IMG/VR virus record: IMGVR_UViG_3300020473_000011
Span: 1 to 64,000 of that record
DNA length: 64,000 bases
Direction: 5' to 3' (one strand)
Shown: positions 1 through 64,000 of the stretch, one piece after another
How positions within the stretch are numbered: position 1 is the stretch's first letter
Layout of the letters: each line of letters begins with the position of its first letter
The notes under the pieces: generated by a model
Told to the model about the DNA's origin: nothing
Seen by the model: the letters and a program-made list of their open reading frames with translations, nothing else
Database searches by the model: none
Program-made: the position numbers and the translations under genes

Positions 1-137
1 TACTGACCATTGACCTACTGACCATTGACCTACTGACCATTGACCTACTGACCATTGACCTACTGACCATTGACCTACTGACCATTGACCTACTGACCAT
101 TGACCTACTGACCATTGACCTACTGACCATTGACCTA
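1..137. repeat. Tandem array of a 15-bp unit (TACTGACCATTGACC) x9, probably truncated by the window start
   Basis: Nine perfect head-to-tail copies at 1-135, ending in TGACC-TAT-GGTCA (131-143). Confidence 0.97.
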
Positions 138-414
138 TGGTCATTGCTCTTCACACGCGCGACGGTTCCCGATATACTTGTATACATGTAGTGCATATCG
201 TCTTCTGACTATATGACCATATTGAGTATGACATGAGTCCCTTCTGAGATTTTGTTTTTGATGCTGAGTAGGCGCACTGTTCTTAATAACAGTGATCGAA
301 AAAAAATTTTTTAGGTATTAAACAACGTTTAATAATAGTAATAGTTAACTACTAAACGGTGAGCATAAGCTGCTTGTTAGTTAACGTTAAACATAGTTTA
401 GTACCAGTGAGGAA

Positions 415-939
415 GTGATAATGTCATTGGATATTGATGGTTTGACACTCTCTAATTTCACACTGAGATTAGACCCTACATTTGGCAAGCTAGAATTAGA
501 AGCCACCCCCGAAAATGAAGATACAGGTCTTCTTACCGCAACGTTCGAACTAGACGGCAAGCAATTTGAGTATCAAGAATGGTATTCTGTGGCAAATGCC
601 AAGGTTGAAACAGTAGACACCCTACTAGACGACAATACAGCACCGTCAGCCGTACGCCTATACGAATACTCAAGAACGCTACGCAAGCAAAGACGTAGTA
701 GACGCTTTATCGCTGAGTTAAACAAGCATATCGAATCACAAATCGGTGTCACTGATAAAACCGATAGATTTGAGAAAGCATTAAACGTTATGAAACTTTC
801 ACAAAATGCAGTGTGTAAACACCTCGGTGTGACGCCACAAGGCGTTATTAAGTGGAAGAAGACAGGTAACTTCCCTAACTGGATTTGGTACGCGCTACGT
901 GGCCTAGCTGTCGAATTAGGCCGACCACAACCACAGTAA
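415..939 (+). CDS. Hypothetical protein with C-terminal Cro/XRE-like HTH
   Basis: C-terminal LSQNAVCKHLGVTPQGVIKWKK pattern; GAGGAAG SD upstream. Confidence 0.65.
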   Translation: MIMSLDIDGLTLSNFTLRLDPTFGKLELEATPENEDTGLLTATFELDGKQFEYQEWYSVANAKVETVDTLLDDNTAPSAVRLYEYSRTLRKQRRSRRFIAELNKHIESQIGVTDKTDRFEKALNVMKLSQNAVCKHLGVTPQGVIKWKKTGNFPNWIWYALRGLAVELGRPQPQ

Positions 940-1066
940 ACACCAGCCCGCGAATTGCCACCCGAGTACGTGAGCCTGCGCTCACGTACTCGAACATAGG
1001 AAAACCAACCCAAACCTGATCGGGATCGGGATCGAAACCCAAACCGCAGCCCTCTAATAATATATG

Positions 1067-1095
1067 TTGCAAAAGTGGCTCTAAGCCACTATAGT
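1067..1095 (+). promoter_or_regulatory. Sigma70-like promoter with a palindromic operator in the spacer
   Basis: TTGCAA-17 bp-TATAGT; AGTGGCT-CTA-AGCCACT at 1074-1090. Confidence 0.6.
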
Positions 1096-1136
1096 AAGCT
1101 CACTAACCGAAACTTGAGATATGTGAGTGCATCGCA

Positions 1137-3185
1137 ATGGAATTACCTGACTTTAAACGAGCTTACTCCCAGCTAAAGGGCGAAAGACCGACTCAACAAA
1201 TTATCGCAGACATTACAGGCTATGAGCTGAATGCTGTAAAGAACTGGACACGACTAAACCGCAAGGTGCCTGTCCCTGACCCCGCCAAGATTGCCATGGG
1301 CTTGTATATAGAAAAGCTAAAGTCTAGTAAGTCGATGACATTAGCTGTACTTGATGCTGTCGGAACGGGGAAATCCCCTGTAAGCATTGAGGACAGCTGG
1401 GATAAAGGGGAGGCATTCTTCTCTCACCTAAAGAAGCTGCCAATAAACAGCTACGATGGCCGCGACTGCTTCCCGATAGACTCGGCGCAAGAGGTTGTCC
1501 AAAAGCTTGTTGAACTTGACCCCAGTGAGTTTGTCGCGCGTTCGTATGTCACAGCTCTAATGAACAGTGTAATGCCTCACGTGCGGTTCCCTGTCAACAA
1601 GATACTCTATGACAGTGCGTGTGCTGAGTGGCTATCGCATTTCAAGGCACTACACGAACATCAGAAAGAAGTGTGCGGTGATGAGTTGAGTATGTTTATC
1701 AGTAAGGTTACGTCTTACATGAAAGATAAATCTATTGAGGTTCCGACTAATCAAGACATTGTTGCGAAACTGCTGGTAGATGCACTGTATGCGACCGATA
1801 TGCAAATTGATTGGCTGTACGCTTACGAAGGGGAGCCTATGCCTGTGCGTAGGTACTCTAATCAACTCTACCTGTTCCCTTCAATGGATGTACTTGAGCG
1901 TGAGGTGATCTCAGGGAAACTACCCTATGGCGTGCATATCTGCGGTGTAAAGATTCAAGGCCAATTTGGGCGACCTGCCGCAGCTAACATGATTGTATGC
2001 AACACACCTAACAGGGGCTTTGTACTGTCGAATATGAACTTTTCTTTTTCGATGAATGATATGGAGTCGCGGAACGAGGATCGTATGCAGTCGAGCTATT
2101 GGGTGTCACCGACCACACACTACCCTTCTTGGAAAAATGAAGACGACCTACCTTGTGCGGACGATGCGTACCCTTATGCCTTTGGTAACATAGCCTCGCT
2201 GTCGGGTGAACAGGCATTGTGGGCGTATATGACTATGGAGCTTGCTGTCATGCGCTGCCTACAGGTTGAGCCGACTGGCCGCTCGGTGTCACTAAAGCTT
2301 TTAGAGGCTGTAAGTGATGATTCTGTGCGCACGACGCTGCCTGCTGTATGGACTAAGCCGTTTGACCCTACGCTACCGACAATAGCTCAAATGCTGGAAA
2401 CTCTGGAAGGTCACCCTAATTACAAGTGGATGGCAAGCTTGTTTGATGGTCTTTCGGATGAGGTATTACTGCCTGACGTGGAAGCTCTTGGTTTTGATGT
2501 ACGCGCACGCAAAGCTATACCTGAGACCTACGACCACGAGAAAAGCTCTGAAATAAACCGATACGGAAACTCTGCTACACCTGTGTATGGGAGTGTACAA
2601 CCGTTCACGATTAACTTATATCCTAGGCCGACAGGCGTATTCGGGAACGAGGCTGCTGTGAACAAGGCGCTCACCAAGATAGCAACGGAGAACTTTAACA
2701 AGCTATTGGGGGCACTCATGCGAGCCGACTGGCAGGATAATGCCGACGAGATAAATAAATGGTTTGCTGGGGCGCTCAAGCGACGGTTTGATAAAGTCAT
2801 GGCCTTTAGGAAGCGCTATGCCGATACGTGGTTCCTCTTACCACGTAAGCACTTCAAGAGTCTGCACCGTCGGCAGCCAATTAGTGGCATCTACGAGCAG
2901 TATCAACCTGTCAGTCTTGCCGATGGCGATTTGGTAAGTGACCGCTACTGCCCTATATCAATGCCTCGTATTGGCCATTATGATAGTGCGACATCAACAC
3001 ACAAGGGCTTTAAATCTAAGCGTAAGCCTAAGAATGAGTACTATGTTAATCCGATGAATACTCAGGACTTGATGGACATGTTTGACTACAAGCGCTCACA
3101 GCTGCCTAAACCTCTCCGTCACTGGCATAAGACAAAGCTGGGCGGCTGGGGACATCATGACATGACCGCATGGATTTTCGAATAA
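1137..3185 (+). CDS. Large hypothetical protein, possible N-terminal HTH
   Basis: 682-aa ORF; TQQIIADITGYELNAVKNW resembles an HTH. Confidence 0.7.
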   Translation: MELPDFKRAYSQLKGERPTQQIIADITGYELNAVKNWTRLNRKVPVPDPAKIAMGLYIEKLKSSKSMTLAVLDAVGTGKSPVSIEDSWDKGEAFFSHLKKLPINSYDGRDCFPIDSAQEVVQKLVELDPSEFVARSYVTALMNSVMPHVRFPVNKILYDSACAEWLSHFKALHEHQKEVCGDELSMFISKVTSYMKDKSIEVPTNQDIVAKLLVDALYATDMQIDWLYAYEGEPMPVRRYSNQLYLFPSMDVLEREVISGKLPYGVHICGVKIQGQFGRPAAANMIVCNTPNRGFVLSNMNFSFSMNDMESRNEDRMQSSYWVSPTTHYPSWKNEDDLPCADDAYPYAFGNIASLSGEQALWAYMTMELAVMRCLQVEPTGRSVSLKLLEAVSDDSVRTTLPAVWTKPFDPTLPTIAQMLETLEGHPNYKWMASLFDGLSDEVLLPDVEALGFDVRARKAIPETYDHEKSSEINRYGNSATPVYGSVQPFTINLYPRPTGVFGNEAAVNKALTKIATENFNKLLGALMRADWQDNADEINKWFAGALKRRFDKVMAFRKRYADTWFLLPRKHFKSLHRRQPISGIYEQYQPVSLADGDLVSDRYCPISMPRIGHYDSATSTHKGFKSKRKPKNEYYVNPMNTQDLMDMFDYKRSQLPKPLRHWHKTKLGGWGHHDMTAWIFE

Positions 3186-3748
3186 CTTGGGAGACGCTTC
3201 GTATGACTAAACTAAATGACGTGATAGAGCTAGAAAAGTTGCGCTGTAGCCGATTTTCTATCATAGGTATTTCGCACCTTGGCATTGAAGATAGCTACAG
3301 GCCATCAGAAACCTTGAAGGCTTTTCTAAGGACTGGGCGTGCGAATGTTGCTGCTGTTTTAGGAAAGGAAGACATTCGATTAGATAAAAAGCTCATAGCA
3401 CAGCTAGACGAGCCGAAAGGTTTAGACCTTATGACCTTTAGTAGCTGCCTTGATGACATACGCTGGAAAAGAAGGGGGATCGTACTGCACTTTACGATAC
3501 CGACGTGTACACCCGAAGGCCAAGGAATGATAACTGACCATTCTAAGCCACTCTTTGCCTTTGCGTATGGCGACGACTATGAGACTGCCCTGTATAAAGC
3601 GAAGGGCGTATCGGATGAGGTTGTAGCAGCACAGCTGGCATACCGCCGCGCATTTTTTGTTGATAAATCAAACGTGGTTATGGCTCATGGGGAAGGCCGT
3701 TCTATTCTTAGCAAAATGAAACAGTATTTAACAGGGTCGCGCGTTTAG
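3170..3748 (+). CDS. Hypothetical protein (start probably ATG near 3203)
   Basis: ORF follows the upstream gene; GGAG before the internal ATG. Confidence 0.6.
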   Translation: MDFRITWETLRMTKLNDVIELEKLRCSRFSIIGISHLGIEDSYRPSETLKAFLRTGRANVAAVLGKEDIRLDKKLIAQLDEPKGLDLMTFSSCLDDIRWKRRGIVLHFTIPTCTPEGQGMITDHSKPLFAFAYGDDYETALYKAKGVSDEVVAAQLAYRRAFFVDKSNVVMAHGEGRSILSKMKQYLTGSRV

Positions 3749-3782
3749 CACTCAACTCTGTTTAATCATTAACCACTTGGTG

Positions 3783-3809
3783 CGTTGTACAAATAAAGTT
3801 TGTACAACG
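3783..3809. promoter_or_regulatory. Double TTGTACAA operator as an inverted repeat upstream of HU
   Basis: CGTTGTACAAA-TAAAG-TTTGTACAACG; a third site at 3898-3905. Confidence 0.6.
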
Positions 3810-3949
3810 TATTTAAAAACCCTTGTCAATGGTGCAGTTTTCTGAGAAAGTACGGCTCAAATAGGTTGTTGCCTATTCGAGACGTACGACCAAAGGGTTG
3901 TACAATGAGAATTGAGACTAATGATTAGGGCATTGCCCGAGGATTTCAA

Positions 3950-4228
3950 ATGAATAAAGCTGAATTGATCGCTGCTGTTGCAGACCGTACTGAAACTACT
4001 AAAGCTTCTGCCGAAGCAGCTGTAAACGCTGTATTTGGTGTTATCACTGATGAACTAGCTACAGGTAGCGGTGAAGTTAAAGTAGCAGGTTTCGGTAACT
4101 TCTCTAAAAAGCACAAAGCTGCACGCACTGGCCGTAACCCTCAAACGGGTGAAGCTGTTGAAATCGCAGCGCGTAATGCAGCTGGTTTCTCTGCTGCAAA
4201 AGGTCTTAAAGATTCAATCAACAGCTAA
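3950..4228 (+). CDS. hup: HU family DNA-binding protein
   Basis: MNKAELI...GFGNF...ARTGRNPQTGEAVEI...LKD signature. Confidence 0.97.
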   Translation: MNKAELIAAVADRTETTKASAEAAVNAVFGVITDELATGSGEVKVAGFGNFSKKHKAARTGRNPQTGEAVEIAARNAAGFSAAKGLKDSINS

Positions 4229-4336
4229 TCAGCCGTTGACTTTAAGATATAAGGTCAGCGCCCTAGCCTGTCCTTAATGCTAAACAGATTCCGTGGGTTT
4301 CGGCCTACGGAATTTGTCGTATCTGGGGGTCGATAA

Positions 4337-4546
4337 ATGCCTAAATGTAACAATGACCTATGCCCTATCGGCGCTACCTGCGCCAATCTAAGAACCACGC
4401 TTGATGAGAGCGCACTGTACTTCAACCCTGTCAACACAGGGCACGGTTACACCTGTCGAAATTATAAAGCGACGGTGCCCGTTAGGTCACGCCTGAGTAA
4501 CCGCACAAATACCTTAACTAATCAAAATAAAGAATTGAGACTATGA
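4337..4546 (+). CDS. Small Cys-containing hypothetical protein
   Basis: ORF coupled to the next gene; several Cys residues. Confidence 0.45.
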   Translation: MPKCNNDLCPIGATCANLRTTLDESALYFNPVNTGHGYTCRNYKATVPVRSRLSNRTNTLTNQNKELRL

Positions 4547-6018
4547 TGAGTAATAAAAACTACCTACACACGCTAGCTCAACGCATGTCTGAGCTAGCCG
4601 AAAGCCGACAACGGTGGGAAGCCCTTTACGGGATGGAAAATCAGGCAACTGCACTGATTGGGCTAATCGAAGAGCAAAACGGCTGGTTTGACTTCACTAA
4701 CATGTCTGTTGTGAAGCAACAACAAATACCTGATGGCACAGAGGTCATCATGTATGTAGACTCAATGAACACGTGGATGAGTGGCATCGTACGCGGATTT
4801 GTTACGACTGATAACGAAAGCTACGAGACGCACTACATTGTACAAGAAGAAGCTGTCCTAGCTTATGAAGCTGTCACCCCTACCCTGATTGCACCGCGCA
4901 AGATTGAAGACTACGTGGCAGGCTTAGAGGCTATCCTATCTGTAGAAATGCCAGACGTTACTGATTACATTTTCTGGAAGTTACCGCTTGAGTGCCGCTT
5001 AGGTAAAGTTAGTAAAGTTAAACTGGATGAATCTAACGATGTGGCGCGAGTAGACATATACAATGGTGTCACGACTGATACATTCCTTTACAACGTGGCA
5101 GGTGAACCCCTGTTCGTCAGCGACGAGCATCTTAGAGACGAAGGTCTGTATCTGCGCAATACCAAAGAGGCCATGGCTGAGGCTAGGTCACAGATATTTA
5201 AAGCCTTCTATGCACCTAATAGCCAGATAGCCTCGACTGATAAGTTTTCCAGAGTACGCGCTATGCTTTTAGCGATAGAGCGTCGGTCGCCGCCAGAGGG
5301 TGCTCTTGGGCTAAGCCCACAGCAAGTACAGACGGCATTGAGCTATCGAGACCGAAATCCTACGGCTGTTACGGCAATCCCTGATGAAAAAGCGTTAGGC
5401 TTTGTCATTCAAAGCTTTGGCTATTCCAATGCTTACACTAAGCTACGTCACCATAGGTCTCGGTTCCCTTGCGCTTTCGTTGCAAAGGATTCTGAAAGTT
5501 ATATGGTTGTCGATGCGATACCTGTCGGTAACTTTGAAGCCATTGCGTATGAATCACTTATTAATTATTTAGACCGTTGCCTTGCGAAGGCCACCCCCGA
5601 ACAAATTAGCCAAGCTGGCGAAGGCTATACTGAAAACGCTAAAGATGCTGCGTTAGTTACGGCCGTAATGGGGCTGCCTTTGTGCTGCGATGCAGGCGTG
5701 GTCGACCAACTCTTGGAGGTCGACCAAGGGGTCTATCGTTTGCAGCTGTCGAACAAGTCTACAACACTTGTCAACGCACCACTTGTCATTCATTACAACA
5801 GTGAGGGCTTGCCTTTAAACCCAGTACTGGCGAAGCTCACTGAGTTCCACCTTCGAAACCAAACCATGAACCGTGAACAAGTGGCGGTCTTTATTGAAAA
5901 TAAGCTACATCGCATGAGCGCAACCGTCGACAAGACAGCGCGCGATATTGTTACTGCACTCGAAAAAGCAGGCTTATTAAAATTCGATGATAATGGCGAG
6001 GTGGTACATGGCGGCTAA
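4543..6018 (+). CDS. Hypothetical protein
   Basis: 491-aa ORF in an operon. Confidence 0.75.
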   Translation: MMSNKNYLHTLAQRMSELAESRQRWEALYGMENQATALIGLIEEQNGWFDFTNMSVVKQQQIPDGTEVIMYVDSMNTWMSGIVRGFVTTDNESYETHYIVQEEAVLAYEAVTPTLIAPRKIEDYVAGLEAILSVEMPDVTDYIFWKLPLECRLGKVSKVKLDESNDVARVDIYNGVTTDTFLYNVAGEPLFVSDEHLRDEGLYLRNTKEAMAEARSQIFKAFYAPNSQIASTDKFSRVRAMLLAIERRSPPEGALGLSPQQVQTALSYRDRNPTAVTAIPDEKALGFVIQSFGYSNAYTKLRHHRSRFPCAFVAKDSESYMVVDAIPVGNFEAIAYESLINYLDRCLAKATPEQISQAGEGYTENAKDAALVTAVMGLPLCCDAGVVDQLLEVDQGVYRLQLSNKSTTLVNAPLVIHYNSEGLPLNPVLAKLTEFHLRNQTMNREQVAVFIENKLHRMSATVDKTARDIVTALEKAGLLKFDDNGEVVHGG

Positions 6019-6511
6019 TCTTTTTAAGCCACCTGCACAAACGCCAACAACAGGAAACCCGTCAGTCTTTTTGGCGGGTACCATCGACAATGGCAATAGT
6101 GCTGATTGGCAATCTGAACTTGTGGAGGCGCTAAGGTTATATGACGTCGACTTGTACAACCCGAGGCGTGAAGAATGGGACGCCAGTTGGGAGCAGTCTA
6201 TTCACAATCAAAATTTTAAGGAGCAAGTAACATGGGAACTCGACCACCTAGATAAGTGCGATATTATCTTCATGCACTTTGTTGGTGGAAGCCAATCACC
6301 GATCACGTTACTTGAGCTAGGTCTTTATGCCGAAAAGCGCCCTAAGAACTTGATGGTCGTATGTAGCCCTGATTTCTGGCGTAAGGGTAACGTTGAAGTC
6401 ATTGCGGAGCGCTATGGCATACCGTTGTACTACGATTTCACAAAAGCGACCCGAGCACTCAGGTCTAGGCTCTCGCCGTTGATACATAGTGCGAAAACCA
6501 CTGCACCCTAG
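6008..6511 (+). CDS. Nucleoside 2-deoxyribosyltransferase-like protein
   Basis: VFLAGTID..WQ, NPRR, QVTWELDHL and SPITLLELGL motifs; ATG 6008 preferred over track start 5987. Confidence 0.85.
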   Translation: MAANLFKPPAQTPTTGNPSVFLAGTIDNGNSADWQSELVEALRLYDVDLYNPRREEWDASWEQSIHNQNFKEQVTWELDHLDKCDIIFMHFVGGSQSPITLLELGLYAEKRPKNLMVVCSPDFWRKGNVEVIAERYGIPLYYDFTKATRALRSRLSPLIHSAKTTAP

Positions 6512-6552
6512 TGTCTTTTGACTTTACAAAGTAGCTGGACAAAGCCTATTAT

Positions 6553-8454
6553 GTGGTTATAACTAACTGTGTAATAGGCTTTTTAGTGTCTGACGCTGTC
6601 AACAAATTAGTAGAGTCCCTGTCGCATGCAACCACACAGCATGAACGCAATCTAAGCGTACTGCTCAACATGGTAAGGCATGAACGTATTTTTACAGATA
6701 ACGCACTGGCAAACCTGCTTAACTACGCAGGCACCTCAACGCTAAAAGAACACCAGCAAAAGCTTCGGAAGTACATGAAGAGGTTCGACTACTCAGATAG
6801 TTCGGTTGCCTCGTATTCAAGCCGTCTTAAAAAGCTCGTTGCGTACTATCAAGACCATTGCCTATCTGATGAATTACCGACCCAACTAAGCATTGGGGAA
6901 AAGCTTGGGCATCTTGCACGTAAAGAACTTGGCCACTGCTCTCAGAAAGCGCAGCTAGAACACCTGCATAGCCTTAGTGGCATTCCACTGCCGTCGTTAA
7001 AGCGGTGGCTTACTAAAGGTACGAAACCAACCAAGGCACATCAAGACGCACTGTTTAAGCTGGCTGACCATTTCGATGTCTCACGTAACTACTTAACGAT
7101 AGACCCCGTTGCTATGGCCTCACCAGCTACTACCCGTATCGCAAAAGATTCAGTCAAGGCACTGCCCAAGGTTATTTGGGGTGGTCACTTACAGGGTCAG
7201 CTCGACAAGCTCTTGCTTTTCAAGACTAAGGCGCGAACACCCGCGTTATCACTGGCGTCCTTTAAACTGAATCGACGCGAGGCTCAAACACTCGTAGGTG
7301 GTGCTCGTTGGACAACGAATGCCGATGGTAGTAATGCTTCGGGTCAAAACTTTGAACGGATGCTTGACCGCTATTTTCGCTGGTTGTGCTCTAATTATGG
7401 TCTTGAGGCGGAGCAGCTTGACCTCAGTATGTTGCTGGTGGCCGAGTACCTAGAAGCTTATGTGGATGATTGCCTCGATGGTGAGTTCTACGCCACCTTG
7501 CAGACAACATTAAACTTACTTTCAGGCTTAATTGATCCGTTCCAAGGCTACCTTTGCCGCTACCACGCACCATTAACGGGTTATCCTCTCGGAGACGGGC
7601 AAGAGTCCGAGTACTTCGACCAACTAAGTATATGGCAAGAGCACGCCAGTTATATTAATAGCCAAGTTAAGACATGGTTACGTGATGTTCGCCACTTAAT
7701 GGCCGAGCAGCAACATGACAGTGACGACGCAGGTAAGCGGAATATTGGTTGGCTTCTTGATAGCTTAGATAGCACACTAGACCAAAGTGTTGCCGACGTT
7801 CGTCAACTGTCCGCTGATTTAAGCCAGCATAGCAAGCGCCTGACAGGTATTAATCGTCTTGCGCCAGCCCAAGTCAGCCTTTGGCTTCTTATGAGCTTAG
7901 AAGCGCCCCTGCGTGTCTCTAACTGGTGCGCCTTAAAGTTCTCCGACAAAGACCGTAGCAAAGAGCCAATTCTCTTCCGTGATAGTGGGCGTTGGCGTCT
8001 ACGTGTGCCCCGCAGTTACCTCAAGAACAGGCGTGGTCGTGAAGTTGAGGCAATCGATCAGGTTCTTAGTAACCCTCTGATCGGCGAGCTTATCGAACAG
8101 GTTCTCAATTACCGCAAAGAGCATAAAATAGAGACGGATGCAGTCTTTGTACAGACGCGATCAAGTAAGCATCGTAGCGCAGGCGAAGCCTACCAAAGAA
8201 CAGCATTGGCAAAATCAATACAAACTTGGACGGGACGAGCCGCATTCACGCGCTGGCCTGACCGCGACGTGGGGCGTGGCATCAACCCTCATGGTATGCG
8301 ACATTTTGTAGCGAGTTACGTTCTAGATAAGACAGGTGATTATAGACTCGCGGCTACGAGCCTAATGGATAGCGTGGCTGTGGTCATGAATGTCTATGGT
8401 AAAAATGACCACAGCCTAAATCAGAAGAAGCTCGCGGAGCTTCATCGGGTGTAG
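6553..8454 (+). CDS. Large tyrosine recombinase/integrase-like protein with an internal HTH
   Basis: PLRVSNW (R), HGMRH (HxxR), terminal Tyr in VMNVYGK; internal SGIPLPSLKRW HTH-like segment. Confidence 0.8.
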   Translation: MVITNCVIGFLVSDAVNKLVESLSHATTQHERNLSVLLNMVRHERIFTDNALANLLNYAGTSTLKEHQQKLRKYMKRFDYSDSSVASYSSRLKKLVAYYQDHCLSDELPTQLSIGEKLGHLARKELGHCSQKAQLEHLHSLSGIPLPSLKRWLTKGTKPTKAHQDALFKLADHFDVSRNYLTIDPVAMASPATTRIAKDSVKALPKVIWGGHLQGQLDKLLLFKTKARTPALSLASFKLNRREAQTLVGGARWTTNADGSNASGQNFERMLDRYFRWLCSNYGLEAEQLDLSMLLVAEYLEAYVDDCLDGEFYATLQTTLNLLSGLIDPFQGYLCRYHAPLTGYPLGDGQESEYFDQLSIWQEHASYINSQVKTWLRDVRHLMAEQQHDSDDAGKRNIGWLLDSLDSTLDQSVADVRQLSADLSQHSKRLTGINRLAPAQVSLWLLMSLEAPLRVSNWCALKFSDKDRSKEPILFRDSGRWRLRVPRSYLKNRRGREVEAIDQVLSNPLIGELIEQVLNYRKEHKIETDAVFVQTRSSKHRSAGEAYQRTALAKSIQTWTGRAAFTRWPDRDVGRGINPHGMRHFVASYVLDKTGDYRLAATSLMDSVAVVMNVYGKNDHSLNQKKLAELHRV

Positions 8455-8463
8455 AACTATTCC

Positions 8464-9903
8464 CTAGCTAGACGCTATAGATGACGCCGAGTGAATAACA
8501 TCGTTGATGCCTTTTTGACGTCCTAGTTCATGACCTTCATCAAAGTGCTTATCTAAAATTTTTATAAACGTGAGTACGTCTGGGCTATTTAGCTTGCTTA
8601 ACTGTTGGGTTAATGTCTGGTTCTCGATAACTAAATTTGAATACTCTTGGTGGTATGCAGCAAGGGCTTCAATGTGTACTAATGACGACTTGTAAGTATC
8701 GTCGGCAAGTTTTTCAAAGTTAGTACATGCTTTAGTCTTGTGGACGTCAAGTCGCTTCGCAGTTATAGCTCTATCGGCAGCCTTTGAAACAAGACCCTTT
8801 GAAGTTGAAGGGGTATAGTTTGTGGCCAAGCTTAACTCTAGGCCGTTAAGTACATCAGACGTATGAAGCTTTAGGCTTAGAGCAGCAGTGTTGCGCGCAG
8901 TTCTCCACCATAAGTTAGCTGCCTCTTGAGGACTAGCACCAAGTCTCTCTTTAAAGTCTGCGTCCAGCCGTTCCAAAGTTTTAGAGCTTTGGTCAGCTGC
9001 AAATTTACGAACTTCGCTTCGGCAATTATCAAGAGTATCTAAATCGACCACGCCCATAGCAAACGTAGCTACTTTCGCTATGTTGGCCTTTTGCTTATTT
9101 GATTTGTCTTCGTGTAGTCGTACGTAGTTTGCAAAAAGATAAAGAAGTCGTATTTGGTCAGCACCACCCGCAGATAATAGGCTTTCATCAATGATTTTTG
9201 ACTTTTTAGGGTTGTCACCACTCTTTAGTGTGTAAACGACATCTAAAGCGCGTGTGAATGGCTCACGCCCATGCTTGATAAGCAGTTCAACAAGTGCGCG
9301 TACACAGCGTCGTCTTCCTTTTGCAATTGGACAATGGTCATCCGTTTTTGTATTACCTACCACGTAGTTATAAAAGTTAACAACGGCATAATCATAGGTG
9401 TTATCGGTACCATCAAAAAGCCCGACTAATCGGAGATATTCATAGTGTGGTATAGACGAGGAAGCGAATTTTCTTAACGCTTTCGTGGTGGGGTCACTAC
9501 TTTTGTCTAGCGCTTTAATTCGACTCTTTAAGACATCACGGGCAGCCTTACACTTTGCTTCTACTTCGTCATCAGTCATGGAACTGTCGAGGCATTCTTG
9601 TTCGAGTTTATGCAGTAGTTTTGTGACCACATCAGGGTCACTCTTATAGCTCAGCAGATTCAGAATACCAGACCGTGCACGGCCGTGCGACTTACCATTA
9701 ATATCTACGTGAGGTAGGTATTGCTTAGGGTCAGTAGCATTTATGGTGTAACATAAGTGCCTATTTGATAGACCTCGTAGGTAGTTCTTTACTTCGTCTG
9801 CGGTGGTAGGAAATGCAGTCCCCTCTGCGGCCTTGTGGCCAATAATTTCCATAGTCTCTAAAGTTTTGCTGCTCGCAACTGGAGAGCTTTCGGTAGTAGT
9901 CAT
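8464..9903 (-). CDS. Hypothetical protein
   Basis: 479-aa ORF convergent with the recombinase. Confidence 0.75.
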   Translation of the reverse strand: MTTTESSPVASSKTLETMEIIGHKAAEGTAFPTTADEVKNYLRGLSNRHLCYTINATDPKQYLPHVDINGKSHGRARSGILNLLSYKSDPDVVTKLLHKLEQECLDSSMTDDEVEAKCKAARDVLKSRIKALDKSSDPTTKALRKFASSSIPHYEYLRLVGLFDGTDNTYDYAVVNFYNYVVGNTKTDDHCPIAKGRRRCVRALVELLIKHGREPFTRALDVVYTLKSGDNPKKSKIIDESLLSAGGADQIRLLYLFANYVRLHEDKSNKQKANIAKVATFAMGVVDLDTLDNCRSEVRKFAADQSSKTLERLDADFKERLGASPQEAANLWWRTARNTAALSLKLHTSDVLNGLELSLATNYTPSTSKGLVSKAADRAITAKRLDVHKTKACTNFEKLADDTYKSSLVHIEALAAYHQEYSNLVIENQTLTQQLSKLNSPDVLTFIKILDKHFDEGHELGRQKGINDVIHSASSIASS

Positions 9904-10092
9904 ACAAGTGTACCTTATCTATTTATCATTAGTATCAATTACTAAGCGATTATGTCTTATTACATATTAGATGGCAATAACGAAAAGCACTGTAAGGTAG
10001 TGTTTTAGAGGGAAATATGTTTGTGAGTTTGCCTTTCACTGAAAGGTAGATGGCTCAAAAGGAGGGGGTCTCTAGTTTTGAGCCTAGCTAAC

Positions 10093-10974
10093 CTATTTTC
10101 CGCAGTCAGGGCACTCGTTAAACTTTGGTTGTTTAAGGCGTTGGGCAATGCTTTCTACGTTGCTGATTATAAGGTCTTTCGGAACCTTTGAGAACTTAAT
10201 GCCCATTTTCATTAGTCTAAGCATCGGCTCAGGGTTTACGTGCTCTTCGCAGTAAACGACATGCGCCACGCCCGCATCAATGACAAGCTCAACACACAGC
10301 GTACAAGGGCTTCTCGTCACAAATAAAATTGACCCAACACCCGACTCGTTAGAACGCATTAGCTTTCTAAATAAATTGCGCTCGGCATGGATCACATCAG
10401 GAAGTGATTCACCACTTTCGTCTTCACATTCGTTAGGTGCCTTCGGCTCGGTTCCATTGTACCCGTCGGAAATAATACGATGCAGGTTATTGGGAAGAGC
10501 CTCTACAAGAACAGCGCCTACCTTTAAGTCTTTAGCATAAGACCTGTTAGCTTGTGCATAAGCTTGAGTCATGAACATCACTGTATGGCCATCACTCATT
10601 GGGAATGGGAAGTGGCGCTCATCACTCAGAAGAGCAAGAGAGCTGAGTGGGTCTATCAAGCCGTAACGTACAATAAGGTCTGTGATTTCTTGATGATAGT
10701 CGACAGAGTGGTCGAACGTTAGCTGTTTTTCAGTCTCCGCAGCTTCTTCAAGTGTTGTCTCAAAGATGTTTATGAGCACTTCGTTAAATGCCCCTTTTGC
10801 ATCATTTGCAATGAGGATGCGCTCGCATGGTGGAAGACCACCAAGTCCTATACCACTCTTCTTTAAGTAAACATCAGCAGCGTAGCCCAAATCTTGTCCA
10901 TACTTGCTAAAGAGCACGGCATAGGCTCGATTAATGTCAAAGACTCGTAGTAGATCGTATTTTATCGTGTTCAT
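10093..10974 (-). CDS. dCMP deaminase family protein with N-terminal extension
   Basis: KVGAV, GYNG, HAERN and SPCTLC zinc-deaminase motifs. Confidence 0.9.
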   Translation of the reverse strand: MNTIKYDLLRVFDINRAYAVLFSKYGQDLGYAADVYLKKSGIGLGGLPPCERILIANDAKGAFNEVLINIFETTLEEAAETEKQLTFDHSVDYHQEITDLIVRYGLIDPLSSLALLSDERHFPFPMSDGHTVMFMTQAYAQANRSYAKDLKVGAVLVEALPNNLHRIISDGYNGTEPKAPNECEDESGESLPDVIHAERNLFRKLMRSNESGVGSILFVTRSPCTLCVELVIDAGVAHVVYCEEHVNPEPMLRLMKMGIKFSKVPKDLIISNVESIAQRLKQPKFNECPDCGK

Positions 10975-10993
10975 TCATTTTCTCATCGTAAAG

Positions 10994-11536
10994 TTATGCA
11001 ATGCACTCACCCGCTAATTGGTCTTCCCTACGAACGGCAAGTATGACCTCACGGGTCATAACCGCATCGGCTAAGGCTCGGTGAGCATCACCTTGGAACT
11101 CGATGCCGTACTGCTCGGCCACGTCGGTGAGCTTAGGCCACTTCGGATTAGGGTCAGTTCGCGTTTTCATGTAGTCATGCAGCCACTTCATAGCACAATC
11201 CCACTGCACGCCTTTTAAGCGTAAACCGTAAGCTTCTGCGGACTGTTTCATCATGCGTTTATCAAAAGTATGGTTGTAGGCAACCGCTGTCGTATCGGTC
11301 AAAATTCGTTGTACAATATGGTGGATGTCACCCCACGTGGGCGCATCTTTTACCATTTCTTCGGAGATACCATGCGTCTCAAGGGCGACCTTACTGATTG
11401 GTACACTAGGCTTAACTAGCGTGTCCAGCAGGACTAGACCTGTTTTTCCGTCAACCATGGAAATCTCGCAGACTTGTGAGTTTTTGTAGACACCCGTAGT
11501 CTCGGTGTCTAGCAAAACAATATTGCTAAGATCCAT
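10994..11536 (-). CDS. DEDDh 3'-5' exonuclease (DnaQ-like)
   Basis: LDTETTG, HGIS, YNHTFD, HRALAD. Confidence 0.92.
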   Translation of the reverse strand: MDLSNIVLLDTETTGVYKNSQVCEISMVDGKTGLVLLDTLVKPSVPISKVALETHGISEEMVKDAPTWGDIHHIVQRILTDTTAVAYNHTFDKRMMKQSAEAYGLRLKGVQWDCAMKWLHDYMKTRTDPNPKWPKLTDVAEQYGIEFQGDAHRALADAVMTREVILAVRREDQLAGECIA

Positions 11537-11758
11537 TGTATTCTCGTCTATCTATTCTCGTATCAATTAGGGCTGCATGGTAGCGTTAATTATGTTTTGC
11601 GTCAATCCAAAGTGCCTGTCGAGCAGTGCCTTTCAAATTCGTTGTACAATAAATTTCAAGGAAGGTATTGACCTTTTTAGTAACATGCGACAGACTATCC
11701 GAAACTAACCGAAATCGCTGCAATGCAGTGGAAAATAAAGAGACTGGATGTAGATAGT

Positions 11759-12196
11759 ATGAGTATAGCAACATTACGTACCTACGTAGCTGAGCACACA
11801 ACGTGCGTTGAGGCTGGTACAGGTACAACACCGATAGAGTTCTTTGACGTTAACTATAAGGGCGATGTTGAAGCGGCTGGCTTGCGTCAGCTTGTCGAGT
11901 CGGCGCGCGAGGGAGAGTTCGGGAGCCGCGTTGACCTTTTTGATGGCAAAGAGCACAGCTATATTGAACTTGGTGGCTGGATTGGAAGCCAAGACCTTGC
12001 CCTACGCCTAATGGCGTTAGGTTGTCACTTAAAAATCTGGAAGTTGCTAACACCTTCAAACGTATTACCAGCAGACACTCCCGATGATGTTAAAGAACAG
12101 CTTAGTCGTATGGGCATGATAACAGTCACGTACCTACCAAACGAGGAACAATCTGACGATGGAGAGATTAATGGAAAGCTCAGCACCGAACATTAG
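11759..12196 (+). CDS. Hypothetical protein
   Basis: ORF with SYIELGGWIGSQDLAL segment; start chosen downstream of the promoter motifs. Confidence 0.65.
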   Translation: MSIATLRTYVAEHTTCVEAGTGTTPIEFFDVNYKGDVEAAGLRQLVESAREGEFGSRVDLFDGKEHSYIELGGWIGSQDLALRLMALGCHLKIWKLLTPSNVLPADTPDDVKEQLSRMGMITVTYLPNEEQSDDGEINGKLSTEH

Positions 12197-12536
12197 GCAC
12201 CTACAGCGATTCCAAAGAGACTGCCGTCTACTATGGATTGGTCGCATTGCAGCGCTAGCCGTACTAGCTTTTAACATCATACTTGCGGTTATGTTGGTTT
12301 ATAAGTACTACGCCCTTGGTGACGCAGGTGCGCTGGCAGGACTTTACCCTACCCTTGCGGGTGGTGGTATCGGAATCTTGCTAGTAACACATAAGTTCTG
12401 GGATGCGGGTTGGTTCTCAGTGAACTTTCTTCGTGCAGCAGGCCGTGACTATGAATCACTAGAAAACAATAACACGCTTCGAGTACGCTACCGCAATTTT
12501 AAGCGTGCACGCAAGGCAGCAGCTGAGCTGCTTTAG
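12159..12536 (+). CDS. Two-TM membrane protein
   Basis: Two hydrophobic stretches. Confidence 0.6.
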   Translation: MERLMESSAPNIRHLQRFQRDCRLLWIGRIAALAVLAFNIILAVMLVYKYYALGDAGALAGLYPTLAGGGIGILLVTHKFWDAGWFSVNFLRAAGRDYESLENNNTLRVRYRNFKRARKAAAELL

Positions 12537-12538
12537 CG

Positions 12539-12895
12539 ATGGTAATGCGTGAGTGTAACCATTGCGGTCGATGCTGTGCAGCGACGCCCTGTGACCTTGC
12601 CTTGTCCTACGTGGCCAAGGCTGTTGAGGGCGAAGCTTGTCCTGCTCTTGAACGTGAGGGTGAACTCTACTTTTGCGGGCTGTACAGAAAGCCTAGTTTG
12701 TATATTGACACGAGTTGGATTTCCAAATTAGACGACGCCTTGCAGACTAGAGCCTTGCAGAGTTATAGCGCTAAAGTTACCCAGCGCTTTGAGAGTGCCC
12801 TAACAGGAGTGTGCGACTCAGTGTATGGCCAAAGAGAGTACGATGAGCGGATCCCAGTTCATATTATTAATGAGGAAGGCAATAATGAAAAATAA
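12539..12895 (+). CDS. CxxCxxCC cysteine-cluster (YkgJ-like Zn/Fe-S) protein
   Basis: CNHCGRCC..PC, CPAL, CGLY. Confidence 0.7.
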   Translation: MVMRECNHCGRCCAATPCDLALSYVAKAVEGEACPALEREGELYFCGLYRKPSLYIDTSWISKLDDALQTRALQSYSAKVTQRFESALTGVCDSVYGQREYDERIPVHIINEEGNNEK

Positions 12896-13166
12896 TAGCT
12901 TAACAGTATACTGTGATGTACCAAAGGCTGTAACTAGCCAAAAGATGCTTCATGTAACGCGTAAAGGCCAGCACGCGTTTAGAGTTAGCGCAGGCTTTTG
13001 TTTAGTCGAAGGCGATGTACCTGTCGCTTTGCTTTCAGAAAGTGGCTCACATCAGGCCGTAGATAATCAGCGCGGTAACGCTTATGCACATCGCAAGGCG
13101 CTCCGTTACCGTAAAACTAAAAAGCAAAAATTGGCTAATGAAGAAAAAGGGCTTTTAGCCCTTTAA
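12825..13166 (+). CDS. Hypothetical basic protein (start probably near 12885)
   Basis: ORF coupled to the upstream gene. Confidence 0.5.
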   Translation: MAKESTMSGSQFILLMRKAIMKNNSLTVYCDVPKAVTSQKMLHVTRKGQHAFRVSAGFCLVEGDVPVALLSESGSHQAVDNQRGNAYAHRKALRYRKTKKQKLANEEKGLLAL

Positions 13167-13186
13167 AAAAAAACAATCATACACCG

Positions 13187-13492
13187 CTACCAATCATGCT
13201 CAGCGCGCCAATCACAGGTGTCGCACACCTCGTGAGGATTCTCACAGAAACTACAAGGAGGACAGGACGTCGCCATGCAGTAGCAGCGATAACCCTCAGC
13301 CTCGGCCTCATCATAGATAGTACCGTTACAGTCATTCCTATTGCAGGTCTCATCAGCTAAGTACCCAAGAGGCGGCGCTGGTGTTCTAGCTAGTAACAAA
13401 AGCCCAACAGCACCTGCTAGGCACAGTGAAATGAGCACAGCTAAGGCTGCAATAACGAAGATAGTAGTCGGGTCAAAAACCATAAAGGTCAC
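13187..13492 (-). CDS. Membrane-anchored Cys-rich protein
   Basis: N-terminal TM; C-terminal CxC..CPPCSFC..CDTC. Confidence 0.6.
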   Translation of the reverse strand: MTFMVFDPTTIFVIAALAVLISLCLAGAVGLLLLARTPAPPLGYLADETCNRNDCNGTIYDEAEAEGYRCYCMATSCPPCSFCENPHEVCDTCDWRAEHDW

Positions 13493-13549
13493 CTCAAGAA
13501 CCAGTTAAATAAAAAAGGGCGAGCTAGCTCACCCTCGCATCGTAGAGTA

Positions 13550-13972
13550 CTACGCCAAGTCCTCGTCGAACTCGGGCTGGTGCTTCTTTACGGACACCTC
13601 TTCGACGGCTAAAGAAGGGCAGTCTTTCTTACCTGATGGTAGATAGCGCCACCCTGTCACATTGAAGACCTCACCGTCTTTGCTTTTTTCACCGTGGTCA
13701 GTGCCAGTTAGTATATCTTGAAAGCCCTTACCCATCGGGTAGGCATGAACCATAGCGGCGCGTACGCCAAAAGAAGAGTCAACTAGTACGACTTGGCAGT
13801 CTTCTAGGTTACTGCTCTCTTGGCTATGAATACCATGCCACTTATGGTTATCAGATAGGTCTGATAGCACTTCTATAAGATTATCTAGTGACTCGCCTTT
13901 CGAAGGTTTCAGGTCGACCTTATTCTTTTGTTCAGTTACAAACTTTAGTGATGATGTTGCGCGAATTTTCAT
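13550..13972 (-). CDS. Hypothetical protein
   Basis: ORF in the minus-strand operon, followed by a terminator-like hairpin near 13510-13535. Confidence 0.6.
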   Translation of the reverse strand: MKIRATSSLKFVTEQKNKVDLKPSKGESLDNLIEVLSDLSDNHKWHGIHSQESSNLEDCQVVLVDSSFGVRAAMVHAYPMGKGFQDILTGTDHGEKSKDGEVFNVTGWRYLPSGKKDCPSLAVEEVSVKKHQPEFDEDLA

Positions 13973-13991
13973 TGTCTCAATTAGTCTCTTG

Positions 13992-14879
13992 TTAAGTGTT
14001 CTTTATTTTTTTGTCAGCACAGTGCTTACGGCATCGTTGGCGCTGTTCTATCGCGGTGATACCACATAGGGTCGATACCTTTGCTAGCGTATCAATGGCT
14101 GTGCTGTCGCGGTCACCGATGTGCACCCAACCTTCATTAGTTAGCGTGTATTCGGCGTACGACTCTGAATCTGGCACCGCTACGAGCAATGTACGAGTAG
14201 CAGCTGACGGAGCGCCCTGCTCTTTTTCCAGATCATTGTAAAATGGACTTAGGTAACAGTTACTCACGTTGGTAAGTGCCCATGTGATCGGGTATTTACT
14301 ATCACACTTTGGACTTACTTTTAACTGTGCACTTAGGTCACTAAGGTTGGTCACGCTTTCGAGGATCGCAAGCATACTTACGCCGTACGCATGCCCGAGC
14401 TGAAAGGCTTCATCGAGTGTAATGTCGGTACTACGCTTAATCTCAAGGCTATTTAGACGCGCTTGCGTCAATCCTGTCGTAGAAGCAGCTTTGTACACAG
14501 TCATACACGCATTCTTTCTAAGAGCGATAAGGCGGTCACCTAGATTGTCGATCAACTGTAGCTTTACTGCCGAAAGCATACGCAGGAGCACGTCAACTGA
14601 CTTGTGGTTGTCGAAAAGCATCACGACCCTAGGAGCGTCGTCACAGCCTTCGATTTCTGCCCCTGTCGTTGTGTCACCTACACTAACAGTCCCATTGTTC
14701 TCACGAAACAAGATACCCTTCGCAGGATGGTCGCGAGCCTCGATCAAACCGAGTGTAATATTCCCGCTACCAAAGTGCATCGAGGTTAGGATTGAATGGC
14801 CATCAGGGTGTAACCCAAGCCCATATTCGAAGTTTCCATTGTAATTAAAGCCGTCAGTTTCTTTGTTGTTAGTTTCCAT
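13992..14879 (-). CDS. Protein with an internal XRE-type HTH
   Basis: LGDRLIALRK...GLTQARLNSLE...ITLDEAFQLGHAYGVS. Confidence 0.7.
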   Translation of the reverse strand: METNNKETDGFNYNGNFEYGLGLHPDGHSILTSMHFGSGNITLGLIEARDHPAKGILFRENNGTVSVGDTTTGAEIEGCDDAPRVVMLFDNHKSVDVLLRMLSAVKLQLIDNLGDRLIALRKNACMTVYKAASTTGLTQARLNSLEIKRSTDITLDEAFQLGHAYGVSMLAILESVTNLSDLSAQLKVSPKCDSKYPITWALTNVSNCYLSPFYNDLEKEQGAPSAATRTLLVAVPDSESYAEYTLTNEGWVHIGDRDSTAIDTLAKVSTLCGITAIEQRQRCRKHCADKKIKNT

Positions 14880-15252
14880 TGTACAAGTCTCTATTTATTT
14901 GTGATTCTAGACCCCATGACACGCTGTTAGTTAATGCGGACAGGTGTACCGCTACAGCTTGGCCATTCGGTAGCATATTGTGGGTGTCAAGCATAACGCG
15001 ACGCTTTAGGTCTTCCGTTATGTAAGGCAGTCCATGTAGGCGCTCAACTACTGCCTGATAGCTAACAGGCAGCACCAAGCAGTAACCTTCGTCAAAGTCT
15101 TCCCCTAACTTGGTGAATAAAGCTCGTACGGCTTCCTCAGCGACCTTCCGCTGTTTGGACAAATCTGGAACTAAGCTATATAGCTCGTCAAGGATTTCCG
15201 TAGCAGTTTTTGCAGGTGTATTGCATGTACTGTTTGTGGCTTTATTTAACAT
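14869..15252 (-). CDS. Hypothetical protein
   Basis: Start at MLNK overlapping the upstream stop; the track's longer start overlaps the HAD gene. Confidence 0.55.
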   Translation of the reverse strand: MLNKATNSTCNTPAKTATEILDELYSLVPDLSKQRKVAEEAVRALFTKLGEDFDEGYCLVLPVSYQAVVERLHGLPYITEDLKRRVMLDTHNMLPNGQAVAVHLSALTNSVSWGLESQINRDLYNGN

Positions 15253-16000
15253 TGGCGGCGACCCCTTTAGGCTGAAAAGCTGGACGAAGGTCACCATTGA
15301 GTAAGCCGAAGATGTGTAACACCTCTTCAAAGTTACGGCGGTTAAACCCAGTTGCTGAGTCAACGTGAACGAAGTTACCCATCTGAGACTCAAGCATGTC
15401 GCAGCAATCGTCGATGATGGCATACTGTTCGATCTGGTCACCATAGAGGTCTAGCCAATCTTGGATATGCTGTCCCCTTATACCTCGACTAGTGTCAGGC
15501 GTCTTCCACGCAATGTTGGGGTCACCTTCGTTTGCGTTACGGTCTCTAAATAGGATGTTACTACCAAGGCCACACGTTTGAAGGATCCGTCGCATGGTCA
15601 AGTAGCTATTACCCAACCGCCATACACTGCTAATCACAAAGCAGATATTGCCACGATTGGTGAGTTCGCGAAGCAAACCGATGGCTGTAGGCTCAACATA
15701 GTGTGCGCCACCATGGGCAATCTCGCTTTCCTGCGTACAGACGACGTCATCCATATCCAAGAAAACAACAAGCTTTCTGTCGTGATAGTTGCTTACTATG
15801 TTATCAAGCTGGTCGAGAACCTGTTGCGCAAGACCCTTTAAATACTCAGGGTCATTCGAAAGATTCATGGCGGCATGACCATCAAGCGTTTGGCCGTCTT
15901 CTAGCTGACGTTCTAGCTCTTGTATCGGGTTAGTGATAGCTTCAAGCCCATCTTTGGCCTTATGGTAAAGCTGGCGTAGTACGTGGTTGCTGCGGATCAT
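15242..16000 (-). CDS. HAD domain protein (Swiss-army-knife RNA-repair-like HAD family)
   Basis: VFLDMDDVV, VISSVWR, RGQHIQDWL, YAIIDD. Confidence 0.8.
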   Translation of the reverse strand: MIRSNHVLRQLYHKAKDGLEAITNPIQELERQLEDGQTLDGHAAMNLSNDPEYLKGLAQQVLDQLDNIVSNYHDRKLVVFLDMDDVVCTQESEIAHGGAHYVEPTAIGLLRELTNRGNICFVISSVWRLGNSYLTMRRILQTCGLGSNILFRDRNANEGDPNIAWKTPDTSRGIRGQHIQDWLDLYGDQIEQYAIIDDCCDMLESQMGNFVHVDSATGFNRRNFEEVLHIFGLLNGDLRPAFQPKGVAANVK

Positions 16001-17013
16001 GCGCCGTGCCCCTGCGTAAAAATACGTTTCTTTGGTTTAACGCGAACTTCCACGGTTTTTGTCGGCTTGATTGGGGCTTCACTATTGTCAAGGTTCCTTG
16101 GTCGGAAGCTATCACGCGTATTAGGCGCGAGTCGGCGTCTAGCACCCGCTTTGTTCCCATTATTTTTATTGGTCTTCTTAACAGGATTATTTTTATTAGT
16201 AGCGGGTGCCTTGGCCTTCCCCTCTTCAAGACTGAATAGCGTATGACTACGACTGACTAGTTGGATTCTTCTAGGCTTCTTTTTCCCAGCTGTGACGTGC
16301 CCATCGTTACGCTTTTTGAACGCATTGAAAAGCTCGTCAGGTATGTACGGCGCACCGTACACAGACGGGTGCAGTTCACCCGTACGCTTATTACGAAGGA
16401 TAAGAGCTTTGATAGCTTGCTCATCCTTTGAGAACTTGACGCACAGGTCTACAAATTTGACTTTAAGTTTAGCGCTGATGAGGTCTTCACGTGTAAAGTC
16501 ACCATGGATAAGGCCAAGTACTGTTTCACGTAGTGCCCATTCATGGTAAGACCATGACTGTTTAGCGTCTTTTCGACGAACTAAGCCTGATAGCTGCATT
16601 AAATTATAGATAAAATCTCTACGACTAAGCTTACCTTGTGGCTTTCCGCAGATACCAACACGGTCAGCGTTGACGCCAGCAAGCATACAATTAACGCGGT
16701 AATTTACCGAACGTGCTTCGAAGTGGAGCGTCTGAGCAACAAGCTCTTGCGGGTAGCCTTTCGCAGTGTATATATCAATTAGCTCTTCTCGAATACCAAC
16801 TGCCCACGGGCGGCTGTCCCTACCGAAAAGAAGAGGGAATTGCTCGGTAAGCTCTTTGTTCAGCTGGTCTTGCGCTGCGGTGTAGGCTTCTTTACTTTCA
16901 TACAGAGGTACCATGTCTGGTGATTCATTAGAATAGACATGATCGGGGTAGAATGGCGTTTTTATGTGGTTCAAGGTTTTGTCCTCGCTTTGTTCAATAA
17001 AAGTGACGGGCAT
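15997..17013 (-). CDS. ProQ/FinO-family RNA chaperone
   Basis: FPLLF...PWAVGIREEL...NYR...RVGICGKPQG; basic C-terminal tail. Confidence 0.75.
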   Translation of the reverse strand: MPVTFIEQSEDKTLNHIKTPFYPDHVYSNESPDMVPLYESKEAYTAAQDQLNKELTEQFPLLFGRDSRPWAVGIREELIDIYTAKGYPQELVAQTLHFEARSVNYRVNCMLAGVNADRVGICGKPQGKLSRRDFIYNLMQLSGLVRRKDAKQSWSYHEWALRETVLGLIHGDFTREDLISAKLKVKFVDLCVKFSKDEQAIKALILRNKRTGELHPSVYGAPYIPDELFNAFKKRNDGHVTAGKKKPRRIQLVSRSHTLFSLEEGKAKAPATNKNNPVKKTNKNNGNKAGARRRLAPNTRDSFRPRNLDNSEAPIKPTKTVEVRVKPKKRIFTQGHGA

Positions 17014-17040
17014 AACCCGTCACAGTGTAACGCTTAGCTA

Positions 17041-17925
17041 TTAAGCGTCAGTGCCATCTACGCCATCTTCACTAAGTAACGAATCAGTACTTTCATCTGT
17101 TCCATCAACACCAGACATGGCCTTTTGTTTTAAAAGCTCATCAGTGCTGCCGAAACCGCCGTCACCACGAACTGTCTCGTCAAGCTCATCGACAACAACA
17201 GGGTCTTTCGTGATGATAAGTGGACGAAGGACTAGCTGTGCAATAGCGTTGCCTAGTAGCATTTCTGGGTTGAACGTCTTTAGGTCTACCCCTACTTTAG
17301 GTGTTACTGCGATTAACAGGTCACCACGATAGGTCTCGTCGATATAACCACAAGCGTTAGCGACCATTAACTCAGTCTTCGAGATTGAGCTGCGGCCAGC
17401 CAAGTCATAGTAGAATCCCACAGGTGGCTTAATAGCAACACCCGTGCCTAACAACCACGTATCATTACGTAATTGCTTATACACGCTAATTGGCGTTAGG
17501 TTTAAACCAACATCCGTTGGGTGTGCACGTGCAGGTACAACAGCATCAGGGTGAAGTAGCTTAACTTTAGGTGCGTCGCCAACCATAAAACAAGGCCAAG
17601 CTTCTGTTGGTAGCGATATAGTACCAGCTGGCATTGTGTTAGGGTCAAGCTCAGCCTGTTCAGCTTGAGCTAGGTGAGCTTCATTAGCCATCTTGATTGA
17701 ATCAATAATGCCGTCAAGCGTGATGCTCTTATCGTTCTGGAAGCGCTCGGTGTCGCGTTGGATAGACTCAAGCATGCCTTGAGTTAGTGCGATTGCTAGT
17801 TCAGGTGTAGCGATGTCTACAGAAAGGATTGCGTCTACAACGCTGTCTAATGTTAGGTCATTAGGCCAAACCACATCTTTTAGGATGTCGGCAAGTGGTG
17901 TGCGAAGTTCATTAGGTAGAGCCAT
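17041..17925 (-). CDS. dut: dUTPase (trimeric type) with N-terminal extension
   Basis: GRSSIS, GYIDETYRGDL, IAQLV, TVRGDGGFGST. Confidence 0.93.
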   Translation of the reverse strand: MALPNELRTPLADILKDVVWPNDLTLDSVVDAILSVDIATPELAIALTQGMLESIQRDTERFQNDKSITLDGIIDSIKMANEAHLAQAEQAELDPNTMPAGTISLPTEAWPCFMVGDAPKVKLLHPDAVVPARAHPTDVGLNLTPISVYKQLRNDTWLLGTGVAIKPPVGFYYDLAGRSSISKTELMVANACGYIDETYRGDLLIAVTPKVGVDLKTFNPEMLLGNAIAQLVLRPLIITKDPVVVDELDETVRGDGGFGSTDELLKQKAMSGVDGTDESTDSLLSEDGVDGTDA

Positions 17926-18290
17926 GAGTATTCTCTCTATTTCATAAGTATCAATTTGGTGGCAGCAGTACTACCGCGTATTATCTTTAGTATCAATTGC
18001 AGCGGTCTAACCGCTGGCAGGCTTCTTCGCGCTATCGAGTGTGACAGCTCAAGCGACTGCGGGGCAGGATATTACGGTCACATGTAACTTATGTAAACCC
18101 TAAAATTGTAATTTTATTGAAAAAACCGCACGTACGCATAAATTGTGTACAACATTGTACAATGCTTGTACCATCTGACTTCACAGCGGATTCGTGATAG
18201 TCTTTCACTTTATGATTGTTGTACAAAACGAAACGCGCAACAAATATTTAACGACCTAATCAGCTGCAATGCAGTATATTAGGTATAGTT

Positions 18291-19004
18291 TTGAGTATAA
18301 GAAGGTATGCAATGAGAAATTCCAAGACTCAAGTCCATGAGGCCATGGCACTAGTCGAAACTAATAACATAGAGGCCATATTTGACACTAAAACGTCGAC
18401 TCTCTCAGTAAAGTCACCATACAGCCATGACCTTGTTAATGCGCTTGTTGAGTCTGGTTTAGGCTACTACGACGAGAAAGGCCAATCTTGGGTCTTCGCT
18501 TTAGAACAAATGGAAAGCGTTGTACAAACCTATAACGAGCACTATCCAGACCTTGATATGCCCTCGGCATTATTAAAAGGGGCACTAACAGAGGCCGACG
18601 CGACTGAGGTCGATGCTGAGTCTCAAGTGGCCATTGCGGAGATTGAGGGTATGGGCGACAAAGCTGCCTCTGTCTTTGCGCTCGCAGAGTCCTACGCACT
18701 AGCTGTAGGTCGCATTGTCCCAACGTTGGATCTTAATCTTGTTGCCGCTGTAGCACGCGATTTTGGCATCTACCCTATCGGGTGGGAAGACGATGTAACG
18801 AAGCTTAATTCTCTACTTTCAGTTGAGCGCTATACTAAAGACATGGCACAGGAAGATAAAAATAAGGTATTAGCCCTACAACGTTTCCTGAACGCCTTAG
18901 AAGAGGGTAAGTTCCGTGGTGTCTATTCCCGTGATGTACTTAACCACTTGGTCAAGCCTGCGGGTCTTGCTGTAACTAAGAACCTATACAACCCAAATTA
19001 CTAG
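18291..19004 (+). CDS. Hypothetical protein
   Basis: 237-aa ORF; start probably ATG 18312. Confidence 0.65.
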   Translation: MSIRRYAMRNSKTQVHEAMALVETNNIEAIFDTKTSTLSVKSPYSHDLVNALVESGLGYYDEKGQSWVFALEQMESVVQTYNEHYPDLDMPSALLKGALTEADATEVDAESQVAIAEIEGMGDKAASVFALAESYALAVGRIVPTLDLNLVAAVARDFGIYPIGWEDDVTKLNSLLSVERYTKDMAQEDKNKVLALQRFLNALEEGKFRGVYSRDVLNHLVKPAGLAVTKNLYNPNY

Positions 19005-19216
19005 AGACCTTAAAATTTTTGGAGTTATCCACCTTTCTTAGCGCAGGGTGCCCACACCGAGATTAGGTGTGGGTTGAATGCGCAAAATAATTGAAAATTA
19101 TTTTCCTAGGACTGACGCTAAGTCAATGGTGCGTAGGCATTTTCAACGAAAATAAGCCATTGCTTTGTACAATCTTTGTTGGTAAATTGAACTTAATCTA
19201 ACTAGGAATTACTCTT

Positions 19217-20455
19217 GTGAAAATACTTAAAGCGTTTCGTTACTTATTGGCTCCGACCGACGCCCAAGAAATCTTGTTTTACAAGATGGCGGGCTGTGGT
19301 CGTGTAGTTTATAACGACACGCTTGATTATTTGCTTAACATCATAAAGAAAGACCTAGGTATCACCGACCGAAAGGCATTGTACAAACATCTAAACAGCT
19401 TGGATTACAAAGCGCGTAAAGCGCTGTTTAGTAAGTTACCGCATCATTCGGCCATGAACAAACTGGTTACCGCTTGGAAAAAACTAGAACATCGCGAATG
19501 GCTCTCAGAAGCCTATCGCGATAATTTAGACCAACGCCAACGTGATTTACATAAAGCACTAGAGAAATGGTTGAAAGGCGCAGGGAGCTTCCCGCGCTTT
19601 AGGCAGCGCTCTACAGCCCATCACTCAACAATGCGCTTTGTGAACTTTAACAAATACTGCGCATTGCACGACAGTCGCGTCAAGTTGCCGAATAAGCTTG
19701 GCTTAGTTAAGTTCCGTAACTCACAACCAATCGAAGGCACACCGAAGAGTTGTACCGTTTCGCTTAACGCGTGTGGTCAATGGCACATTTCAATTCTTTG
19801 TGAACTCGAAGTATCTAAACCAATGCCTACGGCTGAGACAGCCGTAGGCATTGATATGGGTATTGCTAAAAACATGACCCTAAGTGACGGCACTGTTTAC
19901 AGTGGCGTCCACAGCTTCAAAGGTATTATGGGCAAGCTGGCCAAGTCGCAACGGAAGTTCGCCCGCCAAGAAAAAGGCTCAAACAACTGGAAGAAGCAAA
20001 AGTTAAAGATAGCTAAGCTTCACCAGAAAGCTGCGAACGCACGCAGAGACTTTCAACAAAAAGCCACGACCGAGATCAGCAAAAACCACGCAATGATAGT
20101 CGTTGAGGATTTGAAAGTTTCTAATATGTCACGCAGTGCAAAAGGTGACGCTGAAAACCACGGTAAAAACGTGAGGCAAAAGGCAGGACTAAACCGCTCT
20201 ATACTCGATCAGGGTTGGGGTGAAATTCGCCGACAGCTTGAATACAAGTCTGAATGGCTTGGCAACGTGTTTCATGCGGTACCACCGCACCACACGAGCC
20301 AGACGTGCCCTGCTTGTCGTCACAAAGCCAAAGAGAACCGATTGACACAAGCTGAGTTCATTTGTGTTGAGTGTGGTTTCAGCGAGAATGCCGACGTCGT
20401 CGGCGCTATCAACGTCTTACATCGCGGCATGGCCTTAGAGGCCAGCGCGAATTAG
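19217..20455 (+). CDS. tnpB: RNA-guided endonuclease TnpB (IS200/IS605 family)
   Basis: N-terminal HTH (KAFRYLLAPT), RuvC GIDMG / VVEDL / NADVVGAINV, zinc ribbon CPAC..CVEC. Confidence 0.95.
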   Translation: MKILKAFRYLLAPTDAQEILFYKMAGCGRVVYNDTLDYLLNIIKKDLGITDRKALYKHLNSLDYKARKALFSKLPHHSAMNKLVTAWKKLEHREWLSEAYRDNLDQRQRDLHKALEKWLKGAGSFPRFRQRSTAHHSTMRFVNFNKYCALHDSRVKLPNKLGLVKFRNSQPIEGTPKSCTVSLNACGQWHISILCELEVSKPMPTAETAVGIDMGIAKNMTLSDGTVYSGVHSFKGIMGKLAKSQRKFARQEKGSNNWKKQKLKIAKLHQKAANARRDFQQKATTEISKNHAMIVVEDLKVSNMSRSAKGDAENHGKNVRQKAGLNRSILDQGWGEIRRQLEYKSEWLGNVFHAVPPHHTSQTCPACRHKAKENRLTQAEFICVECGFSENADVVGAINVLHRGMALEASAN

Positions 20456-20609
20456 TTATCAGGGCAGGTCATGCCCGTAGCGCCTGTGAAGTGAATTGGC
20501 ATTGGCCAGTCAGCAACAGGAACCAGTAAACCGAGTGATCAGTTTACACCTAGTAATGGGAATCCTCTTCCTGCGACGGCGTAGCCGCAAAGGGAGGGGA
20601 GGATGTCAA
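19217..20609 (+). mobile_element. TnpB-only IS200/IS605-family element; left end not identified
   Basis: tnpB plus right-end hairpin ending GGATGTCAA at 20609; no tnpA nearby. Confidence 0.7.
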
Positions 20610-20629
20610 ACAAACGGTGGATAGAGGTG
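20456..20629 (+). ncRNA. TnpB omega/reRNA scaffold plus putative guide (about 20610-20629)
   Basis: GCCTGTGAAGTG...CAGGAACC...GGAATCCTCTTCCT...GGGAGGGGAGGATGTCAA right-end layout. Confidence 0.7.
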
Positions 20630-20632
20630 TGT

Positions 20633-20658
20633 AAAAGCCGTGTTTATAGCGGCTTTTT
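20633..20658. terminator. Bidirectional intrinsic terminator
   Basis: AAAAGCCG-loop-CGGCTTTT between convergent genes. Confidence 0.7.
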
Positions 20659-20669
20659 AACGCTTTAAA

Positions 20670-21341
20670 TTAGGCTAAGCCGATGGATTGTGTACCGCTA
20701 CGCACAAGTGCCATGCACATACTTTTGTAGTCGGGCTTTGAGTGCCAAGCTTGGTACATTTCCATTTCACAGACGAGGGAGTCGAGTGCTTGATCAGCTA
20801 TCTTGTATTGCTTATTAAAAAATTCTGCTAGACGTCGGCGTGTTCTTACGGAGTGCCCGAGAAGTTCTTCTACGTCAAGGCTCTGAAACAACTGGGCACG
20901 CACTAGCTCCATTTGCTTGTGAATCGCCTGCATGTCGCGGTTCCATGATCCACCCTGTTCGCGTTCAGCCCAGTACGCGCTATAAGCTTTCTGTATACCA
21001 GACGCCTTCATAGTATCGTCAAAAGCCTTTAGTTTTGATTTTATATCGGCTTGAATTGCCCACAGTTCGTGGAAGTCGTCAAGTTTGCCTTCGGCATGGG
21101 CTGCTTTTAGCTGCTTTAGGGCAGATCTCGAAAGAGAGAAGCCAACGTACCCCTGCCCCTTACATGGATAACACTGGATCCCTGTTTGTTTTCCGCGAAA
21201 AGTCGCCCCTTCACCGTTACAGCGAGGACACTTGTCACCATGTATGCTGAGTTGTTCTAAGCGCTTTAAGGCTGTTGATTTAGCTTTAGGGTGTTCGTTG
21301 TCAATATCTAGCAACGCACATATTGCTTGTATTGTCTTCAT
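20670..21341 (-). CDS. Hypothetical protein with a DnaJ-like zinc finger
   Basis: CPRCNGEG and CYPCKGQG. Confidence 0.7.
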   Translation of the reverse strand: MKTIQAICALLDIDNEHPKAKSTALKRLEQLSIHGDKCPRCNGEGATFRGKQTGIQCYPCKGQGYVGFSLSRSALKQLKAAHAEGKLDDFHELWAIQADIKSKLKAFDDTMKASGIQKAYSAYWAEREQGGSWNRDMQAIHKQMELVRAQLFQSLDVEELLGHSVRTRRRLAEFFNKQYKIADQALDSLVCEMEMYQAWHSKPDYKSMCMALVRSGTQSIGLA

Positions 21342-21497
21342 GTAGTTCTCTTCGTATCAATTACTGCGGCACAGGTATAATTAGACCTTGACGCTACTGG
21401 GCAGACCTTATAGGATCTTTCGTACTAAATCAAGACCGTTGTACAATATGCGTAGCGAAAGAAAGGCTACGGCGCAACCTAATACGAGACTAGAAAA

Positions 21498-21977
21498 GTG
21501 GCTTTGATAGTAGACCTAGATGGGACTGTTGCCGACAACAGGCATCGCCAACACCTTATACCGCGAGAAAAGACGCAGACGCACCATTGGCACGCCTTTA
21601 ATAATACGTGTGACCTAGATGCGCCTGTGACTGCCGTAATAGACCTGATACATCTTTACATGCAGATGAACCCTGCTAGAGCACTTATCTTCGCGACAAG
21701 CCGTACGGAGACAGCGCGTGATAAAACTGAACGCTTTCTAGCTCAGTATTTTGAGGGTTATGGCTACCAACTACTTATGCGACCCGTTGACGACCACCGC
21801 TCAGCCGTGGACATAAAGGCGGAGTGGCTAGACAACCTTGCCCCTTTAATCACTGACAACTCGGTTTTCTTAGAGGATAACCGTGATGTCCACAACATGG
21901 CCAAGCAGCGCTTCCCAAATGCCAGTCACCTATTGGTGCCTAGCTTCGATTGTGCCTATTTGGCTTTAACAAACTAA
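21498..21977 (+). CDS. HAD phosphatase, PNKP/PseT 3'-phosphatase-like
   Basis: IVDLDGTVAD, ATSR, LLMRP..DHR, FLEDN. Confidence 0.8.
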   Translation: MALIVDLDGTVADNRHRQHLIPREKTQTHHWHAFNNTCDLDAPVTAVIDLIHLYMQMNPARALIFATSRTETARDKTERFLAQYFEGYGYQLLMRPVDDHRSAVDIKAEWLDNLAPLITDNSVFLEDNRDVHNMAKQRFPNASHLLVPSFDCAYLALTN

Positions 21978-21992
21978 CCAAGGAATGACACC

Positions 21993-22106
21993 ATGACCAA
22001 CAATCTAAATCGACGTAGCACCGACTTTCGGAAGACGCCTACTTACGCCTTAAAGATGACTCTCACCTTAATGGTTGTGGCGGGTCTTTTTTACGTTGCC
22101 TTATAG
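21993..22106 (+). CDS. 37-aa single-TM small protein (not in ORF track)
   Basis: MTNNLNRRSTDFRKTPTYALKMTLTLMVVAGLFYVAL; AAGGA SD. Confidence 0.5.
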   Translation: MTNNLNRRSTDFRKTPTYALKMTLTLMVVAGLFYVAL

Positions 22107-22248
22107 AAGTTGCAGCGCAACAAGTTTGCCGATTACGGCCATACGTCTCCATAAAAATTCCCTTCCAAAGGAAGTTAAATTGGCGTAAGTTAAAGATAGC
22201 ACCGCTATGATATTCGGTGCGTAACTACTCAAATACAAGAGGTACTGT

Positions 22249-22602
22249 ATGCAAATTACTGTAGCTGGCCATCATATTGAGGTCACCGAGAACTTACACA
22301 GTCACGTTGTAAGCAAATTGCAAAAGATTAGCTCACACTTCCCTGAGATCATGTCGGTAGACGTGACGTTAACACTGGACAATGGCAAAGACAGCGTCGT
22401 GGAAATGCACACTGTTTACCATGGGAAGACAGCGTCGGTGAAAGTCGATAACGACGACATGTACCATGCGATTACGCAAGGCCGTGACAAGCTCCAACGC
22501 ATCCTTTCTGATATTAAGAGTTCTGAGAAAGCGTTACGAAAAGACAAGTCAGTCGCTCATCAGGAGCCAGCACTAGACGGCGACGCCGAAGACCTCGAAT
22601 AA
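22249..22602 (+). CDS. hpf: Ribosome hibernation promoting factor (HPF/RaiA family)
   Basis: MQITVAGHHIEVTENL...KLQKI...DMYHAI; GAGG SD. Confidence 0.92.
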   Translation: MQITVAGHHIEVTENLHSHVVSKLQKISSHFPEIMSVDVTLTLDNGKDSVVEMHTVYHGKTASVKVDNDDMYHAITQGRDKLQRILSDIKSSEKALRKDKSVAHQEPALDGDAEDLE

Positions 22603-22726
22603 GCCTACCTACAACGCTTTGCTTCGGTGAAGCGTTGCCCAACGATTTTTAATCAAAACGCTTGCATTGCAGTAATATTCTGTTATCGTGTTACACGAGA
22701 CGTTTATACAAACGCTTAACTAACCG

Positions 22727-24787
22727 ATGGATAGAATTATGAACAACCCTAAAACTGATACGAGCGTGATAGTCACAGATACACATGATCACGTCGAAAT
22801 AGAAGGCAATGCCCCCGAGATAGCGCTAGGACAGTGGTATTGGGTTAAGGGCGAAAAGAGCCGCTATGAGAAAGAAAATGTCTACGTTGAGCGTGAGCCA
22901 GCACCCGAGGGGTACTTAGACCTGTGCTGTGTCACTGAAATTGGTAGTAACTTCGTTGAGCTGAGCCAGCCCCGCGAAGATAACGGCCGAAGCTACGTAC
23001 GAATTTTGTTGAAGGATGTACCTGAGCAGTGCCAGCTTTGTGACGACCCTGCGTCGGTCATATCAGGTATTATCGGTCGGTATCAGCAGCTCTCAGGTCA
23101 GACTATGGCTGAGATACAACAACTAACAGCAAGGTTGGGGCTATCAGCAACGCCTGCTATTGGGTCTTCATCGTCAGGAACAGCTCTACGAGTAGTCGAT
23201 GCAGCTACAAACGTTGACCTTTATAAGACAGAGTTAATTAAGGCCAAGGAAGAGACCTTGCCTGCGCTGTTTGAAGAAGTAAAAGGTTTAAGCTCCAAAG
23301 TCTCAAAGTGGTTGTCCGCTGAGTCTTTAGCATTAGAAGCACAGCTGGGAGTACTCAAAGCGTCGTTTGACCAGATAGAAGGCCGCATTTTCAACGTGTC
23401 GCTTTATGCAGGTCTTAATGAGGACACTGTAAAGGTACAAGACGGCGACCCAGCCCCAGCAGACACAAAGCTTCATGTAATGCAGCGTAAGCTGTTCATG
23501 GATGAAGAATGCCTGATGAATTACAAGGCGGGTGGTATGTCGTTTGAGAACATAGAGGCTTTTGACGAGTGGCTGACAGAGTCTGATAACCTTGAACGTT
23601 GCTTACCCTTCGAGCGTTGTATAGTCGCCTTTCAGGTGCGTCGTAAGCAGAAAGTATACGACAGCGACGGTGATTTTCTCTCAGCTTACATAAATACAAG
23701 GCGTATGGCAGCTGACAAGCTGACGTTTCTTTACATTAGAAACGGCGAGCGCGTATATAGACTAGGCACAGATCTTGAGTTCGATGACATGTTATTCCCG
23801 TCGGGGGACGTCACATTTAATGAACCGCAAATGGTTAAGATGTTCATTGACCGCGTTGATAGCTTAATTCCCGTACGCGAATGGGAAGCCATGAAGGCTG
23901 AATCTGATAAAGCAGAGGCTCTTTATAAACAGTGGGAAGCCGATAACCCAGAAGAGGAATGGCGTAAGATTGAAGGTAATGAGACGCGCCCGTACTCGTG
24001 GGGCAACCCCTACGGCAATCTATGTAGCCGCCATAGGGACGTGAATGACTATCAGCTTGTTAATGAAGACCACCTCTACTTTGACAGTGTGAAAAAGCAC
24101 GTTGATGACCGCATAGAAAAGTACAACCGCATTGTATTGATCATACAAGGATTACTCGACCGTAGTGAGGTGCTGCATCCACACCCGCCTGTTAAGTTAC
24201 ATGACCCTCGTGACTTTGAAGCTACTATAAAGCTTATTTACGATGCTGAGCATGTGTTAACGTTTGGGGAAGCACCTAGTTTTGAAGCTTATCGTGCAAG
24301 GTGTAACTTAGAAATCAGTCATGAGTCAGTCTTCGTAGGTCAAGAAGAAGTGTGGTTTGCTAACGAGTGCGAAAAAGAGAACGAGAGGCGTGACCGTAGT
24401 TATTACAGAGACCATATAGGGTCAACTAACTACTGGCGTCCTTCACACCTTGAAGTGGGCATGGGTCATGTAGCGAAAGCTGAAAGAATCCAACCAAAAG
24501 CCCGTAAAGCTGTGTTCTCATGGTTAAAAGAGCGCACCGACGCCTATCAATACGATGACTCAGATATGAACCGCTTTTTACGCCGCACATTTACGGTTTC
24601 ATTCGATAAGCTACTGAACGTGAGCGCCTACAAGAAGGGAGACTACAAACAGTTCTTCAAAGACCCGCGTACACGACATGACTACTTAAAATGGGCACCT
24701 TACCTACTTGCAGCTGAGGACTACGTGAACGGTGTAGCCGAGGCGAAAGAACCTAATACTTTTGGTAAGGAAATCAATTCGTGGTAG
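22727..24787 (+). CDS. Large hypothetical protein with a coiled coil
   Basis: 686-aa ORF. Confidence 0.8.
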   Translation: MDRIMNNPKTDTSVIVTDTHDHVEIEGNAPEIALGQWYWVKGEKSRYEKENVYVEREPAPEGYLDLCCVTEIGSNFVELSQPREDNGRSYVRILLKDVPEQCQLCDDPASVISGIIGRYQQLSGQTMAEIQQLTARLGLSATPAIGSSSSGTALRVVDAATNVDLYKTELIKAKEETLPALFEEVKGLSSKVSKWLSAESLALEAQLGVLKASFDQIEGRIFNVSLYAGLNEDTVKVQDGDPAPADTKLHVMQRKLFMDEECLMNYKAGGMSFENIEAFDEWLTESDNLERCLPFERCIVAFQVRRKQKVYDSDGDFLSAYINTRRMAADKLTFLYIRNGERVYRLGTDLEFDDMLFPSGDVTFNEPQMVKMFIDRVDSLIPVREWEAMKAESDKAEALYKQWEADNPEEEWRKIEGNETRPYSWGNPYGNLCSRHRDVNDYQLVNEDHLYFDSVKKHVDDRIEKYNRIVLIIQGLLDRSEVLHPHPPVKLHDPRDFEATIKLIYDAEHVLTFGEAPSFEAYRARCNLEISHESVFVGQEEVWFANECEKENERRDRSYYRDHIGSTNYWRPSHLEVGMGHVAKAERIQPKARKAVFSWLKERTDAYQYDDSDMNRFLRRTFTVSFDKLLNVSAYKKGDYKQFFKDPRTRHDYLKWAPYLLAAEDYVNGVAEAKEPNTFGKEINSW

Positions 24788-25542
24788 TACCAAAAGAGCC
24801 AACGGCAATTGACCAGTTGAATGAGGCTGTAGAGTTTGCCCTAGACCATTCTCGTATCATGGGGTCGATCAGCGCCCCTGATACGGAAAGTGCGCCCCTT
24901 ATTGAACGAGTCCGTGAGTTTGTCTACGCACTCGACGCAGGTGAAGTGCCTGATAAGTACCCTTTAAAGACTCACTATATAATGGATAGGATTGACCCTA
25001 TCCAGTTCCACTTATCTTTCACGCTTAAAGGCATACTGAACAGTTATGGTATGTGGGCGATTGTTGATAAGGAATGGACGAAAGTACTGGCAGACCACAT
25101 TGGTAAGAGGCACGCGCTGGAAATTATGGCAGGCAGCGGGTGGCTTACCAAGGCGCTGAGGGGTCACGGTGTTTCAATGTCATCTACAGACGACCAAAGC
25201 TGGAAACATGTCCATCAGCTCGCTAAAGGCGACGGCACCGTTGAGGCAATAACAAATTTGGATGCGTTAGAGGCTGTTCATGCGTTTCCACACGCTGAGA
25301 TCCTAATTGTATCGTGGCCACCTTATAACGAAACGTTCATCGTAGATGTTTGTGACGCATGGGGCAGCGACCGTCCAATTATTTTTATCGGAGAAGGCAG
25401 CGGTGGTTGCACAGCTTGTAATGAGTTCTTCACTCATTATGATGGCCAAAGACTAGACGTTGACATGCCACGGCATCAGGGGATCCACGACTATGTCTAC
25501 TGCGGTTATTGGCGTCGTACAAAAGACGTACAAAAGGAGTAA
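24781..25542 (+). CDS. Class I SAM-dependent methyltransferase-like protein
   Basis: LEIMAGSGW motif I, LIVSWPPY, IFIGE. Confidence 0.7.
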   Translation: MVVPKEPTAIDQLNEAVEFALDHSRIMGSISAPDTESAPLIERVREFVYALDAGEVPDKYPLKTHYIMDRIDPIQFHLSFTLKGILNSYGMWAIVDKEWTKVLADHIGKRHALEIMAGSGWLTKALRGHGVSMSSTDDQSWKHVHQLAKGDGTVEAITNLDALEAVHAFPHAEILIVSWPPYNETFIVDVCDAWGSDRPIIFIGEGSGGCTACNEFFTHYDGQRLDVDMPRHQGIHDYVYCGYWRRTKDVQKE

Positions 25543-25696
25543 TAAGGTATTAGGTCGTCTAATACCTTTTGATTAAACTTAAAATTAAAACTAATAATTA
25601 ACTATACAACGGCCAATCGGTTTGATATTTTGAAAACAGTTGCAGCACAGGGAGTAGCACAGGATATGTGTTTGCATACGCAATGAATTTTAGTAT

Positions 25697-26173
25697 TTGG
25701 AAATAGAAAATATAATGTTTGAAATATTGAACACAGGGATGAGACGCGTCATTTTCTTTAGTATCTTGACGGTGAGCTTAGTCGCTCTTGATGTCACTAG
25801 CTTTTTAGTTAACTTAGGGTACAGTGCGTCTTTTTCGTTGGGTTTAGTGTCACTTGCCCTAGTGACTACCCTAATCCCTCTGGCAGTTTTAGTTTATGGG
25901 CAAACGCCTAAAGCTCAAGTAGACCGACTTCTCTATAGCGTTTTAAAAGCGGCCTCTGAGCGTGAAGCGCAATCGGTTACTTTTGTTTTAAATGACGTTG
26001 ACCGTAGTTTATACATAGACATCGACAATTGGGTCGTAGTTAAGCCATGCAAGTACAAGCTTACTGCTCAATTAGCGAAGATTTTAAAATCACGTGCAGA
26101 TACTGTCCCGTATCAGATGAACGATGGCAGATCCTACGCATACTTTCTGACACCCGCAGCGGCTGCCGCGTGA
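25697..26173 (+). CDS. Membrane protein
   Basis: Two N-terminal TM segments. Confidence 0.55.
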   Translation: MEIENIMFEILNTGMRRVIFFSILTVSLVALDVTSFLVNLGYSASFSLGLVSLALVTTLIPLAVLVYGQTPKAQVDRLLYSVLKAASEREAQSVTFVLNDVDRSLYIDIDNWVVVKPCKYKLTAQLAKILKSRADTVPYQMNDGRSYAYFLTPAAAAA

Positions 26174-26186
26174 AGACATACCAATA

Positions 26187-26214
26187 AAAAGGCTGACAAA
26201 ATGTCAGCCTTTTT
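26187..26214. terminator. Bidirectional intrinsic terminator
   Basis: AAAAGGCTGACA-AAA-TGTCAGCCTTTT. Confidence 0.8.
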
Positions 26215-26227
26215 GTTAAGGTTTGCA

Positions 26228-27505
26228 CTAAAGTACTAGATTTACACTGTAACCTTTGTTGTTCAGCAGTGTTGCTAGGTACGTACAACGCTTTCTAAAG
26301 TTTAGCTCGCTCATCCCAAGTTGAGCGGCGAGTGTCGCCTTAGAAACGCCTTTTGACACGCCATATAAAAGGTCTTGGTCGGGCTTACCCAAGGATTCAA
26401 TAAGCTTCATTGGAACTTCCGTCTTACCCAAGGACATCATACGCTTATCATTTCGGGCGTCGTCGGCTTTTTGCTTACGACCTTCTATCGAATCTCGTCT
26501 TGAGGGTGTTTTATTAAGGACTGCATTCATATCGCTTATAGATGGCGTACGAGTACTAGCTTGCTGGACAATTGCAGTAGGCACCGCCACGGGGTCTTTG
26601 CTTGTCTCTTCGCTACTAGCGCTCAGGCTTTCAGCGCTGTCCTTGGTTGCTGCCATACCACCACTGTCATTCACGTCGTCAAATTGCTGTTCTGGGCTTT
26701 GAGGGGCGCTGTCAGCCTCTTTTTCAGTAGTTAGCGACCTTTCATGCTCTAAAGCTAGCTCGTGCTCTCTAGACTCTTTTAGGCTCGTTTTTCGTCGTAT
26801 TTGGTATTGCTGGATAGCATGGTTTGTCGCAAGTGTTAGTATTACGGCCATTGGGTCGAACACAATGATTAATGCGAAGATGAAGAATTTAACTGCGTCT
26901 TGCACCCCTACCCCAAACATTTCAGCAACATAAATAATTGGACCTACATGGGCGTCCGCTTCCATTTTTTGCTTTTGCAACGCGTTCATAGTTGCTTGCA
27001 GGTCGCGCCTTTTCTGCTCAAGGTCTGACACTTCGGCGGCATAGTCAGCTTTAAGCTCCATTCTTTTTGTGATGTACTGCGGTGGTACGTCAGCAATCGT
27101 CTTATTGATCTGCTCTAAACGCTCGTCAACCTGCATGACTTCCTTTTGCTTAACCTCAATGGTGTACGTCACCTCTTGTAACTTTTGTGTGGACTCGCCG
27201 TACCCTTGAGATAAAAAACCAAAGATCCCAAGGCTGGTGATCAGCATGAGTACAAAGATGGCACTTATCAGGTACGTCTTCATGAGTATGCCTGTTGTCT
27301 TCCAAGTACGATAGACAAAACTTGCGGCAACCAGCTTTCCGAGTTCGAGCGACGAACCCATAACAACAACTGGCCAGTATGCCGCCGAGAACATTGCAGC
27401 TAAACCGATCACCGAGAAGTAAGCGGCGCTACTTGCTATCGCGAATGATGCGATAATTAAGACTAATATTAATCCCATGGGGTCTCCAATAATTTCAGTA
27501 TTCAA
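26228..27505 (-). CDS. Multi-TM coiled-coil membrane protein (large-phage-like family)
   Basis: AAYFSVIGLAAMF...LELGKLV...ITSLGIFGFLS, coiled coil, IIVFDPMAV. Confidence 0.75.
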   Translation of the reverse strand: MNTEIIGDPMGLILVLIIASFAIASSAAYFSVIGLAAMFSAAYWPVVVMGSSLELGKLVAASFVYRTWKTTGILMKTYLISAIFVLMLITSLGIFGFLSQGYGESTQKLQEVTYTIEVKQKEVMQVDERLEQINKTIADVPPQYITKRMELKADYAAEVSDLEQKRRDLQATMNALQKQKMEADAHVGPIIYVAEMFGVGVQDAVKFFIFALIIVFDPMAVILTLATNHAIQQYQIRRKTSLKESREHELALEHERSLTTEKEADSAPQSPEQQFDDVNDSGGMAATKDSAESLSASSEETSKDPVAVPTAIVQQASTRTPSISDMNAVLNKTPSRRDSIEGRKQKADDARNDKRMMSLGKTEVPMKLIESLGKPDQDLLYGVSKGVSKATLAAQLGMSELNFRKRCTYLATLLNNKGYSVNLVL

Positions 27506-27542
27506 ACGTTCGGCTTAGGTGCTAACTAAGCCCACAACGAAA

Positions 27543-27941
27543 TCAGACAAAGTCAGGTATCTTGCGCTTTATCCCACCTGACGGCTGCTTTGGTGTGATC
27601 CCTTTAACGGTTACATCACACGCTTTCTCAAACTCAAAGTTTTCTAGTTCCGTTCCTAGCTCTTCCTGAGACAGTACGATTGTATTGACCCGACGATAAG
27701 CATCCCGATAGCTTATCCCTGTCTCGTCCTCGACTTTGACCAGTACATCTTTTACGGCCTTATGTAAATCAAGCTGGGTTGATTCCTGTTTATAGCCCAC
27801 AGGGAACAAGAAATAGATGGTTGCGTCAGTACGTAGCCACTCGATTAGCTCATGGAGTTTTGGGAACCCTTTAACTATTGTGAAAAGCTTGTTGAGTTCC
27901 TTAATGTGGTAGTGCTTGTGGTCGGTCATATCGCTACCCAT
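27543..27941 (-). CDS. Hypothetical protein
   Basis: ORF in an operon. Confidence 0.6.
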   Translation of the reverse strand: MGSDMTDHKHYHIKELNKLFTIVKGFPKLHELIEWLRTDATIYFLFPVGYKQESTQLDLHKAVKDVLVKVEDETGISYRDAYRRVNTIVLSQEELGTELENFEFEKACDVTVKGITPKQPSGGIKRKIPDFV

Positions 27942-28719
27942 TTAGCTTTGATAAAGCGCTGTCTAAGCGAGTTAGCTGGTCGCTTATGACTTCGCGCTCG
28001 GTCTCTAATGCTTCACGTATAATGCCCTTAGCTCGGCTTAGCCATGAGCGCTTATCACGCGATAGGCAGACTGCGAAGCACTCGTAGTGGTACCCATCTT
28101 CTGGGTTTTGTGGATTTCGTCGGCGGTAGTAAATTGAGTTCAGTGTAACAACGTTTGGAAGCTCTTCACCATTAACAAGTTGCTGGTACTCATTATGGGC
28201 GTGCATCGCATCAAGAAGGTCTTGCGGCCAAAGAACGGCGCTATTCTGTTCAAAGGGTTTAAGCTCGCCCTTACGATTAACAATGAATATGGCACTATGT
28301 AGGTCGACATCTTCTATATACTCACCTGCCCCTGAATTATCAAAGGCAACCTTAATCACTGATACCTGTTTAAAAATGTCTGATAGTGCGTACAAGCTAG
28401 TGGGTTGTACATCAGTAAAGCAAGGCTCACCATAGCTGCCCACGTAGCCAATGTGGTCAAGCATTGGCTCACCTTTTTCATTCTTACCACTTGTTAGTAC
28501 AACGACTTTAGCTTGTTTACGTTCAAGTGTTAAAGAGGCTTGCTCTAGAAGGACACCTTTTGGATTAAGGATCGGCTCACCTTTAGTTAGTTGTACAGTG
28601 ATCGGTCTTGAACGGGCAAAAACGCCGTCACCGCGTTGGTCTAAATCAACGCTGTAAAGTTCGAAGCCATATTGATTGGCTGACATAGTGTTACTCCACG
28701 TTATAGCACTGACGGGCAC
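27934..28719 (-). CDS. Hypothetical protein
   Basis: ORF downstream of a TTGTACAA site (28769). Confidence 0.65.
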   Translation of the reverse strand: MPVSAITWSNTMSANQYGFELYSVDLDQRGDGVFARSRPITVQLTKGEPILNPKGVLLEQASLTLERKQAKVVVLTSGKNEKGEPMLDHIGYVGSYGEPCFTDVQPTSLYALSDIFKQVSVIKVAFDNSGAGEYIEDVDLHSAIFIVNRKGELKPFEQNSAVLWPQDLLDAMHAHNEYQQLVNGEELPNVVTLNSIYYRRRNPQNPEDGYHYECFAVCLSRDKRSWLSRAKGIIREALETEREVISDQLTRLDSALSKLNG

Positions 28720-28884
28720 TACAGCCCAGTCGGTCTCGTCTCAGTTATTATCATTGTAGCATCAAGCGTTGTACAACAAAAAGTAAAACCCCAAAGCTGA
28801 GCGTGGTGCTCGTAGTTCAACGAGGGCTAACACTTTAGTGTGGTGCAGACTTGTACAACATAAATTTAACAAGAATCTACAGGT

Positions 28885-28960
28885 CTGATCTTGACCCAAG
28901 GTCACGATCATTACTACCCAGAATGATCCGATCAGATCCTGCCTGACCCGAGGTCACAGA
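28885..28960. promoter_or_regulatory. Putative replication origin element
   Basis: Two TGACC-N3-GGTCAC repeats (28892-28905, 28944-28957) and five GATC sites in about 52 bp, upstream of rep. Confidence 0.55.
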
Positions 28961-29472
28961 GTGCACGCACTTTTCATTTGCAGATTATGTCGGTTGTTTT
29001 GTATTCAATGAAGGCTTGTCAGCAGGTGCGATCAACCTAGCTATTCACTGAGGTCGTAGTGCTCTGAAATAGCAGCAATTAAAGTATTTGAAGTGGGACT
29101 AACTCTATAAATTATTTTTTACGGGAATTTAGTTGAAACGTCAATCCCAATTCGCAAAAGAGTTGATCTTAAACGGCCTAGTTAAGTTTCAAAACTAGTC
29201 GTAATAATGAGCATTAGGTATCTAAATAGACGATGGAATGCGGCCTCTAGGCGTGGTGTTAAAAGTGGAATAACAAGTGGTACGTCAACTAAGTTTAAGC
29301 CTGTTTCGTCAACCACATTAACAACTAAAACCAAAAGTAGAACACAAAGTGCCAACAGAGTAAAAACCTCTGAAACCCGCGTAAATTAAGGCTTGCAGCC
29401 GTTTTTAAACCGTTTATTTTTAGCATTATAAAGAGCCAGAAAGGCTCTGTAATACTAAAGGGAACGGTAGAC

Positions 29473-31119
29473 TTGACCTTACAAGCAGGCGCACATCTTT
29501 ATCACAAAATGCCACCTACGGCATTCGACGACGATTGGGGGATCGGTCATGAGCCAGCCCTCCGATGGTTTTGTCGTGCGTGCGCAACAAGGCAAGAGCT
29601 GACTGACCATCAAGCTTGTGGAAACCCTACCTATGACCCTCGGCGTGAAACTGTCACGCGGTCAAGCTATATGCTAGATGTAAACTCAGGTGAGTTTAAC
29701 TCTAAGACGAATGGCGTTTACTTCACACCAAACTTATTTTATCGCTGGCGTAATCAGCGCCATTTAAACGGATTTACGTCACACTGGCTTGAGATCGACA
29801 CCAATGGGCATAAAGCTCTAACAGAGTCCGAGGCAAATAAAGTATTACAAGAAGTCACAGAGGTCTTGTGGCGCGCAGACTTACCAGCTGCTACCAGTAT
29901 CGTTACGACGGGGTCAGGGGGAGTTCACCTCTATTGGATGTATGATGAGCCTCAAATGACGCGCTCAGTAAAACACAGAGAAAAGCTCTTAGAAAGGTGG
30001 CGAGAGATCAGCCGTTGCATATCCGCACGATTCGAAGAAAAGAGAAAAGAGCTTGGCTACAGTGGTTGGTCAGTCGACTTTGCAGCATCGCATAACCCCT
30101 CGGGTAACATGCGGCTACCGAGTTCTCTGCATCATAAGACATGGCGCGAAGTCGAATATTATCGCGGTGGTAAAAAGATAGCGCCACAAGCTTTAGTGAG
30201 CCATCTGGGCTTTAAATGGAAATACCCTTGTAGTGATGACTACGTGGTGACTGTTCCGCGTGACCCGAGGCCACAGAAAAACATAAGCCTGCAACCTCTT
30301 GTTGTCCGAAATGCGGTAGAACCCTCAAAAGAAAAGGTCGCAGGTGTAGCTCAAGGCTTTGACAGTGGTGGCCAACAGTACTGGATGAAAGGGCTGTTAC
30401 GCCAGTGGGCTGACTTTTTAGCTATGACGCGACCAGACCTAAAGGGACAACGCGACTTAACGGCTTTCCATATCTACAATATGGCTAATCGTGTGATGGG
30501 GGCGAGTGATGCGTGGAAATACGTAGAGCAGCTTAACAAGAAATACATTGGCCTAACAGATAATGAGCTAAAAGGCTATCTAAGTACGGCGGCGTCAAAC
30601 GTCTACTACTATGGCATGTCACGCTTGGTGCACATACTTGGTACAGAGTTAGGACTTCCGCTTGATTTTAGCTACAGTAAGAAACAGGCCAAACTGGGCG
30701 AAAAAGAAGTAGGCCGTCGTCAAGTTCGGTCTGGGCGAACAAGTGCCCGAAAGAAGAGCCAGCGGTCTTTTGACAGGCTCGTAGAAGACATTCATGCCTA
30801 TGTCGAAAAGCACAAGGTAACGCCAACACAAATAAAGCTATCAAAGAAGCTTAGGGCGTCTGTTTTTAAGGCGTCTAGACTTACACGCGCTACGTTCTAC
30901 AGGCACCTACCTAATGCCCTGCAAGCCGTGATGCAAAAGGTTCAGGTAACACTGGCCGACTTAAAATTATTGGCAGAAAATTCCAGTCTCATTCGGTCTC
31001 CCCTCTCCTATAACGCCGTAGGCGATGGGTTTGGATTTTTAGATCTTGGATCATTTATTCGATTGGATCGTGGTGAGTATGCTTATAAAGTTTTCAATAT
31101 TCTAGAGCCACCTGATTAG
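29473..31119 (+). CDS. Plasmid replication initiator, AEP/primase-like Rep
   Basis: HWLEID, TTGSGGVHLYW and NMRLPSSLHHK motifs; C-terminal SRLTRATFYRH HTH-like segment. Confidence 0.7.
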   Translation: MTLQAGAHLYHKMPPTAFDDDWGIGHEPALRWFCRACATRQELTDHQACGNPTYDPRRETVTRSSYMLDVNSGEFNSKTNGVYFTPNLFYRWRNQRHLNGFTSHWLEIDTNGHKALTESEANKVLQEVTEVLWRADLPAATSIVTTGSGGVHLYWMYDEPQMTRSVKHREKLLERWREISRCISARFEEKRKELGYSGWSVDFAASHNPSGNMRLPSSLHHKTWREVEYYRGGKKIAPQALVSHLGFKWKYPCSDDYVVTVPRDPRPQKNISLQPLVVRNAVEPSKEKVAGVAQGFDSGGQQYWMKGLLRQWADFLAMTRPDLKGQRDLTAFHIYNMANRVMGASDAWKYVEQLNKKYIGLTDNELKGYLSTAASNVYYYGMSRLVHILGTELGLPLDFSYSKKQAKLGEKEVGRRQVRSGRTSARKKSQRSFDRLVEDIHAYVEKHKVTPTQIKLSKKLRASVFKASRLTRATFYRHLPNALQAVMQKVQVTLADLKLLAENSSLIRSPLSYNAVGDGFGFLDLGSFIRLDRGEYAYKVFNILEPPD

Positions 31120-31183
31120 ATTGAGATTATGGAATGTCGTTTTCAGATAGACCTATTTTCTAATCAATTAGATTAAAAAATAC

Positions 31184-31222
31184 TTTACAGATAAAACTCT
31201 CCCCGTTATATTGTACAACGAA
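31184..31222 (+). promoter_or_regulatory. Promoter of the methyltransferase, with the TTGTACAA site over -10/+1
   Basis: TTTACA-17 bp-TATATT, then TTGTACAACGAA. Confidence 0.55.
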
Positions 31223-31295
31223 TTTGTAATCTATTGCGCCACAAGGGTTTTGGAGATATACTAGCGGTATCTTTGTGGGATTAGAAAACTTCTAA

Positions 31296-32876
31296 TTGTT
31301 AACTAGTTTGTCACTCATGGTGGCAGAGGATCTGAGAATGACCAGACGACAGAAAAGAGATTTTTCAAACGCTCTTGGTATGAGTGATACAACTCAACCT
31401 ACTAATGAAAGTGCAAGTAAATCACGTCGAAGAAAACGTAGAGACTACTCACAAGTAACTAGTGATGGAAAATCAACAAGTAAGCTTTCGGGCACCCTAT
31501 CACTTAGCAAGGGTGGCTCTGTCGTGGACATTGCAGACCGTGCCGCCGAAACAAAACGTAAACAGTCTAAATTGTCACCCGCCGAAGCTCGTGCTTTAAA
31601 ATTAAAAGAAGCTGAGCGTCATACGAGTGAGCGTCGCGAGAACTTTGAACTACTAGACCCTAAGCGCTACGTGACAGCCGACAACAATATCTGGATTGGC
31701 AAAGAGGACTGGGCTGACCTCAAAAAGCGATATAACAACAGCGATGAACGCTCGCGTTTAATCCGTCTTCTTGAAGGTATCGTCATTGACCATAAGATGT
31801 CATTACCTACACGTGAAGTTTCACGTGATGCAGCATGGGAAAGCTTTTTGGAGCTAAAGCGCGCAGACTCAGCGCCGTTTATGGCAGGTGCACGTACGGA
31901 CTCACGCTTTACGTATAAGCAGCCTTTAGGTATGCTGACGGTTCTTGCTAATAACGTTGGCAACTTCACAGGTGATTACTTTTATCAGGACATCCGTTGG
32001 ACATGCCGTGGAAGTTTCGCTGATTCACCAGCTGAAAGCTGGAAGGACAGAAAGGCGCTTCGCTCAATATTTCACCGACTGATCGATGATGAGGCCGATA
32101 TGGTCTCGCGTGATACGTTACGAAAGTTCATGGGCGTACGTCAGTACATACCGACACCAGACCGCCCGTTTGTAGCTAAGGCACTGCTTGATTACTTCAA
32201 GCCTGATTCTGTACTTGATTTGAGTGTGGGCTGGGGTTCGCGCTTGCTCGGTTTTGAGGCTGCTGAGCATCCAACGGAATACCATGGAATCGACCCTGAT
32301 CAACGTATCGTAGAGGCAAGTAGAAAGCTTGATAAATTCTGCCGTCAAACTCGAAAGAACGTGAATATCTATAAGGAAGCTGCCGAAGATTTCGCATACG
32401 AGATCATAGACCCTGTTGACATGATCATGTTTGCACCGCCTCCATATAACAATGAGCGTTATTCTAAAGACGATACGCAGGCTTATATACGCTACCCAAC
32501 TGTCGACGAGTTTCTAGATAACTTCCTGAAAACGACGCTTGTTAAGGCTTGGGAAAGCTTAAAGGTCGGTGGTACGCTGGTTGTTGAACTAGGCGACTTG
32601 AAAGCGCCTAAGTTTGATGACTTCGGTGGACGTACTGGTGGACGCTATAGACTAGTAGAGCCTTTAATGAGCATTATTAAGAGAGAACTGGACGGCGCTG
32701 AGTACATGGGAACTATCGGGTCAGGTATTGCAAGTAACAAGCCTTCAAGCAAGCTCGACACAACTCTTCGAGGTGACCCGATCTGGGTTTTCAAAAAGAA
32801 AGGCTCGCAACGTGTGGCGTCTATTCTCTTTGGTAACAAGATGGCATCGGAAGTTTACTCAAATTTGAACCCATAG
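31296..32876 (+). CDS. Amino (N6-A/N4-C) DNA methyltransferase, orphan
   Basis: VLDLSVGWGSRLLG, YHGIDP, FAPPPYNNERY; start probably ATG 31338. Confidence 0.8.
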   Translation: MLTSLSLMVAEDLRMTRRQKRDFSNALGMSDTTQPTNESASKSRRRKRRDYSQVTSDGKSTSKLSGTLSLSKGGSVVDIADRAAETKRKQSKLSPAEARALKLKEAERHTSERRENFELLDPKRYVTADNNIWIGKEDWADLKKRYNNSDERSRLIRLLEGIVIDHKMSLPTREVSRDAAWESFLELKRADSAPFMAGARTDSRFTYKQPLGMLTVLANNVGNFTGDYFYQDIRWTCRGSFADSPAESWKDRKALRSIFHRLIDDEADMVSRDTLRKFMGVRQYIPTPDRPFVAKALLDYFKPDSVLDLSVGWGSRLLGFEAAEHPTEYHGIDPDQRIVEASRKLDKFCRQTRKNVNIYKEAAEDFAYEIIDPVDMIMFAPPPYNNERYSKDDTQAYIRYPTVDEFLDNFLKTTLVKAWESLKVGGTLVVELGDLKAPKFDDFGGRTGGRYRLVEPLMSIIKRELDGAEYMGTIGSGIASNKPSSKLDTTLRGDPIWVFKKKGSQRVASILFGNKMASEVYSNLNP

Positions 32877-32912
32877 CGCTAGAATCTACTGGGTATCACT
32901 ATTAGTTTAATA

Positions 32913-32935
32913 AGGGCGTGAAAGCGCCCTTTTTT
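32913..32935 (+). terminator. Intrinsic terminator
   Basis: AGGGCGT-GAAA-GCGCCCT followed by a T-run. Confidence 0.8.
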
Positions 32936-32988
32936 ACGTGCGCTGTACAGCAAATCGCGCCCACTTGTACAATAAACTCACCTAAACA

Positions 32989-33049
32989 GCTGCACTGCAA
33001 CCACTTATAGAAAATAATCGTTGTACAACGATATTGTTATTGCTATACT
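32989..33049 (+). promoter_or_regulatory. Regulon promoter module
   Basis: CTGCACTGCAA box, perfect ATCGTTGTACAACGAT, TTGTAC-17-TATACT. Confidence 0.75.
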
Positions 33050-33082
33050 CAATGCGTACTAAGAAAAACCGATTGAGACTAT

Positions 33083-33340
33083 GTGATGACCACCCTTACG
33101 ACCGATGAATTGTTAGCCCGTTTTAGAATCCAACCAGCGCCTATTAAGAATGACGAAGGTGATGCAATAACACTAGCCGAGTTCCTAGCTGAACAAGCCC
33201 TAAAGAAAGAGCTTGCCCGTGAGGAAATGAAACGCCGTGTTAAGGCTGCTCGTGCTGCAAAAGCTCCCGTGCGTGCCCGTGTAGCTTTCATTAAAGCTAG
33301 GCTACAAATTGCTGAAATGCGTAAACAAAAGGCTGCATAA
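33083..33340 (+). CDS. Small basic helical protein
   Basis: ORF directly after the promoter module. Confidence 0.65.
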   Translation: MMTTLTTDELLARFRIQPAPIKNDEGDAITLAEFLAEQALKKELAREEMKRRVKAARAAKAPVRARVAFIKARLQIAEMRKQKAA

Positions 33341-33345
33341 TTCTA

Positions 33346-33933
33346 ATGTCCGATACTCAATCTAACGATTATTTAAGTACCCCTGTTAGCTGGCCATTGC
33401 TCTACCGCATGGTCAGTGTCTTTGAGCAGCATAAAGCCCGCATCATTATTGATAGGCCACGGGAGCTAAATGCCAGCGGTCGTGAGATAACGAACTCCCG
33501 CAGCTACCGTCGTTCAGGTGGTCGTACGACATACAAAGCAACCATGTTACCAGATGACATCTACCGAGCTTGGAACTACTTCACCTGTAATGCGAAGAAA
33601 ATAAACCAGTTCCTTTACCGCAATGGTGCTGTAAATGCTGCGAAAGCCGTATTTGTATTTATGAATGTTAAGCTCAATTCGAAGGATCGTGCTGCCCGCG
33701 CGCGTGCTAAGCGTGAGAGTCTTTTTAAGGGACGTTACTATGGCTCTTTCGTAACGGAGATCATCACTAAAACTCTTGAGTCTAAGTTGGGATCCCGATT
33801 CGATGTGCTTATTGAGCACACGCCAGATCGCTATCTATTCGAGGTTATTGGCCACGCGAGTGCACGCGCGGTAATGCACGACCTGAAAGAACCGCTAGCG
33901 CTCAAGACACTAGCAGTGCAGTTTATCAAGTAA
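33346..33933 (+). CDS. Hypothetical basic protein
   Basis: 195-aa ORF. Confidence 0.65.
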   Translation: MSDTQSNDYLSTPVSWPLLYRMVSVFEQHKARIIIDRPRELNASGREITNSRSYRRSGGRTTYKATMLPDDIYRAWNYFTCNAKKINQFLYRNGAVNAAKAVFVFMNVKLNSKDRAARARAKRESLFKGRYYGSFVTEIITKTLESKLGSRFDVLIEHTPDRYLFEVIGHASARAVMHDLKEPLALKTLAVQFIK

Positions 33934-33935
33934 CC

Positions 33936-34604
33936 TTAGTTGCAGTCGGCGCAGCCCCAGTTGTTAAACGGATTCTCGACTAGCTCCGCATTGTAATAAC
34001 GGCGGTCTTGTGTCACCTTTTTGGTAAGGCCGTCAATTAATGGGAAGTCAGTGTCTTCCGTCTCGATTTCAGCAAGGCATAAGCCTTCATTTTTGTCTAA
34101 GAAAATATCAATTTCCCACAGGTAGCCCGAGTACTCAAACAAGTGACGGACTTTACTAATCCGTGCTGTAAGCGTCTCGTATATGGCCTCAGCGGACGTG
34201 ATTGGTATTGATGTTTCGTATTCTCTTCGGCTCGCGCCTGCTATGCGTTCTTTAAAGCAGAAGATTGCCTCAGCTTCGTCGATAATACGAATGCGAAGTG
34301 CCCACGAGGATGAGTCTACTTTGAAAAGTGCTTGTTCCTGACAGACCAAATCAACGCCGTCACAGGCCATCATTTCTTTGACATCTTTGGGGTCAATTGG
34401 GAAGGCAGTACTTGATGTATTTATACGACTCTTAACGAGTACAAAGCCCTGACCGTTCTTGTCTAACCCAAGCAGGACATCCCAGTCAGACTGCTCATTG
34501 ATGTAGGCTTGGCTTAATGTGTGACGCTCTTTGCAGTGCTCGCGGTACTTTTCATTGAATATGTTTACATCCATTACAAATTTTTCTTCGGTCTCTATGG
34601 CCAT
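33936..34604 (-). CDS. CYTH domain protein
   Basis: IETEEKF (ExExK), LRIRI, EYE, WEIDIF..NEGL..AEIE. Confidence 0.9.
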   Translation of the reverse strand: MAIETEEKFVMDVNIFNEKYREHCKERHTLSQAYINEQSDWDVLLGLDKNGQGFVLVKSRINTSSTAFPIDPKDVKEMMACDGVDLVCQEQALFKVDSSSWALRIRIIDEAEAIFCFKERIAGASRREYETSIPITSAEAIYETLTARISKVRHLFEYSGYLWEIDIFLDKNEGLCLAEIETEDTDFPLIDGLTKKVTQDRRYYNAELVENPFNNWGCADCN

Positions 34605-34728
34605 TAGTCACCCTCGTCTGGTAGTACTTAATATCTGTGTATCTTGGTTTCCTAGCGACTATGCACCAATGAGGTTGCCTTAGCAATAGGTATGCTGTGC
34701 AGGCTGACCTGCATATCTTTTCAAAAGT

Positions 34729-34789
34729 GCTGCACCGTAAGGCTTTACATTAAATATCGTTGTACAATGATGTGCTTTGTTGTTATAGT
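34729..34789 (+). promoter_or_regulatory. Regulon promoter module
   Basis: CTGCACCGTAA box, ATCGTTGTACAATGAT, TTGTAC-18-TATAGT. Confidence 0.7.
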
Positions 34790-34822
34790 AGGCTCACTAA
34801 CCGATACAAATGAGACCCGATA

Positions 34823-35125
34823 ATGACCCAAGCTAAAAATACCAACTTTATATGGAAGCCTGCTCGAATCTTTACGCAGTTGCCAACCGAAGGCTTTGTA
34901 CACGTCATCTTGTCAGACGACAAAACCGAGTTATGCTGTGATGTGGTCGAGCTTGACGAAAAGCGTGGTGAACTTGAGGTACTAATGTTTGCTGCCGTTG
35001 ACGCGGCCTACCAAGCCGAGTTCTTACAAGGTCAGCACCGTGCAATTGATGACGAATACCGCTTTACAGTGCAGCTGCTAAAAGAAATCGAAGACGACGA
35101 AAAAGCGGCAGCAAAAAAGGCTTAA
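34823..35125 (+). CDS. Hypothetical protein
   Basis: ORF after the promoter module. Confidence 0.65.
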   Translation: MTQAKNTNFIWKPARIFTQLPTEGFVHVILSDDKTELCCDVVELDEKRGELEVLMFAAVDAAYQAEFLQGQHRAIDDEYRFTVQLLKEIEDDEKAAAKKA

Positions 35126-35203
35126 TTGGTTTATACTCTCGTTCAAATTGATGACTAAGCCCGCGCGAAGAACGCAGGTGTAGAAAAAATAATTGGAGTA
35201 CCC

Positions 35204-36094
35204 ATGCAAATTGATAACTTTGGAAGTTCGTGTGAGCTTTTCGAGCATTATGCTTTATTAGCTGGTGATAGCAGTCTTGATGTAGAAGCTATGGCCAGAC
35301 AACATGCACACATGGTGGGCTTTCAAAGCCTTGAAGAGTATGTCACATATCTCGATAGCGCTGAGAATCAAGTACCTCAATTGACTTTTGCTTTTGCTGG
35401 CCGAGAAATCGCAGACATTACTGTGGAGCTTACAAATGTAAAGGGCGACATAACACGAGATCCACATTCGTTTGACGTTGACCTTAATGAGGCTGTTAGC
35501 TTCTGTTTAACCTCATCACGCTGGGGCGGCACTAAGCTAGCCTTTAAGACGCTTGATGTAGTCCAAGCGCTGATACCATACCTGAGTGACGCACACTACG
35601 AGTTACACCCTCAGCTACTGGCCGACCGCGAAAAGTGGACGGGCGCAGCCCTGTTCTTCGATGCAAGCTTTAAAAATGTTATCGCTGAGCACAACTCACC
35701 TAATTTTGCTTTCACGGTCACTCATTGGTTAGGAAGTAGTGCCGACTTGGCCTTCCCTGAAAGTACAAACCCAGTACAACAAATGGTTGACTTCTCAGAC
35801 CAACTACTAGGTAATGCAGCTGCTCATGCCCTTGAGGTTATGATGGGCTACCTGCGCAATAACGATCAGGTGAAGATCCATACAGCAGACGACTTGCGCC
35901 GTGAACTGATGGCTAGTCTAACTGATAGTAATATACAGCGAATTGCAGTATCGACTATTTCGGGTTTATACCTGAGCTTCTTATCAGTACCTATGACCGA
36001 TGATGAAGCCGAGGCTATGGTACAAACGGCTCTGAAAGAAGAAAAACCAAAACTAAGCTTAGTACATTCGTCGGACAGTACGGTTCGTCATTAA
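35204..36094 (+). CDS. Hypothetical protein
   Basis: 296-aa ORF with GGAG SD. Confidence 0.7.
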   Translation: MQIDNFGSSCELFEHYALLAGDSSLDVEAMARQHAHMVGFQSLEEYVTYLDSAENQVPQLTFAFAGREIADITVELTNVKGDITRDPHSFDVDLNEAVSFCLTSSRWGGTKLAFKTLDVVQALIPYLSDAHYELHPQLLADREKWTGAALFFDASFKNVIAEHNSPNFAFTVTHWLGSSADLAFPESTNPVQQMVDFSDQLLGNAAAHALEVMMGYLRNNDQVKIHTADDLRRELMASLTDSNIQRIAVSTISGLYLSFLSVPMTDDEAEAMVQTALKEEKPKLSLVHSSDSTVRH

Positions 36095-36141
36095 TCAACG
36101 CAAAGGGCATCATGTTATGCCCTAACTAAAAGAAGGCATCT

Positions 36142-36312
36142 ATGACAACAATCTCAAAGCGTTTGAACAGCCGACGTCAGCGCATGCTCGGAATAAGCCA
36201 ACGTCGCAACAGAAGGCAGCAACTAGCCGCTAAGCGTGGTAAGCGTCAGTCACTACAACGCTATCGTGCATTCGAGGCTCGCGCTCATCAAGAAGCTTTA
36301 AGCGCTCAGTAA
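36142..36312 (+). CDS. 56-aa arginine-rich small protein (not in ORF track)
   Basis: MTTISKRLNSRRQRMLGISQRRNRRQQLAAKRGKRQSLQRYRAFEARAHQEALSAQ; AAGG SD. Confidence 0.6.
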   Translation: MTTISKRLNSRRQRMLGISQRRNRRQQLAAKRGKRQSLQRYRAFEARAHQEALSAQ

Positions 36313-36692
36313 AGCCCCCTGAGTATTTCATCGGCGGACTGGTCACGCTTTAAAAGTATGGCATGCGCTCGGTCACGTAACTCAGTCCATTCGGTCAAGT
36401 CGGAATAAGCACAAGTTGTACGTAGCACTGTCACAAGCGCTAAATCTGAGAGCCTAGCCTCATCGACTGAGCTTAGGATAAGTGCAAGTACTTCTTTTGC
36501 GGCTGGACTTGCCTGCACAAGAGGTGTTGCACTGAAAGATGGCAGCACCAAGCCTGCAACGTCTCTCAAAGCCTCCATAAGCGGTCTAATATCTTTTGCT
36601 GACTTAATATCAGCGCCTCTCTTGTAATAGTCATCTAGCACAGCTGCAACAGTATCGTACGCTGCGGAAACCATCACGGCATTATCTTTCAT
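36306..36692 (-). CDS. Hypothetical protein
   Basis: 128-aa ORF with AGGA SD. Confidence 0.6.
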   Translation of the reverse strand: MKDNAVMVSAAYDTVAAVLDDYYKRGADIKSAKDIRPLMEALRDVAGLVLPSFSATPLVQASPAAKEVLALILSSVDEARLSDLALVTVLRTTCAYSDLTEWTELRDRAHAILLKRDQSADEILRGLY

Positions 36693-36705
36693 AAGACGTT
36701 CCTAT

Positions 36706-36730
36706 AAAAAAGGCTACCCATTGGTAGCCT
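36706..36730 (-). terminator. Intrinsic terminator after the Ser/Cys peptide genes
   Basis: AGGCTACC-loop-GGTAGCCT followed by a T-run on the minus strand. Confidence 0.75.
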
Positions 36731-36755
36731 AAAGTATTAACTTTTGGTCAGCAGT

Positions 36756-36935
36756 TTAGCACGAGCTGCTACAAGAGCTTGAGCTGCATGAACTACATGA
36801 GCTGCATGAACTGCACGAGCTACAGCTGCCACCGCCACCACCTGAGCCGCCGCGACGCTTACGTTTGTTTGACATGTTTAGAGCTGCTTTGTAGGTAAAG
36901 CGCTTGTGCCTTGTACATTTACTTAATTGACGCAT
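36756..36935 (-). CDS. 59-aa Gly/Ser/Cys-rich precursor-like peptide 2
   Basis: MRQLSKCTRHKRFTYKAALNMSNKRKRRGGSGGGGGSCSSCSSCSSCSSCSSSSCSSSC; GGGGAG SD. Confidence 0.8.
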   Translation of the reverse strand: MRQLSKCTRHKRFTYKAALNMSNKRKRRGGSGGGGGSCSSCSSCSSCSSCSSSSCSSSC

Positions 36936-36954
36936 AGTATGACTCCCCTTTTTC

Positions 36955-37098
36955 TTAACACGAACTACTGCAAGAGCTACAAGAACTACAGCTACTGCCA
37001 CCACCGCCACTTGAGCCACCACGGCGTCGGCGTGACATATTTAGCGTACCCTTGTAGGCACTTCGATGGTTTTTAAGGTGTGTCTTTAAAGTCTTCAT
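36955..37098 (-). CDS. 47-aa Gly/Ser/Cys-rich precursor-like peptide 1 (not in ORF track)
   Basis: MKTLKTHLKNHRSAYKGTLNMSRRRRGGSSGGGGSSCSSCSSCSSSC; GAGGG SD; paralog of peptide 2. Confidence 0.8.
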   Translation of the reverse strand: MKTLKTHLKNHRSAYKGTLNMSRRRRGGSSGGGGSSCSSCSSCSSSC

Positions 37099-37111
37099 AG
37101 AGTGAACCCTC

Positions 37112-37615
37112 TTAGTTTAGCACTTTGTGCAATTTAAGCTGCTCCCACATGTCGCTAGTATCGACTAGCAACTCGTCAGGCAGTAATGAATCCATAGCGA
37201 AAAGTAGTGGTAGCTCGTCGGAACCGCAGGGTATTTCTTCACGTTGCGCGCAAAGGTAAAAGGTGCGAAGCGTCATGACTTCCATCGGCTCAGTTTGGGT
37301 ACCTGTGGAAGTCTTGAACTGCGCTTCTATCTCAGGTACGTGATCAACAAAGCGGCCTACTACGTTAAACAACTCGCGATAGTCTTTCGAGAATAAGAGG
37401 TACGCATGCCATAGCTCATCAACCAACTTTGATGGCATGCCGCATGGCTTTTGCGATTCAAGGCTGACAATGAAGTAGTCGATCAGGGCTTGGCCGCACA
37501 TTTCGACGTCTTGTTCGGTCAGCTCAACACTGAACTTAGTTTCAGCCTCTTTCTTGAAGCGTGCCAGTACATAGGGTGGAACTGTATGACCTTCTAAATA
37601 GCTCAGGTTCATCAT
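37112..37615 (-). CDS. Glycine-rich-domain-protein (GRDP/DUF1399-like) core domain
   Basis: MPSKLVDELWHAYLL..KDY...GRFVDHVP motif. Confidence 0.7.
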   Translation of the reverse strand: MMNLSYLEGHTVPPYVLARFKKEAETKFSVELTEQDVEMCGQALIDYFIVSLESQKPCGMPSKLVDELWHAYLLFSKDYRELFNVVGRFVDHVPEIEAQFKTSTGTQTEPMEVMTLRTFYLCAQREEIPCGSDELPLLFAMDSLLPDELLVDTSDMWEQLKLHKVLN

Positions 37616-37763
37616 GTTATTTCTCAGTCTCGTTTATGTACTCATCCTACCAACGCACCATTGGCTTTGCAACTTGTTGCTAAAATCCCCGACCTAGCTG
37701 TATAATTACGTCAAAGGCGCGACTGCCCTATTCCACTGCAACACTAAGAGAACCGAGATAATT

Positions 37764-38288
37764 ATGAATTATCGAGTAAATACGGATTCTGCGCGCCCTC
37801 AGCCCTTTCCACCCCATGGTAGGATTTCTGTAGAGGTTCACGGTACCAATAATGACCTAATCCATGTCAAATGCTTCGGCGCTTTCAATAAAGAAACAAT
37901 GCTAGCCTTAGTCGACATACAACAGCGCTATCGTGATTTATTGTGCCCCAAACGCTACGTGATCGTAGAGTTCATAGACACATGTTTAGCGCTGCCTGAG
38001 TTTTTTGCTGAGGCCACACGTCATCATAAAGAATTGGTTTCCCGTGGCCAGTCCTCAAAGGCCGTTGCTTATGTTATGCGCAAAGGTATCGAGGGTAAGT
38101 CCATGATGAAAGGCTTTTACTTGGGGGTCTATAAAGACGCTGGGATCCCAGTAGTCGTTACTGAGACCGTAGACGAAGCCCGCCAGTGGCTTAAAGAAAA
38201 AGGGCTGGGATCAGCCCAAACTAATGAGAATTGGAGCACACTCGCGGAATCGAACCGCGCTCATGCTGCTTTGCAGGCAGCCACCTAA
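37764..38288 (+). CDS. STAS/SEC14-like hypothetical protein
   Basis: Small alpha/beta pattern ending TVDEARQWL; 3' end overlaps tRNA-Cys antisense. Confidence 0.55.
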   Translation: MNYRVNTDSARPQPFPPHGRISVEVHGTNNDLIHVKCFGAFNKETMLALVDIQQRYRDLLCPKRYVIVEFIDTCLALPEFFAEATRHHKELVSRGQSSKAVAYVMRKGIEGKSMMKGFYLGVYKDAGIPVVVTETVDEARQWLKEKGLGSAQTNENWSTLAESNRAHAALQAAT

Positions 38289-38306
38289 CCACTCAGACAA
38301 GTGTGC
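38232..38306 (-). tRNA. tRNA-Cys(GCA)
   Basis: GCACACT/AGTGTGC acceptor, GCTGC-CT GCA AA-GCAGC anticodon arm, U73, encoded CCA. Confidence 0.95.
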
Positions 38307-38325
38307 GTTGTACAATGAATTAAGT

Positions 38326-38401
38326 TGGCAGGGGCTATAGGACTTGAACCTACAACCTTCGGAGTTGGAAACCGCTGCTCTCCCAATTGAGCTAAGCCCC
38401 T
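38326..38401 (-). tRNA. tRNA-Trp(CCA)
   Basis: AGGGGCT/AGCCCCT acceptor, G73, CCA; anticodon arm GCGGT-TT CCA AC-TCCGA. Confidence 0.93.
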
Positions 38402-38412
38402 GCAATGAAAAG

Positions 38413-38496
38413 TGGTACGGGTAGCGAGGATCGAACTCGCAAGGACATACCGACAGAATTTAAACCTGCTGCGTTTACCAGTTTCGCCATACCCGT
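38413..38496 (-). tRNA. tRNA-Leu(TAA)
   Basis: ACGGGTA/TACCCGT acceptor, A73, long variable region, GCAGG-TT TAA AT-TCTGT. Confidence 0.92.
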
Positions 38497-38502
38497 ATTG
38501 TT

Positions 38503-38590
38503 TGGTGGATAGCCTTGGACTCGAACCAAGAAGCCCTTTAAGGGAGCGGGGTTACAGCCCGCGACGCTACCAATTACGCTCTAACTATCC
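38503..38590 (-). tRNA. tRNA-Tyr(GTA) copy 2
   Basis: GGATAGT/GCTATCC acceptor, GCGGG-CT GTA AC-CCCGC, long variable arm, CCA. Confidence 0.92.
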
Positions 38591-38599
38591 AATAATGTT

Positions 38600-38677
38600 T
38601 GGTGGACACTGGCCAGATTCGAACTGCCGACACTCGGAACTTCAACCCGATGCTCTAACCAACTGAGCTAAGTGTCC
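38600..38677 (-). tRNA. tRNA-Phe(GAA)
   Basis: GGACACT/AGTGTCC acceptor, TCGGG-TT GAA GT-TCCGA, CCA; one extra G in the T-stem. Confidence 0.9.
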
Positions 38678-38687
38678 ACACTAAAAG

Positions 38688-38776
38688 TGGTGGATGAGGT
38701 AAGACTCGAACTTACAAAACCCTAAAGGGCAACGGGGTTACAGCCCGCGACGCTACCAATTACGTGTTACTCATCC
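38688..38776 (-). tRNA. tRNA-Tyr(GTA) copy 1
   Basis: GGATGAG/CTCATCC acceptor, GCGGG-CT GTA AC-CCCGT, long variable arm, CCA. Confidence 0.92.
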
Positions 38777-38790
38777 AAAAAATCTTTGTA

Positions 38791-39009
38791 CTACTCTACG
38801 TTGAGGCGTTCACCGTTCGGTAGTACAAGGGATAGCTCCACATGCCCACCAAGTGCCTCGACGTAAGCTGCCAGTTTAGTCACAGACAACTGTTTAATTT
38901 CCTTGCCTTCAAGTTTGCTGACACTTGAATCGCTAACCCGCATTTGAGCGGCAATGACCTCTTGCTTTACTTTTAGCTCTTTTCTGAGGTCTTTTAGATT
39001 AGGTTGCAT
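38791..39009 (-). CDS. XRE-family HTH protein (HigA-antitoxin-like)
   Basis: LKDLRKEL..KQEVIA..M.VSDSSVSKLE...LAAYVEALGGHVEL. Confidence 0.85.
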   Translation of the reverse strand: MQPNLKDLRKELKVKQEVIAAQMRVSDSSVSKLEGKEIKQLSVTKLAAYVEALGGHVELSLVLPNGERLNVE

Positions 39010-39038
39010 TTTGGTGTTCCTACTATGCGTAGGGCATT

Positions 39039-39073
39039 AAAAAAGCCCAGTGATAAATCAGCTGGGCTTTTTT
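39039..39073 (-). terminator. Attenuator terminator upstream of the HTH-tRNA operon
   Basis: AAAAAAGCCCAG-CTGATTTATCA-CTGGGCTTTTTT on the minus strand. Confidence 0.9.
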
Positions 39074-39141
39074 GACTAACGTCACATGGTCTGTTCCGAC
39101 CTGCCCAGAAGCTACCGCCCCCGAGCCTAGTTTCTCGGGGA
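39039..39141 (-). promoter_or_regulatory. Transcription attenuator with alternative hairpins
   Basis: CCCCGAG/CUCGGGG versus GCUCGGGGGC/GCUUCUGGGC versus CUGGGC/GCCCAG versus terminator. Confidence 0.8.
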
Positions 39142-39142
39142 A

Positions 39143-39187
39143 CTATCTAAATAAATAACACCAAAAATATAACGCTACGTTAGCCAT
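39143..39187 (-). CDS. Leader peptide MANVALYFWCYLFR (not in ORF track)
   Basis: ATG GCT AAC GTA GCG TTA TAT TTT TGG TGT TAT TTA TTT AGA TAG; TAAGG SD upstream. Confidence 0.88.
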   Translation of the reverse strand: MANVALYFWCYLFR

Positions 39188-39243
39188 GTCTTTCAACCTT
39201 AAAAAAAGTAAATTCGTGTAGCTCTCAATGAGCTGATATGACA

Positions 39244-39272
39244 ACTATAGCGTGACCCCTGAAAATTGCCAA
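39244..39272 (-). promoter_or_regulatory. Sigma70 promoter for the leader-HTH-tRNA operon
   Basis: TTGGCA-17 bp-TATAGT on the minus strand. Confidence 0.75.
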
Positions 39273-39282
39273 ACACTTTAGC

Positions 39283-39307
39283 TTTCCAAAATAGAAAGTT
39301 TTGGAAA
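39283..39307. promoter_or_regulatory. Inverted repeat, candidate operator between divergent promoters
   Basis: TTTCCAAAA-TAGAAAG-TTTTGGAAA. Confidence 0.5.
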
Positions 39308-39553
39308 TTAAGAACTTGACGCGGGTTTGTCGCGACGTGTAATATGCTGCGTAACACGGGGGATTCCCTTGAAACCCATGTGTGCCCAAGGGCTTTTATA
39401 AGTCCTCGCTGCTAGCAGGTACCCACACAGCGGTACTGCCAAACTATGACGCTTTAATGTGACTAGACCAAATTCTTAAAACCCTGTATTTAACGCGGGT
39501 GACTTTTGGAACGCTAGCGAAGTCTATATCCGCGTGAAGATATAGAGGTTTCG

Positions 39554-39979
39554 ATGTCGAATAGACAGGCTTCAACAAGTGTATTTTTAGAAGAGAATGT
39601 ATTACAAACAATAGTAGATGAGCGTCTTAACGCAAAACCCGAATTAGTTACAGCTTACAACTGCTTAGTAACTCTTCATCGTGATGTACACCGTATTGGG
39701 GACATTGTACAACCAGTGTCGCCACAACACAGTAGCATTATAGAAGAAGGGAACGCTGGGCTTGAACAAGCCGTCGACTTTTTCATTGAGGGCATCATAA
39801 CTAGAGACTTTCTCGATATTGTACAATTGACGTACGACAGTAATCGCTTGCACGAAACATACAATCACGTAGAACGAATTTTAATCAGTACGCTCGACGC
39901 GCGCTGTGTTGATGTGCAGGAGTTTAAACAAACACATGGAAAAGCATCCACTAAAAGTGCTATTCGATGTCATGGGTGA
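39554..39979 (+). CDS. Hypothetical protein
   Basis: 141-aa ORF with GAGG SD. Confidence 0.6.
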   Translation: MSNRQASTSVFLEENVLQTIVDERLNAKPELVTAYNCLVTLHRDVHRIGDIVQPVSPQHSSIIEEGNAGLEQAVDFFIEGIITRDFLDIVQLTYDSNRLHETYNHVERILISTLDARCVDVQEFKQTHGKASTKSAIRCHG

Positions 39980-41129
39980 GCGTAGATTTGATGCGCTGCC
40001 GAGTGACCAGCAAGCAGAGAAAATCCAGCTACATGATAGAGTCAATGTCACTGCATCATTGGCTAAGGTTAGCAATTCGGAGTACCCGAAAGACTTACAG
40101 TTCCTGCGCAAGCAGCAACTAGTAAAGGCCGAGAGCCTTCGAGAGCTGAACGCTATCGCGAACTCATTACGCTACCTCATGCAAGAACGGGCGGGCTACC
40201 GCTCGTCTAAGCTTGGCCAGTACCGTGACATAGCTTCTGTACTCTGTGGATTTAGCAATTACAAGGCTGCCTTTAAACAATTCAATGGCAGCCTCGATAA
40301 TTCGTCGTTGATCCCTACCCTATTACTACAGCAACCCGTTGTGGTCATAGACTACAATGGCCGCCTGTCGGCCTCGTACAATGACGAGTCAGAAGCTATA
40401 TACGTTTATAAAAATAACTTATATGTTCTTAGCCCCGTAGCTGCAAAAGATAGCTACACCGTCGACTTACAGTGGACGGACACCGAAGTTGTTCAACTTA
40501 GTTGTATCACCGCAGGAAGCGCTGATAACGACCGTTCTCATTACATAGAGGTCGTTTTACGTGAAGGTGATGCCCTAGGTCACATCGTCGCTGATAACTC
40601 AAAAACACAAGCCTATTTAATCCGAGATCTAGTCTACTTATACGATGGCCAAGACCTAACGCTAAGTCAGCGCGAGGTCGACTATGACTATGCACTAAGG
40701 CACAGGTTATTTTCATTGATAAATGGTACTACCGAAGAGCGCTACCATATATTTTTTAAGAGTGACGGTCATAGTGTGGTTTATTGTACAGACAGCGACG
40801 CACAATTGCGGGTTATGCCTAGGGAAGAGCTGATGCGATTACTAGAGCACCCTGCAACGATGTATTGCGGGAGAGGTGACCTAGCACGTCGAGACGGCTA
40901 CGAGCTTAAAGGTACCCCATCGCCTTACGGCCAACCCTCATCAAACATTATTCTATTGATGGAGGATGTTGACCCCGACTTTGAGGATAAACGTCATATA
41001 GTTATATATGATGCTATAGGCAGCGACCCTATAGCGCTTAGCTACATGTTTATTGAGGATTCTCTGTACCAGTCTGAGTTCGCTGATAATAGCCGTTATT
41101 CATATTTCGAAGATACAGGTCAGTCTTAG
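39906..41129 (+). CDS. Hypothetical protein
   Basis: 407-aa ORF; start uncertain. Confidence 0.7.
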   Translation: MLMCRSLNKHMEKHPLKVLFDVMGERRFDALPSDQQAEKIQLHDRVNVTASLAKVSNSEYPKDLQFLRKQQLVKAESLRELNAIANSLRYLMQERAGYRSSKLGQYRDIASVLCGFSNYKAAFKQFNGSLDNSSLIPTLLLQQPVVVIDYNGRLSASYNDESEAIYVYKNNLYVLSPVAAKDSYTVDLQWTDTEVVQLSCITAGSADNDRSHYIEVVLREGDALGHIVADNSKTQAYLIRDLVYLYDGQDLTLSQREVDYDYALRHRLFSLINGTTEERYHIFFKSDGHSVVYCTDSDAQLRVMPREELMRLLEHPATMYCGRGDLARRDGYELKGTPSPYGQPSSNIILLMEDVDPDFEDKRHIVIYDAIGSDPIALSYMFIEDSLYQSEFADNSRYSYFEDTGQS

Positions 41130-41179
41130 TTGCTACGCAAAGCAGGTGCGCGCTATGATGTGCGCACCAATTGACCTAA

Positions 41180-41422
41180 ATGAGACTTAGACGAATGCAA
41201 GAAACACAAAAGATGACGGTGGCAGATTTCCTATTCAGGGGCATAGACCCATGCCTCGACGGGAACTGTGTGATCAAAGCCCCAACAGGGGGTATGGTCA
41301 CCAATGGCGGATGCCGTTGTATAACTAACTTACCCAGAGGCCAACTGAATTTAATTGCAAATCGGTTGCGTGTCATAAAGGATGCTCAGGTAGACATCCC
41401 TGTTTTCAAGCGTAAGGGCTAG
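41180..41422 (+). CDS. Small hypothetical protein
   Basis: C.DGNC...TNGGCRC motif. Confidence 0.55.
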   Translation: MRLRRMQETQKMTVADFLFRGIDPCLDGNCVIKAPTGGMVTNGGCRCITNLPRGQLNLIANRLRVIKDAQVDIPVFKRKG

Positions 41423-41440
41423 TAGATTTGGACTAATCAC

Positions 41441-41502
41441 CTGTGCCGCAGCATATTTCATTAAAAAAAATCATTGTACAATGATTTTTAACCTGATAAA
41501 GT
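41441..41502 (+). promoter_or_regulatory. Regulon promoter module
   Basis: CTGTGCCGCAG box, perfect 24-bp palindrome AAAAATCATTGTACAATGATTTTT, TTGTAC-17-TAAAGT. Confidence 0.75.
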
Positions 41503-41545
41503 ACACGCAACTAACCGATACACCGTTTTGATTAAGGACGTGACT

Positions 41546-42271
41546 ATGTCAGCCATTGATACCGTAGCAGACCGCAAGGCCAAAGAAACAGCTCGCCTTT
41601 TAACCTCTTATGATGCGTTTTTCGCATTGATGGGCGAGCTGGGCTTCGAGAATATTACGAGCCAACCAGAGTATGATGAGACTGATTATCATGATGCTAC
41701 GCGACGTAACATTGAAACGCGTACTAAGAAAGGCCGTGAATTTACATTTAAGGATCCAAAGTCTGAACTTCACGTACGTTTTAGCGTGGCTGCGCCTGAC
41801 CGCCTAGACTATTATAACGACACACATAAGCTGACAGTATTGATCCGTCCTGACAGTTTTAATTGGTCATGTAAAGACTTCCCGTATAAGCCGTATGCAA
41901 AGCCAGAAACTCTTCGTAGAAACATTAATACAGTAACTAAGGCTGCAATCGAGCACGCACGTGATATGAGCAGTAAAGACCGTTTTTATGACATGAACAT
42001 AAGCGACGCGCTTTCAAAGCTTGACGGCCTATTTGGGGGCGAGGCTAAACTCCAAGGGTCGAAGGGTTGCTGTGACATCGGCATTAACTATAAGCTTCAC
42101 GCGATACGCATTGACCTGCATGACTTTGTTTCAAAGGGATTAGACAAGACTACAGTGCTTGAGCGTATTGGACGCCACCATGACCACCGTAATTATGTAC
42201 TGACCTTATCACAATGGAAGCAGCATGTTGACCTGCTAGCTTCATTCAACGCGACTAACCTAAAGGGGTAA
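41546..42271 (+). CDS. Hypothetical protein, paralog of 42815-43495
   Basis: Colinear similar blocks shared with the downstream paralog; AAGGA SD. Confidence 0.75.
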   Translation: MSAIDTVADRKAKETARLLTSYDAFFALMGELGFENITSQPEYDETDYHDATRRNIETRTKKGREFTFKDPKSELHVRFSVAAPDRLDYYNDTHKLTVLIRPDSFNWSCKDFPYKPYAKPETLRRNINTVTKAAIEHARDMSSKDRFYDMNISDALSKLDGLFGGEAKLQGSKGCCDIGINYKLHAIRIDLHDFVSKGLDKTTVLERIGRHHDHRNYVLTLSQWKQHVDLLASFNATNLKG

Positions 42272-42278
42272 TAAAAAA

Positions 42279-42704
42279 ATGACGACAGTAAGACAAAAAG
42301 AACTTGGGGTGCTCGGTGGGATTGCCATTTTTTCGCTGGGGATGTTTCTAGGGCACTACTTAACCCAGAGTGCGGGAGAACCCGCAAGTCAGCCTGATAT
42401 AACAACACTAGCGCCTGATAGGTTGTCAAAAGCTCCACCACGTACTGAGGTGTTTCTCAATGACGATGGTATTGAGTGCATAAGAGACACACTCACGGGG
42501 GCACTCTCGTGTAACTTCGTAAAATACGAGGAAGCCATTAAGGCTTGCGAGGAAGAACAGCTAGCCAAGAACACGTTTGTCGGTGATGGGGGTAAAGAAA
42601 TCACCTTCCCTCTACTTGAAGGCGAGTGTGAGGCTAAGGTTAAAATAGAGGCAGTAGAAGCCCATAGACTAGCGGAAGAACGTGCTCGGATAGTATGGCA
42701 CTAG
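42279..42704 (+). CDS. Membrane-anchored hypothetical protein
   Basis: N-terminal TM. Confidence 0.65.
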   Translation: MTTVRQKELGVLGGIAIFSLGMFLGHYLTQSAGEPASQPDITTLAPDRLSKAPPRTEVFLNDDGIECIRDTLTGALSCNFVKYEEAIKACEEEQLAKNTFVGDGGKEITFPLLEGECEAKVKIEAVEAHRLAEERARIVWH

Positions 42705-42713
42705 CTAAAAGCA

Positions 42714-42773
42714 CTGCACCGCAGCACTTTACATTAAAAAATCATTGTACAACGATTTTGGCTGTGCTACATT
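42714..42773 (+). promoter_or_regulatory. Regulon promoter module
   Basis: CTGCACCGCAG box, ATCATTGTACAACGAT, TTGTAC-17-TACATT. Confidence 0.75.
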
Positions 42774-42814
42774 ACGTACATAGAATATTTCTTACCGATA
42801 CTAAAGAGACCGAT

Positions 42815-43495
42815 ATGTACGTTAACAAACAACTTGAGACACAACTAAAGCACTTTGACGATTTCACTCAGCTAATGAAAGACATGGGCATGGAGTGCGC
42901 ACGTTCGGCAGTGGATTCGGTAGATGAAGTATTTTCACAACTACGTAAAGCTATTGTCACTAAAAAGGACGGCGATGTTCGTTACGCGGACTTTAAACAC
43001 CCTAATGCAGAGGTGTGGCTACAAATCGAGGCTGAGACACCTCTTTACAGCATTGACCCAACTAAGGTTCGCATCCTTGTATCAACGTCGCAATACAGCC
43101 ATGGTACGCGTGAGAACCCATTCCGCCCACTAGGTAAAGTATCAACACTCAAAAAACGTATTGATGACCTAGTGGAAAGTCTTTCAAAGGATGCCGAACG
43201 CGAAGCACGCGCCCAGCGTTTCATGGACGTAAATACAAGCATCGCAGAGAATATGGCGCTGGACTTAACAGGCGAAAAGGCCGAGGTTCGCGAGGAAAAG
43301 GGCTATCAAAGCATCACGCTAAACTATCGAGCTGTTAGCGTAAAGGTTGGCTTGTCTATGTTCCTTAATGAGGGCGATGCAACTAAAGTGTCTTTATCAT
43401 TGGGCTTTAATTCAAAGACTACGCATAAGACGCTAACGCTAAAAGAATGGGTACGTACAGTGGATCAATTCTACGCAATGGGATTACTGGGATAA
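42815..43495 (+). CDS. Hypothetical protein, paralog of 41546-42271
   Basis: Start after the promoter module; the track start at 42695 runs through the promoter. Confidence 0.75.
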   Translation: MYVNKQLETQLKHFDDFTQLMKDMGMECARSAVDSVDEVFSQLRKAIVTKKDGDVRYADFKHPNAEVWLQIEAETPLYSIDPTKVRILVSTSQYSHGTRENPFRPLGKVSTLKKRIDDLVESLSKDAEREARAQRFMDVNTSIAENMALDLTGEKAEVREEKGYQSITLNYRAVSVKVGLSMFLNEGDATKVSLSLGFNSKTTHKTLTLKEWVRTVDQFYAMGLLG

Positions 43496-43576
43496 TGCGT
43501 ACGCCAACGAACTGAGGCATACCTAGGTGCAAGCTGCCCACTGCGCCTCTATAGAAAGCACCGACCAGCTAGTGAA

Positions 43577-43963
43577 TTACTGCCTAATCGGTGCCTTGGT
43601 TGCAGATTTTAAAGTACCTCTAAGGTGCGAAACGAGCCTGCTGACATTGGTCATATCGTCTGATTGTGCAGGTTCAGCGACCCTAAGTTCAGGTTTTGTT
43701 ACCCTATCGAACATGGTCTTTTCGGCCTTCTCCCCTTTTACACTATAAAGCCTAATTCTGTAGTCGTCAGGATTTAACATCATATCAACTTCATCAACAA
43801 CCGTGGCTAAACGCCACATACCGTTACGGTATCGTTCTAACTGATGACCACCTTTTAGCTTATCGTTCAAGAAAATAGCACGACGCGTCTCTGATGATAG
43901 GCACTGCTTTAAAATATCTAAACCCATGGTGTCTTCCTCTGATCTTACTACACGGCACACCAT
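43577..43963 (-). CDS. Hypothetical protein (start probably near 43927)
   Basis: GAGGAAG SD before MGLDIL. Confidence 0.55.
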   Translation of the reverse strand: MVCRVVRSEEDTMGLDILKQCLSSETRRAIFLNDKLKGGHQLERYRNGMWRLATVVDEVDMMLNPDDYRIRLYSVKGEKAEKTMFDRVTKPELRVAEPAQSDDMTNVSRLVSHLRGTLKSATKAPIRQ

Positions 43964-44135
43964 TGGCCGCTAACGGGTGGGCATTATTCATGTCATTGAA
44001 AGTATTGGCAATGGCGTGATTACCCAATATGGCGTGAGATATATCTCACGTGATGTAGGTCTTTAGCGTAGGAAAAGGCATACTAGAGTGCTAAGTGATT
44101 GCTTACAAAGCAATAACTATTCAGCTCGTATTCAG

Positions 44136-44196
44136 TTGCAGCGCAGAAGTTTTTATCAATTAAATCGTTGTACAATAAATTGATAGCTGTTATATT
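44136..44196 (+). promoter_or_regulatory. Regulon promoter module
   Basis: TTGCAGCGCAG box, ATCGTTGTACAATAAAT, TTGTAC-17-TATATT. Confidence 0.7.
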
Positions 44197-44328
44197 ACCC
44201 TCGAACTGACCGATAAACACAAACGTGGTTAAAGAAAGAGACCCTGAGCGAGCTGTGCAACTACATAGGCTGCGTAGAGTGTCAAGCTTAACGACCACGT
44301 GGTAATAGAGACTAACTAGGAAATACCC

Positions 44329-44727
44329 ATGGATAAAAAGCCAAAACATATTGTAGCTGAGCACGGTGTAGGCACCGTATTTTTAGCGGTACCTACGGGC
44401 AACCGCGTTAAGCGTGGTAGCTGCCCGTTTAGTCAAGCTGTAGAGCTTAAAGTTATAAAGGCTGCACGGGTAAATGCAGAGTTTGAGATATTTAACTCCA
44501 ATACAAAAAGCCACTACACTGAAAAGCTTAAACTTCATTCGTTCCACCTCAGTAACGTATTTGATGGCGCAAATGGCGGCTATACGCTTTATCCAAGTCA
44601 TGCTGCGATGAACGATGCCTACCGCGTCAATGAGGCTGATAAGGCTATCCGTGACTGGTCACGCTTAGATGACGAAACCAAATTAAAGGTCGCAGACATA
44701 CTAGAGATAGCCAGCCTAGAAGCGTAA
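44329..44727 (+). CDS. Hypothetical protein
   Basis: 132-aa ORF with AGGA SD. Confidence 0.65.
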   Translation: MDKKPKHIVAEHGVGTVFLAVPTGNRVKRGSCPFSQAVELKVIKAARVNAEFEIFNSNTKSHYTEKLKLHSFHLSNVFDGANGGYTLYPSHAAMNDAYRVNEADKAIRDWSRLDDETKLKVADILEIASLEA

Positions 44728-44806
44728 GAGCTGCGAGCACTTATTTAAGACTTAGCCGCTAGTGCAGCGAACTCGCGGCCTTGTGAGTCTTAAAACTTGA
44801 AAAGCG

Positions 44807-44878
44807 TTACCCCGCAGCACTTTACATTGATAATTTTTATCAAAAAGTGTTGTACAATGATTTTTTGACTGCTATAGT
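44807..44878 (+). promoter_or_regulatory. Regulon promoter module
   Basis: TTACCCCGCAG box, GTGTTGTACAATGAT, TTGTAC-17-TATAGT. Confidence 0.7.
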
Positions 44879-44918
44879 CTGACCCAACTAACCAATTAAT
44901 AAAAATGAGACTTGACCG

Positions 44919-46523
44919 ATGAACTTATCAACTGCTCAAATACTTAAAAACGCATTAAAACTAGATGCCGTAGATAAATCGGATCTAGACTTGGCGCTTA
45001 TACGCCAACACATCCACGACCTAGATGAGGTCAGTGCCGAGATCTCAAAGCGCATTAGCCGCCCTAATGCAGGTTTTGCTTTCCTGAGACTAAAACCCGT
45101 TAGCTTTGAACCTCAAAAGCTTTATGGTCAGAATGTGAAGTCTGATAATGCACTTGAGCTTGCGGCATGCTCAGCTATGCTAAATGATGCGGGTAAGTGG
45201 GTGCCAAACGAAAATGACATCCTCTTCACGACGCTTATCACCGAGCGCGGTATAAGTGACCTGATTTTCAATGTACAGAGCTGTAAAGTTGAGCCAACAC
45301 AGATCACGTCTCTTGACGGCGTGCCAGTTGCTACGCCAACTGCAACGTATTCACATGCTGAGCAGTACGGTGGCCATTTCTATGAGACCATTGACCTAGC
45401 ACGCCAAGCTATCGCCACCGCCAAGCGCGAAGCGGAACGCCTACAAGATACAGGTGTTAAACTTAATAAGACGGAAAAAGAAGAACTCGCTGAGGCACAG
45501 TGGCAACTTGACCGTTATGCTAGAAGTGACCTTGACTTCTGTATCGAGATCGACTCAGAGCAGGCCGAGAAGGACGTTCATCATCTAAAAATGGAGGTGT
45601 TGTCTTCAATCACGTCACATATAACGAAGGTCGCCGAGCCGTTAAGACTCGTCGATAAGTCAAGCATGCAGACAATTGAGTCTACGCCAGAAAAAGTCTT
45701 CCGTACGCGTATTCGTGATGTTCTCAAGCTGGGTGATGTGGCGATATTAATCAGGCGCTACGCCCCACACTATGAGCCGAGTGACAAGGCTAATGCCTAC
45801 CGTAGAGGTGAGGATCAAAAGGATATACTGCACCTCGCAAATCGCTACGAGAATAAGCACATCTTAGAGACGTACCGAAACTGTGAGCTAGGTAAGGGCA
45901 GCCTTTCAATGACACGTCCATCAACGCGAGGCATGACACTCTTCGGTGACGCTCGTAGTGTTCAGCACTACTACACGCTTTCACTCCAATTCTCAGCTGA
46001 GAGAGTGCGCAGCTTTGGCGAAGTAGAGACGCAAAAAGCGCTAGATTTGATGCAGTTCAGTATGACCGACTTTCAAGTCATGGAACTCGTGCGCGGGTCA
46101 CTTGCAGGTGATTGGGTCAATGCTACGCTGTCTTACTATGGGCAACGTAGCGTACATTTCTCTAAAGATACCGAGACGGATCAGGCGCACGATGTGGTTA
46201 AAGTTGACGTGCCCGACCTACCTGACAGCTCAAGACAGTTGGCGGCCTTGGTTGACGAGCTAGGTAGCCTACTAGCGAGTAAATCACAAGCGAAAGCAAC
46301 GCGCGAGGCCATCTTAGCAGCGGTAGAAAAGATTGAGACTCTTCTTGACCGTGAAGTTAGCGAACGTGATGAGCTGTATAAGGAAACGCGTGATACGATG
46401 CTTCGTAAGTATCAGGATAGTGCATTGCCTCAAATGGAGCGCGTACTTGAACGCGTAGGCCAGTTGCACCCAGAATTAAAAGCAACACTGCATAAGCGTT
46501 TAACCGACAAAATAGGTGACTAA
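44919..46523 (+). CDS. Hypothetical protein
   Basis: 534-aa ORF. Confidence 0.8.
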   Translation: MNLSTAQILKNALKLDAVDKSDLDLALIRQHIHDLDEVSAEISKRISRPNAGFAFLRLKPVSFEPQKLYGQNVKSDNALELAACSAMLNDAGKWVPNENDILFTTLITERGISDLIFNVQSCKVEPTQITSLDGVPVATPTATYSHAEQYGGHFYETIDLARQAIATAKREAERLQDTGVKLNKTEKEELAEAQWQLDRYARSDLDFCIEIDSEQAEKDVHHLKMEVLSSITSHITKVAEPLRLVDKSSMQTIESTPEKVFRTRIRDVLKLGDVAILIRRYAPHYEPSDKANAYRRGEDQKDILHLANRYENKHILETYRNCELGKGSLSMTRPSTRGMTLFGDARSVQHYYTLSLQFSAERVRSFGEVETQKALDLMQFSMTDFQVMELVRGSLAGDWVNATLSYYGQRSVHFSKDTETDQAHDVVKVDVPDLPDSSRQLAALVDELGSLLASKSQAKATREAILAAVEKIETLLDREVSERDELYKETRDTMLRKYQDSALPQMERVLERVGQLHPELKATLHKRLTDKIGD

Positions 46524-46762
46524 TGGCTAAGATGCCCGACAAAAATAAGGACTGCTTACAGGGTGTAGTTGCTTTAAAAAGTTCGATGGTCAATAAGGCT
46601 GGTGAGTACTTCCCTGCGGGTCAGCTTATGGTTATTACTGCGCGAAGCAAGAAAGAGGGCAAAGTTAGTCTGCGCCCGCTTCGCGGTAACATCATCATTG
46701 ACGAAGACAGTGTAGAGTACCTTGGCACTAAGTCAGAACTGGAACTTGGAGACAAGCAGTGA
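46523..46762 (+). CDS. Hypothetical protein
   Basis: Translationally coupled ORF. Confidence 0.6.
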   Translation: MAKMPDKNKDCLQGVVALKSSMVNKAGEYFPAGQLMVITARSKKEGKVSLRPLRGNIIIDEDSVEYLGTKSELELGDKQ

Positions 46763-47040
46763 GTTCATCAGCAGGTAAACTGCCAACAATCAACGACTCA
46801 CAAAGAGACGAAGTGCGAGCTTTATCGCGTAGATTAAGCGAATTTGTGAGCGCCCACGCTGATGCACTAAGCCCTAGCCTTGTGGCGACCCTTAGCACGT
46901 CAGCCTCAAAGCTTAACGATTTAGTACAGACCCGTGAAGAAGAACATGCCTTAAAGCTTATACTTCTGAACGTGGATAACGACAACTTGTCGGACGCAGA
47001 ATTTCGTCAGTTCATACGAAATAGCTGGAAGCCTAATTGA
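46759..47040 (+). CDS. Hypothetical protein
   Basis: Coupled ORF; LSDAEFRQFIRN tail. Confidence 0.6.
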   Translation: MSSSAGKLPTINDSQRDEVRALSRRLSEFVSAHADALSPSLVATLSTSASKLNDLVQTREEEHALKLILLNVDNDNLSDAEFRQFIRNSWKPN

Positions 47041-47080
47041 TCTTCTCTTAGGCTTTTTGCCGTGATACACTGCGGCGCAA

Positions 47081-47470
47081 TTGAACAATGATGAGACACT
47101 GACAATGACTGATTACATGACGTCGGAAACTGCGACGCTTGTGATGCTCATTACCATCTTTGCTATCGGCCTTTACTCAATGATGAAATGGTTGTACAAA
47201 GCATCTGGTATATGGGTAACTAGCTTCCTATCGCGATACTTGCGTGGCATTTACTGGGTTAAAAGCCCCAAGGGCTTTATGCGCTTTAAAACACCTCAAA
47301 CAGCTCAAGAGTACGATAAGCTGCTAGATGTGATCCACCAGTTAGACTTAAAGCTTGTACGTGAAGGTATACTGCATGGTACGGCTAAAGCAATGCACAC
47401 CGATTTAGAGCACATGCTTGAGAGAGCGCCATTTGAGTACCGTAACGGTAAAGTGGTGGCCATCGCATGA
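47081..47470 (+). CDS. Membrane-anchored hypothetical protein
   Basis: N-terminal TM. Confidence 0.6.
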   Translation: MNNDETLTMTDYMTSETATLVMLITIFAIGLYSMMKWLYKASGIWVTSFLSRYLRGIYWVKSPKGFMRFKTPQTAQEYDKLLDVIHQLDLKLVREGILHGTAKAMHTDLEHMLERAPFEYRNGKVVAIA

Positions 47471-47751
47471 GACTAACACCCGATGAAGAAGCACTAATTC
47501 TAAAAAGACGCGCTGAGGAAGCTCGTGTACAGAAGCGTGAGCGCTTCTATGGTGAAGTGGTACGAATCACTGCCCTATGGCATGAATGGTCTTTAGAGAA
47601 CGGTGAGGGGCTGACATTCAGCACATTCGTAAACCAGTTCGAGGCACCTGAGCACATCAACACAGAGTTCGAGGGACACTTAAAGGCTATCTATGAGGCC
47701 GTCCGTGATGTGCTGAATAAAGCGGCGGCACACGCCCACCAAATTAACTAA
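47467..47751 (+). CDS. Hypothetical protein
   Basis: ATGA-coupled ORF. Confidence 0.65.
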   Translation: MRLTPDEEALILKRRAEEARVQKRERFYGEVVRITALWHEWSLENGEGLTFSTFVNQFEAPEHINTEFEGHLKAIYEAVRDVLNKAAAHAHQIN

Positions 47752-47770
47752 CCGATACTGAGGAAATAAT

Positions 47771-48436
47771 ATGATCAAATACGCAACGGGTTCCGATGGC
47801 GCTAAGTACTGGCGTCCAATCTACATAGGCTTTATCAAGAATGATTACTTACGCCGTACGCTGTGCGTACTAGCCACACCCTTCGTCTTTTTAATGGCGT
47901 CGTTTGCAAACGCTTTTGTCTTAATCTGCCATGTCATGGTCATATTAGTTGCGGGCTTGTTTAGATCTTTTTGGAACCCGCTAAGGTCACTGCTACGTTT
48001 TGACGAAATCTGGAAAGCGCCACGTCATAAAAACTCAGAGATATTTAACCAAGTTGCTTATGATGCGCGTAATCGACGCATTAAGCTACCTGACCAAGAA
48101 AGCTGTGTTGCAGCTGTCGTAGAAGCTCATGCGCGCCTACGCGACCTCGGCTGGCAAGATGCCTATAACGCCCCGAATGATGGCACACCTTTTCAAGCGT
48201 ACGTGTCGGGCTACGTAGATATTTGTGAGTATGTAACGTATGAAGGTGACTTCCCGACAGGACGCTTTATTCGCCATTTAGATGAGCAATATGGCGGTGA
48301 CCATCAAAAGCACGAGATTAAGCCGCTTCTTATTCGCCCTATACCTGAAAAAGAGCGTGAGAGTGACCCTTTTATCAATGCGGTCATGGCCTACGCACTA
48401 CACAAACAGGCTAAGCACGTGCGTGACCAAAAATGA
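47771..48436 (+). CDS. Membrane-associated hypothetical protein
   Basis: Hydrophobic N-terminal segment; WQDAYNAPNDGT motif. Confidence 0.65.
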   Translation: MIKYATGSDGAKYWRPIYIGFIKNDYLRRTLCVLATPFVFLMASFANAFVLICHVMVILVAGLFRSFWNPLRSLLRFDEIWKAPRHKNSEIFNQVAYDARNRRIKLPDQESCVAAVVEAHARLRDLGWQDAYNAPNDGTPFQAYVSGYVDICEYVTYEGDFPTGRFIRHLDEQYGGDHQKHEIKPLLIRPIPEKERESDPFINAVMAYALHKQAKHVRDQK

Positions 48437-48699
48437 GATTAAGTGATAAGCAGCCACCCTCTCGGCTTATGCACGCTGCCATACAGCTTTACCACAAGCT
48501 TGAAGAGGCCGAGCTTGAGACCTTTATGTCAGCAATAGGCTCAGACAGTCCAGACACTATAAAGCCTAACCCGTATAAACTACCCGCTACAAAAGTTTGG
48601 TACTGGGGGATTAACCGTTGGGGGATCCACTTCTCATACGCTGAGTACGATGCACGAGAAGATGCCGAAAAGAAACGAAAACAGGAACAGAAACAATGA
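48433..48699 (+). CDS. Hypothetical protein
   Basis: ATGA-coupled ORF. Confidence 0.6.
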   Translation: MRLSDKQPPSRLMHAAIQLYHKLEEAELETFMSAIGSDSPDTIKPNPYKLPATKVWYWGINRWGIHFSYAEYDAREDAEKKRKQEQKQ

Positions 48700-49013
48700 T
48701 AGATTTAGATGCACTCTTTCCGTATGCGAGGTTCGATTATATCGACGATGGAACTCTAAAGGTAAGAACTAAAATCCGAGTACTGCTAGATAGTTCGGGA
48801 GACCCCTCAGCGTTTGCAAGTGAGCTGGCGGATGTTACGGCTTTGTTTGGCGTAGAGCTTGAGAGCTTCAAGATGTCGCATAGTGTGGAGTTTAGCTATG
48901 AGTTGTCTTACACGGTCGAAGAGCTATGCGAGACAATCGCGATTATCGCATGGCTTAGCCGTCATGGCCGAAAGCACTTCAATACCTTTTCATTCTTGGA
49001 GGTGCCAGCTTAA
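48696..49013 (+). CDS. Hypothetical protein
   Basis: ATGA-coupled ORF; terminator at about 49031-49056. Confidence 0.6.
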   Translation: MIDLDALFPYARFDYIDDGTLKVRTKIRVLLDSSGDPSAFASELADVTALFGVELESFKMSHSVEFSYELSYTVEELCETIAIIAWLSRHGRKHFNTFSFLEVPA

Positions 49014-49068
49014 CTGGCTGTACATGAACTAAAGCCTGCGTCCTGCGGGCTTTTTTAGCGGAGTAATA

Positions 49069-49698
49069 ATGGGGTTATTTAACAAGAAAAGGCACATTGT
49101 TTACGAGCAGCTATTGGTGCTGCCCGCCCACGCACAGTGCCCGAAAGCGTTTAAGTTTGATATTGATGTCGACGTCACGAGTCACAGTAAGGACAAGCTA
49201 GGTCGTCAATTCTCACCATTCTTATTAGGGGACGTCTACGTCGAGTCAGGTCTTTGGGCGCACTGTGTTGAAAACGCGTGGCAATTTTCTAAGGTTTATT
49301 CTGAGCATACAGACTTAAATGGCGACCCAACGCCTGCTTGGTACTCTTGGCGCGAGGCAGGGCTTGAGAGAGACCACCCTGTGCATGCGCCTATGGGGCG
49401 TGGCGCAAAGCATCTGTACTGGTACCATAAAGGTAAGAAGCTGAATGCACGTGAAGCACGAGAGCAGCTGTTTAAGCCATGGTACATGGAACTCGCGATG
49501 AACACTGATGCGTGGGATTGGTTAACTTCGGAGTATCTACAAGGTAAGCGTATTTTGATGCGCGACTTTAAGGCTATCGACCACGTGGCGGAGCAACGAA
49601 CCTTCACGGAATGCCTTGCCGAGCCGACAATACCTCTTTGCCATGGTTACCTACTTGGCGAGGCACTAGAGTCCTTAAATGAAAAAGCCCGCAACTAG
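49069..49698 (+). CDS. Conserved-looking hypothetical protein of large-virus type
   Basis: DVTS, FSPFLLG, VENAWQFSKVY, CHGY motifs. Confidence 0.7.
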   Translation: MGLFNKKRHIVYEQLLVLPAHAQCPKAFKFDIDVDVTSHSKDKLGRQFSPFLLGDVYVESGLWAHCVENAWQFSKVYSEHTDLNGDPTPAWYSWREAGLERDHPVHAPMGRGAKHLYWYHKGKKLNAREAREQLFKPWYMELAMNTDAWDWLTSEYLQGKRILMRDFKAIDHVAEQRTFTECLAEPTIPLCHGYLLGEALESLNEKARN

Positions 49699-49721
49699 CG
49701 GGCTTTTTAAAGAGAAGATCC

Positions 49722-50108
49722 TTACGAATGTTTATTAAGCTTTTTAAACTTCTCTAGAGCATCCGCCACGTCTTGCTCAATATCATCACTAAAATTTGTT
49801 TTGTTGTCTAAGTTTAGTTGAGCAACAATAGAATGCTGAACGTTAATACGCTCTTGGTTATCTAGAACGGCAAACGTGTCGTCTTGGTCAGGTTGCTCGG
49901 CCTCTAATTCTTCTATGGTCGCATAGTTTTCTCTCGAAAGCTCAGTGACGTCATCTTCGGTTAATGTAGGTTTAGCATTGTTTGGCGCGTTCAGCGCGTC
50001 CTGTACAAGTTCAGCGGTTTCTTGGTCGCGTATGCCAAAGGCGTGAGCATTGGCGATCACTTCGTTACGGTCTGTTACTTCTTTATGGGCTGTTTGTGCC
50101 ATAGACAC
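49722..50108 (-). CDS. Acidic hypothetical protein
   Basis: GAGG SD; bidirectional terminator at about 49682-49708. Confidence 0.6.
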   Translation of the reverse strand: MSMAQTAHKEVTDRNEVIANAHAFGIRDQETAELVQDALNAPNNAKPTLTEDDVTELSRENYATIEELEAEQPDQDDTFAVLDNQERINVQHSIVAQLNLDNKTNFSDDIEQDVADALEKFKKLNKHS

Positions 50109-50235
50109 CTCATATTTTTGATAGCTTTGGATAGTGTTTCTTTAGGTATTCACGTAAGACATTGGGGCTTTTATTTTAATTAAAACCCTTTAATCGTTTT
50201 TAATTCGACTAAAGGGCTTGGTTACGTAACGTAGA

Positions 50236-50727
50236 TTAATTTTTACCTTGGTTCGGCCAGTCATTGAGCGGCGCTAGAAGGTTTAGAAGTAACTCTAGAT
50301 CCTCGCGAGCGCGTAAGTCAGGAATAGAGCTAGCGAACTGCGTGTCCCAGCCGCTGTAGCTGGTCTTGTATAGAAAGTACTGGTGTCCATATTCACTGTG
50401 CTTCGAATAGCGAACATAGGCACCCTCACCCGTAACATGAGTCCAGTTCTTCGGAGCATCTGGGTTCTTAACAATAGACTCAAGCCAAGCAAGTTTTTTG
50501 ACTACATCGGATAAGTCACTAACAGCCTTAGCTTTAACAGTGATATAGAAACCGTCGGCTGTCATTTCGATGCTGTCGGCCACTGGGTGTACAGGGTCGA
50601 ACTCAGGAAACCTTTCCAAGTAGAGTGCTAAAGCTTTTACCCAGTTGCATTCGCTGGTGCCAAGCGTGCAGTGAGGGACAAACTGGCGCACCACCTGATA
50701 GAGTGGTGCTGAACTAATTACCGTCAT
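50236..50727 (-). CDS. Hypothetical protein
   Basis: Coupled ORF. Confidence 0.6.
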   Translation of the reverse strand: MTVISSAPLYQVVRQFVPHCTLGTSECNWVKALALYLERFPEFDPVHPVADSIEMTADGFYITVKAKAVSDLSDVVKKLAWLESIVKNPDAPKNWTHVTGEGAYVRYSKHSEYGHQYFLYKTSYSGWDTQFASSIPDLRAREDLELLLNLLAPLNDWPNQGKN

Positions 50728-51838
50728 GATGTAACCCTAAGAATGCAGGTGCTGCTTTAAGTTCAGACAGCGGTCTATCGTGTCTTTCATTCGGGCGTGC
50801 CCCCGAGGCAAAGAACCCCTCTAAGTCGGTCATTAGATTGTGCAGTCGTTCATGGATAGAAACCAGCAAGTTCCAATCGTCAGCACTGTACGGGATCGTA
50901 TAATACGTATATTCCTTATCGGTAATACATGTGCTGCTTTTAGGATTAGCGGCAGCCCGCTGTTTGCGCGTCTTTATATCTAGTGCCATTGCATTTGGGT
51001 GGAGTGTCCCATCGTCTTCCATGAGATAGACTGTATCTTCGATCAGGGCACCCTGATACAACTCAAAGCTAGCTGTTTGGTACCTTACCAATCGTTGGAA
51101 TACATCACGGCTAGAAGCTGAGCTAACCCCTGTCAAAAGCTTATAACCGTCGGCATTACCTTCCCGATGCTTGATGCCGACGCAGATCACACGTTCGCCG
51201 TTCGCCGCGTTTAAGAAATGACGACGGTAGACGTGCTTGGTCACAGTGAATGGACTGTCTACGCCAGTGCTGCCCTTTAGTACGACGTCAGTAAGCTCTT
51301 TGTAGGTGTCTGCCGTGAAGAATCCGTGAGCGCGCCCGTCTTTGTCACTCATCACTCTAAAGTTAGGCAGCTTCGTCATTTTAAGTGCCTGCGGAGAGAA
51401 CTCTGTAAAAAACTCACTATCTAAGGGCGCTAAAAACTCATGCACGTTCGTATCATAGAAGATAGGCACCTTGTGGTACGTCTGAACATTGTCAGTGTAA
51501 CCGTAGCGCTCAATAATCCACGAGGGGTAAAGACTGGACAACTTCGCGTGCTTAATTAGCTTTAGCTGTGTAAAGTCTGATGCCTTCGGAAAATGCAGAA
51601 CCATGCCGTCAACTTTGTCATCGAACTGAACACTGCTATGCCCGAAAAAGTTACCCATGGTTGTTGTGTAGCTAGATGACCCTGTTCCGTAGCCAGATAA
51701 GGCGAGGTGTGCTTTTATCTCTTGGGTAGGTGACGAGCACAAGGGTGGGCACCGATACGTACGGTTGTCCGCTGGGTCATAGCTATCGTCATGGAGCTGC
51801 AACACGTCTTCGTATCGCAGCGTCTTTTTATTACTCAT
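50714..51838 (-). CDS. Hypothetical protein
   Basis: 374-aa ORF. Confidence 0.75.
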   Translation of the reverse strand: MSNKKTLRYEDVLQLHDDSYDPADNRTYRCPPLCSSPTQEIKAHLALSGYGTGSSSYTTTMGNFFGHSSVQFDDKVDGMVLHFPKASDFTQLKLIKHAKLSSLYPSWIIERYGYTDNVQTYHKVPIFYDTNVHEFLAPLDSEFFTEFSPQALKMTKLPNFRVMSDKDGRAHGFFTADTYKELTDVVLKGSTGVDSPFTVTKHVYRRHFLNAANGERVICVGIKHREGNADGYKLLTGVSSASSRDVFQRLVRYQTASFELYQGALIEDTVYLMEDDGTLHPNAMALDIKTRKQRAAANPKSSTCITDKEYTYYTIPYSADDWNLLVSIHERLHNLMTDLEGFFASGARPNERHDRPLSELKAAPAFLGLHHDGN

Positions 51839-52550
51839 TATTTACTCGTTGTTGGTTGTTAAGGTAAGCAGCAGCCTGCTTCCATTGTTCGTTGGTTACA
51901 TAAGGGTCTCGTTGCTTACAGGCTGCGAGCGTCTTTTGCGTGATCGTACGACGTAAGCCCTTATTGTTACTTAGCTGGACATCAGTGTATTGACTTCGTA
52001 CCTTGCGGGCTACGATAAACAGCGCCTGCGCCAACTCTTCGATAGACTTAGTGCTCGTATTTTCTTTTGCGTGACGTAGGTCATCTTCGCGCTTATTAAT
52101 ACGCCATTTAATTTCGGTGAAGGTGTCCGCGTTTGACCCACCGACCATTTGGTAGCGCTCTTTGATAACGTTACAGGCTTTGTGGTCGCCACGTGTAACC
52201 GCCATGTTGAACTCGTGAAGTTCATCCTTAGACTCTTGGAGCGCAGCCTCAGCCTTACCAATATGATCAAGACTGCCTACCTCACCTGCCGCATAGACTT
52301 TAAGGTCTTCACTCATGAACAGCTGTGAGCCATCAAGAAACTCGAATACGTTCACACTCGTTGTCTTATTGGCAATACGGTACAGTCGCACAGGACGATG
52401 TGGTGCATCGAGTGTTACCGTGCTTTGGTCACAGCCAATAGAGCCACTTAGCAGCTTATCAGCAAATGATGGGTGAGCAGGTAGCTTAAAGGTATAGCCT
52501 AATTCAATGGCATCCATTACAGCATGTGCATGTGTAGGTGATTGTGACAT
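51831..52550 (-). CDS. Hypothetical protein
   Basis: Start at MSQS after AGGAAG SD and the promoter module. Confidence 0.7.
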   Translation of the reverse strand: MSQSPTHAHAVMDAIELGYTFKLPAHPSFADKLLSGSIGCDQSTVTLDAPHRPVRLYRIANKTTSVNVFEFLDGSQLFMSEDLKVYAAGEVGSLDHIGKAEAALQESKDELHEFNMAVTRGDHKACNVIKERYQMVGGSNADTFTEIKWRINKREDDLRHAKENTSTKSIEELAQALFIVARKVRSQYTDVQLSNNKGLRRTITQKTLAACKQRDPYVTNEQWKQAAAYLNNQQRVNNE

Positions 52551-52594
52551 GTCGGTCTTCCTTTCGATAAATTGTGGTATCACTTTCTGAGGCC

Positions 52595-52656
52595 AATATA
52601 GCGCAGCCACTGCTAGTTGTACAACACTTTTTTGAGTGAAAGTCGCTGTATTGTAA
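52595..52656 (-). promoter_or_regulatory. Regulon promoter module (minus strand)
   Basis: TTACAATACAG box, GTGTTGTACAAC, TTGTAC-18-TATATT. Confidence 0.65.
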
Positions 52657-52776
52657 GGGATTTTGAAAGTATGCACCATTGGGTTCTTGGTATGCCCAGA
52701 CTTCATTGTACAAAGAAAAAAACCGCCAAGATGATCGGCGGTTTTGGTCGTTCTATATAGAGTTTCATGAAAACAA

Positions 52777-52928
52777 ACTGTCTCCCGACAGTGGGGCAGC
52801 TACACAGTCACTGGTTCTTGCCGACGGGCAATACCTAACACCGCGTCCCAGTGGTTGTGTAGCCTAGTGACTAACCCAGTTCATGGCCAGCTCGAAAGCC
52901 ATTAACCCAGTTAGTCCCATTCTTTTTT
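52777..52928. ncRNA. Candidate structured non-coding RNA
   Basis: 16-bp stem 52799-52814/52848-52863, inner TTGCC/GGCAA hairpin, second domain GACTAAC/GTTAGTC. Confidence 0.4.
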
Positions 52929-52938
52929 ATAGACGTCG

Positions 52939-53403
52939 CTAAGCTTGAGTCTTGCGCAGCGCGTCAAGCTCTGCACGAACCTCATCGGCAGACTTATTCT
53001 CTAGCTCTCGCTGCTCGATGCGGTCTAGCTGTGCCATTAGTTCCTTTTCTTTCGCGCGTAGTTCAGCCTCTGCTCTTGCAGCGTCATCTTCTGCAATACG
53101 CGACTCGATAATGCCCTTAACAATATCGAATGCAAGCTGAGTCTTCACGTTGACTTTATTGCGCTTAACAAAACTTAGTTCACCTGCTTCTTTGATTTCG
53201 CGGTCTAGCTTAATTGCGATCTCATCAAGGTAAGCCTCGTCATTCTTATCTTTACGGCGGAATGTAAGAGGCATTTCGTAAAGGTCTTCGATTGAGAAGC
53301 GCCCGCCTACATTTTGAGATACAAAGCGTAACTTGATGCGAAGACCCGCAACAATTTTTTCTTCTAGGGACATCTTTGCTAATTTGTCTGATGTTAATTG
53401 CAT
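52939..53403 (-). CDS. Phage-type hypothetical protein, partner of the upstream gene
   Basis: KLRF..SIEDLYEMPL, AFDIVKGII, coiled-coil tail. Confidence 0.75.
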   Translation of the reverse strand: MQLTSDKLAKMSLEEKIVAGLRIKLRFVSQNVGGRFSIEDLYEMPLTFRRKDKNDEAYLDEIAIKLDREIKEAGELSFVKRNKVNVKTQLAFDIVKGIIESRIAEDDAARAEAELRAKEKELMAQLDRIEQRELENKSADEVRAELDALRKTQA

Positions 53404-53417
53404 GGTACTTATCCTTC

Positions 53418-55451
53418 TTAGAATGTAACTTTAACTACGCGGTTAAATGAACCGCTAACTTTAACTAGTAACGCGTTGCGCTGCGTTGATGAAAAACCAA
53501 GACCGCTTAGCTGGTCATCTGTAGGGTCGGCCTTCAACTTAGAACCGAGTGCTTCAAATACCTTGCGGTGTTTGTTCAGTTCAGGTGCTAAGTTTTCGTT
53601 GTAGAATCCACGGATCTTGTCAGGTGACTGGCAGCCCTCTAGCATGAAGAAGAAGTGCTTATTACCAGTCTCTTCACCGTCCCAGTGGTTCGGTGAGTTC
53701 ATTACCATTGATACTTTTGACCATTGATGTGTGTTAACACCCCACTCTTGGCGTGAAGCCTCTGACCCTTTGATTGAGCTGATGATCTTGACGCCCTCAC
53801 TGTGCGAGTAGTCGAACTCAAGCACTATGATACTGCGGCCGTTTTGTAGTGCGTCTTTGTGTTCAAACTTAATGGTATTCCCGAAGTACTCAAATTCTAA
53901 AACAAAGCCAAAATCAATACGTTCACGTTGACGGAAGTTCTTCACCCGTACGCGATGGCGACCCTCTTGCATACGTGAACGGTCGGCATAGGCAATGTTT
54001 TCAACGGGTGTGCGTGAGTCGACACCCGTCGCGTTCATATCAATATCAAGGAACCCACCTGTGCGATAGCTTTTCTTGGAAGTAAAGTCGATCACATTAC
54101 CGTCAGGCTCTTCCATGCTAAGGTCTAAGTCGTCGCCATTGAACCATGCTAGAGAACTACGCACGTCCGCGTTGACATTACCGCCTGCGGCCTTAACCAA
54201 CTGGGTAATAGAAGCGTCGGCCAACTCGCCATTATAGCTCCAAGAGAAGTTGTTAGGCCACTTCAACATATTAGGCGCATCAGGGTACACAGGCGCAACA
54301 AGGCTGACCAGATTCGGCACATGTCGGTTTTCCATCATGACTTCAAGACTAGTGGCCTTTGGTAGCACATCTGCTACGAAGTCCTCAATGCTAATCTCTT
54401 CGACCTTATCGAACTTTTGCTTATTGTTGGCCTTTGTAGGCGCGAGAAGGTCAAGCGCATTACCCTTCATTTTCTTTTGAGCATCACGGTCGGCGAAGAG
54501 CACGTTATTCACTGTGATGTCTTCTAACCGAGCTGGGCGGCGGTAAAGCGAGTCTTCGAAGCCAAGCTGTATGATGGTCTCATTCGCTTCATCGATCTGC
54601 TTTTGTGTGATAAGGGCAGTTGGGCGCTTATAGTTCTCAGGCGCAACCTTCGCTTCATAAGATTTTACGGCATCTTCTAGGTCGCTGCCTTCGGAAAGGT
54701 CTGATAAGAGCGTCCCCATAGAAGTGTTGCGAAAACGGCCACTGTTACCAAGTTCTACAGACTTTTCCCAGAAAAACAGTTGTTCTTTTAGTGGGTCATC
54801 TAGTTTTTCTATGCGAGCGAACTCAGTTTTAACCTTAACGAGCGTGTCAACGATATGCTTGAACTCTTCACCGCGATACAAGGATCCCTGTGCAATTAGG
54901 TCACTTACTAACTCACACGAATAAAGGTCTACCTCACGTACGGAGCGCTCTAGTACCATTTTGTTAGCACGGGTGTCTGAAAGGTATGAGCCAGCCTCGG
55001 CATTTACAAACTTGTTAGGTAGGTCAAAATAGAAGTGTTCCCACTTCTTCTGTTCACCATTGGCCATAGGCTCAAAGTTGTGAGAAGTGCCCACGCGGGT
55101 TTCCCAGTGACGATACACATTCTGGATAGAGTCGCTATGTTGGCGTACGAAAAGGGAAAGTGCGTCAGCTACGGCCTGACGGAAGTCACTAAGCTCAATA
55201 TCCCACACTGTAACTAGTTTGCCATCAATGATAGCAATAACATTACCAATATTTCGGATGAAGTTGCGGCAGCAAGCGCAATCGTGTTCAGTACGTTCGC
55301 GATAAAGAGGGTTGGTGCCTTTAGGGAAGCTTGAAAGATATTCGTTGTACAACTCGTCTTTATTTAACTCGACGGTGTATAGCTCAGTGCTGTTTTCGGT
55401 CATATACGCTAACTGCGCATTAACAGCGTCACGCATGGCATTAAAGCTCAT
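53418..55451 (-). CDS. Large phage-type conserved protein (HxCxxC motif; DLDL/LDIDMN/PVENI domain)
   Basis: EHDCACCRNFI, WPNNFSWSYNG, DDLDL, LDIDMN, PVENI. Confidence 0.8.
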   Translation of the reverse strand: MSFNAMRDAVNAQLAYMTENSTELYTVELNKDELYNEYLSSFPKGTNPLYRERTEHDCACCRNFIRNIGNVIAIIDGKLVTVWDIELSDFRQAVADALSLFVRQHSDSIQNVYRHWETRVGTSHNFEPMANGEQKKWEHFYFDLPNKFVNAEAGSYLSDTRANKMVLERSVREVDLYSCELVSDLIAQGSLYRGEEFKHIVDTLVKVKTEFARIEKLDDPLKEQLFFWEKSVELGNSGRFRNTSMGTLLSDLSEGSDLEDAVKSYEAKVAPENYKRPTALITQKQIDEANETIIQLGFEDSLYRRPARLEDITVNNVLFADRDAQKKMKGNALDLLAPTKANNKQKFDKVEEISIEDFVADVLPKATSLEVMMENRHVPNLVSLVAPVYPDAPNMLKWPNNFSWSYNGELADASITQLVKAAGGNVNADVRSSLAWFNGDDLDLSMEEPDGNVIDFTSKKSYRTGGFLDIDMNATGVDSRTPVENIAYADRSRMQEGRHRVRVKNFRQRERIDFGFVLEFEYFGNTIKFEHKDALQNGRSIIVLEFDYSHSEGVKIISSIKGSEASRQEWGVNTHQWSKVSMVMNSPNHWDGEETGNKHFFFMLEGCQSPDKIRGFYNENLAPELNKHRKVFEALGSKLKADPTDDQLSGLGFSSTQRNALLVKVSGSFNRVVKVTF

Positions 55452-55591
55452 GGAACTCTCCTGTGTATCATAGTATCGGTTAGTTTTGACTTGTTATCTT
55501 CTAAGCCAAAATTCGTTTATAAAATAAATCGACGCGAACTATGTCACATAAGTTACTACGCTGCAAGCGTTTTGAGCTGAAAAACTTTTAG

Positions 55592-56401
55592 TTAAGGTGC
55601 GGCCTTAACTTTTACGTTTTTGATGACCGTTTGGCGGATCCCTTTGTATTCGTCGTGTTTTTTGATTACAAAATCAAGTGTAACTTGGTTACCCTTCGCA
55701 AGCTCACCACCAAGGTCTGAGCTGCCCATATATTTAAGAAGCTCACCCGAGCGCGTGACAAACAGGATGACGTTCGTCCAACCGAAGTGGCCGTTAAAGC
55801 CATATTTGTCGGCCACCGTAGCTGTAATGCGACGAAGCTTATCACCCTCTTCACCGAAAAACTCACCGTTACCATCTTTGTTAAGCTGAGCAACCTTTAA
55901 TTTCTCAGGGAAATGTTCGCGTAGGTACTCTGCGAGTTGGCCAGCTGTTGACTGAGGCTCTTCTTTGCCCTTTTTAAGCCAAAACTCGAACCAGCCTTGG
56001 TCATTCTTAGCAACACACTCCTTGATAGGCGCGCCCTTATCCTTACCGAAAGGGTATAGCCCTTTCGCTAGATAAGAGTTTTGCTCGGCGCTACGAGCTT
56101 CTACGCGTTGCACGCGTGTTTCGTTGTAAGCTTTAATGCGCTTTGCTTCGTTCTCAAGGCGTCGACGCTCATTCTCCGTAAGGGTGTGCTTAGGCTCTGA
56201 GATCAAATGACCCAGCTTGGTGACTATCTCAACGGCGCGTACATGGCATGTTGATAATGCACGTACATATACATCGCGTAAAAGTATCTTCTCAGACTTC
56301 TCACCGAAGTTGTTCGTTAAAACGACAGTTTCTTCAAACTGATGGCGTAACGAATAGCGTGAGCCTTTTGCGCCAGTAGTTAAGTAATAACATGAGTACA
56401 T
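55592..56401 (-). CDS. Hypothetical protein with a putative C-terminal OB fold
   Basis: PFGKDKG; C-terminal beta-rich IKKHDEYKGIRQTVIKNVK. Confidence 0.65.
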   Translation of the reverse strand: MYSCYYLTTGAKGSRYSLRHQFEETVVLTNNFGEKSEKILLRDVYVRALSTCHVRAVEIVTKLGHLISEPKHTLTENERRRLENEAKRIKAYNETRVQRVEARSAEQNSYLAKGLYPFGKDKGAPIKECVAKNDQGWFEFWLKKGKEEPQSTAGQLAEYLREHFPEKLKVAQLNKDGNGEFFGEEGDKLRRITATVADKYGFNGHFGWTNVILFVTRSGELLKYMGSSDLGGELAKGNQVTLDFVIKKHDEYKGIRQTVIKNVKVKAAP

Positions 56402-56679
56402 TGTCGTTTCCTTCTCTTCGGTTCGTTTAAGTATTCATTGTAAACGGCTGCATTGCAAGCGTTTACGTTTGATAGTGCTACTATAGCAGGTTGAATGTGA
56501 AACGCAACATCGTTGTACAATGATTTTCAAAAAAGTGAAGCTAATTCATTAGATTCAATGAATGGTTGTGCCGCAAGGGACACTCTGGTAATTTACGTCG
56601 GCCATAAAAGGCTGCACCCCAATGGTGTGAGCCGCATAACTGAGACGCTGACAACTGACACTAACGTGGAGACATCACT

Positions 56680-57057
56680 ATGAGAACTGAACGGGCTTAC
56701 CTCACAGCATCCAACAACCGCTGGGTCTTCTTACTGCTAATCTTTATCGTGGTAATACCGCTTTTGTACAACATTATCATGCCAATTGATAGAGAAGAGC
56801 CTGTGGCTACAAATGGCTCGACAATAGCGACAACAAGCACACTTAGCCTTAAAGACATCACGAAGAACATGAGCTTTGTATGCTTAAACGATTATGTCTA
56901 CATGCACCCGAAGGGCTACCCACGAGCTTTAGAGCCTGTCCTAATTAATGGCAATGACATAAGTACAGGTGCAAGGCTTATCCCATGCGATGACTATGAA
57001 CTTGTGTACAATGCTGTTCTGAGTGTTGAGGATGCCATGGGGAAGGGCAATGAATAA
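56680..57057 (+). CDS. Membrane-anchored hypothetical protein
   Basis: N-terminal TM; GGAG SD. Confidence 0.65.
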   Translation: MRTERAYLTASNNRWVFLLLIFIVVIPLLYNIIMPIDREEPVATNGSTIATTSTLSLKDITKNMSFVCLNDYVYMHPKGYPRALEPVLINGNDISTGARLIPCDDYELVYNAVLSVEDAMGKGNE

Positions 57058-57583
57058 CGGTACTTCTGAAAGCACTGTGAGCTTGCTTTTTCTAGACATT
57101 GACGGCGTTCTACGCGGGCTTCACACTAAGGCTTCGCCGTACAAGCGTGCGGCTATCGAACGCATGGGCATTCACGATGCGAGAACTCAGCTCGAACTAA
57201 CACTGTTAGACTGGTACTTGGTACAGCAACTTTGTGCTTTCGTGACGGCTAACAATATCAAGGTTGTCGTGACCTCTACTTGGCGTGAGGGCTGGGAATC
57301 CGAGCACTTTACCGAGCTGTTTAGGTTATGTGGTGCGGAGCTTGCCAACGACTGCATCATAGGATGCACACCCCTCATGGACGAGATAAGCGAAACGAGT
57401 AAACGGGGTCATGAGATCAAGGCATACCTAGATGACACCCAAAGGAAGCGCAACTATGCAATCTTAGATGATCAAGGGGTTAAGGCATTCTTGCCTGAGC
57501 AATACGAACGCTTAGTCAGCACGTGCCCCTATAAGGGGTTGCTCGCATCGGACTTGGACAAGGTACTAGGCCATTTTGCCTAG
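57050..57583 (+). CDS. HAD domain protein (Swiss-army-knife RNA-repair-like HAD family)
   Basis: FLDIDGVL, VVTSTWR, RGHEIKAYL, YAILDD. Confidence 0.85.
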   Translation: MNNGTSESTVSLLFLDIDGVLRGLHTKASPYKRAAIERMGIHDARTQLELTLLDWYLVQQLCAFVTANNIKVVVTSTWREGWESEHFTELFRLCGAELANDCIIGCTPLMDEISETSKRGHEIKAYLDDTQRKRNYAILDDQGVKAFLPEQYERLVSTCPYKGLLASDLDKVLGHFA

Positions 57584-58083
57584 TGAATCCCGCCATTCAT
57601 ACCGATGAGGCATTTGTCTTCTATAATGCCGTCACAGAGTAAAATGGCACTACATAGGTTTGAACTAGGCATGCGCTCAAAAACCATAATAACGGCACGT
57701 TTTTCAGAGGTGATGAGAAACCTCGTAAGGGTGTCGAACCGACGCTTTAGGGCTGTACGTTGCTGTGGGGTTGGCGGTATGCGGTAGTCTCTCACAAAGC
57801 GACCCTCAAAAAAGACCTCATGCTTACGCTTTAGCTTATTGGCCTCAATAACGTGGGTAGAGCACATTTTTAGAATGTTCTTTATGTCAGAGACATTTAA
57901 AATCGTGAGGTCGTCACCGCAGTACTGCGTAATGATAGCCTCGACAAGCTCGGAGTTGATGCACACATAGCCGCCTTTTGAAGCTGTTACCATCTGGCCT
58001 CTTTCCATGGCGACGTCATAATCCATCAAGTATTTAAGCACAGATTTTGAGACTTGAACTTCAATCATTGCACAATCTTCCAC
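57580..58083 (-). CDS. Hypothetical protein
   Basis: 167-aa ORF. Confidence 0.6.
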   Translation of the reverse strand: MEDCAMIEVQVSKSVLKYLMDYDVAMERGQMVTASKGGYVCINSELVEAIITQYCGDDLTILNVSDIKNILKMCSTHVIEANKLKRKHEVFFEGRFVRDYRIPPTPQQRTALKRRFDTLTRFLITSEKRAVIMVFERMPSSNLCSAILLCDGIIEDKCLIGMNGGIH

Positions 58084-58300
58084 CTAAATTCGCTAAACCC
58101 TCGTAAATATTGTACAACAATAGTACGAAACGGCCTATGGCGCAAGCATTTTGGCACCTAATATACAGTACTTTGATCAGTGTTTGTCTTAAACTGACCC
58201 AACGAACTAATGGTGCTGCTTCGAATATTTCGATTATTGACTTCGCTGCTATTTCAACTATTATTCCGCCCTACATTTATAGAGTAGACGGTTAATTGAT

Positions 58301-58753
58301 ATGGTGGATTGTAAAAGACTAAATGGTGCAGAAGATCAACAGCTTGCTGCCTTTGCACGCAAGCAGCTTGGTGAGGTACTTTCCACAGGCGAGCAAGATT
58401 ACAGGGTTCGTATTTACGATGCAGGCGGCAATGCCCATGAGCTTTGTCTCCCGACGGTGGCCTTAGAACTTTTTTCGGATGCCCTCGCTATCATGGCAAA
58501 AGGCGACGCCGTCGCGCTGGGTCAGGTTGGGGCTGAGTTGACTACACAGGAAGCTGCCGACCTTTTGGGTATGTCTCGGCCAACGTTCATTAAACTTCTT
58601 GATGCGGATGCACTACCCCACACTAGAAAAGGGAATCGTCGCAAGGTGTCTATCGAAGACGTCTTGGCTTATAAGAAAAAGAATGCAGACGGCCGCCTTG
58701 ACGCATTAGGTCAGCTTAGTAGTCTAGACCAAGAGCTAGGATTAGGCTACTAG
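58301..58753 (+). CDS. Excisionase-family HTH DNA-binding protein (antitoxin-like)
   Basis: ELTTQEAADLLGMSRPTFIKLLD..GNRRKV..DVLAYK..QELGLGY. Confidence 0.85.
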   Translation: MVDCKRLNGAEDQQLAAFARKQLGEVLSTGEQDYRVRIYDAGGNAHELCLPTVALELFSDALAIMAKGDAVALGQVGAELTTQEAADLLGMSRPTFIKLLDADALPHTRKGNRRKVSIEDVLAYKKKNADGRLDALGQLSSLDQELGLGY

Positions 58754-58789
58754 CTGCTTGAGAGCCAGCGCACGGCTGGCTTCGTACAT

Positions 58790-59635
58790 TCAGCTGTTGG
58801 CCACAACTTTCTTTGCAGCGGTGACAAGCCAATCATAATGGTCGGTGCCTACAGGAACTGCATCAGCTGAGCTACCCGATTGCACCTTATCGTAGAAGGC
58901 CAAGGCTTCTTTTAGCTCATCAATATCACCACGTTTTTGCGTAAACTCCCCCGTCTCTGTATTAAAGCGGATCTGATGCTTACTGAGGGCACGAGCCGCA
59001 TCAGTATAGCAGGCTGCATAGCATTCGCTTTCCGACGTATCGCGGTCGTAATGCTCTGGGTCGACACCTGTCGCCTCTGACAGCGTAGAAACCATTTGGT
59101 CGAGACAGTCACGATAATAGTCGGCCTCGTCAGTCGGGTTGGACAGGTGGTTTATGACCTTTAGCTCAGCGTCTATGGCTTCTTGGCCTTTAGGCACGCA
59201 ACAGCCATCATGGTGAACAATACACTGGTCTGAAAGCGCATCTTGTGTCGCCCCGCAGAAATCGCAACAGCGCCAGCCACCAACTAGCGTTGTATAAGGC
59301 ACGCTATCTACGGTTGGCTCATCGACTGACCCAAAGGTAAGGCCATGGGCTTTCATTTGGTTTAGGATGTCTAATGATTGCTTTAAAAGAGCTACAGTGT
59401 CTTCACAGCAAAAAGAGACAACCCGTTCCTTTGCAGCTTCTGCATCAGCGAAAGAACCTATGTGCTCCGTCCCAATAGTGGCCTGCCAAGAACAATCGCC
59501 TTTGCCTGAGACATAGAAGACTCGTGCCTTCATACCTAATACGGGTATATCTGCTGAATAGCTGGGAAGGTCAGCCTTCGTCTCTGTTTGCGCCCAATTT
59601 AAGATTAAGCCCGAGGCTGTGTTAATGCTTGTCAT
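58790..59635 (-). CDS. Hypothetical protein
   Basis: 281-aa ORF with CDFC..H..C motif. Confidence 0.65.
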   Translation of the reverse strand: MTSINTASGLILNWAQTETKADLPSYSADIPVLGMKARVFYVSGKGDCSWQATIGTEHIGSFADAEAAKERVVSFCCEDTVALLKQSLDILNQMKAHGLTFGSVDEPTVDSVPYTTLVGGWRCCDFCGATQDALSDQCIVHHDGCCVPKGQEAIDAELKVINHLSNPTDEADYYRDCLDQMVSTLSEATGVDPEHYDRDTSESECYAACYTDAARALSKHQIRFNTETGEFTQKRGDIDELKEALAFYDKVQSGSSADAVPVGTDHYDWLVTAAKKVVANS

Positions 59636-59636
59636 A

Positions 59637-60122
59637 TTAGTCCTCGCCCAATGGGCAGTTTATGTGTTTGTTACCGTATAGGATCGCGACACCACAACCG
59701 CAGCGTTTTACGTGACTGCCCACGGTCATACTTTCTAGCTGTACTGTGCTACGCGGACGACTAGGCGCGCGGTACCTTTCTTCCAAGTGTTGCCCACCCT
59801 GTTTTAGCAGCTCAATGTCATCTAAGCTCGATAGTCTGCGTCGTGTCTCGAAAGCTGAGTTAGTAAGATTCTGTTCTGAAATGGCTTTACATGAAGGCTC
59901 TACATGGGTTTGGCCATGGAAACCGTGCTGTGTTGCAGCGCTTAGGAAGCTCTGAGTCTTCGCTATCGCGCCCGAAAAGTCATACTTAGTAAAAGGCTGA
60001 TCCGTATGACGGTTCACGGCCTCAAGTAACACCCCATGAGGGATGGGAAGACCTAGACTAATCATCATCTTTCGCCTTAATCCAGTTGTACTCATTAGGC
60101 GGGTATGCCTCAAGGGCTTCAA
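59637..60122 (-). CDS. Hypothetical protein (start probably near 60068)
   Basis: Coupled ORF in the minus-strand operon. Confidence 0.5.
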   Translation of the reverse strand: MKPLRHTRLMSTTGLRRKMMISLGLPIPHGVLLEAVNRHTDQPFTKYDFSGAIAKTQSFLSAATQHGFHGQTHVEPSCKAISEQNLTNSAFETRRRLSSLDDIELLKQGGQHLEERYRAPSRPRSTVQLESMTVGSHVKRCGCGVAILYGNKHINCPLGED

Positions 60123-60273
60123 GCAAAGTTCGCTTATTTTCGTCCCATATACCGCTCGGCCAGAATTGGAAGAGTGTCACTAGTCCATCTTTATCACGCC
60201 ATGCGTAACAATCGAATACGATGTCAGTCTTAGCGGTGCTCGGTAGCTTGTCATTGTTGGCCACGCCTGTCAT
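60058..60273 (-). CDS. Hypothetical protein
   Basis: Coupled ORF. Confidence 0.55.
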   Translation of the reverse strand: MTGVANNDKLPSTAKTDIVFDCYAWRDKDGLVTLFQFWPSGIWDENKRTLLEALEAYPPNEYNWIKAKDDD

Positions 60274-60648
60274 TTATTCTTTGCCTCTCGTAGTTTCTTT
60301 GCATTTTAATTCGGTTTTAGCAGTGCCATCATGCGTAGACTCATCACTTAGCTTTTCTAGGATGTCCCACTCGCTTTCAAAGACAGAGGCCAAGCCCGAT
60401 TCGTGCCAAATACGATAGCCCCGAAATGAGACTTTGCCCCTAAATACGCGCTCGACACAGCCTTTGCAGTTGAAGCGGGTCACATTCTTGTCCCCATGAG
60501 GCTCTACCGTATCGATCTGTGCACGCTTACCGTTACGCATCAGATAGATTCCAACGCTGTCGATAATCACGGGCTTTGTGTTCATAGGCGTAATTGCACT
60601 ATCATTCATGGTATCTATTTCCTTTTGGCTTGTTAGCTTGTTAGGCAC
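60274..60648 (-). CDS. Hypothetical protein
   Basis: GIYLMRNGKRAQI...WDIL phage-like pattern. Confidence 0.6.
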   Translation of the reverse strand: MPNKLTSQKEIDTMNDSAITPMNTKPVIIDSVGIYLMRNGKRAQIDTVEPHGDKNVTRFNCKGCVERVFRGKVSFRGYRIWHESGLASVFESEWDILEKLSDESTHDGTAKTELKCKETTRGKE

Positions 60649-60690
60649 AAAGGCCGTATAAATCTAGATAAGCTACTGCGTACCAGCGCA

Positions 60691-61722
60691 TTATACAAAC
60701 TCTACGGCGGATTGTAAGTCTTTGAACCCACGGTCGTCATAGCGGCGCGTCGTATCAACATTGGAATGGCCAAGTAGCTTAGCCACCTCAAAAATGTCAC
60801 GGCCATTAAGAAGTAATCTAGTCGCAAAGTAATGACGAAGAGCATGCGGGTGCAGCCCCGTTACATTGTCGGCCTCGCCAGCTTTACGGATAACGTTGTA
60901 GACCCCAGTCGTTGATAGTCCATTGTCTAAAACTTTATCGACGATGTTTACCTTGCGGAATAAAGGGGCTGACCGCTTTTTATTGTTCGTTGTAAGCACG
61001 ACCCGTGCCCAGTCCATTAGGGCTTTATGTAGCTCGCTATTCATAGGAACGTCACGAAGCTTCGCTCCCTTACCCAATACACTGATAAACGACTCTTTAT
61101 GACCACTCTTAGAAAAACGGATGTCTTGTAGGCGCAGGTTGGCCACTTCTTCGCGGCGTAGGCCAGCATGTGACATGCACATGAAAATCGCGCGGTTTCT
61201 CACGCTGATGTTTTTAAGGGTGCCAATACTACCGATAACTTGATTAACAGTAGCCGCAGGAAGCGCCCCTAAGTCGCGCTCAGACGTTAAGTTGCTAAGA
61301 TTGTCTAGTTGCCCTTCTAACCACGTTAAATCGACCTCATCGTTGCTAGCGTTCGATTTAGCCTGCTTCTTTGCATTACTCTTAACGGATTTGATGGCAT
61401 GCTTAATCTTTTCGTAGGCTGTCTCGGTAAGCTTGTCTGAGATAAGTGCCCAGTTAAGTGTTTTTCGAACGATAGTTAGAACAGTGTTTATATAGCTTGT
61501 AGACTTACCCTCTTCGACTAGTGCAGTTCTCAGGTCTGAGTATTCTTGGATGGTCAACGCGTGCCACTCGAAACTAAGGACAGACTCATTATTGTCAGCC
61601 TTTGCTGCGTGAGGTGTGCGCTTTAGCGCAGCGCGTAAGTTCTTTACTACAGCGCCCTTTGAAGCGTCTGAGGTAAGGCTCGCGAGATATAGGTCAATAT
61701 AAGCTTGCATAGTCGGTCTCAA
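60691..61722 (-). CDS. Xer-like tyrosine recombinase
   Basis: GLRREE, GKGAK, HPHALRHYFAT, LLGHSNVDTTRRY. Confidence 0.93.
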   Translation of the reverse strand: MRPTMQAYIDLYLASLTSDASKGAVVKNLRAALKRTPHAAKADNNESVLSFEWHALTIQEYSDLRTALVEEGKSTSYINTVLTIVRKTLNWALISDKLTETAYEKIKHAIKSVKSNAKKQAKSNASNDEVDLTWLEGQLDNLSNLTSERDLGALPAATVNQVIGSIGTLKNISVRNRAIFMCMSHAGLRREEVANLRLQDIRFSKSGHKESFISVLGKGAKLRDVPMNSELHKALMDWARVVLTTNNKKRSAPLFRKVNIVDKVLDNGLSTTGVYNVIRKAGEADNVTGLHPHALRHYFATRLLLNGRDIFEVAKLLGHSNVDTTRRYDDRGFKDLQSAVEFV

Positions 61723-61772
61723 CTTATCAGTGTATCGGTTCTATTCCGCTGCATGGCAGCGGTTTATGACGA

Positions 61773-61802
61773 TACTATAAGCTATCATTGTACAATGATC
61801 AA
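61773..61802 (-). promoter_or_regulatory. Recombinase promoter with the operator in the spacer
   Basis: TTGATC-17 bp-TATAGT overlapping perfect ATCATTGTACAATGAT (61784-61799). Confidence 0.7.
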
Positions 61803-61805
61803 GAC

Positions 61806-62120
61806 CTATTTACGAATTAGTGTACAACTCTCAACCTTGCAGCTAATAACATATTCTTCATGGAAGTCGAACTCAACCTCGCGCAGGAAGTCTTCTTGGT
61901 CAAGGTGTGAGTCAACTTCGGCAATTAGATAGATCTCACCTTGACCGTCATTGCTGTGCACATCAACGTCGTATAGGTCAGCGTCACTAAGGTGAGGCGG
62001 CGTTGTACCCTTCTCATATAGCTCTAGTTCATCTTGCAGCACTGAAACAACGCGGTCAGGGCACATTACTTCTAGGCGTGTTGCTAGCTTTAGCAGCACG
62101 CGAAAACGATTGTTATTCAT
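61806..62120 (-). CDS. Acidic hypothetical protein
   Basis: 104-aa ORF. Confidence 0.55.
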   Translation of the reverse strand: MNNNRFRVLLKLATRLEVMCPDRVVSVLQDELELYEKGTTPPHLSDADLYDVDVHSNDGQGEIYLIAEVDSHLDQEDFLREVEFDFHEEYVISCKVESCTLIRK

Positions 62121-62146
62121 CAGTAGTCTCTCTTATTTTAAAATTC

Positions 62147-62392
62147 TTATTTTTCTTCAACCCAAGGGTGCGTTACGCCATACTCAACTGACATTTTCTG
62201 TTTAAATACAGTATCAGGCTTCGCCAAGGCAATTTCATTCTCTTCAAAGCGGTCATCGCGTACAGAGAAGTACTTGTCGAATAATCGTTTTGGAATGCGC
62301 ATTGCGGCCATGGCTTTAGGCTTGCTTGTTGCTGCCACCATGAAATTATTCACGCCGTCTTTGCTTCCATAGAATACTTTTAGCTTTGCCAT
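62147..62392 (-). CDS. Hypothetical protein
   Basis: Start MAKLKVF after AAGGGA SD. Confidence 0.6.
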   Translation of the reverse strand: MAKLKVFYGSKDGVNNFMVAATSKPKAMAAMRIPKRLFDKYFSVRDDRFEENEIALAKPDTVFKQKMSVEYGVTHPWVEEK

Positions 62393-62510
62393 GAGGCTGT
62401 TCCCTTTAGTTGGTATTGTCTGTAAAAGGCTGCGGGGCAACCGACTTGGCACAAATTTATAGAATCGTTGTACAACCGTCAAGTTTTATTTATGTTTTAA
62501 ATGAAAGTAG

Positions 62511-62570
62511 CTGCGCCGCAACGCTTTTCATTCAAAAAGTGTTGTACAACGATGTGAGTGATGCTATAGT
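62511..62570 (+). promoter_or_regulatory. Regulon promoter module
   Basis: CTGCGCCGCAA box, GTGTTGTACAACGAT, TTGTAC-17-TATAGT. Confidence 0.75.
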
Positions 62571-62609
62571 CAGCCCTATTGAAAGCACTAACTAATTTGA
62601 GATCCCGAT

Positions 62610-63668
62610 ATGGACACAAGTACGCCTGAATTAAACATTGTTGATAAGATCGTAAAAAGCGCAATTTTGACACACTTTTCTACGAACCCATCACGTGCCC
62701 ATGTACTCAGCCACGTGCTACTTACGACAGGTAACTGTTACGAGTGGGTTAAGGATGCAGATGGTCTTTATGTACTAGAGTCTCCATTCGACGATGCTGA
62801 TGGCACAACGACGCGCATCGAACCAGAAGAACATGAAGAACTCGATGGGGCATTCAAGCTCCTTGCACGCTTCAAGGACAGCAACGCGAGTATTACATTT
62901 CGTAATATGATCACTGAGTGGATTTCTGACAATATCGACGTCTACTGTACGCGACGTTTCCAAGCTGAGCTAGGTGCAGACCTCAGCCCAACACGGGCTT
63001 ATACTAACTTTATGCCTGACTCGGCTGCGATCTCCACGATGCCTAACGTAGAAGAGATACACCCAGTTTGGGTGGCCGCCATAGAAGAGCTTATCTCTAA
63101 CCAGTTTGACCTTATCTGGGCGGGCGGTCTACCGAGAGGAAGCCGTGAGGCACTTGAACACGTAAGACAGTACGACCCTGCCTACGCACAGCTATACCTC
63201 GCGCTCATGAACGCACGCGAAAAGATAGAAGCTGCTAAGCCTGTGAAGAATAACCCGTATACGCAGAAGTTAGTAGAAAAGCGTGAGAAGCGTCTAGCAG
63301 AGAATTATGCACAACTGACTGCGAAGGCTGAGAACGCAGAATGGGAAGCGCCGAGCTTCGAAGAGTTTGTGAAAATAAGCGCAACCGACTTTAAGAAAGG
63401 GAACATCATTATCCATGAAGAACTAGTCTCTTTTGTGACTGGTCGTCAGGAAGATATGCACCGATTCTTCCCAAACGGTAAGCCTAACGCTGACTTTGAG
63501 CGCCAAGCTATGGCCGTCATTGAATCTTGCACAGCATTCACCAGATACCCACAGGCATCTACCCTAGTCTATGACATAAAGCGTGAGCTTGGTATACGCA
63601 CAGCCTGTGAACCTTTGATTGAGGTCTACGTCAATGACGTATTACCTATGCTTTTCTCAGCCTCTTAA
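62610..63668 (+). CDS. Hypothetical protein
   Basis: 352-aa ORF. Confidence 0.75.
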   Translation: MDTSTPELNIVDKIVKSAILTHFSTNPSRAHVLSHVLLTTGNCYEWVKDADGLYVLESPFDDADGTTTRIEPEEHEELDGAFKLLARFKDSNASITFRNMITEWISDNIDVYCTRRFQAELGADLSPTRAYTNFMPDSAAISTMPNVEEIHPVWVAAIEELISNQFDLIWAGGLPRGSREALEHVRQYDPAYAQLYLALMNAREKIEAAKPVKNNPYTQKLVEKREKRLAENYAQLTAKAENAEWEAPSFEEFVKISATDFKKGNIIIHEELVSFVTGRQEDMHRFFPNGKPNADFERQAMAVIESCTAFTRYPQASTLVYDIKRELGIRTACEPLIEVYVNDVLPMLFSAS

Positions 63669-63700
63669 AACCAATTAGAACTATTAGAAGGAAACTTAAA

Positions 63701-63955
63701 ATGACCGTAAGAAACGTAACACAGTACTTGATCGAAGCCTTCAAAAACAACGGCGTTGAGACTATCCAACCGAATGCAAGCGTGCGGTTTGTTACATCAC
63801 TTATTGATGAGCTACCGCGAAGCTGGCATGGGCTTGGGCGTGATGACCTAGTAAAGAAAATACGTGTAACCTGCGAGTTGGGTGCGAGTGGCGGCAAGCT
63901 TAAACGCCGCAGAGTTAAAGATGTTAAGGGCTACGTCTACGACATCTTAGTGTAA
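63701..63955 (+). CDS. Hypothetical protein
   Basis: AAGGA SD; 84-aa ORF. Confidence 0.6.
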   Translation: MTVRNVTQYLIEAFKNNGVETIQPNASVRFVTSLIDELPRSWHGLGRDDLVKKIRVTCELGASGGKLKRRRVKDVKGYVYDILV

Positions 63956-64000
63956 CCTAAACCTGCTGAAATAACCTGCGGCGTAGATATTTTCGAATAA

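What the first reader, a model, noticed from the sequence alone, without database searches (positions are those of the whole stretch)
38232..38776. All six tRNAs decode UNN codons and five of six lack the MiaA A36-A37-A38 motif
Seen: positions 34-38 are Tyr GUA-AC (both copies), Phe GAA-GU, Leu UAA-AU, Trp CCA-AC and Cys GCA-AA. Established: in E. coli-type bacteria the A36 tRNAs (Phe, Tyr, Trp, Cys, Leu-UUR, some Ser) carry A36-A37-A38 and receive i6A/ms2i6A37 from MiaA/MiaB. Inference: the array is essentially the MiaA client set minus Ser, rebuilt to be i6A-independent or to escape a nuclease recognising the host loop. The two Tyr copies share a 32-nt D-loop/anticodon-arm core but have different, fully paired acceptor and T stems, consistent with selection for function.
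Basis: partly seen in the sequence, partly recalled or inferred. Interest (0 to 1): 0.8.

Follow-up and report, generated by a model that had tools for sequence, protein, structure and literature searches.

The report
Six phage tRNAs for U-starting codons
A giant marine virus-like element carries one operon of six working tRNA genes that all read codons starting with U, and most lack the three-adenine signal the bacterial enzyme MiaA needs; the same loop design recurs in many phages, so it is a real but not unique feature that may let phages translate without relying on host tRNAs.

Summary
Window 38232-38776 (minus strand) holds six tRNA genes: Tyr, Phe, Tyr, Leu-UAA, Trp and Cys. All have A36 and an encoded CCA end, and only Cys keeps A36-A37-A38. 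They form one unit with a promoter-like site, an HTH gene and a terminator hairpin. Marine RNA libraries contain contigs over it. The genes look functional: the two Tyr copies and a strain variant differ almost only by pair-preserving changes, and no anticodon loop changes.

The window is the start of a ~416-420 kb element (IMG/VR UViG), binned with an Aestuariibacter MAG. Its TnpB points to marine Gammaproteobacteria. E. coli carries the AAA motif on all five tRNA species.

The loops are not unique. T5, Vibrio, Acinetobacter and Streptomyces phages carry Phe-G37, Tyr-C38 or Leu-U38. Of 205 A36 tRNAs sampled from IMG/VR, 21% lack A37-A38: Phe 58%, Ser 0 of 32.

An A36-only array with four of five tRNA species lacking the motif is an extreme case (P about 1e-4 and 1e-2 to 1e-3).

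Best reading: a phage set of UNN decoders that MiaA cannot modify. Evasion of an anticodon nuclease, a published idea, remains a strong rival. The host's tRNAs and two thirds of the genome were not seen.

The parts
39244..39272 (-). sigma-70-like promoter candidate (TTGGCA, 17 nt spacer, TATAGT) upstream of the HTH gene and the tRNA array
   Evidence: Consensus scan, 10 of 12 matches. RNA-library contigs stop at about 39083 and there is none at 39152-39545. This is a consensus match only, not proof of a promoter.
38791..39009 (-). 72-aa helix-turn-helix (Xre-type) protein gene, lying 14 nt upstream of the first tRNA on the same strand
   Evidence: Pfam HTH_37 and HTH_3, phrog_2339. It has the highest RNA-contig depth in the 6 kb laid out.
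38688..38776 (-). tRNA-Tyr (GUA), copy 2; loop CU-GUA-AC; long variable arm; A73; CCA encoded
   Evidence: ARAGORN; Rfam 46.6 bits; loop read.
38600..38677 (-). tRNA-Phe (GAA); loop UU-GAA-GU (G37); a bulged G in the 3' strand of the T stem
   Evidence: ARAGORN; Rfam 43.7 bits with a 1-nt insertion. The strain in run X2 lacks the extra G.
38503..38590 (-). tRNA-Tyr (GUA), copy 1; loop CU-GUA-AC
   Evidence: ARAGORN; Rfam local match of 28.5 bits; covariation within the Tyr family.
38413..38496 (-). tRNA-Leu (UAA); loop UU-UAA-AU; long variable arm
   Evidence: ARAGORN; Rfam 52.7 bits.
38326..38401 (-). tRNA-Trp (CCA); loop UU-CCA-AC; G27-A43 and U31-U39 mismatches in the anticodon stem; G73
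   Evidence: ARAGORN; Rfam 59.9 bits. All five substitutions in the strain variant preserve pairing.
38232..38306 (-). tRNA-Cys (GCA); loop CU-GCA-AA; the only member that keeps A36-A37-A38; U73
   Evidence: ARAGORN; Rfam 49.2 bits.
38202..38217 (-). intrinsic-terminator-like hairpin (6 bp, 5 of them G-C) followed by a T run, 15 nt after tRNA-Cys
   Evidence: The strain variant changes only the loop bases 38209 and 38210.

Best explanation
The region is a single transcription unit: promoter-like site, small HTH gene, six tRNA genes, terminator. It lies on a ~416-420 kb marine virus-like element that most likely replicates in an Alteromonadaceae-type gammaproteobacterium.

The six genes are functional tRNAs for Phe, Leu (UUA/UUG), Tyr (two copies), Trp and Cys. 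Between them they decode every U-starting sense codon except the Ser box. Four of the five tRNA species have lost A37 or A38. Because A36-A37-A38 is required by MiaA, they should not receive i6A or ms2i6A.

I propose that the element brings its own decoders for the weakest codon class (U1-A36). These decoders work without the host's MiaA/MiaB step. UNN decoding would then continue when the host's A36 tRNAs are depleted, cut or under-modified during infection.

Basis of each step:
- Shown: the genes, their loops, their structural conservation, presence in RNA libraries, and recurrence of the same loops in other phages.
- Inferred: no isopentenylation, identity of the host, and the selective benefit.
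For: 1. The genes are real and constrained.
   - tRNA calls and Rfam scores.
   - Discriminator bases fit E. coli identity rules: U73 Cys, G73 Trp, A73 Tyr, Phe and Leu (sequence; the rules are from my own knowledge).
   - In the phage-type tRNA-Tyr family, 98% of cells are paired, 14 of 24 pairs carry compensatory changes, and 0 of 500 shuffles reach that level.
   - In strain X2, six substitutions fall in stems of Trp and Leu. All keep or improve pairing, and none touches an anticodon loop.
2. Expression. Metatranscriptome contigs cover 38364-39083 at the highest depth of the 6 kb region, with gaps in the flanking intergenic stretches.
3. The AAA motif is necessary for MiaA (PMC5699536).
4. 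Likely host class.
   - The 416 kb version sits in an NCBI MAG labelled Aestuariibacter sp..
   - The closest named TnpB relatives are Psychromonas, Halomonas, Vibrio and Shewanella.
   - E. coli Phe, Tyr, Trp, Cys and Leu-UAA are all A37-A38, and so is Legionella Phe.
   - V. cholerae has MiaA/MiaB-dependent A37 modification on these tRNAs (PMC12588516).
   - The window tRNAs are only 60-78% identical to their E. coli counterparts.
5. There is a class-level signal.
   - A36-only composition: about 6e-5.
   - At least 5 of 6 lacking the motif: 0.002.
   - In Vibrio phage VS1 the motif is lost in 4 of 7 A36 tRNAs and in 0 of 11 U36 tRNAs (p = 0.011).
   - IMG/VR locus L109 shows the same pattern, with everything but Ser lacking the motif.
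6. The ranking of motif loss across phage tRNAs is Phe 58%, Leu-CAA 29%, Tyr and Trp 20%, Cys 15%, Leu-UAA 14%, Ser 0 of 32 (Ser against the rest, p = 5e-4). This roughly parallels dependence on MiaA in V. cholerae, which is strongest for Phe UUU and Tyr UAU and absent for Cys UGU.
7. G37 in tRNA-Phe also occurs in cells, on the Enterococcus faecalis chromosome.
Against: - There are no modification data, so 'not isopentenylated' rests on the published motif rule.
- Loss of A38 is as common in phage U36 tRNAs, which MiaA does not touch (16% against 21%). Position 38 changes may therefore reflect general loop plasticity or nuclease evasion rather than MiaA.
- Positions 32, 37 and 38 are the only freely mutable loop positions, so any loop diversification destroys the motif.
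- Cys keeps the motif.
- Leu-UAA ranks low in motif loss, although UUR decoding is known to depend on MiaA.
- The host's tRNAs were not seen.
- About 285 kb of the element was not read and may encode other tRNAs.
- No viral structural gene was seen in the ~132 kb read, so the virus label rests on IMG/VR.
- Bacterial TrmD prefers G36-G37 (my own knowledge), so the state of G37 in the Phe tRNA is unknown.
Confidence: 0.42

Rival explanations
1. Nuclease evasion. The loop changes were selected because a host, or competing-element, anticodon nuclease recognises the canonical loops of these tRNAs, possibly the shared A36-(ms2i6)A37-A38 feature. The phage copies replace the cut host tRNAs and are themselves insensitive. 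Loss of MiaA modification is a by-product.
For: - The published hypothesis rests on exactly this kind of evidence (van den Berg 2023).
- There is experimental precedent for phage tRNAs rescuing infection from tRNA-targeting defences: T5 tRNA-Tyr against retron Eco7 and tRNA-Lys against PrrC, and phage tRNA libraries used as 'nuclease-resistant rescue tRNAs'.
- Phage tRNAs of other classes lose A38 too.
- The window carries conflict- and RNA-repair-type genes: HAD_SAK_2 at 57032-57583, a NADAR-like protein at 49069-49698, and DUF8224, which neighbours an RNA ligase gene in Klebsiella phages.
Against: - My searches and reading found no nuclease that targets the five anticodons GAA, UAA, GUA, CCA and GCA together.
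- T5 tRNA-Tyr, the one shown to counter Eco7, keeps A37-A38.
- G37 in tRNA-Phe recurs in phages of Actinobacteria and Gammaproteobacteria, which would need Phe-specific nucleases in many phyla.
- Ser A36 tRNAs never change (0 of 32).
Confidence: 0.3
2. Plain supply. The array simply tops up tRNAs that are scarce in the host: single-isoacceptor, low-copy species such as Trp, Cys, Phe, Tyr and Leu-UAA. The loop differences are neutral drift in old phage-lineage tRNAs under relaxed constraint.
For: - Codon compensation is the classic explanation for phage tRNAs (reviewed).
- The tRNAs are old and divergent, 60-78% identical to E. coli.
- About 16-21% of phage tRNAs in the A36 and U36 classes lack A38.
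Against: - The served codons make up 13% of the window's codons, with ordinary amino-acid frequencies: F 3.8, Y 3.6, C 1.4, W 1.3%; UUA+UUG is 29% of Leu.
- GC content (46%) is not far from Alteromonadaceae values (my own knowledge).
- Drift does not explain an A36-only set (about 6e-5).
- Drift does not explain motif loss in 4 of 5 species when the background is 21%.
- Drift does not explain invariant anticodon loops across strains and between the Tyr copies.
Confidence: 0.17
3. Host mimicry. The unknown host's own Phe, Tyr, Trp and Leu tRNAs carry the same bases at 37 and 38, so nothing was changed.
For: Some cells do have G37 in tRNA-Phe (Enterococcus faecalis chromosome). The host was not identified directly.
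Against: - Host leads point to Gammaproteobacteria, where E. coli and Legionella are canonical and V. cholerae carries the modification.
- The same loops occur in phages whose hosts are known to be canonical, such as T5 on E. coli.
- The Tyr D-arm/anticodon-arm probe hit only one contig among the genomes of 185,579 species. That contig is a 33% GC fragment carrying a Trp-Cys-Tyr mini-array, probably viral.
Confidence: 0.07
4. Non-functional relics or integration targets: decayed tRNA copies or attachment sites.
For: The Phe gene has a bulged T stem and the Trp gene has two mismatches in its anticodon stem. Integrase genes exist in the window, at 6553-8454 and 60691-61722.
Against: - All six genes have complete cloverleaves, encoded CCA ends and correct discriminator bases.
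- Changes between copies and between strains are compensatory.
- The array has an operon layout with a terminator, and RNA-library contigs cover it.
- The integrases lie more than 20 kb away.
Confidence: 0.04

Closest known systems
Phage tRNA clusters whose anticodon loops differ from the host's, proposed to resist anticodon nucleases (van den Berg et al. 2023, eLife, PMC10264068; T5 tRNA-Tyr against retron Eco7 and tRNA-Lys against PrrC, PMC11555353)
   Same: Tandem tRNA genes on a large virus-like element. The loops differ from the canonical bacterial loop at the positions next to the anticodon. The genes appear to be expressed.
   Different: Those clusters hold 20-36 tRNAs of all classes, and the argument is made nuclease by nuclease. 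Here the set consists only of A36 tRNAs, and the common denominator of the changes is loss of the MiaA determinant, which that paper does not discuss (no mention of A37, A38, i6A or MiaA).
tRNA-Phe (G37), tRNA-Tyr (C38) and tRNA-Leu-UAA (U38) of cultured phages: T5, Vibrio phages VS1 (KVP40-like) and VCPH (T5-like), Acinetobacter phage phi1_092033, Streptomyces phage Gilson
   Same: Identical bases at 37 and 38. VS1 has the same Tyr anticodon arm as copy 2, and its Leu-UAA loop and three loop-proximal stem pairs match the window's.
   Different: In those phages these tRNAs sit among many others, and Trp and Cys keep AAA. The window tRNAs are only 60-80% identical to them. Nobody seems to have commented on the pattern in the literature I could search.
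Cellular A36 tRNAs that do without i6A: Enterococcus faecalis tRNA-Phe G37 (seen here), Mollicutes tRNA-Phe m1G37 and eukaryotic or archaeal tRNA-Phe yW37 (the last two from my own knowledge and PMC5699536)
   Same: A purine other than an isopentenylated A stacks on the weak U1-A36 pair. This shows that decoding UUY without MiaA is workable.
   Different: Those are whole-organism solutions with dedicated G37 methylation. Here the variant tRNAs would act in a cell whose own tRNAs are probably MiaA-modified, and the state of G37 is unknown.
Codon-compensation tRNA sets of phages (Bailly-Bechet 2007, as summarised in PMC10264068)
   Same: A small number of phage tRNAs added to the host pool.
   Different: No codon or amino-acid bias in the window calls for these five species.

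Membership tests
Functional bacterial-type tRNA genes (Rfam RF00005) | Cloverleaf scoring above the family threshold | tested here: met
   Five genes score 43.7-59.9 bits against a threshold of 29. Tyr1 scores 28.5 bits as a local match but is called by ARAGORN and shares its core with Tyr2.
Functional bacterial-type tRNA genes (Rfam RF00005) | Stems maintained by compensatory change among relatives | tested here: met
   Tyr family: 98.2% of cells paired, 14 of 24 pairs changed on both sides, 0 of 500 shuffles as high. Strain variant: 6 of 6 stem substitutions in Trp and Leu keep pairing.
Functional bacterial-type tRNA genes (Rfam RF00005) | Mature, aminoacylated RNA is made | tested here: inconclusive
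   RNA-library contigs cover 38364-39083. Contigs do not show processing or charging, and DNA carry-over cannot be excluded.
MiaA (i6A37) substrate tRNAs | A36 | tested here: met
   All six anticodons end in A.
MiaA (i6A37) substrate tRNAs | A37 | tested here: not met
   Phe has G37. The other five have A37.
MiaA (i6A37) substrate tRNAs | A38, completing the AAA motif that is necessary for modification | tested here: not met
   Only Cys has A38. Tyr x2 and Trp have C38; Leu and Phe have U38. Motif rule: PMC5699536.
MiaA (i6A37) substrate tRNAs | Actual presence of i6A or ms2i6A | not testable with these tools
   Needs LC-MS or an enzyme assay.
Phage tRNAs that evade anticodon nucleases | Encoded by a phage | tested here: inconclusive
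   The contig is an IMG/VR UViG. It has phage-type genes (phrog_1735 at 2e-265, dUTPase, dCMP deaminase). No capsid, portal or terminase gene was seen in ~132 kb.
Phage tRNAs that evade anticodon nucleases | Loop differs from the host's tRNA at or near a known cleavage site | tested here: inconclusive
   The loops differ from E. coli-type loops. The actual host's tRNAs and its nucleases are unknown.
Phage tRNAs that evade anticodon nucleases | Resistance to cleavage, or rescue of infection | not testable with these tools
   Needs experiments.
Codon-compensation tRNA set | Served codons are over-used by the element relative to the host | tested here: inconclusive
   The window's usage is unremarkable. 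Host usage is not available.

The most novel reading that the evidence does not exclude
The MiaA/MiaB-modified tRNA class may itself be an axis of phage-host conflict. Either the modification is withdrawn or becomes limiting during infection, or an undiscovered effector reads the A36-(ms2i6)A37-A38 loop. A subset of phages would answer with a complete, i6A-independent set of UNN decoders. This element, IMG/VR locus L109 and, in part, KVP40-like phages would be examples. The recurrent G37 in about half of all phage tRNA-Phe genes would be the most visible trace of this.
Probability: 0.15. Interest if true: 0.8.

Novelty: new variant of a known kind. Interest (0 to 1): 0.55.

Why it matters
Phage tRNAs are now seen as counter-defence tools, but attention has gone to single tRNAs against single nucleases.

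This array suggests a class-level rule. The tRNAs that depend most on i6A/ms2i6A, Phe above all, are the ones phages most often re-shape, while Ser tRNAs are never touched.

If that holds, it links tRNA modification capacity (DMAPP supply, and the Fe-S enzyme MiaB, which may be limiting in iron-poor sea water) to phage fitness. It also gives a simple sequence marker for it, and offers natural MiaA-independent UNN decoders for synthetic biology.

If it does not hold, the array is still a compact test set for finding nucleases that act on A36 tRNAs.

Tried and rejected
- Near-identical DNA in cultured phages: none.
- Exact Trp pattern in IMG/VR: only the source contig.
- Relatives of the 407-aa neighbour gene: only the same element in IMG/VR. 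In the 5.8-billion-protein set there was one 44% relative, on a 7.4 kb contig that ends before any array.
- Metagenome scan with the Tyr core: it found the same element in an ENA assembly, plus a phage closely related to the L002 phage. No diverged copy of the array was available for covariation of the other five tRNAs.
- Host identification through a tRNA match: the genome scan gave one probable viral fragment, not a host.
- Walking the contig: six look-ups gave about 68 kb beyond the window and no tRNA. I stopped with about 285 kb unread.
- Neighbouring proteins (167 aa, UCP032817-like; 174 aa, STAS/SpoIIAA-like fold): no link to tRNA.
- DUF8224 protein: no solved relative.
- A PADLOC 'Csx1' hit (E 2e-36) somewhere in the window could not be located in two follow-up searches.
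- Adjacency of A36 tRNAs in phage arrays in general: not enriched (22 observed against 19.2 expected, p = 0.23). A common ancestral 'UNN block' is therefore not supported.
- Stop-codon recoding: rejected, because the ORFs are long and dense in the standard code (83% coding).
Full report
**What is there**

ARAGORN finds six tRNA genes in the 64 kb window. All lie on the minus strand between 38232 and 38776. In order of transcription they are Tyr-GUA, Phe-GAA, Tyr-GUA, Leu-UAA, Trp-CCA and Cys-GCA.

Rfam's tRNA model scores five of them at 43.7-59.9 bits. The downstream Tyr copy (38503-38590) scores 28.5 bits as a local match, against a threshold of 29. All six encode the CCA end.

| tRNA | Positions 32-38 | Positions 37-38 |
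|---|---|---|
| Tyr (both copies) | CU-GUA-AC | A, C |
| Phe | UU-GAA-GU | G, U |
| Leu-UAA | UU-UAA-AU | A, U |
| Trp | UU-CCA-AC | A, C |
| Cys | CU-GCA-AA | A, A |

The discriminator bases are U73 for Cys, G73 for Trp and A73 for Tyr, Phe and Leu. Tyr and Leu have long variable arms. These fit bacterial identity rules (sequence; the rules are from my own knowledge).

There are oddities:
- Trp has G27-A43 and U31-U39 mismatches in its anticodon stem.
- Phe has a bulged G in the T stem.
- Both Tyr genes carry two extra nucleotides between position 9 and the D stem.

**Operon and expression**

A 72-aa HTH gene (38791-39009, minus strand) ends 14 nt before the first tRNA. A sigma-70-like site lies at 39272-39244. 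A G+C-rich hairpin with a T run lies at 38217-38202, 15 nt after tRNA-Cys.

In two metatranscriptome runs, contigs cover 38364-39083 at the highest depth of the 6 kb region laid out. There is nothing at 39152-39545 or 36394-36787. That patchiness argues for RNA rather than carried-over DNA. Contigs cannot show processing or charging.

**Functional constraint**

The two Tyr genes are 82% identical. They share an identical 32-nt stretch covering D stem, D loop and anticodon arm. Three acceptor pairs and three T-stem pairs have changed on both sides.

I aligned them with five relatives: two other uncultured phages, a contig from a MAG, Streptomyces phage Gilson and the marine megaphage LR745206. 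In that alignment 98.2% of cells are paired and 14 of 24 pairs carry compensatory changes. None of 500 shuffles, and no slid register, comes close.

A strain variant of the element in run X2 differs at nine places in the array:
- Five substitutions fall in stems of Trp: 7:66 U-A to G-C, two changes to G-U, and one G-U to A-U.
- One in Leu turns the G27-U43 wobble into A-U.
- One falls in the D loop of Cys.
- One falls in a spacer.
- One deletes the bulged G of Phe.

No anticodon loop changes. These are working genes under purifying selection.

**What the element is**

The window is bases 1-64000 of IMGVR_UViG_3300020473_000011, which is 281,557 bp. Longer versions exist:
- 419,531 bp in an ENA assembly.
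- 416,263 bp in NCBI assembly GCA_024449875.1. NCBI labels the proteins of this assembly 'MAG: Aestuariibacter sp.'.
- A further MAG (GCA_035092225.1) has a 277 kb contig that starts, by my arithmetic, at window position ~38,256. That is inside the array, so assemblies tend to break there.

The IS605-type TnpB at 19217-20455 has its closest named relatives in Psychromonas (69-70%), Halomonas, Vibrio, Oceanospirillaceae and Shewanella. The window also encodes a ProQ/FinO-domain protein. I therefore take a marine gammaproteobacterium of the Alteromonadaceae type as the probable host. This is an inference.

Most proteins have no family. Those that do include:
- a phrog_1735/DUF8224 protein, 50% identical to proteins of Ackermannviridae and Klebsiella phages;
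- dUTPase, dCMP deaminase and two tyrosine recombinases;
- HU and a ribosome hibernation factor;
- an RNase T-like exonuclease;
- a CYTH protein, a NADAR-like protein and HAD_SAK_2 'RNA repair' phosphatase domains.

I saw no capsid, portal or terminase gene in the ~132 kb I read. The virus label therefore rests on IMG/VR.

**Is the set complete?**

I walked about 68 kb beyond the window and found no further tRNA. About 285 kb remains unread.

**Are the loops unusual?**

For bacteria, yes:
- E. coli K-12 Phe, Tyr, Trp, Cys and Leu-UAA are all A37-A38.
- A small cellular sample (Bacillus, Acetoanaerobium, Legionella, Enterococcus, Nocardia and E. coli) gives 21 of 22 A36 tRNAs with A37-A38. The exception is Enterococcus faecalis tRNA-Phe, which has G37.
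- In V. cholerae the A37 modification on these tRNAs depends on MiaA/MiaB. Its loss hurts Phe UUU and Tyr UAU decoding most, and Cys UGU not at all (PMC12588516).
- The AAA motif is necessary, though not sufficient, for isopentenylation (PMC5699536).

For phages, no. The same loops are widespread:

| Phage | Loops lacking A37-A38 |
|---|---|
| T5 | Phe GAA-GA |
| Vibrio phage VCPH | Tyr AC, Phe GC |
| Vibrio phage VS1 | Phe GU, Tyr AC, Leu-UAA AU, Leu-CAA AC |
| Acinetobacter phage phi1_092033 | Tyr AC, Phe GA |
| Streptomyces phage Gilson | Phe GC |

VS1's Tyr has the same anticodon arm as the window's copy 2.

I also sampled 214 IMG/VR loci using two generic T-loop patterns. This gave 1,035 unique tRNAs, of which 205 have A36, and 21% of those lack A37-A38:

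| tRNA type | Share lacking A37-A38 |
|---|---|
| Phe | 58% (12 of 24 have G37) |
| Leu-CAA | 29% |
| Tyr | 20% |
| Trp | 20% |
| Cys | 15% |
| Leu-UAA | 14% |
| Ser | 0 of 32 |

Ser against the rest gives Fisher p = 5e-4.

The U36 class, which MiaA does not touch, lacks A38 in 16% of cases. Loss of A38 as such is therefore not specific to MiaA clients. G37 after A36 is the class-specific feature.

**How extreme is this array?**

- With 19.8% A36 tRNAs in phages, six of six has a probability of about 6e-5, and five distinct species about 3e-4.
- No sampled locus with three or more tRNAs is all A36.
- With a 21% background, at least five of six lacking the motif gives 0.002, or 0.008 if Tyr is counted once.
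- The trait clusters by phage. Of 17 loci with three or more non-Ser A36 tRNAs, two lack the motif in all of them. One of these, L109, has Cys, Trp, Tyr, Phe and Leu-CAA without the motif and only Ser with it.
- In VS1 the loss is specific to the A36 class: 4 of 7 against 0 of 11 U36 tRNAs (p = 0.011).

**Origin of the tRNAs**

They are 60-78% identical to their E. coli counterparts. A 20-nt probe from the Tyr D arm and anticodon stem hit one contig among the genomes of 185,579 species. That contig is a 33% GC, 6.9 kb fragment binned with a Saprospiraceae MAG, and it carries a Trp-Cys-Tyr mini-array of its own. These are old tRNAs of a phage lineage, not recent captures from a host.

**Codon supply**

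The nine codons served make up 13% of the window's codons. Amino-acid frequencies are ordinary. This gives no support for codon compensation, although host usage is unknown.

**Mechanism**

What unites the five anticodons is the weak U1-A36 pair and the MiaA/MiaB modification that normally props it up. I therefore favour a class-level explanation. The element supplies UNN decoders that cannot be, and need not be, isopentenylated. UNN decoding then survives depletion or under-modification of the host pool. Three observations fit this:
- the ranking of motif loss, with Phe highest and Ser never;
- the specificity for the A36 class in VS1;
- the existence of G37 tRNA-Phe in cells.

Several points count against it:
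- A38 is lost equally often in U36 tRNAs.
- Positions 32, 37 and 38 are the only loop positions free to change.
- Cys keeps the motif.
- There is no chemical evidence.

The main rival is evasion of an anticodon nuclease. This is a published idea for phage tRNAs (PMC10264068) with experimental precedents, and RNA-repair and conflict genes lie nearby. However, I found no known nuclease that targets these five tRNAs together. A nuclease that did so would have to read the very motif that MiaA uses.

Plain supply, host mimicry and gene decay are less likely, for the reasons given under the rivals.

**Verdict**

The MiaA logic is sound but unproven. The loops are a recurrent property of phage tRNAs rather than a one-off redesign. 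This array is an extreme, UNN-only case of that property.

In the literature I could search I found no paper that links phage tRNA loops to the MiaA determinant.

Noticed in passing
window 38503-38590 and 38688-38776; L002:4017-4105; L012:141-229; L011:1726-1811; L005:8002-8088; L006:19999-20083: There is a 'phage-type' tRNA-Tyr family with an invariant 16-nt D arm and two extra nucleotides between position 9 and the D stem. It is shared by marine uncultured phages, Streptomyces phage Gilson and the megaphage LR745206, while the acceptor and T stems covary freely. A 20-nt probe from it found no cellular tRNA-Tyr among 185,579 species. Why the D arm is frozen is unexplained.
   Followed up: partly
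window 38613-38614 (tRNA-Phe T stem): The window's tRNA-Phe has a bulged G in the 3' strand of the T stem. The strain in run X2 lacks it and has a perfect 5-bp stem.
   Followed up: partly
window 19217-20455 (+), with the ORF at 18291-19004 upstream: An IS605-family TnpB (OrfB_IS605 plus Cas12f-like TNB domain). Its closest named relatives are in Psychromonas, Halomonas, Vibrio and Shewanella, and an 81% relative sits on another ~416 kb contig.
   Followed up: partly
window 53418-55451 (-) and 57032-57583 (+): A 677-aa DUF8224/phrog_1735 protein, 50% identical to proteins of Ackermannviridae and Klebsiella phages, where it neighbours RNA ligase and phosphoesterase genes. A HAD_SAK_2 ('Swiss Army Knife RNA repair') phosphatase domain lies 1.6 kb away. 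This may be an RNA-repair or conflict island.
   Followed up: partly
window, coordinates not resolved: Pfam hits to a ribosome hibernation factor (S30AE), ProQ/FinO, HU, an RNase T-like exonuclease, a nucleoside deoxyribosyltransferase-like protein and a second HAD_SAK_2. There is also a PADLOC 'Csx1' hit (E 2e-36) that two follow-up searches did not locate.
   Followed up: partly
window 33936-34604 (-) and 49069-49698 (+): A CYTH-domain protein, and a DUF6939/NADAR-like protein. NADAR domains act as antitoxins to DarT ADP-ribosyltransferases.
   Followed up: no
L002 (IMGVR_UViG_3300037455_000402) and L012 (Ga0326512_10000008): Another large phage with 27 tRNAs, a tmRNA and two tRNAs with a CUA anticodon. 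This suggests reassignment of the TAG stop codon.
   Followed up: no
L011 1573-1811 (CAYOBX010000335.1, Saprospiraceae MAG): A 33% GC, 6.9 kb contig with a Trp-Cys-Tyr mini-array. This is another small array made only of UNN decoders, and is probably a viral fragment binned with a MAG.
   Followed up: partly
L242 19993 (Enterococcus faecalis, chromosomal segment filed as a plasmid): The cellular tRNA-Phe reads GAA-GC, so G37 in tRNA-Phe is not confined to phages.
   Followed up: no
L245 (Polaromonas sp. P1-6, 564 kb plasmid): A 19-tRNA array on a plasmid, next to HNH endonuclease and integrase genes. Its Ser-UGA and Cys tRNAs carry A37-G38.
   Followed up: no
L141-L146 (element, about 73-132 kb in window-equivalent coordinates): This stretch encodes a PAPS-reductase-like 521-aa protein, a KefC-like Na/H exchanger with a TrkA_N domain, a radical SAM protein, a weak AcrVA2-like hit, a HipA kinase with an HTH neighbour, and four tandem ~256-aa paralogues. 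No structural virion gene was recognised.
   Followed up: partly
window 37764-38288 (+): A 174-aa ORF with a STAS/SpoIIAA-like predicted fold. It converges on the array and overlaps both the terminator hairpin and the last 57 nt of tRNA-Cys on the other strand.
   Followed up: partly

Follow-up and report, generated by a model that had tools for sequence, protein, structure and literature searches.

The window, a 64,000-nt stretch of DNA, derives from an uncultured marine jumbo phage of ~419 kb, of which a record of 281,557 b was examined. On its minus strand, where all the parts described here reside, a promoter and a short leader precede a small XRE gene and six tRNA genes. Furthest upstream is an inverted repeat, CTTTC-N7-GAAAG (39282–39298), a candidate XRE operator centred at about −53 relative to the presumed transcript start. 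It is followed by a sigma-70-type promoter, TTGGCA-17-TATAGT (39244–39272), with 10 of 12 consensus matches, and by a predicted stem-loop, AGCUC-loop-GAGCU (39220–39234), at that presumed start. The promoter is followed, ahead of the first structural gene, by a short ORF complete with Shine-Dalgarno (SD) sequence, start and stop: the conserved AAGG (39197–39200) is positioned 9 nt 5′ of the ATG of a 14-codon leader, MANVALYFWCYLFR, which together with its stop codon occupies 39143–39187. An intrinsic terminator, AAAAAAGCCCAG-loop-CUGGGCUUUUUU (39039–39073; arms 39073–39062 and 39050–39039), with a stability of −17.7 kcal/mol and a subsequent U6 tract, separates the leader from xre; its loop, at more than 8 nt, put it beyond the reach of a simple terminator scan. 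The xre gene (38791–39009) encodes a 72-aa helix-turn-helix protein (Pfam HTH_37/HTH_3; phrog_2339), and the array behind it comprises tRNA-Tyr(GUA) copy 1 (38688–38776), tRNA-Phe(GAA) (38600–38677), tRNA-Tyr(GUA) copy 2 (38503–38590; 28.5 bits in Rfam against a gathering score of 29), tRNA-Leu(UAA) (38413–38496), tRNA-Trp(CCA) (38326–38401) and tRNA-Cys(GCA) (38232–38306), before a second intrinsic terminator (38202–38217) closes the operon. The promoter, SD, ORF, hairpins, first terminator, XRE gene and six tRNAs had been proposed in a first-pass annotation, and all were confirmed in place.

The leader reads ATG GCT AAC GTA GCG TTA TAT TTT TGG TGT TAT TTA TTT AGA TAG. Its codons 6–13, UUA UAU UUU UGG UGU UAU UUA UUU (39149–39172), are all read by tRNAs of the array, and each tRNA species of the array has at least one leader codon, as originally noticed. 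The non-cognate codons are 2–5 and 14, the last of which (AGA) has no matching array tRNA in any phage clade, window included. This stretch of eight consecutive array-cognate codons (8/13) proved to be the longest such run in the six frames of the 281,557-b record; across the same frames, only 4 of 563,086 five-codon windows contain codons for all five tRNA species, and three of these four fall inside the leader. A degenerate search of IMG/VR for the leader-codon pattern returned four chance matches, none with tRNAs. Compensation for codon usage was considered as the purpose of the array and rejected, because UAU, UUU, UUA, UGG and UGU are used by the phage no more than by Alteromonas.

None of the tRNAs exceeds 76% identity to Alteromonas tRNAs, and their anticodon loops are unusual, with G37 in tRNA-Phe and C38 in tRNA-Tyr and tRNA-Trp. 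The Rfam scan of the window locus (E up to 1) matched only tRNA families, bar a chance-level match inside tRNA-Cys.

Downstream of the leader ORF, the RNA offers a chain of mutually exclusive pairings. Segment 1, UCCCCGAG (39134–39141), begins 1 nt past the stop codon and forms, with segment 2, GCUCGGGGGC (39117–39126), a hairpin of −14.1 kcal/mol; segment 2 can alternatively pair with the 5′ part of segment 3, GCUUCUGGGC (39103–39112), at a nearly iso-energetic −14.7 kcal/mol. The CUGGGC of segment 3 is complementary to GCCCAG in the terminator 5′ arm, and this antiterminator and the terminator exclude each other. In addition, a long-range helix of 14 bp, A:A′, connects codons 1–6 of the leader (segment A, 39172–39186) to segment A′, AUGUGACGUUAGUCA (39073–39087), which abuts the terminator. 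For the leader in full, the folding energy is −69.1 kcal/mol, a z-score of −4.1 relative to dinucleotide-shuffled sequences. Folding the window RNA under a ribosome mask, we found that an A site at codons 1–12 yields seg1:seg2 together with seg3 paired to the terminator arm, and that an A site at codons 13–15 yields seg2:seg3 with the terminator arm free; a ribosome at the stop codon would block segment 1. Without a ribosome, the nascent RNA of the window is predicted to adopt the antiterminator form. The same his-type switch logic was reproduced in silico in 14 of 16 family members, and no switch was obtained by MFE folding for the remaining two (L061 and L067).

Three jumbo-phage clades, diverged from the window to 78–84% identity over the locus, all retain the start, frame and stop of the ORF, together with the promoter hexamers, the SD and the helices. 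Across the four phage clades, both hexamers are unchanged and the spacer has diverged; likewise, the 5′ stem-loop has a constant stem and a variable loop, and the terminator is conserved with variation in its loop and bulge. A 1-nt indel between SD and ATG in the relatives leaves the ORF unbroken. Pairing is preserved through sequence change: seg1:seg2 differs in sequence in every clade, and segment 3, terminator 5′ arm and terminator 3′ arm shift in concert from CUGGGC/GCCCAG/CUGGGC to CCGGGC/GCCCGG/CCGGGC, a three-way compensatory change present in L126, L127 and L128. Wherever the terminator stem is GCCCGG, segment 3 is CCGGGC or UCGGGC. Helix A:A′ was found in 13 of the 16 members in at least six sequence versions, which amounts to covariation across cassettes. 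The tRNA-Leu(UAA) gene occurs only in the window's clade, and in relatives lacking it codon 6 is UUU, versus UUA in the window; codon 12 in the relatives is UUA or CUA, without a matching tRNA. Judged against other strains, tRNA-Tyr copy 2 has been partly converted by copy 1. Searches for close DNA relatives in plasmid and phage collections gave just generic tRNA matches. Within IMG/VR, the neighbouring proteins (407 aa and 167 aa) and the attenuator pattern had no matches, and the XRE search yielded two distant loci, both without tRNAs.

Full cassettes, with operator, promoter, leader ORF, helices, terminator and small XRE, are also present in Alteromonas and other Alteromonadaceae; the co-varying mini-ORF codons that the first-pass annotation had proposed looking for at other tRNA arrays were found here. 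In ten cassettes, the codons present in the leader correspond to the tRNAs encoded downstream. HHH goes with tRNA-His, which is the sole tRNA cargo behind the leaders MTFTSIHHCHFAD and MNNISIHHHFTL; four Phe codons go with tRNA-Phe, the sole tRNA cargo behind MMNCFRFTHFFSGS. MFNFVSLLSLAPTPSFSLPT is coupled to Ser(GCU) and Pro, and MNYVSPSSIQIQISPI, with 12 cognate codons in a row, to Ser, Ile, Gln, Ser and Pro; SPSSIQIQISPI occurs in the leader paired with the Ser/Ile/Gln/Ser/Pro array. Gln codons are confined to leaders of cassettes with tRNA-Gln: MKNMTLISVPSSISPN has none and its array lacks tRNA-Gln, and the array of MINASPISQQSSISPI includes it. The theme of UNN-decoding tRNAs, on which the first-pass annotation had centred, with MiaA/MiaB failure as one suggested trigger, is specific to the phage array; it was rejected for the family, in which sister cassettes use His, Phe or Ser/Pro/Ile/Gln. 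For the phage itself it is weakened, as the phage tRNA-Phe has G37 and so is not a MiaA substrate. The match follows single tRNAs as they come and go within clades: Leu in the phage, and Gln and Ile in the Ser/Pro clade. Overall, 64 cognate codons were observed against a mean of 25.9, a value reached in 0 of 300,000 shuffles of lineages that are not fully independent; with one representative per lineage, 1 of 120 permutations reached the observed value, and the observed match is the highest that the permutations allow. For the tRNA(CAU) of L067, L068 and L126, no E. coli match was found and phage records label it tRNA-Met; it could be Met or lysidine-Ile2, the latter of which would match AUA codons. 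The first-pass expectation that homologous loci keep the mini-ORF was borne out in all phage relatives and failed at one locus with His and Phe cargo (L042), which has a plain terminator and, in place of the leader peptide, unrelated sequence with none recognisable.

These comparisons also bear on whether the peptide, rather than its codons, could be the point of the ORF. The 14-residue product is hydrophobic and aromatic, and might act as a small toxin or membrane peptide substituting for a HigB-like toxin, or arrest translation as a nascent peptide, the codons being incidental. More distant XRE relatives are indeed HigA-like antitoxins encoded after Gp49/HigB-like toxin genes (L064, L069–L086), that is, in operons that have a toxin gene where the leader stands; no toxin gene was found at the window cassette, and the leader ORF occupies its place. 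However, the leader peptides (MTFTSIHHCHFAD, MMNCFRFTHFFSGS, MNYVSPSSIQIQISPI and others) share no sequence beyond the constraint imposed by helix A:A′, and what is conserved is the match between codon and tRNA, so that we give an active peptide almost no credence.

XRE homologues are encoded in all cassettes and are the only gene always present; judged from these loci, XRE is the conserved core cargo. A core chromosomal copy in Alteromonas (>25 loci) has a Tyr/Phe/Asn leader and XRE with no tRNA downstream, which implies that tRNAs are not obligatory cargo; a pattern scan of metagenomes returned chiefly this tRNA-less copy and few chance matches. The cassette is also bacterial, with a HigA-related XRE and a palindromic operator at its promoter; it was probably exchanged between Alteromonas-type hosts and phage. 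The palindrome, with the consensus (G/C)TTTCC-N5-GGAAA(C/G) across cassettes, is conserved upstream of the −35 hexamer in phage clades and bacterial cassettes despite otherwise diverged flanks, and is the candidate operator of XRE. Lying at the promoter of its own operon, it suggests autoregulation of the kind known from toxin–antitoxin operons, and XRE is probably the autoregulator of its own cassette. In the phage, the palindrome occurs once in the 281-kb record; Alteromonas genome G001 carries one exact copy, at the cassette, and genome G002 a second exact copy, apparently within a coding region.

The constant presence of XRE raises an alternative in which the leader senses amino-acid or translation stress on behalf of XRE, and the tRNAs are co-transcribed passengers without feedback on tRNA supply. 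The tRNA-less core copies favour this idea, as does the fact that stalling reports charged tRNA: in the his and trp attenuators, amino-acid starvation is the trigger through shortage of charged tRNA, starvation for an amino acid would trigger this leader too, and the attenuator cannot separate tRNA loss from such starvation. Passengers are not expected to match the leader, however, and the match is at the permutation maximum and tracks single-tRNA gains and losses within clades. Moreover, the operator motif revealed no convincing second site in the phage record, G001 or G002; with the candidate operator confined to the cassette's own promoter, no XRE regulon is visible. We therefore regard the passenger explanation as unlikely.

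Marine metatranscriptome contigs span 38397–39083, covering XRE and four tRNAs, and RNA of the operon is deeper than that of the flanking regions. No contig covers 39084–39630, the leader included, and contigs start at 39083 and 39073, at the terminator base; as they stop short of the leader, the abundant RNA appears to start there. Such a start is compatible with processing, with an unseen internal start or with assembly breaks at a strain variant. These contigs would suit an alternative in which the terminator merely insulates or, as a 5′ hairpin, stabilises the RNA, the mini-ORF plays no part in regulation, and the xre–tRNA RNA arises from an internal start or from processed constitutive read-through. 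The same explanation draws on the phage's other tRNA clusters (198.7–202.8 kb), at which no leader ORF was found and the motif TTGTACAACG is present instead. This palindromic motif, highly over-represented in the phage, also lies just upstream of tRNA-Cys in the window (38306–38315) and not at that position in the relatives; it may serve as a regulator site or as a phage-type promoter inside the operon, and could drive the window's tRNA-Cys independently. On the other hand, a search of the minus strand from 39244 to 39010 revealed nothing resembling a sigma-70 site. The gap in coverage is itself weak evidence, because the contigs are de Bruijn assemblies whose breaks coincide with a strain variant (a run of A5 or A6). 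An insulator would need neither three competing, co-varying helices nor a three-way change linking antiterminator and terminator, and would not account for an ORF whose start, frame and stop persist at 78–84% locus identity. We consider this explanation very unlikely.

Collectively, the conserved, co-varying mini-ORF, terminator and helices and the match between codons and cargo make attenuation of tRNA genes through matched codons the best reading, and so lend support across ten cassettes to the first-pass proposal that attenuation acts on tRNA genes themselves. On these comparative grounds, we assign a probability of roughly 80% to the locus being an attenuator of the his type, in which a ribosome controls transcription of an operon comprising six accessory tRNA genes and a small XRE regulator. 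Host RNA polymerase would begin at the sigma-70 promoter, and a ribosome would translate the 14-codon leader. With prompt decoding of the Leu(UUA), Tyr, Phe, Trp and Cys codons, the ribosome would reach the UAG and cover segment 1, whereupon seg2:seg3 would pair, A:A′ close and the terminator form, ending transcription before xre. A stall at any codon from 6 to about 12 would instead let seg1:seg2 pair and leave segment 3 free for the terminator 5′ arm, and this pairing would allow polymerase to continue past the terminator and transcribe xre and the array. Since the control codons are decoded by tRNAs of the operon, its output would relieve the stall, giving negative feedback on the supply of those species in which one shortage suffices, as in an OR gate. 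XRE would probably bind the palindrome at about −53 and set promoter activity. We infer that some natural event lowers tRNA supply; translation of the leader, stall-dependent read-through in vivo and binding of XRE to the palindrome are predictions of the model.

The mechanism itself, leader-peptide attenuation, is known; what is new is tRNA genes as the regulated target, of which no earlier description was found in the literature. The phage cassette resembles hisL and the trp, phe, thr, leu and ilv attenuators of Enterobacteria in its sigma-70 promoter, in a brief leader bearing consecutive control codons, in a series of mutually exclusive helices that ends with an intrinsic terminator, and in a stop codon whose position lets a terminating ribosome favour the terminator; in the arrangement expected without translation, it mirrors the six-segment his model (control-codon region with seg1, seg2 with seg3, terminator). 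In contrast to those systems, it regulates tRNA genes and a DNA-binding protein, as many as five or six tRNA species are represented among its control codons, and a further long-range helix links the opening codons of the leader with the terminator base. No biosynthesis or synthetase gene lies downstream, and no Rfam leader family was matched in five loci of the cassette family (E up to 0.1). In pheST, whose leader is pheM, attenuation regulates the synthetase that acts on the tRNA whose codons fill the leader; the translation apparatus is likewise controlled through matching leader codons, the product being a synthetase there and the tRNA itself here. T-box riboswitches regulate synthetase or amino-acid genes by directly binding uncharged tRNA and dispense with a leader peptide; like the cassette, they respond to the condition of a particular tRNA through an antiterminator/terminator choice, and the Rfam scan of the window locus gave no T-box match. 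Relative to higBA-type operons, the XRE is homologous to HigA-like antitoxins and a palindrome marks its own promoter, but the toxin gene is absent and a leader ORF with an attenuator stands instead.

Phage-encoded tRNAs serve as counter-defence, as with T5 tRNAs against retron-Eco7/PtuAB and PARIS, and through anticodon-loop variants. Those tRNAs are, like the ones described here, spare, diverged from the host and unusual in their anticodon loops. Evasion of retron-type defence by phage tRNAs has been reported (PMC11555353), and we found no report in the literature of demand-sensing control of counter-defence phage tRNAs. A broader scenario joining these strands is possible but tentative: the cassette might be a modular, horizontally moving device supplying tRNAs on demand, derived from a higBA-like operon by replacement of the toxin gene with a codon-matched leader that is rewritten at each change of cargo. 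In bacteria and in a jumbo phage, it might turn on divergent replacement tRNAs, which may resist nucleases, solely under conditions in which anticodon nucleases, tRNase toxins or infection have depleted the corresponding housekeeping tRNAs.

The common view is that growth rate and ppGpp control bacterial tRNA genes at their promoters, and phage tRNAs are usually regarded as constitutive codon-usage aids or counter-defence spares. If the attenuator reading is correct, the cassette would represent direct, isoacceptor-specific feedback on tRNA supply, a sensor of decoding speed that answers with the missing tRNA. It would offer a testable handle on when accessory and phage tRNAs are needed, as well as a small building block for synthetic circuits that signal when a chosen tRNA runs short. 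It would also help to trace how attenuator leaders evolve with their cargo, as the gains and losses of Leu, Gln and Ile are visible, and the cassette ties a ~419-kb marine jumbo phage to Alteromonas-type hosts.

The minus-strand features claimed for the locus in the first-pass annotation were all found: a promoter (TTGGCA-17-TATAGT, 39272-39244), a Shine-Dalgarno AAGG (39200-39197), a leader ORF encoding MANVALYFWCYLFR (39187-39143), a strongly structured leader RNA (-69.1 kcal/mol, z = -4.1), an intrinsic terminator (39073-39039, -17.7 kcal/mol), an XRE-HTH gene (39009-38791) and the tRNA genes Tyr, Phe, Tyr, Leu(UAA), Trp and Cys (38776-38232). An operon-closing terminator follows on the same strand (38217-38202). 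The claimed match between leader and array was also borne out, as every one of leader codons 6-13 is decoded by a tRNA of the array, and this eight-codon cognate run is the longest across the six frames of the 281-kb record. Furthermore, three of the four five-codon windows genome-wide that hold all five tRNA species fall in the leader.

The window takes up the first 64 kb of an IMG/VR virus record of 281,557 b (CheckV completeness 67%; GC content 47.7%). Marine metagenome contigs reaching 419.6 kb in length, some from Tara Oceans, encode an XRE protein 100% identical to that of the locus, and on this basis we identify the element as an uncultured jumbo phage of marine origin, about 419 kb in size. 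For most proteins neighbouring the locus there was no Pfam or PHROG match. Two tandem small ORFs of 88 and 47 aa (36756-37098, minus strand) carry Gly/Ser/Cys-rich tails (GGSGGGG-SCSSCSSCSS...) reminiscent of microcin-B17 or LAP-type peptide precursors; their sole Pfam match is a weak, sub-threshold one to the YxzE-like bacteriocin family. A 174-aa ORF (37764-38288, plus strand), overlapping tRNA-Cys at the latter's 3′ end, is confined to the window's clade; in relatives the gap from tRNA-Cys to a PF27765-like gene is just 144-166 nt. One phage strain (L023), near-identical to the window's apart from this insertion, carries an IS605-type element (TnpB/OrfB and Y1 transposase, 5878-7583) inside the PF27765-like gene that follows the array.

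Through the XRE protein we reached three more phage clades from other marine metagenomes (XRE 89, 82 and 81% identical; locus DNA 78-84% identical). All three preserve both promoter hexamers around a spacer that has diverged, as well as the Shine-Dalgarno, the leader ORF (MTNV[A/T]FYFWCYLFR), the terminator and the helices. Their arrays (Tyr, Phe, Tyr, Trp, Cys) lack tRNA-Leu(UAA), and leader codon 6 is UUU versus UUA in the window; in an unrooted tree, both differences fall on the same branch. The match at codon 12 is imperfect in these relatives, since UUA or CUA persists there.

The XRE proteins, used as a search profile, also identified P0005, a 72-aa homologue in an Alteromonas MAG (E = 5.7e-16), whose locus has the same architecture ahead of tRNA-His, with the leader MTFTSIHHCHFAD. 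Additional loci came, among further searches, from whole-genome searches at order and family level and from a genome pattern scan, which gave 14 matches, 13 of them in Alteromonas records and the other in an unclassified MAG. In these loci, MNNISIHHHFTL precedes tRNA-His; MMNCFRFTHFFSGS, tRNA-Phe; MFNFVSLLSLAPTPSFSLPT, tRNA-Ser(GCU) and Pro(UGG); MNYVSPSSIQIQISPI, with 12 consecutive cognate codons, tRNA-Ser(GCU), Ile, Gln, Ser(UGA) and Pro; MKNMTLISVPSSISPN, which has no Gln codon, three tRNA-Ser, Pro and Ile but no tRNA-Gln; MINASPISQQSSISPI, tRNA-Ser, Ile, Gln and Pro; and MNFSRIYFWYHILT, tRNA-Tyr, a Trp-like element and tRNA(CAU). The first-pass annotation had proposed searching for mini-ORF codons that co-vary with the tRNA set, and such a match was found: counted across ten cassettes, the leader codons that match their own cassette's tRNAs number 64, compared with a mean of 25.9 when cargos were shuffled. 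Not one of 300,000 shuffles gave as many as 64, and when each lineage was reduced to a single representative, the actual pairing was the unique maximum of 120 permutations; these lineages are not fully independent. Within clades, leaders have or lack the codons of a given tRNA (Leu, Gln or Ile) in line with the gain or loss of that tRNA.

A locus with tRNA-His and tRNA-Phe (L042) has lost the leader. On Alteromonas chromosomes, the core copy of the cassette, with MQNVSTGYFYNFNY or a variant of it as leader, has XRE alone downstream, followed by a convergent gene. The core-copy leaders (L047-L066, L087-L123), including MQNVSTGYFYNFNY and MQTVTAQYNYNFTY, are conserved and Tyr/Phe/Asn-rich, and are predicted to control XRE only. 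One strain (L038, 3720-3990) has part of the xre 3′ end duplicated between xre and tRNA-His. Loci L067, L068 and L126 carry a conserved 72-nt Trp-like (CCA) element with a tiny D-loop between xre and tRNA-CAU, and L127 has odd Tyr-like and Trp-like genes after xre; ARAGORN called none of these elements, and an Rfam scan likewise missed the L068 copy. Leaders at these loci include UGG and UAU, and the tRNA(CAU) adjacent to the elements may be a lysidine-Ile2 species, which would match the leaders' AUA codons.

Five segments lie 3′ of the leader stop codon: seg1 (UCCCCGAG, beginning 1 nt past the UAG), seg2 (GCUCGGGGGC), seg3 (GCUUCUGGGC) and the terminator arms t5 and t3. Leader codons 1-6 (A) form a long-range helix with the 15 nt immediately 5′ of the terminator (A′), and the seg1:seg2 hairpin (-14.1 kcal/mol) is almost equal in energy to the seg2:seg3 hairpin (-14.7 kcal/mol). 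When the nascent RNA was folded with the ribosome footprint masked out, an A site at codons 1-12 gave seg1:seg2 with seg3:t5, a predicted antiterminator, and an A site at codons 13-15 gave seg2:seg3 with A:A′, leaving t5 free for the terminator. The full-length RNA without a ribosome was predicted to pair the control-codon region with seg1 and to form seg2:seg3, A:A′ and the terminator, a layout that matches the six-segment model of the his operon. This masking test reproduced the stall-versus-stop switch in 14 of 16 family members. Moreover, no two clades share the seg1:seg2 sequence, seg2:seg3 varies in parallel, and members whose terminator stem reads GCCCGG/CCGGGC in place of GCCCAG/CUGGGC have CCGGGC or UCGGGC as seg3. 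Helix A:A′ occurs in 13 of the 16 members, in at least six unrelated sequences. RNA pairing thus constrains the first leader codons, and tRNA identity the later ones. Directly 3′ of the terminator U-tract, every cassette of the family conserves an (A/G)UGCCC motif (39032-39037 in the window). In read-through RNA this motif could base-pair with the GGGCA of either seg3 or t3, and it may influence xre translation.

XRE is the sole gene that all cassettes share, and homologues further removed from it are HigA-like antitoxins located behind Gp49/HigB-like toxin genes. Upstream of the -35 in both phage and bacterial cassettes lies a palindrome, (G/C)TTTCC-N5-GGAAA(C/G). This candidate operator, in the window at 39298-39282 (about -53), is present once in the phage record, and in two Alteromonas genomes the only exact copy beyond the cassette is apparently inside a coding region. 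XRE would probably regulate its own operon through the palindrome.

The operon is expressed, and its abundant RNA starts at the terminator base. Metatranscriptome contigs from a single marine sample cover 38397-39083 at a depth of 62-164, versus 40-49 in the flanks, and none from that sample lies on 39084-39630. The RNA start could reflect processing within A′, an unrecognised transcription start or contigs broken off at a strain variant, an A5 or A6 run. One copy of the phage TTGTACAACG motif stands directly ahead of tRNA-Cys. The core TGTACAAC of the palindromic motif (A)TC(A/G)TTGTACAACGAT occurs 149 times in the whole record against about 9 expected, mostly in intergenic positions (in the window, for example, 3791-3801, 33022-33027, 38306-38315 and 62469-62548); some copies have TATA(C/A)T 7 nt on and others a CTGC-N-GCAG element about 25 nt on. 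The motif, a candidate phage-specific promoter or regulator site, also stands ahead of the phage's other tRNA clusters. Eight more tRNAs (Ser-UGA, Leu-UAG, Ser-GCU, Glu, Thr, Met, Ala and Asp) lie outside the window at 198756-202768 of the record, behind TTGTACAACG-type motifs and without leader ORFs; only the Tyr-Phe-Tyr-Leu-Trp-Cys array is under predicted attenuator control in this record.

The cassette tRNAs have diverged from housekeeping tRNAs, which is compatible with, but no proof of, a role as alternative tRNAs. Those of the window's array (38232-38776) are at most 76% identical to Alteromonas tRNAs, and their anticodon loops are unusual: UUGAAGU (G37) in Phe, and CUGUAAC in Tyr and UUCCAAC in Trp, both with C38. 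The second tRNA-Tyr (38503-38590), slightly below the Rfam threshold, looks gene-converted, because its D and anticodon arms are identical to those of copy 1 and the relatives' second copy is a different tRNA-Tyr. Codon-usage compensation was unsupported as an explanation of the array. The proposed sensing of UNN-decoding tRNAs, with MiaA failure as a trigger, does not generalise, and the phage tRNA-Phe carries G37. To an attenuator, the loss of a tRNA and amino-acid starvation look the same.

At the window locus and five family loci, Rfam 15 matched only tRNA, besides a chance-level match inside the tRNA-Cys gene. A full-text literature search, mostly outside subscription journals, returned no account of such control, and an earlier description is possible. 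The mechanism proposed for the cassette is the classical leader-peptide attenuation of the his, trp and phe operons and pheST. The novelty relative to those operons lies in what is regulated, namely tRNA genes along with an XRE regulator, and in control codons that span several tRNA species and are fitted to the cargo.

What the first reader, a model, noticed from the sequence alone, without database searches (positions are those of the whole stretch)
39039..39141. Four mutually exclusive helices give the right attenuation logic
Seen in the minus-strand transcript: helix A, CCCCGAG (39140-39134) with CUCGGGG (39125-39119), starts two nucleotides after the leader stop. Helix B, GCUCGGGGGC (39126-39117)-GGUA-GCUUCUGGGC (39112-39103), has 10 pairs including G-U and shares a strand with A. 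Antiterminator C pairs CUGGGC (39108-39103) with GCCCAG (39067-39062), enclosing two mini-hairpins (GGUC/GACC, UGAC/GUCA). Terminator D is GCCCAG/CUGGGC plus U6. Inference: a ribosome reaching the stop melts A, so B forms, CUGGGC is hidden and D terminates (OFF). A ribosome stalled at codons 6-10 leaves A intact, frees CUGGGC and forms C (ON). This resembles the multi-helix his attenuator.
Basis: partly seen in the sequence, partly recalled or inferred. Interest (0 to 1): 0.85.

Follow-up and report, generated by a model that had tools for sequence, protein, structure and literature searches.

The report
Codon-sensing attenuator controlling phage tRNA genes
A giant marine phage carries a classic ribosome-sensing RNA switch whose tiny leader gene is written in exactly the codons read by the six tRNA genes it controls, so those tRNAs (and a small regulator) would be made only when decoding of those codons falters. 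The same design recurs with other codon/tRNA pairs in marine bacteria.

Summary
The four helices are real, at the stated coordinates, and mutually exclusive. The region folds far better than shuffles (z = -4.6).

The key context is what they control. A sigma-70-like promoter and a 14-codon leader (MANVALYFWCYLFR) precede the A-B-C-D helices. Then come a 72-aa HigA-like HTH gene and six tRNA genes: Tyr, Phe, Tyr, Leu(UAA), Trp, Cys. Leader codons 6-13 are exactly the codons those tRNAs read. It is the only such run in the window; 0.04 are expected.

With the A site on codons 6-12/13, A and the antiterminator C form. At the stop, B forms, C is lost and the terminator is free.

Distant HTH homologs show the same layout with different codons and matching tRNAs:
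- HHH-type leaders with tRNA-His, in three lineages.
- CFYCYWCFF with Cys/Trp/Phe/Tyr.
- YSYSS with Ser(CGA)/Tyr/Ser(UGA), in Ferrimonas marina.

Helix B covaries, and helix A is rebuilt with different sequences.

Verdict: a leader-peptide transcription attenuator governing tRNA genes. I found no precedent in Rfam or in ten literature searches. There is no experimental proof, and the his-attenuator analogy is only loose.

The parts
39282..39307 (-). Operator-like inverted repeat (TTTCCAAAA ... TTTTGGAAA; core CTTTC-N7-GAAAG) just upstream of the -35. Candidate binding site of the HTH protein.
   Evidence: unique in the window. Invariant in close homologs. A TTTCC-N-GGAAA repeat sits at the same place in most distant family members (seen in L151, L147, L154 and L144, degenerate in L155, absent in L142). 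Binding is inferred.
39244..39272 (-). Sigma-70-like promoter TTGGCA-17-TATAGT; predicted start near 39237.
   Evidence: 10 of 12 matches. Both hexamers conserved in homologs. The start site is not mapped.
39220..39234 (-). 5'-terminal hairpin AGCUC/GAGCU of the predicted transcript.
   Evidence: Arms invariant, loop differs in every lineage.
39143..39200 (-). Shine-Dalgarno AAGG (39200-39197) and the 14-codon leader ORF 39187-39143 (MANVALYFWCYLFR, stop UAG). Codons 6-13 are UUA UAU UUU UGG UGU UAU UUA UUU.
   Evidence: It is the only run of 8 or more codons read by the operon's tRNAs in all six frames (0.04 expected). Codons 7-15 are invariant in homologs apart from one synonymous change at codon 12 in L009, while codons 2-6 vary.
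39119..39140 (-). Helix A (CCCCGAG / CUCGGGG), starting 2 nt after the leader stop. It protects strand 2 from pairing in B.
   Evidence: Arms invariant and loop variable in close homologs. Different complementary arms at the same place in L147, L155, L142, L151, L154.
39103..39126 (-). Helix B (GCUCGGGGGC / GCUUCUGGGC, 10 bp). It sequesters the antiterminator strand CUGGGC.
   Evidence: 100% paired in 6 distinct sequences, with one compensatory pair and three one-sided changes (G-U to A-U, U-G to C-G). Slid registers give 28-67%.
39062..39108 (-). Antiterminator C (CUGGGC / GCCCAG) enclosing two mini-hairpins.
   Evidence: The C39103-to-U change in L001-L004 keeps a wobble pair in both B and C.
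39039..39073 (-). Intrinsic terminator D: A-run, GCCCAG-c-UGA / UCA-CUGGGC, U6. It looks bidirectional.
   Evidence: An RNA-library contig of a close strain runs from 39185 to 39039, ending at the last U.
39019..39033 (-). Hairpin CCUAC/GUAGG that partly covers the SD of the HTH gene.
   Evidence: Arms invariant, loop varies (GCAUA, GCUA, GUACA). Its function is inferred.
38791..39009 (-). 72-aa HTH protein (HTH_37/HTH_3; HigA-like), first gene after the attenuator.
   Evidence: Nearest solved relatives are HigA3 and HigA2 antitoxins. No toxin gene lies next to it.
38232..38776 (-). Six tRNA genes: Tyr(GUA) 38776-38688, Phe(GAA) 38677-38600, Tyr(GUA) 38590-38503, Leu(UAA) 38496-38413, Trp(CCA) 38401-38326, Cys(GCA) 38306-38232. 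The first starts 14 nt after the HTH stop.
   Evidence: An RNA contig bridges the HTH gene and the first tRNA.
38195..38217 (-). Terminator-like hairpin GGGCUG/CAGCCC plus a T-run, closing the operon.

Best explanation
This is a ribosome-mediated (leader-peptide) transcription attenuator. It gates an operon made of a small HigA-like HTH gene and six tRNA genes in a roughly 416-kb marine phage.

Proposed mechanism:
1. Transcription starts at a sigma-70-type promoter, and a ribosome translates the 14-codon leader.
2. Codons 6-13 are read only by tRNA-Leu(UAA), Tyr, Phe, Trp and Cys, the very tRNAs the operon encodes.
3. If decoding of these codons is slow (too little functional tRNA of any of the five kinds), the ribosome stalls upstream of helix A. 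A then stays folded and holds strand 2. The CUGGGC strand pairs with GCCCAG (antiterminator C), the terminator cannot form, and RNA polymerase reads into the HTH gene and the tRNAs.
4. If decoding is fast, the ribosome reaches the stop 2 nt before A and unwinds it. Strand 2 then folds with strand 3 (helix B), which hides CUGGGC. GCCCAG is left free for terminator D, and transcription ends at U6.

The result is a negative feedback loop that keeps the supply of these tRNAs matched to demand. A second likely loop runs through the HTH protein acting on the conserved inverted repeat next to the -35.

Shown here: the sequence elements, their mutual exclusivity and energies, the codon/tRNA match, its recurrence with other codon/tRNA pairs, and covariation or replacement of helices.

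Inferred: translation of the leader, stalling, termination and read-through in vivo, and the HTH binding site.
For: Anatomy: promoter, SD, leader, four helices, U6, then the HTH gene 25 nt later with no room for another promoter, then the tRNAs 14 nt after the HTH stop.

Codon match:
- LYFWCYLF matches the tRNA set Tyr, Phe, Tyr, Leu(UAA), Trp, Cys.
- It is the only run of 8 or more such codons in six frames, with 0.04 expected.
- The leader uses only the U-ending Tyr, Phe and Cys codons and only UUA for Leu. Phage genes use these at 44-54% and 19%.

Folding:
- z = -4.59.
- A and B are nearly isoenergetic.
- Ribosome-footprint folds switch from A+C to B exactly when the A site passes the last control codons. 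This holds for footprints of 8-15 nt.
- A chance switch occurs in 1.3% of shuffles.

Close homologs (4 lineages):
- Strands A-D have 1 variable position of 39. Overall, paired positions vary at 6 of 61 and unpaired positions at 18 of 43 (p = 2.6e-4).
- Lineages without tRNA-Leu have UUU instead of UUA at codon 6, and L009 has CUA at codon 12.

Distant family, found through an HMM of the HTH. All members have the same A-B-C-D chain starting 0-3 nt after the stop.
- L142: MTFTSIHHCHFAD with tRNA-His.
- L147: MALRFYHHHNHS with tRNA-His.
- L155: MTNARHHHLIS with tRNA-His.
- L151: MSSHACFYCYWCFFN with Cys, Trp, Cys, Trp, Phe, Tyr.
- L154 (Ferrimonas marina): ...RYSYSSIT (UAU UCG UAU UCA UCC) with Ser(CGA), Tyr, Ser(UGA).
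- The leader/tRNA matrix is diagonal, and the true pairing is the best of 24 permutations.
- Helix B covaries.

RNA libraries: one piece ends at the last U of the terminator. Others span the terminator into the HTH gene and the first tRNA.
Against: - No experiment supports it. Strand and ends of the RNA pieces are unknown, because they are contigs.
- In runs X12 and X13 the HTH-tRNA region is deeply covered but 39144-39511 is not. Other genes in the same runs also lack 70-135 nt or more at their 5' ends, so this is inconclusive. It would also fit processing or an unrecognised internal promoter.
- At equilibrium the terminator forms in every state, so C (6 bp closing a 35-nt loop) must win kinetically.
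- Without any ribosome, MFE models are ambiguous. The choice is between B plus a long-range helix joining the leader start to 39082-39073, and A plus C.
- MFE modelling does not reproduce the switch in L155 (B too strong) or L144, and it is noisy in L154.
- L144-L146 have leader (YFYNFNY), attenuator and HTH but no detectable tRNA downstream. tRNAs are therefore not an obligatory cargo, and the HTH may be the core regulated gene.
- Only four to eight lineages are known, and close relatives offer no compensatory change in A, C or D.
Confidence: 0.8

Rival explanations
1. The same attenuator, but its biological purpose is counter-defence rather than housekeeping. It would detect loss of host tRNAs caused by tRNA-cleaving immunity or toxins. 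It would then switch on replacement tRNAs together with a HigA-like regulator.
For: - Phage tRNAs are known to rescue infection from tRNA-cleaving defences, for example PtuAB of retron-Eco7 on tRNA-Tyr (cited in PMC13462974).
- The phage tRNAs have unusual anticodon loops. Phe is UUGAAGU with G37 in all lineages. In the window lineage both Tyr are CUGUAAC and Trp is UUCCAAC.
- The HTH is related to HigA antitoxins.
- Bacterial copies lie near integrase or island-like genes.
Against: - No defence or toxin partner was identified.
- The same circuit would serve simple codon-supply homeostasis.
- The unusual loops were not compared with the unknown host's tRNAs.
- A chromosomal copy exists in Ferrimonas marina.
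Confidence: 0.25
2. The switch senses amino-acid starvation (uncharged tRNA) in order to control the HTH regulator. The tRNA genes would be passengers that happen to be co-transcribed.
For: - The HTH gene is present in every family member.
- L144-L146 keep leader, attenuator and HTH without tRNAs.
- Any leader-peptide attenuator responds to charged-tRNA supply.
Against: - Leader codons track the identity of the adjacent tRNAs in seven lineages, down to UCG/UCA with Ser(CGA)/Ser(UGA) and UUA with Leu(UAA).
- Starvation for five unrelated amino acids is not a natural single signal.
- Making tRNA does not relieve starvation.
Confidence: 0.1
3. The short ORF, helices and terminator form an independent small-RNA or micropeptide gene. 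Alternatively, the terminator serves antisense transcription. In either case the HTH-tRNA operon would have its own promoter or processing site near 39085.
For: - RNA contigs of X12 and X13 begin at 39083 and 39073, and nothing covers the leader.
- The terminator is symmetric, with an A-run and a T-run.
Against: - No promoter-like site lies between 39143 and 39009. Only 25 nt separate U6 from the HTH start.
- Other genes in the same runs also lose their 5' ends.
- This reading does not explain the codon/tRNA match, its recurrence, or the conserved alternative helices.
Confidence: 0.05
4. Leader translation mainly controls translation of the HTH gene through long-range pairing, rather than transcription termination.
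For: - UUUUGGUGUU (leader codons 8-10) is a perfect 10-nt complement of AACACCAAAA, which lies between the SD and the AUG of the HTH gene. Homologs keep 9 bp of it.
- An SD-covering hairpin is conserved.
Against: - A canonical terminator with U6 and a matched antiterminator is present in all family members.
- The long-range complement was checked only in the phage lineages.
- It could be an additional layer rather than an alternative.
Confidence: 0.1

Closest known systems
his operon attenuator (hisL; Rfam His_leader) of enterobacteria
   Same: A short leader ORF with a run of control codons, a chain of successive mutually exclusive helices ending in an intrinsic terminator, and a choice set by ribosome position.
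   Different: - No sequence or structure match in Rfam.
- Five strands rather than six.
- The control codons lie upstream of the first strand rather than inside it. Stalling therefore leaves helix A intact instead of masking it, and absence of translation should give read-through rather than termination.
- Five amino acids are sensed instead of one.
- The product is tRNA plus a regulator, not biosynthetic enzymes.
trp operon attenuator (trpL)
   Same: A 14-codon leader, a terminator more stable than the antiterminator, and kinetic competition decided by the ribosome. The hairpin just after the leader may also act as a pause site (G39116, U39107, G39106 fit the G-10/Y-1/G+1 pause consensus, which I recall from my own knowledge and did not test).
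   Different: One extra helix layer, a different target, and several control amino acids.
Multivalent attenuators (thr, ilvGMEDA, ilvBN leaders)
   Same: The leader mixes codons for several amino acids, so shortage of any one of them relieves termination.
   Different: Those leaders reflect the pathway's end products. Here the codon set mirrors the tRNA genes of the operon itself.
pheST attenuator (pheM leader) of E. coli (own knowledge: Fayat/Springer et al., 1983)
   Same: Leader-peptide attenuation applied to a component of the translation machinery, responding to decoding of the cognate codon.
   Different: It controls the synthetase, not tRNA genes, and senses a single amino acid.
T-box riboswitches
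   Same: Terminator/antiterminator control that reads tRNA status for translation-related genes.
   Different: T-boxes bind uncharged tRNA directly and have no leader peptide. No T-box match was found here.
Phage tRNA clusters (T4, T5, KVP40 and others) and phage tRNAs as counter-defence (Azam et al. 2024, cited in PMC13462974)
   Same: A cluster of tRNA genes in a large phage genome.
   Different: As far as I know and could find, those clusters are not preceded by a cognate-codon leader and attenuator.
HigA-type antitoxins (PDB 6lty, 7ewc)
   Same: The HTH protein shares the HTH_37 fold family. Plasmid homologs sit next to RelE/ParE toxins.
   Different: Only 72 aa, with no adjacent toxin gene, and embedded in a tRNA operon behind an attenuator.

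Membership tests
Leader-peptide (ribosome-mediated) transcription attenuators | Short ORF with SD and start codon in the 5' leader of the transcript | tested here: met
   AAGG lies 9 nt before the AUG at 39187. The ORF has 14 codons and is conserved in all lineages. Translation itself was not observed.
Leader-peptide (ribosome-mediated) transcription attenuators | Cluster of control codons cognate to what the operon supplies | tested here: met
   Eight consecutive codons are read by the operon's own tRNAs. The same rule holds in L142, L147, L155, L151 and L154.
Leader-peptide (ribosome-mediated) transcription attenuators | Intrinsic terminator between the leader ORF and the first structural gene | tested here: met
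   GCCCAG...CUGGGC plus U6 at 39067-39039, 25 nt before the HTH start.
Leader-peptide (ribosome-mediated) transcription attenuators | Antiterminator that shares a strand with the terminator, plus further alternative helices linking it to the leader ORF | tested here: met
   Chain A-B-C-D. Present in nine loci. B covaries.
Leader-peptide (ribosome-mediated) transcription attenuators | The structure chosen depends on where the ribosome stands (in silico) | tested here: met
   The switch falls between the control codons and the stop in 7 of 10 loci. It is not reproduced in L155 and L144 and is noisy in L154.
Leader-peptide (ribosome-mediated) transcription attenuators | Read-through in vivo or in vitro responds to supply of the cognate charged tRNA | not testable with these tools
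   Needs reporter assays or coupled transcription-translation.
his operon attenuator (Rfam His_leader) and other curated leader families | Match to the family covariance model | tested here: not met
   No leader family reaches its threshold in the window, L147, L155, L151 or L154. Only chance-level Thr_leader hits fall on the terminator.
his operon attenuator (Rfam His_leader) and other curated leader families | Control codons lie within the first pairing strand, and there is termination without translation | tested here: not met
   The control codons end 5 nt before helix A. Local folding without a ribosome gives A plus C, that is read-through.
T-box riboswitch | Specifier loop and T-box sequence that bind tRNA directly | tested here: not met
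   No Rfam T-box hit, even at E up to 10.
HigA-type antitoxin (for the HTH protein) | HTH_37/XRE DNA-binding domain | tested here: met
   Pfam HTH_37 at 2.4e-7. PDB HigA3 at 2.7e-12 with the family profile.
HigA-type antitoxin (for the HTH protein) | Adjacent cognate toxin gene (HigB/RelE/ParE) | tested here: not met
   The only neighbours are the leader and the tRNAs.

The most novel reading that the evidence does not exclude
The module is a portable 'tRNA-stat'. A leader peptide written in the codons of its own cargo tRNAs measures decoding capacity and switches on replacement tRNAs. It also switches on a HigA-like regulator. Phages and mobile islands would use this as an inducible answer to tRNA-cleaving immunity or toxins, and more generally to codon-supply mismatch with the host. 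It would be the first case of tRNA genes regulated by translation of their own codons, and a programmable one, because the leader codons change with the cargo.
Probability: 0.3. Interest if true: 0.95.

Novelty: new variant of a known kind. Interest (0 to 1): 0.86.

Why it matters
Bacterial tRNA genes are thought to be controlled mainly by growth-rate and stringent mechanisms at their promoters. Phage tRNA genes are usually treated as simply expressed cargo. Here a textbook mechanism, leader-peptide attenuation, is turned onto tRNA genes themselves. The sensor is written in the codons that the cargo tRNAs read.

That gives a demand-driven feedback on decoding capacity. The design is modular: His, Ser/Tyr, Cys/Phe/Tyr/Trp and Leu/Tyr/Phe/Trp/Cys versions exist.

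It makes several open questions directly testable:
- whether phages monitor the host tRNA pool;
- whether phage tRNAs are induced when hosts cleave tRNAs;
- what the conserved HigA-like regulator does.

A cultivable carrier, Ferrimonas marina, makes experiments possible. The module could also serve as a natural biosensor for codon-specific translation speed.

Tried and rejected
- **Degenerate leader pattern in viral contigs.** It returned 119 or more loci. Nearly all were chance T-rich matches, because my pattern also allowed Phe at the Leu position. Only L038, the same phage, had tRNAs downstream.
- **HTH-based locus searches.** Searches in metagenome, viral and genome collections, and an attenuator DNA pattern, returned only the same phage or nothing. 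One unrelated Acidobacteria HTH without tRNAs also came back.
- **Known families and known phages.** Rfam gave no family at gathering or permissive thresholds. The phage GenBank collection has no nucleotide relative.
- **Plasmid and phage homologs of the HTH.** The two plasmid homologs whose neighbourhoods I looked at were one HigA-like antitoxin beside a RelE/ParE toxin and one standalone XRE regulator, neither with tRNAs nearby. The phage hits were not examined. They are not members of this module.
- **The downstream 167-aa protein as an anchor.** It gave one more lineage with Leu-Trp-Cys (L131), but that contig lacks the leader.
- **The idea that the set reflects MiaA (i6A37) substrates, since all codons are UNN.** This is weakened because the phage tRNA-Phe has G37 and the window's Tyr tRNAs have C38.
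- **An internal promoter between the leader and the HTH gene.** None was found.
- **RNA contigs as a test of co-transcription of the leader.** Inconclusive, because 5' ends are under-covered throughout those runs and contigs carry no strand.
- **Whole-transcript MFE scans.** They were confounded by spurious pairing with the 5' region. Folding only the RNA downstream of the ribosome gave clean results.
- **Literature.** Ten full-text searches found no description of leader-peptide attenuation of tRNA genes.
Full report
**Observation.**
- The leader stop UAG is at 39145-39143.
- Helix A is CCCCGAG (39140-39134) with CUCGGGG (39125-39119).
- Helix B is GCUCGGGGGC (39126-39117), loop GGUA, GCUUCUGGGC (39112-39103). 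It has ten pairs, four of them wobble.
- Antiterminator C is CUGGGC (39108-39103) with GCCCAG (39067-39062), around two 4-bp mini-hairpins.
- Terminator D is GCCCAG with CUGGGC (39050-39045), plus an inner UGA/UCA and U6 (39044-39039).

Neighbouring helices share a strand, so they exclude each other. ViennaRNA gives A -12.6 to -14.1, B -14.7 to -16.1, the C helix about -9.6 on top of the mini-hairpins, and D -12.6 (-18.5 with the flanking A:U pairs). The 111-nt stretch folds at -45.2 kcal/mol against -29.9 +/- 3.3 for shuffles (z = -4.59, 0 of 200).

**Context.** The unit on the minus strand reads as follows.
- An inverted repeat (39307-39282).
- A sigma-70-like promoter TTGGCA-17-TATAGT (39272-39244).
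- A 5' hairpin, then SD AAGG.
- A 14-codon ORF (39187-39143, MANVALYFWCYLFR).
- The four helices and U6.
- 25 nt later, a 72-aa HTH_37/HTH_3 protein (39009-38791).
- 14 nt after its stop, six tRNA genes: Tyr, Phe, Tyr, Leu(UAA), Trp, Cys (38776-38232).
- A terminator-like hairpin (38217-38202).

Almost none of the neighbouring ORFs has a Pfam family. One 677-aa protein matches a phage-only PHROG at 2e-265 and has about 50% identity to proteins of large myoviruses. The same sequence lies on assemblies of 416-420 kb and on a 281-kb IMG/VR viral contig. The window therefore comes from a very large marine phage.

**The key fact.** Leader codons 6-13 (UUA UAU UUU UGG UGU UAU UUA UUU) are exactly the codons read by the operon's own tRNAs.
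- It is the only run of eight or more such codons in all six frames of the 64-kb window. The expectation is 0.04.
- The leader uses only the U-ending Tyr, Phe and Cys codons and only UUA for Leu. The phage's long ORFs use these at 44-54% and 19%.

**Does the logic work?** I folded the transcript with a ribosome footprint placed codon by codon.
- With the A site on codons 6-12 (or 13), helix A is complete (7/7). At the moment GCCCAG has been made, C is complete (6/6).
- With the A site on codon 13/14 or on the stop, A is gone, B is complete (10/10) and C is absent.
- The result holds for downstream footprints of 8 to 15 nt.

Folding only the RNA downstream of the ribosome gives the same clean switch. 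In shuffles of the 75 nt upstream of GCCCAG, 14% form some antiterminator, but only 1.3% also lose it when the first 10 nt are masked.

At full length the terminator is in the MFE in every state. C can therefore only act kinetically, as in the trp attenuator, where the terminator is also the more stable helix (my own knowledge).

**Close relatives.** The HTH protein has only three other 90% clusters among 5.8 billion. Their contigs (L001-L009) carry the same promoter, leader, helices and HTH, and five tRNAs: Tyr, Phe, Tyr, Trp, Cys.
- From the stop to U6, the strands of A-D vary at 1 of 39 positions. That change is C39103 to U, which keeps a wobble pair in both B and C.
- Loops and linkers vary freely. 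Paired positions vary at 6 of 61 and unpaired positions at 18 of 43 (Fisher p = 2.6e-4).
- Leader codons 7-15 are invariant apart from the synonymous codon-12 change in L009 noted below, while codons 2-6 change.
- The lineages without tRNA-Leu(UAA) have UUU, not UUA, at codon 6, and L009 has CUA at codon 12.
- No compensatory change was available at this distance.

**Distant relatives settle it.** An HMM of the HTH searched against 1.8 billion representatives gave small HTH proteins at about 40-47% identity. I fetched the loci of seven of them. Six carry a leader, an attenuator and tRNAs:

| Locus | Leader | tRNAs |
|---|---|---|
| L142 | MTFTSIHHCHFAD | His |
| L147 | MALRFYHHHNHS | His |
| L155-L157 | MTNARHHHLIS | His |
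| L151 | MSSHACFYCYWCFFN | Cys, Trp-like, Cys, Trp, Phe, Tyr |
| L154 (Ferrimonas marina chromosome) | ...RYSYSSIT, with UAU UCG UAU UCA UCC | Ser(CGA), Tyr, Ser(UGA), then the HTH |

- A leader-by-tRNA-set matrix is diagonal. The true pairing scores highest of all 24 permutations of the four independent classes.
- Every locus has a chain of four helices beginning 0-3 nt after the leader stop.
- In the His-type loci, strand 3 (GCUUCUGGGY) and GCCCAG are homologous to the phage's. Helix B is 100% paired in six distinct sequences, with one G-C/A-U exchange and three one-sided changes (two G-U to A-U, one U-G to C-G). Slid registers give 28-67%.
- Helix A is rebuilt with other arms: CUCCUGA/UCAGGAG in L147 and CGUUCCUG/CAGGAGCG in L155.
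- In L151 and L154 all four helices have unrelated sequences but the same topology.
- The ribosome switch is reproduced in L142, L147 and L151. It is not reproduced in L155 (B too strong) and is noisy in L154.
- One lineage (L144-L146) has leader MLNVSTGYFYNFNY, the attenuator and the HTH but no detectable tRNA. The HTH is therefore the constant cargo.

**RNA evidence (contigs only, no strand).**
- In two metatranscriptome runs, pieces cover 38735-39083 or 39073 at the highest local depth. They span the terminator, the HTH gene and the start of the first tRNA. Nothing covers 39144-39511.
- Other genes in the same runs also lack 70-135 nt or more at their 5' ends. This neither confirms nor excludes the leader as part of the transcript.
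- In a third run, a 151-nt piece from a close strain covers 39185-39039. It ends at the last U of the terminator, and there is no coverage downstream. That is what an attenuated leader RNA would look like, but the depth is only about 3.

**Mechanism proposed.**
- Slow decoding of any of the control codons stalls the ribosome before helix A. A persists, CUGGGC pairs with GCCCAG, and polymerase reads into the HTH gene and the tRNAs.
- Fast decoding brings the ribosome to the stop, where it unwinds A. B forms and hides CUGGGC, D forms, and transcription ends.
- The products (tRNAs) speed up decoding of the sensor, which closes a negative feedback loop.
- The HTH probably adds a second loop through the conserved TTTCC-N-GGAAA repeat beside the -35.

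The anatomy, energetics, codon/tRNA rule and comparative support are shown. Translation, stalling, termination and HTH binding are inferred.

**Comparison with known systems.** It works like the classical leader-peptide attenuators and meets their structural criteria. It matches no curated leader family. It differs from his and trp in three ways:
- the control codons lie upstream of the first strand;
- there are five strands;
- absence of translation should give read-through.

Multivalent leaders (thr, ilv) and the pheST leader are the nearest in spirit. T-boxes sense tRNA without a peptide. The HTH is HigA-like (PDB 6lty, 7ewc) but has no toxin partner. One plasmid homolog I examined does. 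Ten full-text searches found no report of tRNA genes under leader-peptide attenuation. The library does not hold most subscription journals, so an older description cannot be excluded.

**Verdict.** The finding is real and its interpretation holds. It is best described as a new variant of leader-peptide attenuation in which the regulated genes are the tRNAs that read the leader. It forms a small, modular family in a marine megaphage and marine bacteria.

Noticed in passing
window 39166-39157 and 39017-39008 (minus strand): Leader codons 8-10 (UUUUGGUGUU) are a perfect 10-nt complement of AACACCAAAA, which lies between the SD and the AUG of the HTH gene. Close homologs keep 9 bp. This could couple leader occupancy to HTH translation.
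   Followed up: partly
window 39186-39177 and 39082-39073 (minus strand): The leader start region UGGCUAACGU can pair with ACGUUAGUCA, the mini-hairpin 2 region. In homologs the G-U becomes A-U. In no-ribosome MFE folds this long-range helix favours B plus D.
   Followed up: partly
window 39282-39307; L151, L147, L155, L154, L144 about 80-115 nt upstream of the leader AUG: An inverted repeat of the form TTTCC-N-GGAAA sits next to the -35 in most lineages of the family (degenerate in L155, not found in L142). It is probably the operator of the HTH protein.
   Followed up: partly
window 38232-38776: All six tRNAs read UNN codons. Their anticodon loops are unusual: Phe UUGAAGU (G37, U38) in all lineages, both Tyr CUGUAAC (C38), Trp UUCCAAC and Leu UUUAAAU in the window lineage. 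All six genes encode CCA.
   Followed up: partly
L001-L009, L131 versus window 38413-38496: tRNA-Leu(UAA) is present in the window lineage and in L131 but absent from L001-L009. L001-L004 carry a 31-nt hairpin insert between Tyr2 and Trp instead. Leader codon 6 is UUA only where tRNA-Leu is known to be present.
   Followed up: yes
L144-L146 (leader at L144 1328-1372): A bacterial locus with the same attenuator class, leader MLNVSTGYFYNFNY and HTH but no tRNA gene. A uracil phosphoribosyltransferase gene follows instead. It is either a decayed module or a version that controls only the regulator.
   Followed up: partly
L154 (Ferrimonas marina, GCA_001571125.1 contig BCTE01000003.1): A cultivable bacterium carries a module in a different order: leader, attenuator, tRNA-Ser(CGA), tRNA-Tyr, tRNA-Ser(UGA), then the HTH. 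All three tRNAs have long variable arms.
   Followed up: partly
window 37764-38288 (+): A 174-aa ORF, called as a gene in some assemblies, runs antisense across tRNA-Cys and the operon terminator. It has no Pfam family, and RNA contigs cover only 37654-38046. Possibly not a real gene.
   Followed up: no
window 53418-55451 (-): A 677-aa protein matches phrog_1735 at 2e-265 and is about 50% identical to proteins of Klebsiella and Salmonella jumbo-like myoviruses. A few of those records label it DNA-directed RNA polymerase.
   Followed up: no
window 6553-8454 (+): A 633-aa ORF has a weak C-terminal match to phage integrase (below the Pfam cut-off).
   Followed up: no
window 39106-39102 and 39036-39032 (minus strand): GGGCA can pair with UGCCC just after the U-tract. 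A GCCC motif after the U-tract recurs in L147, L155 and L144. It may stabilise the read-through RNA or be part of the switch.
   Followed up: no
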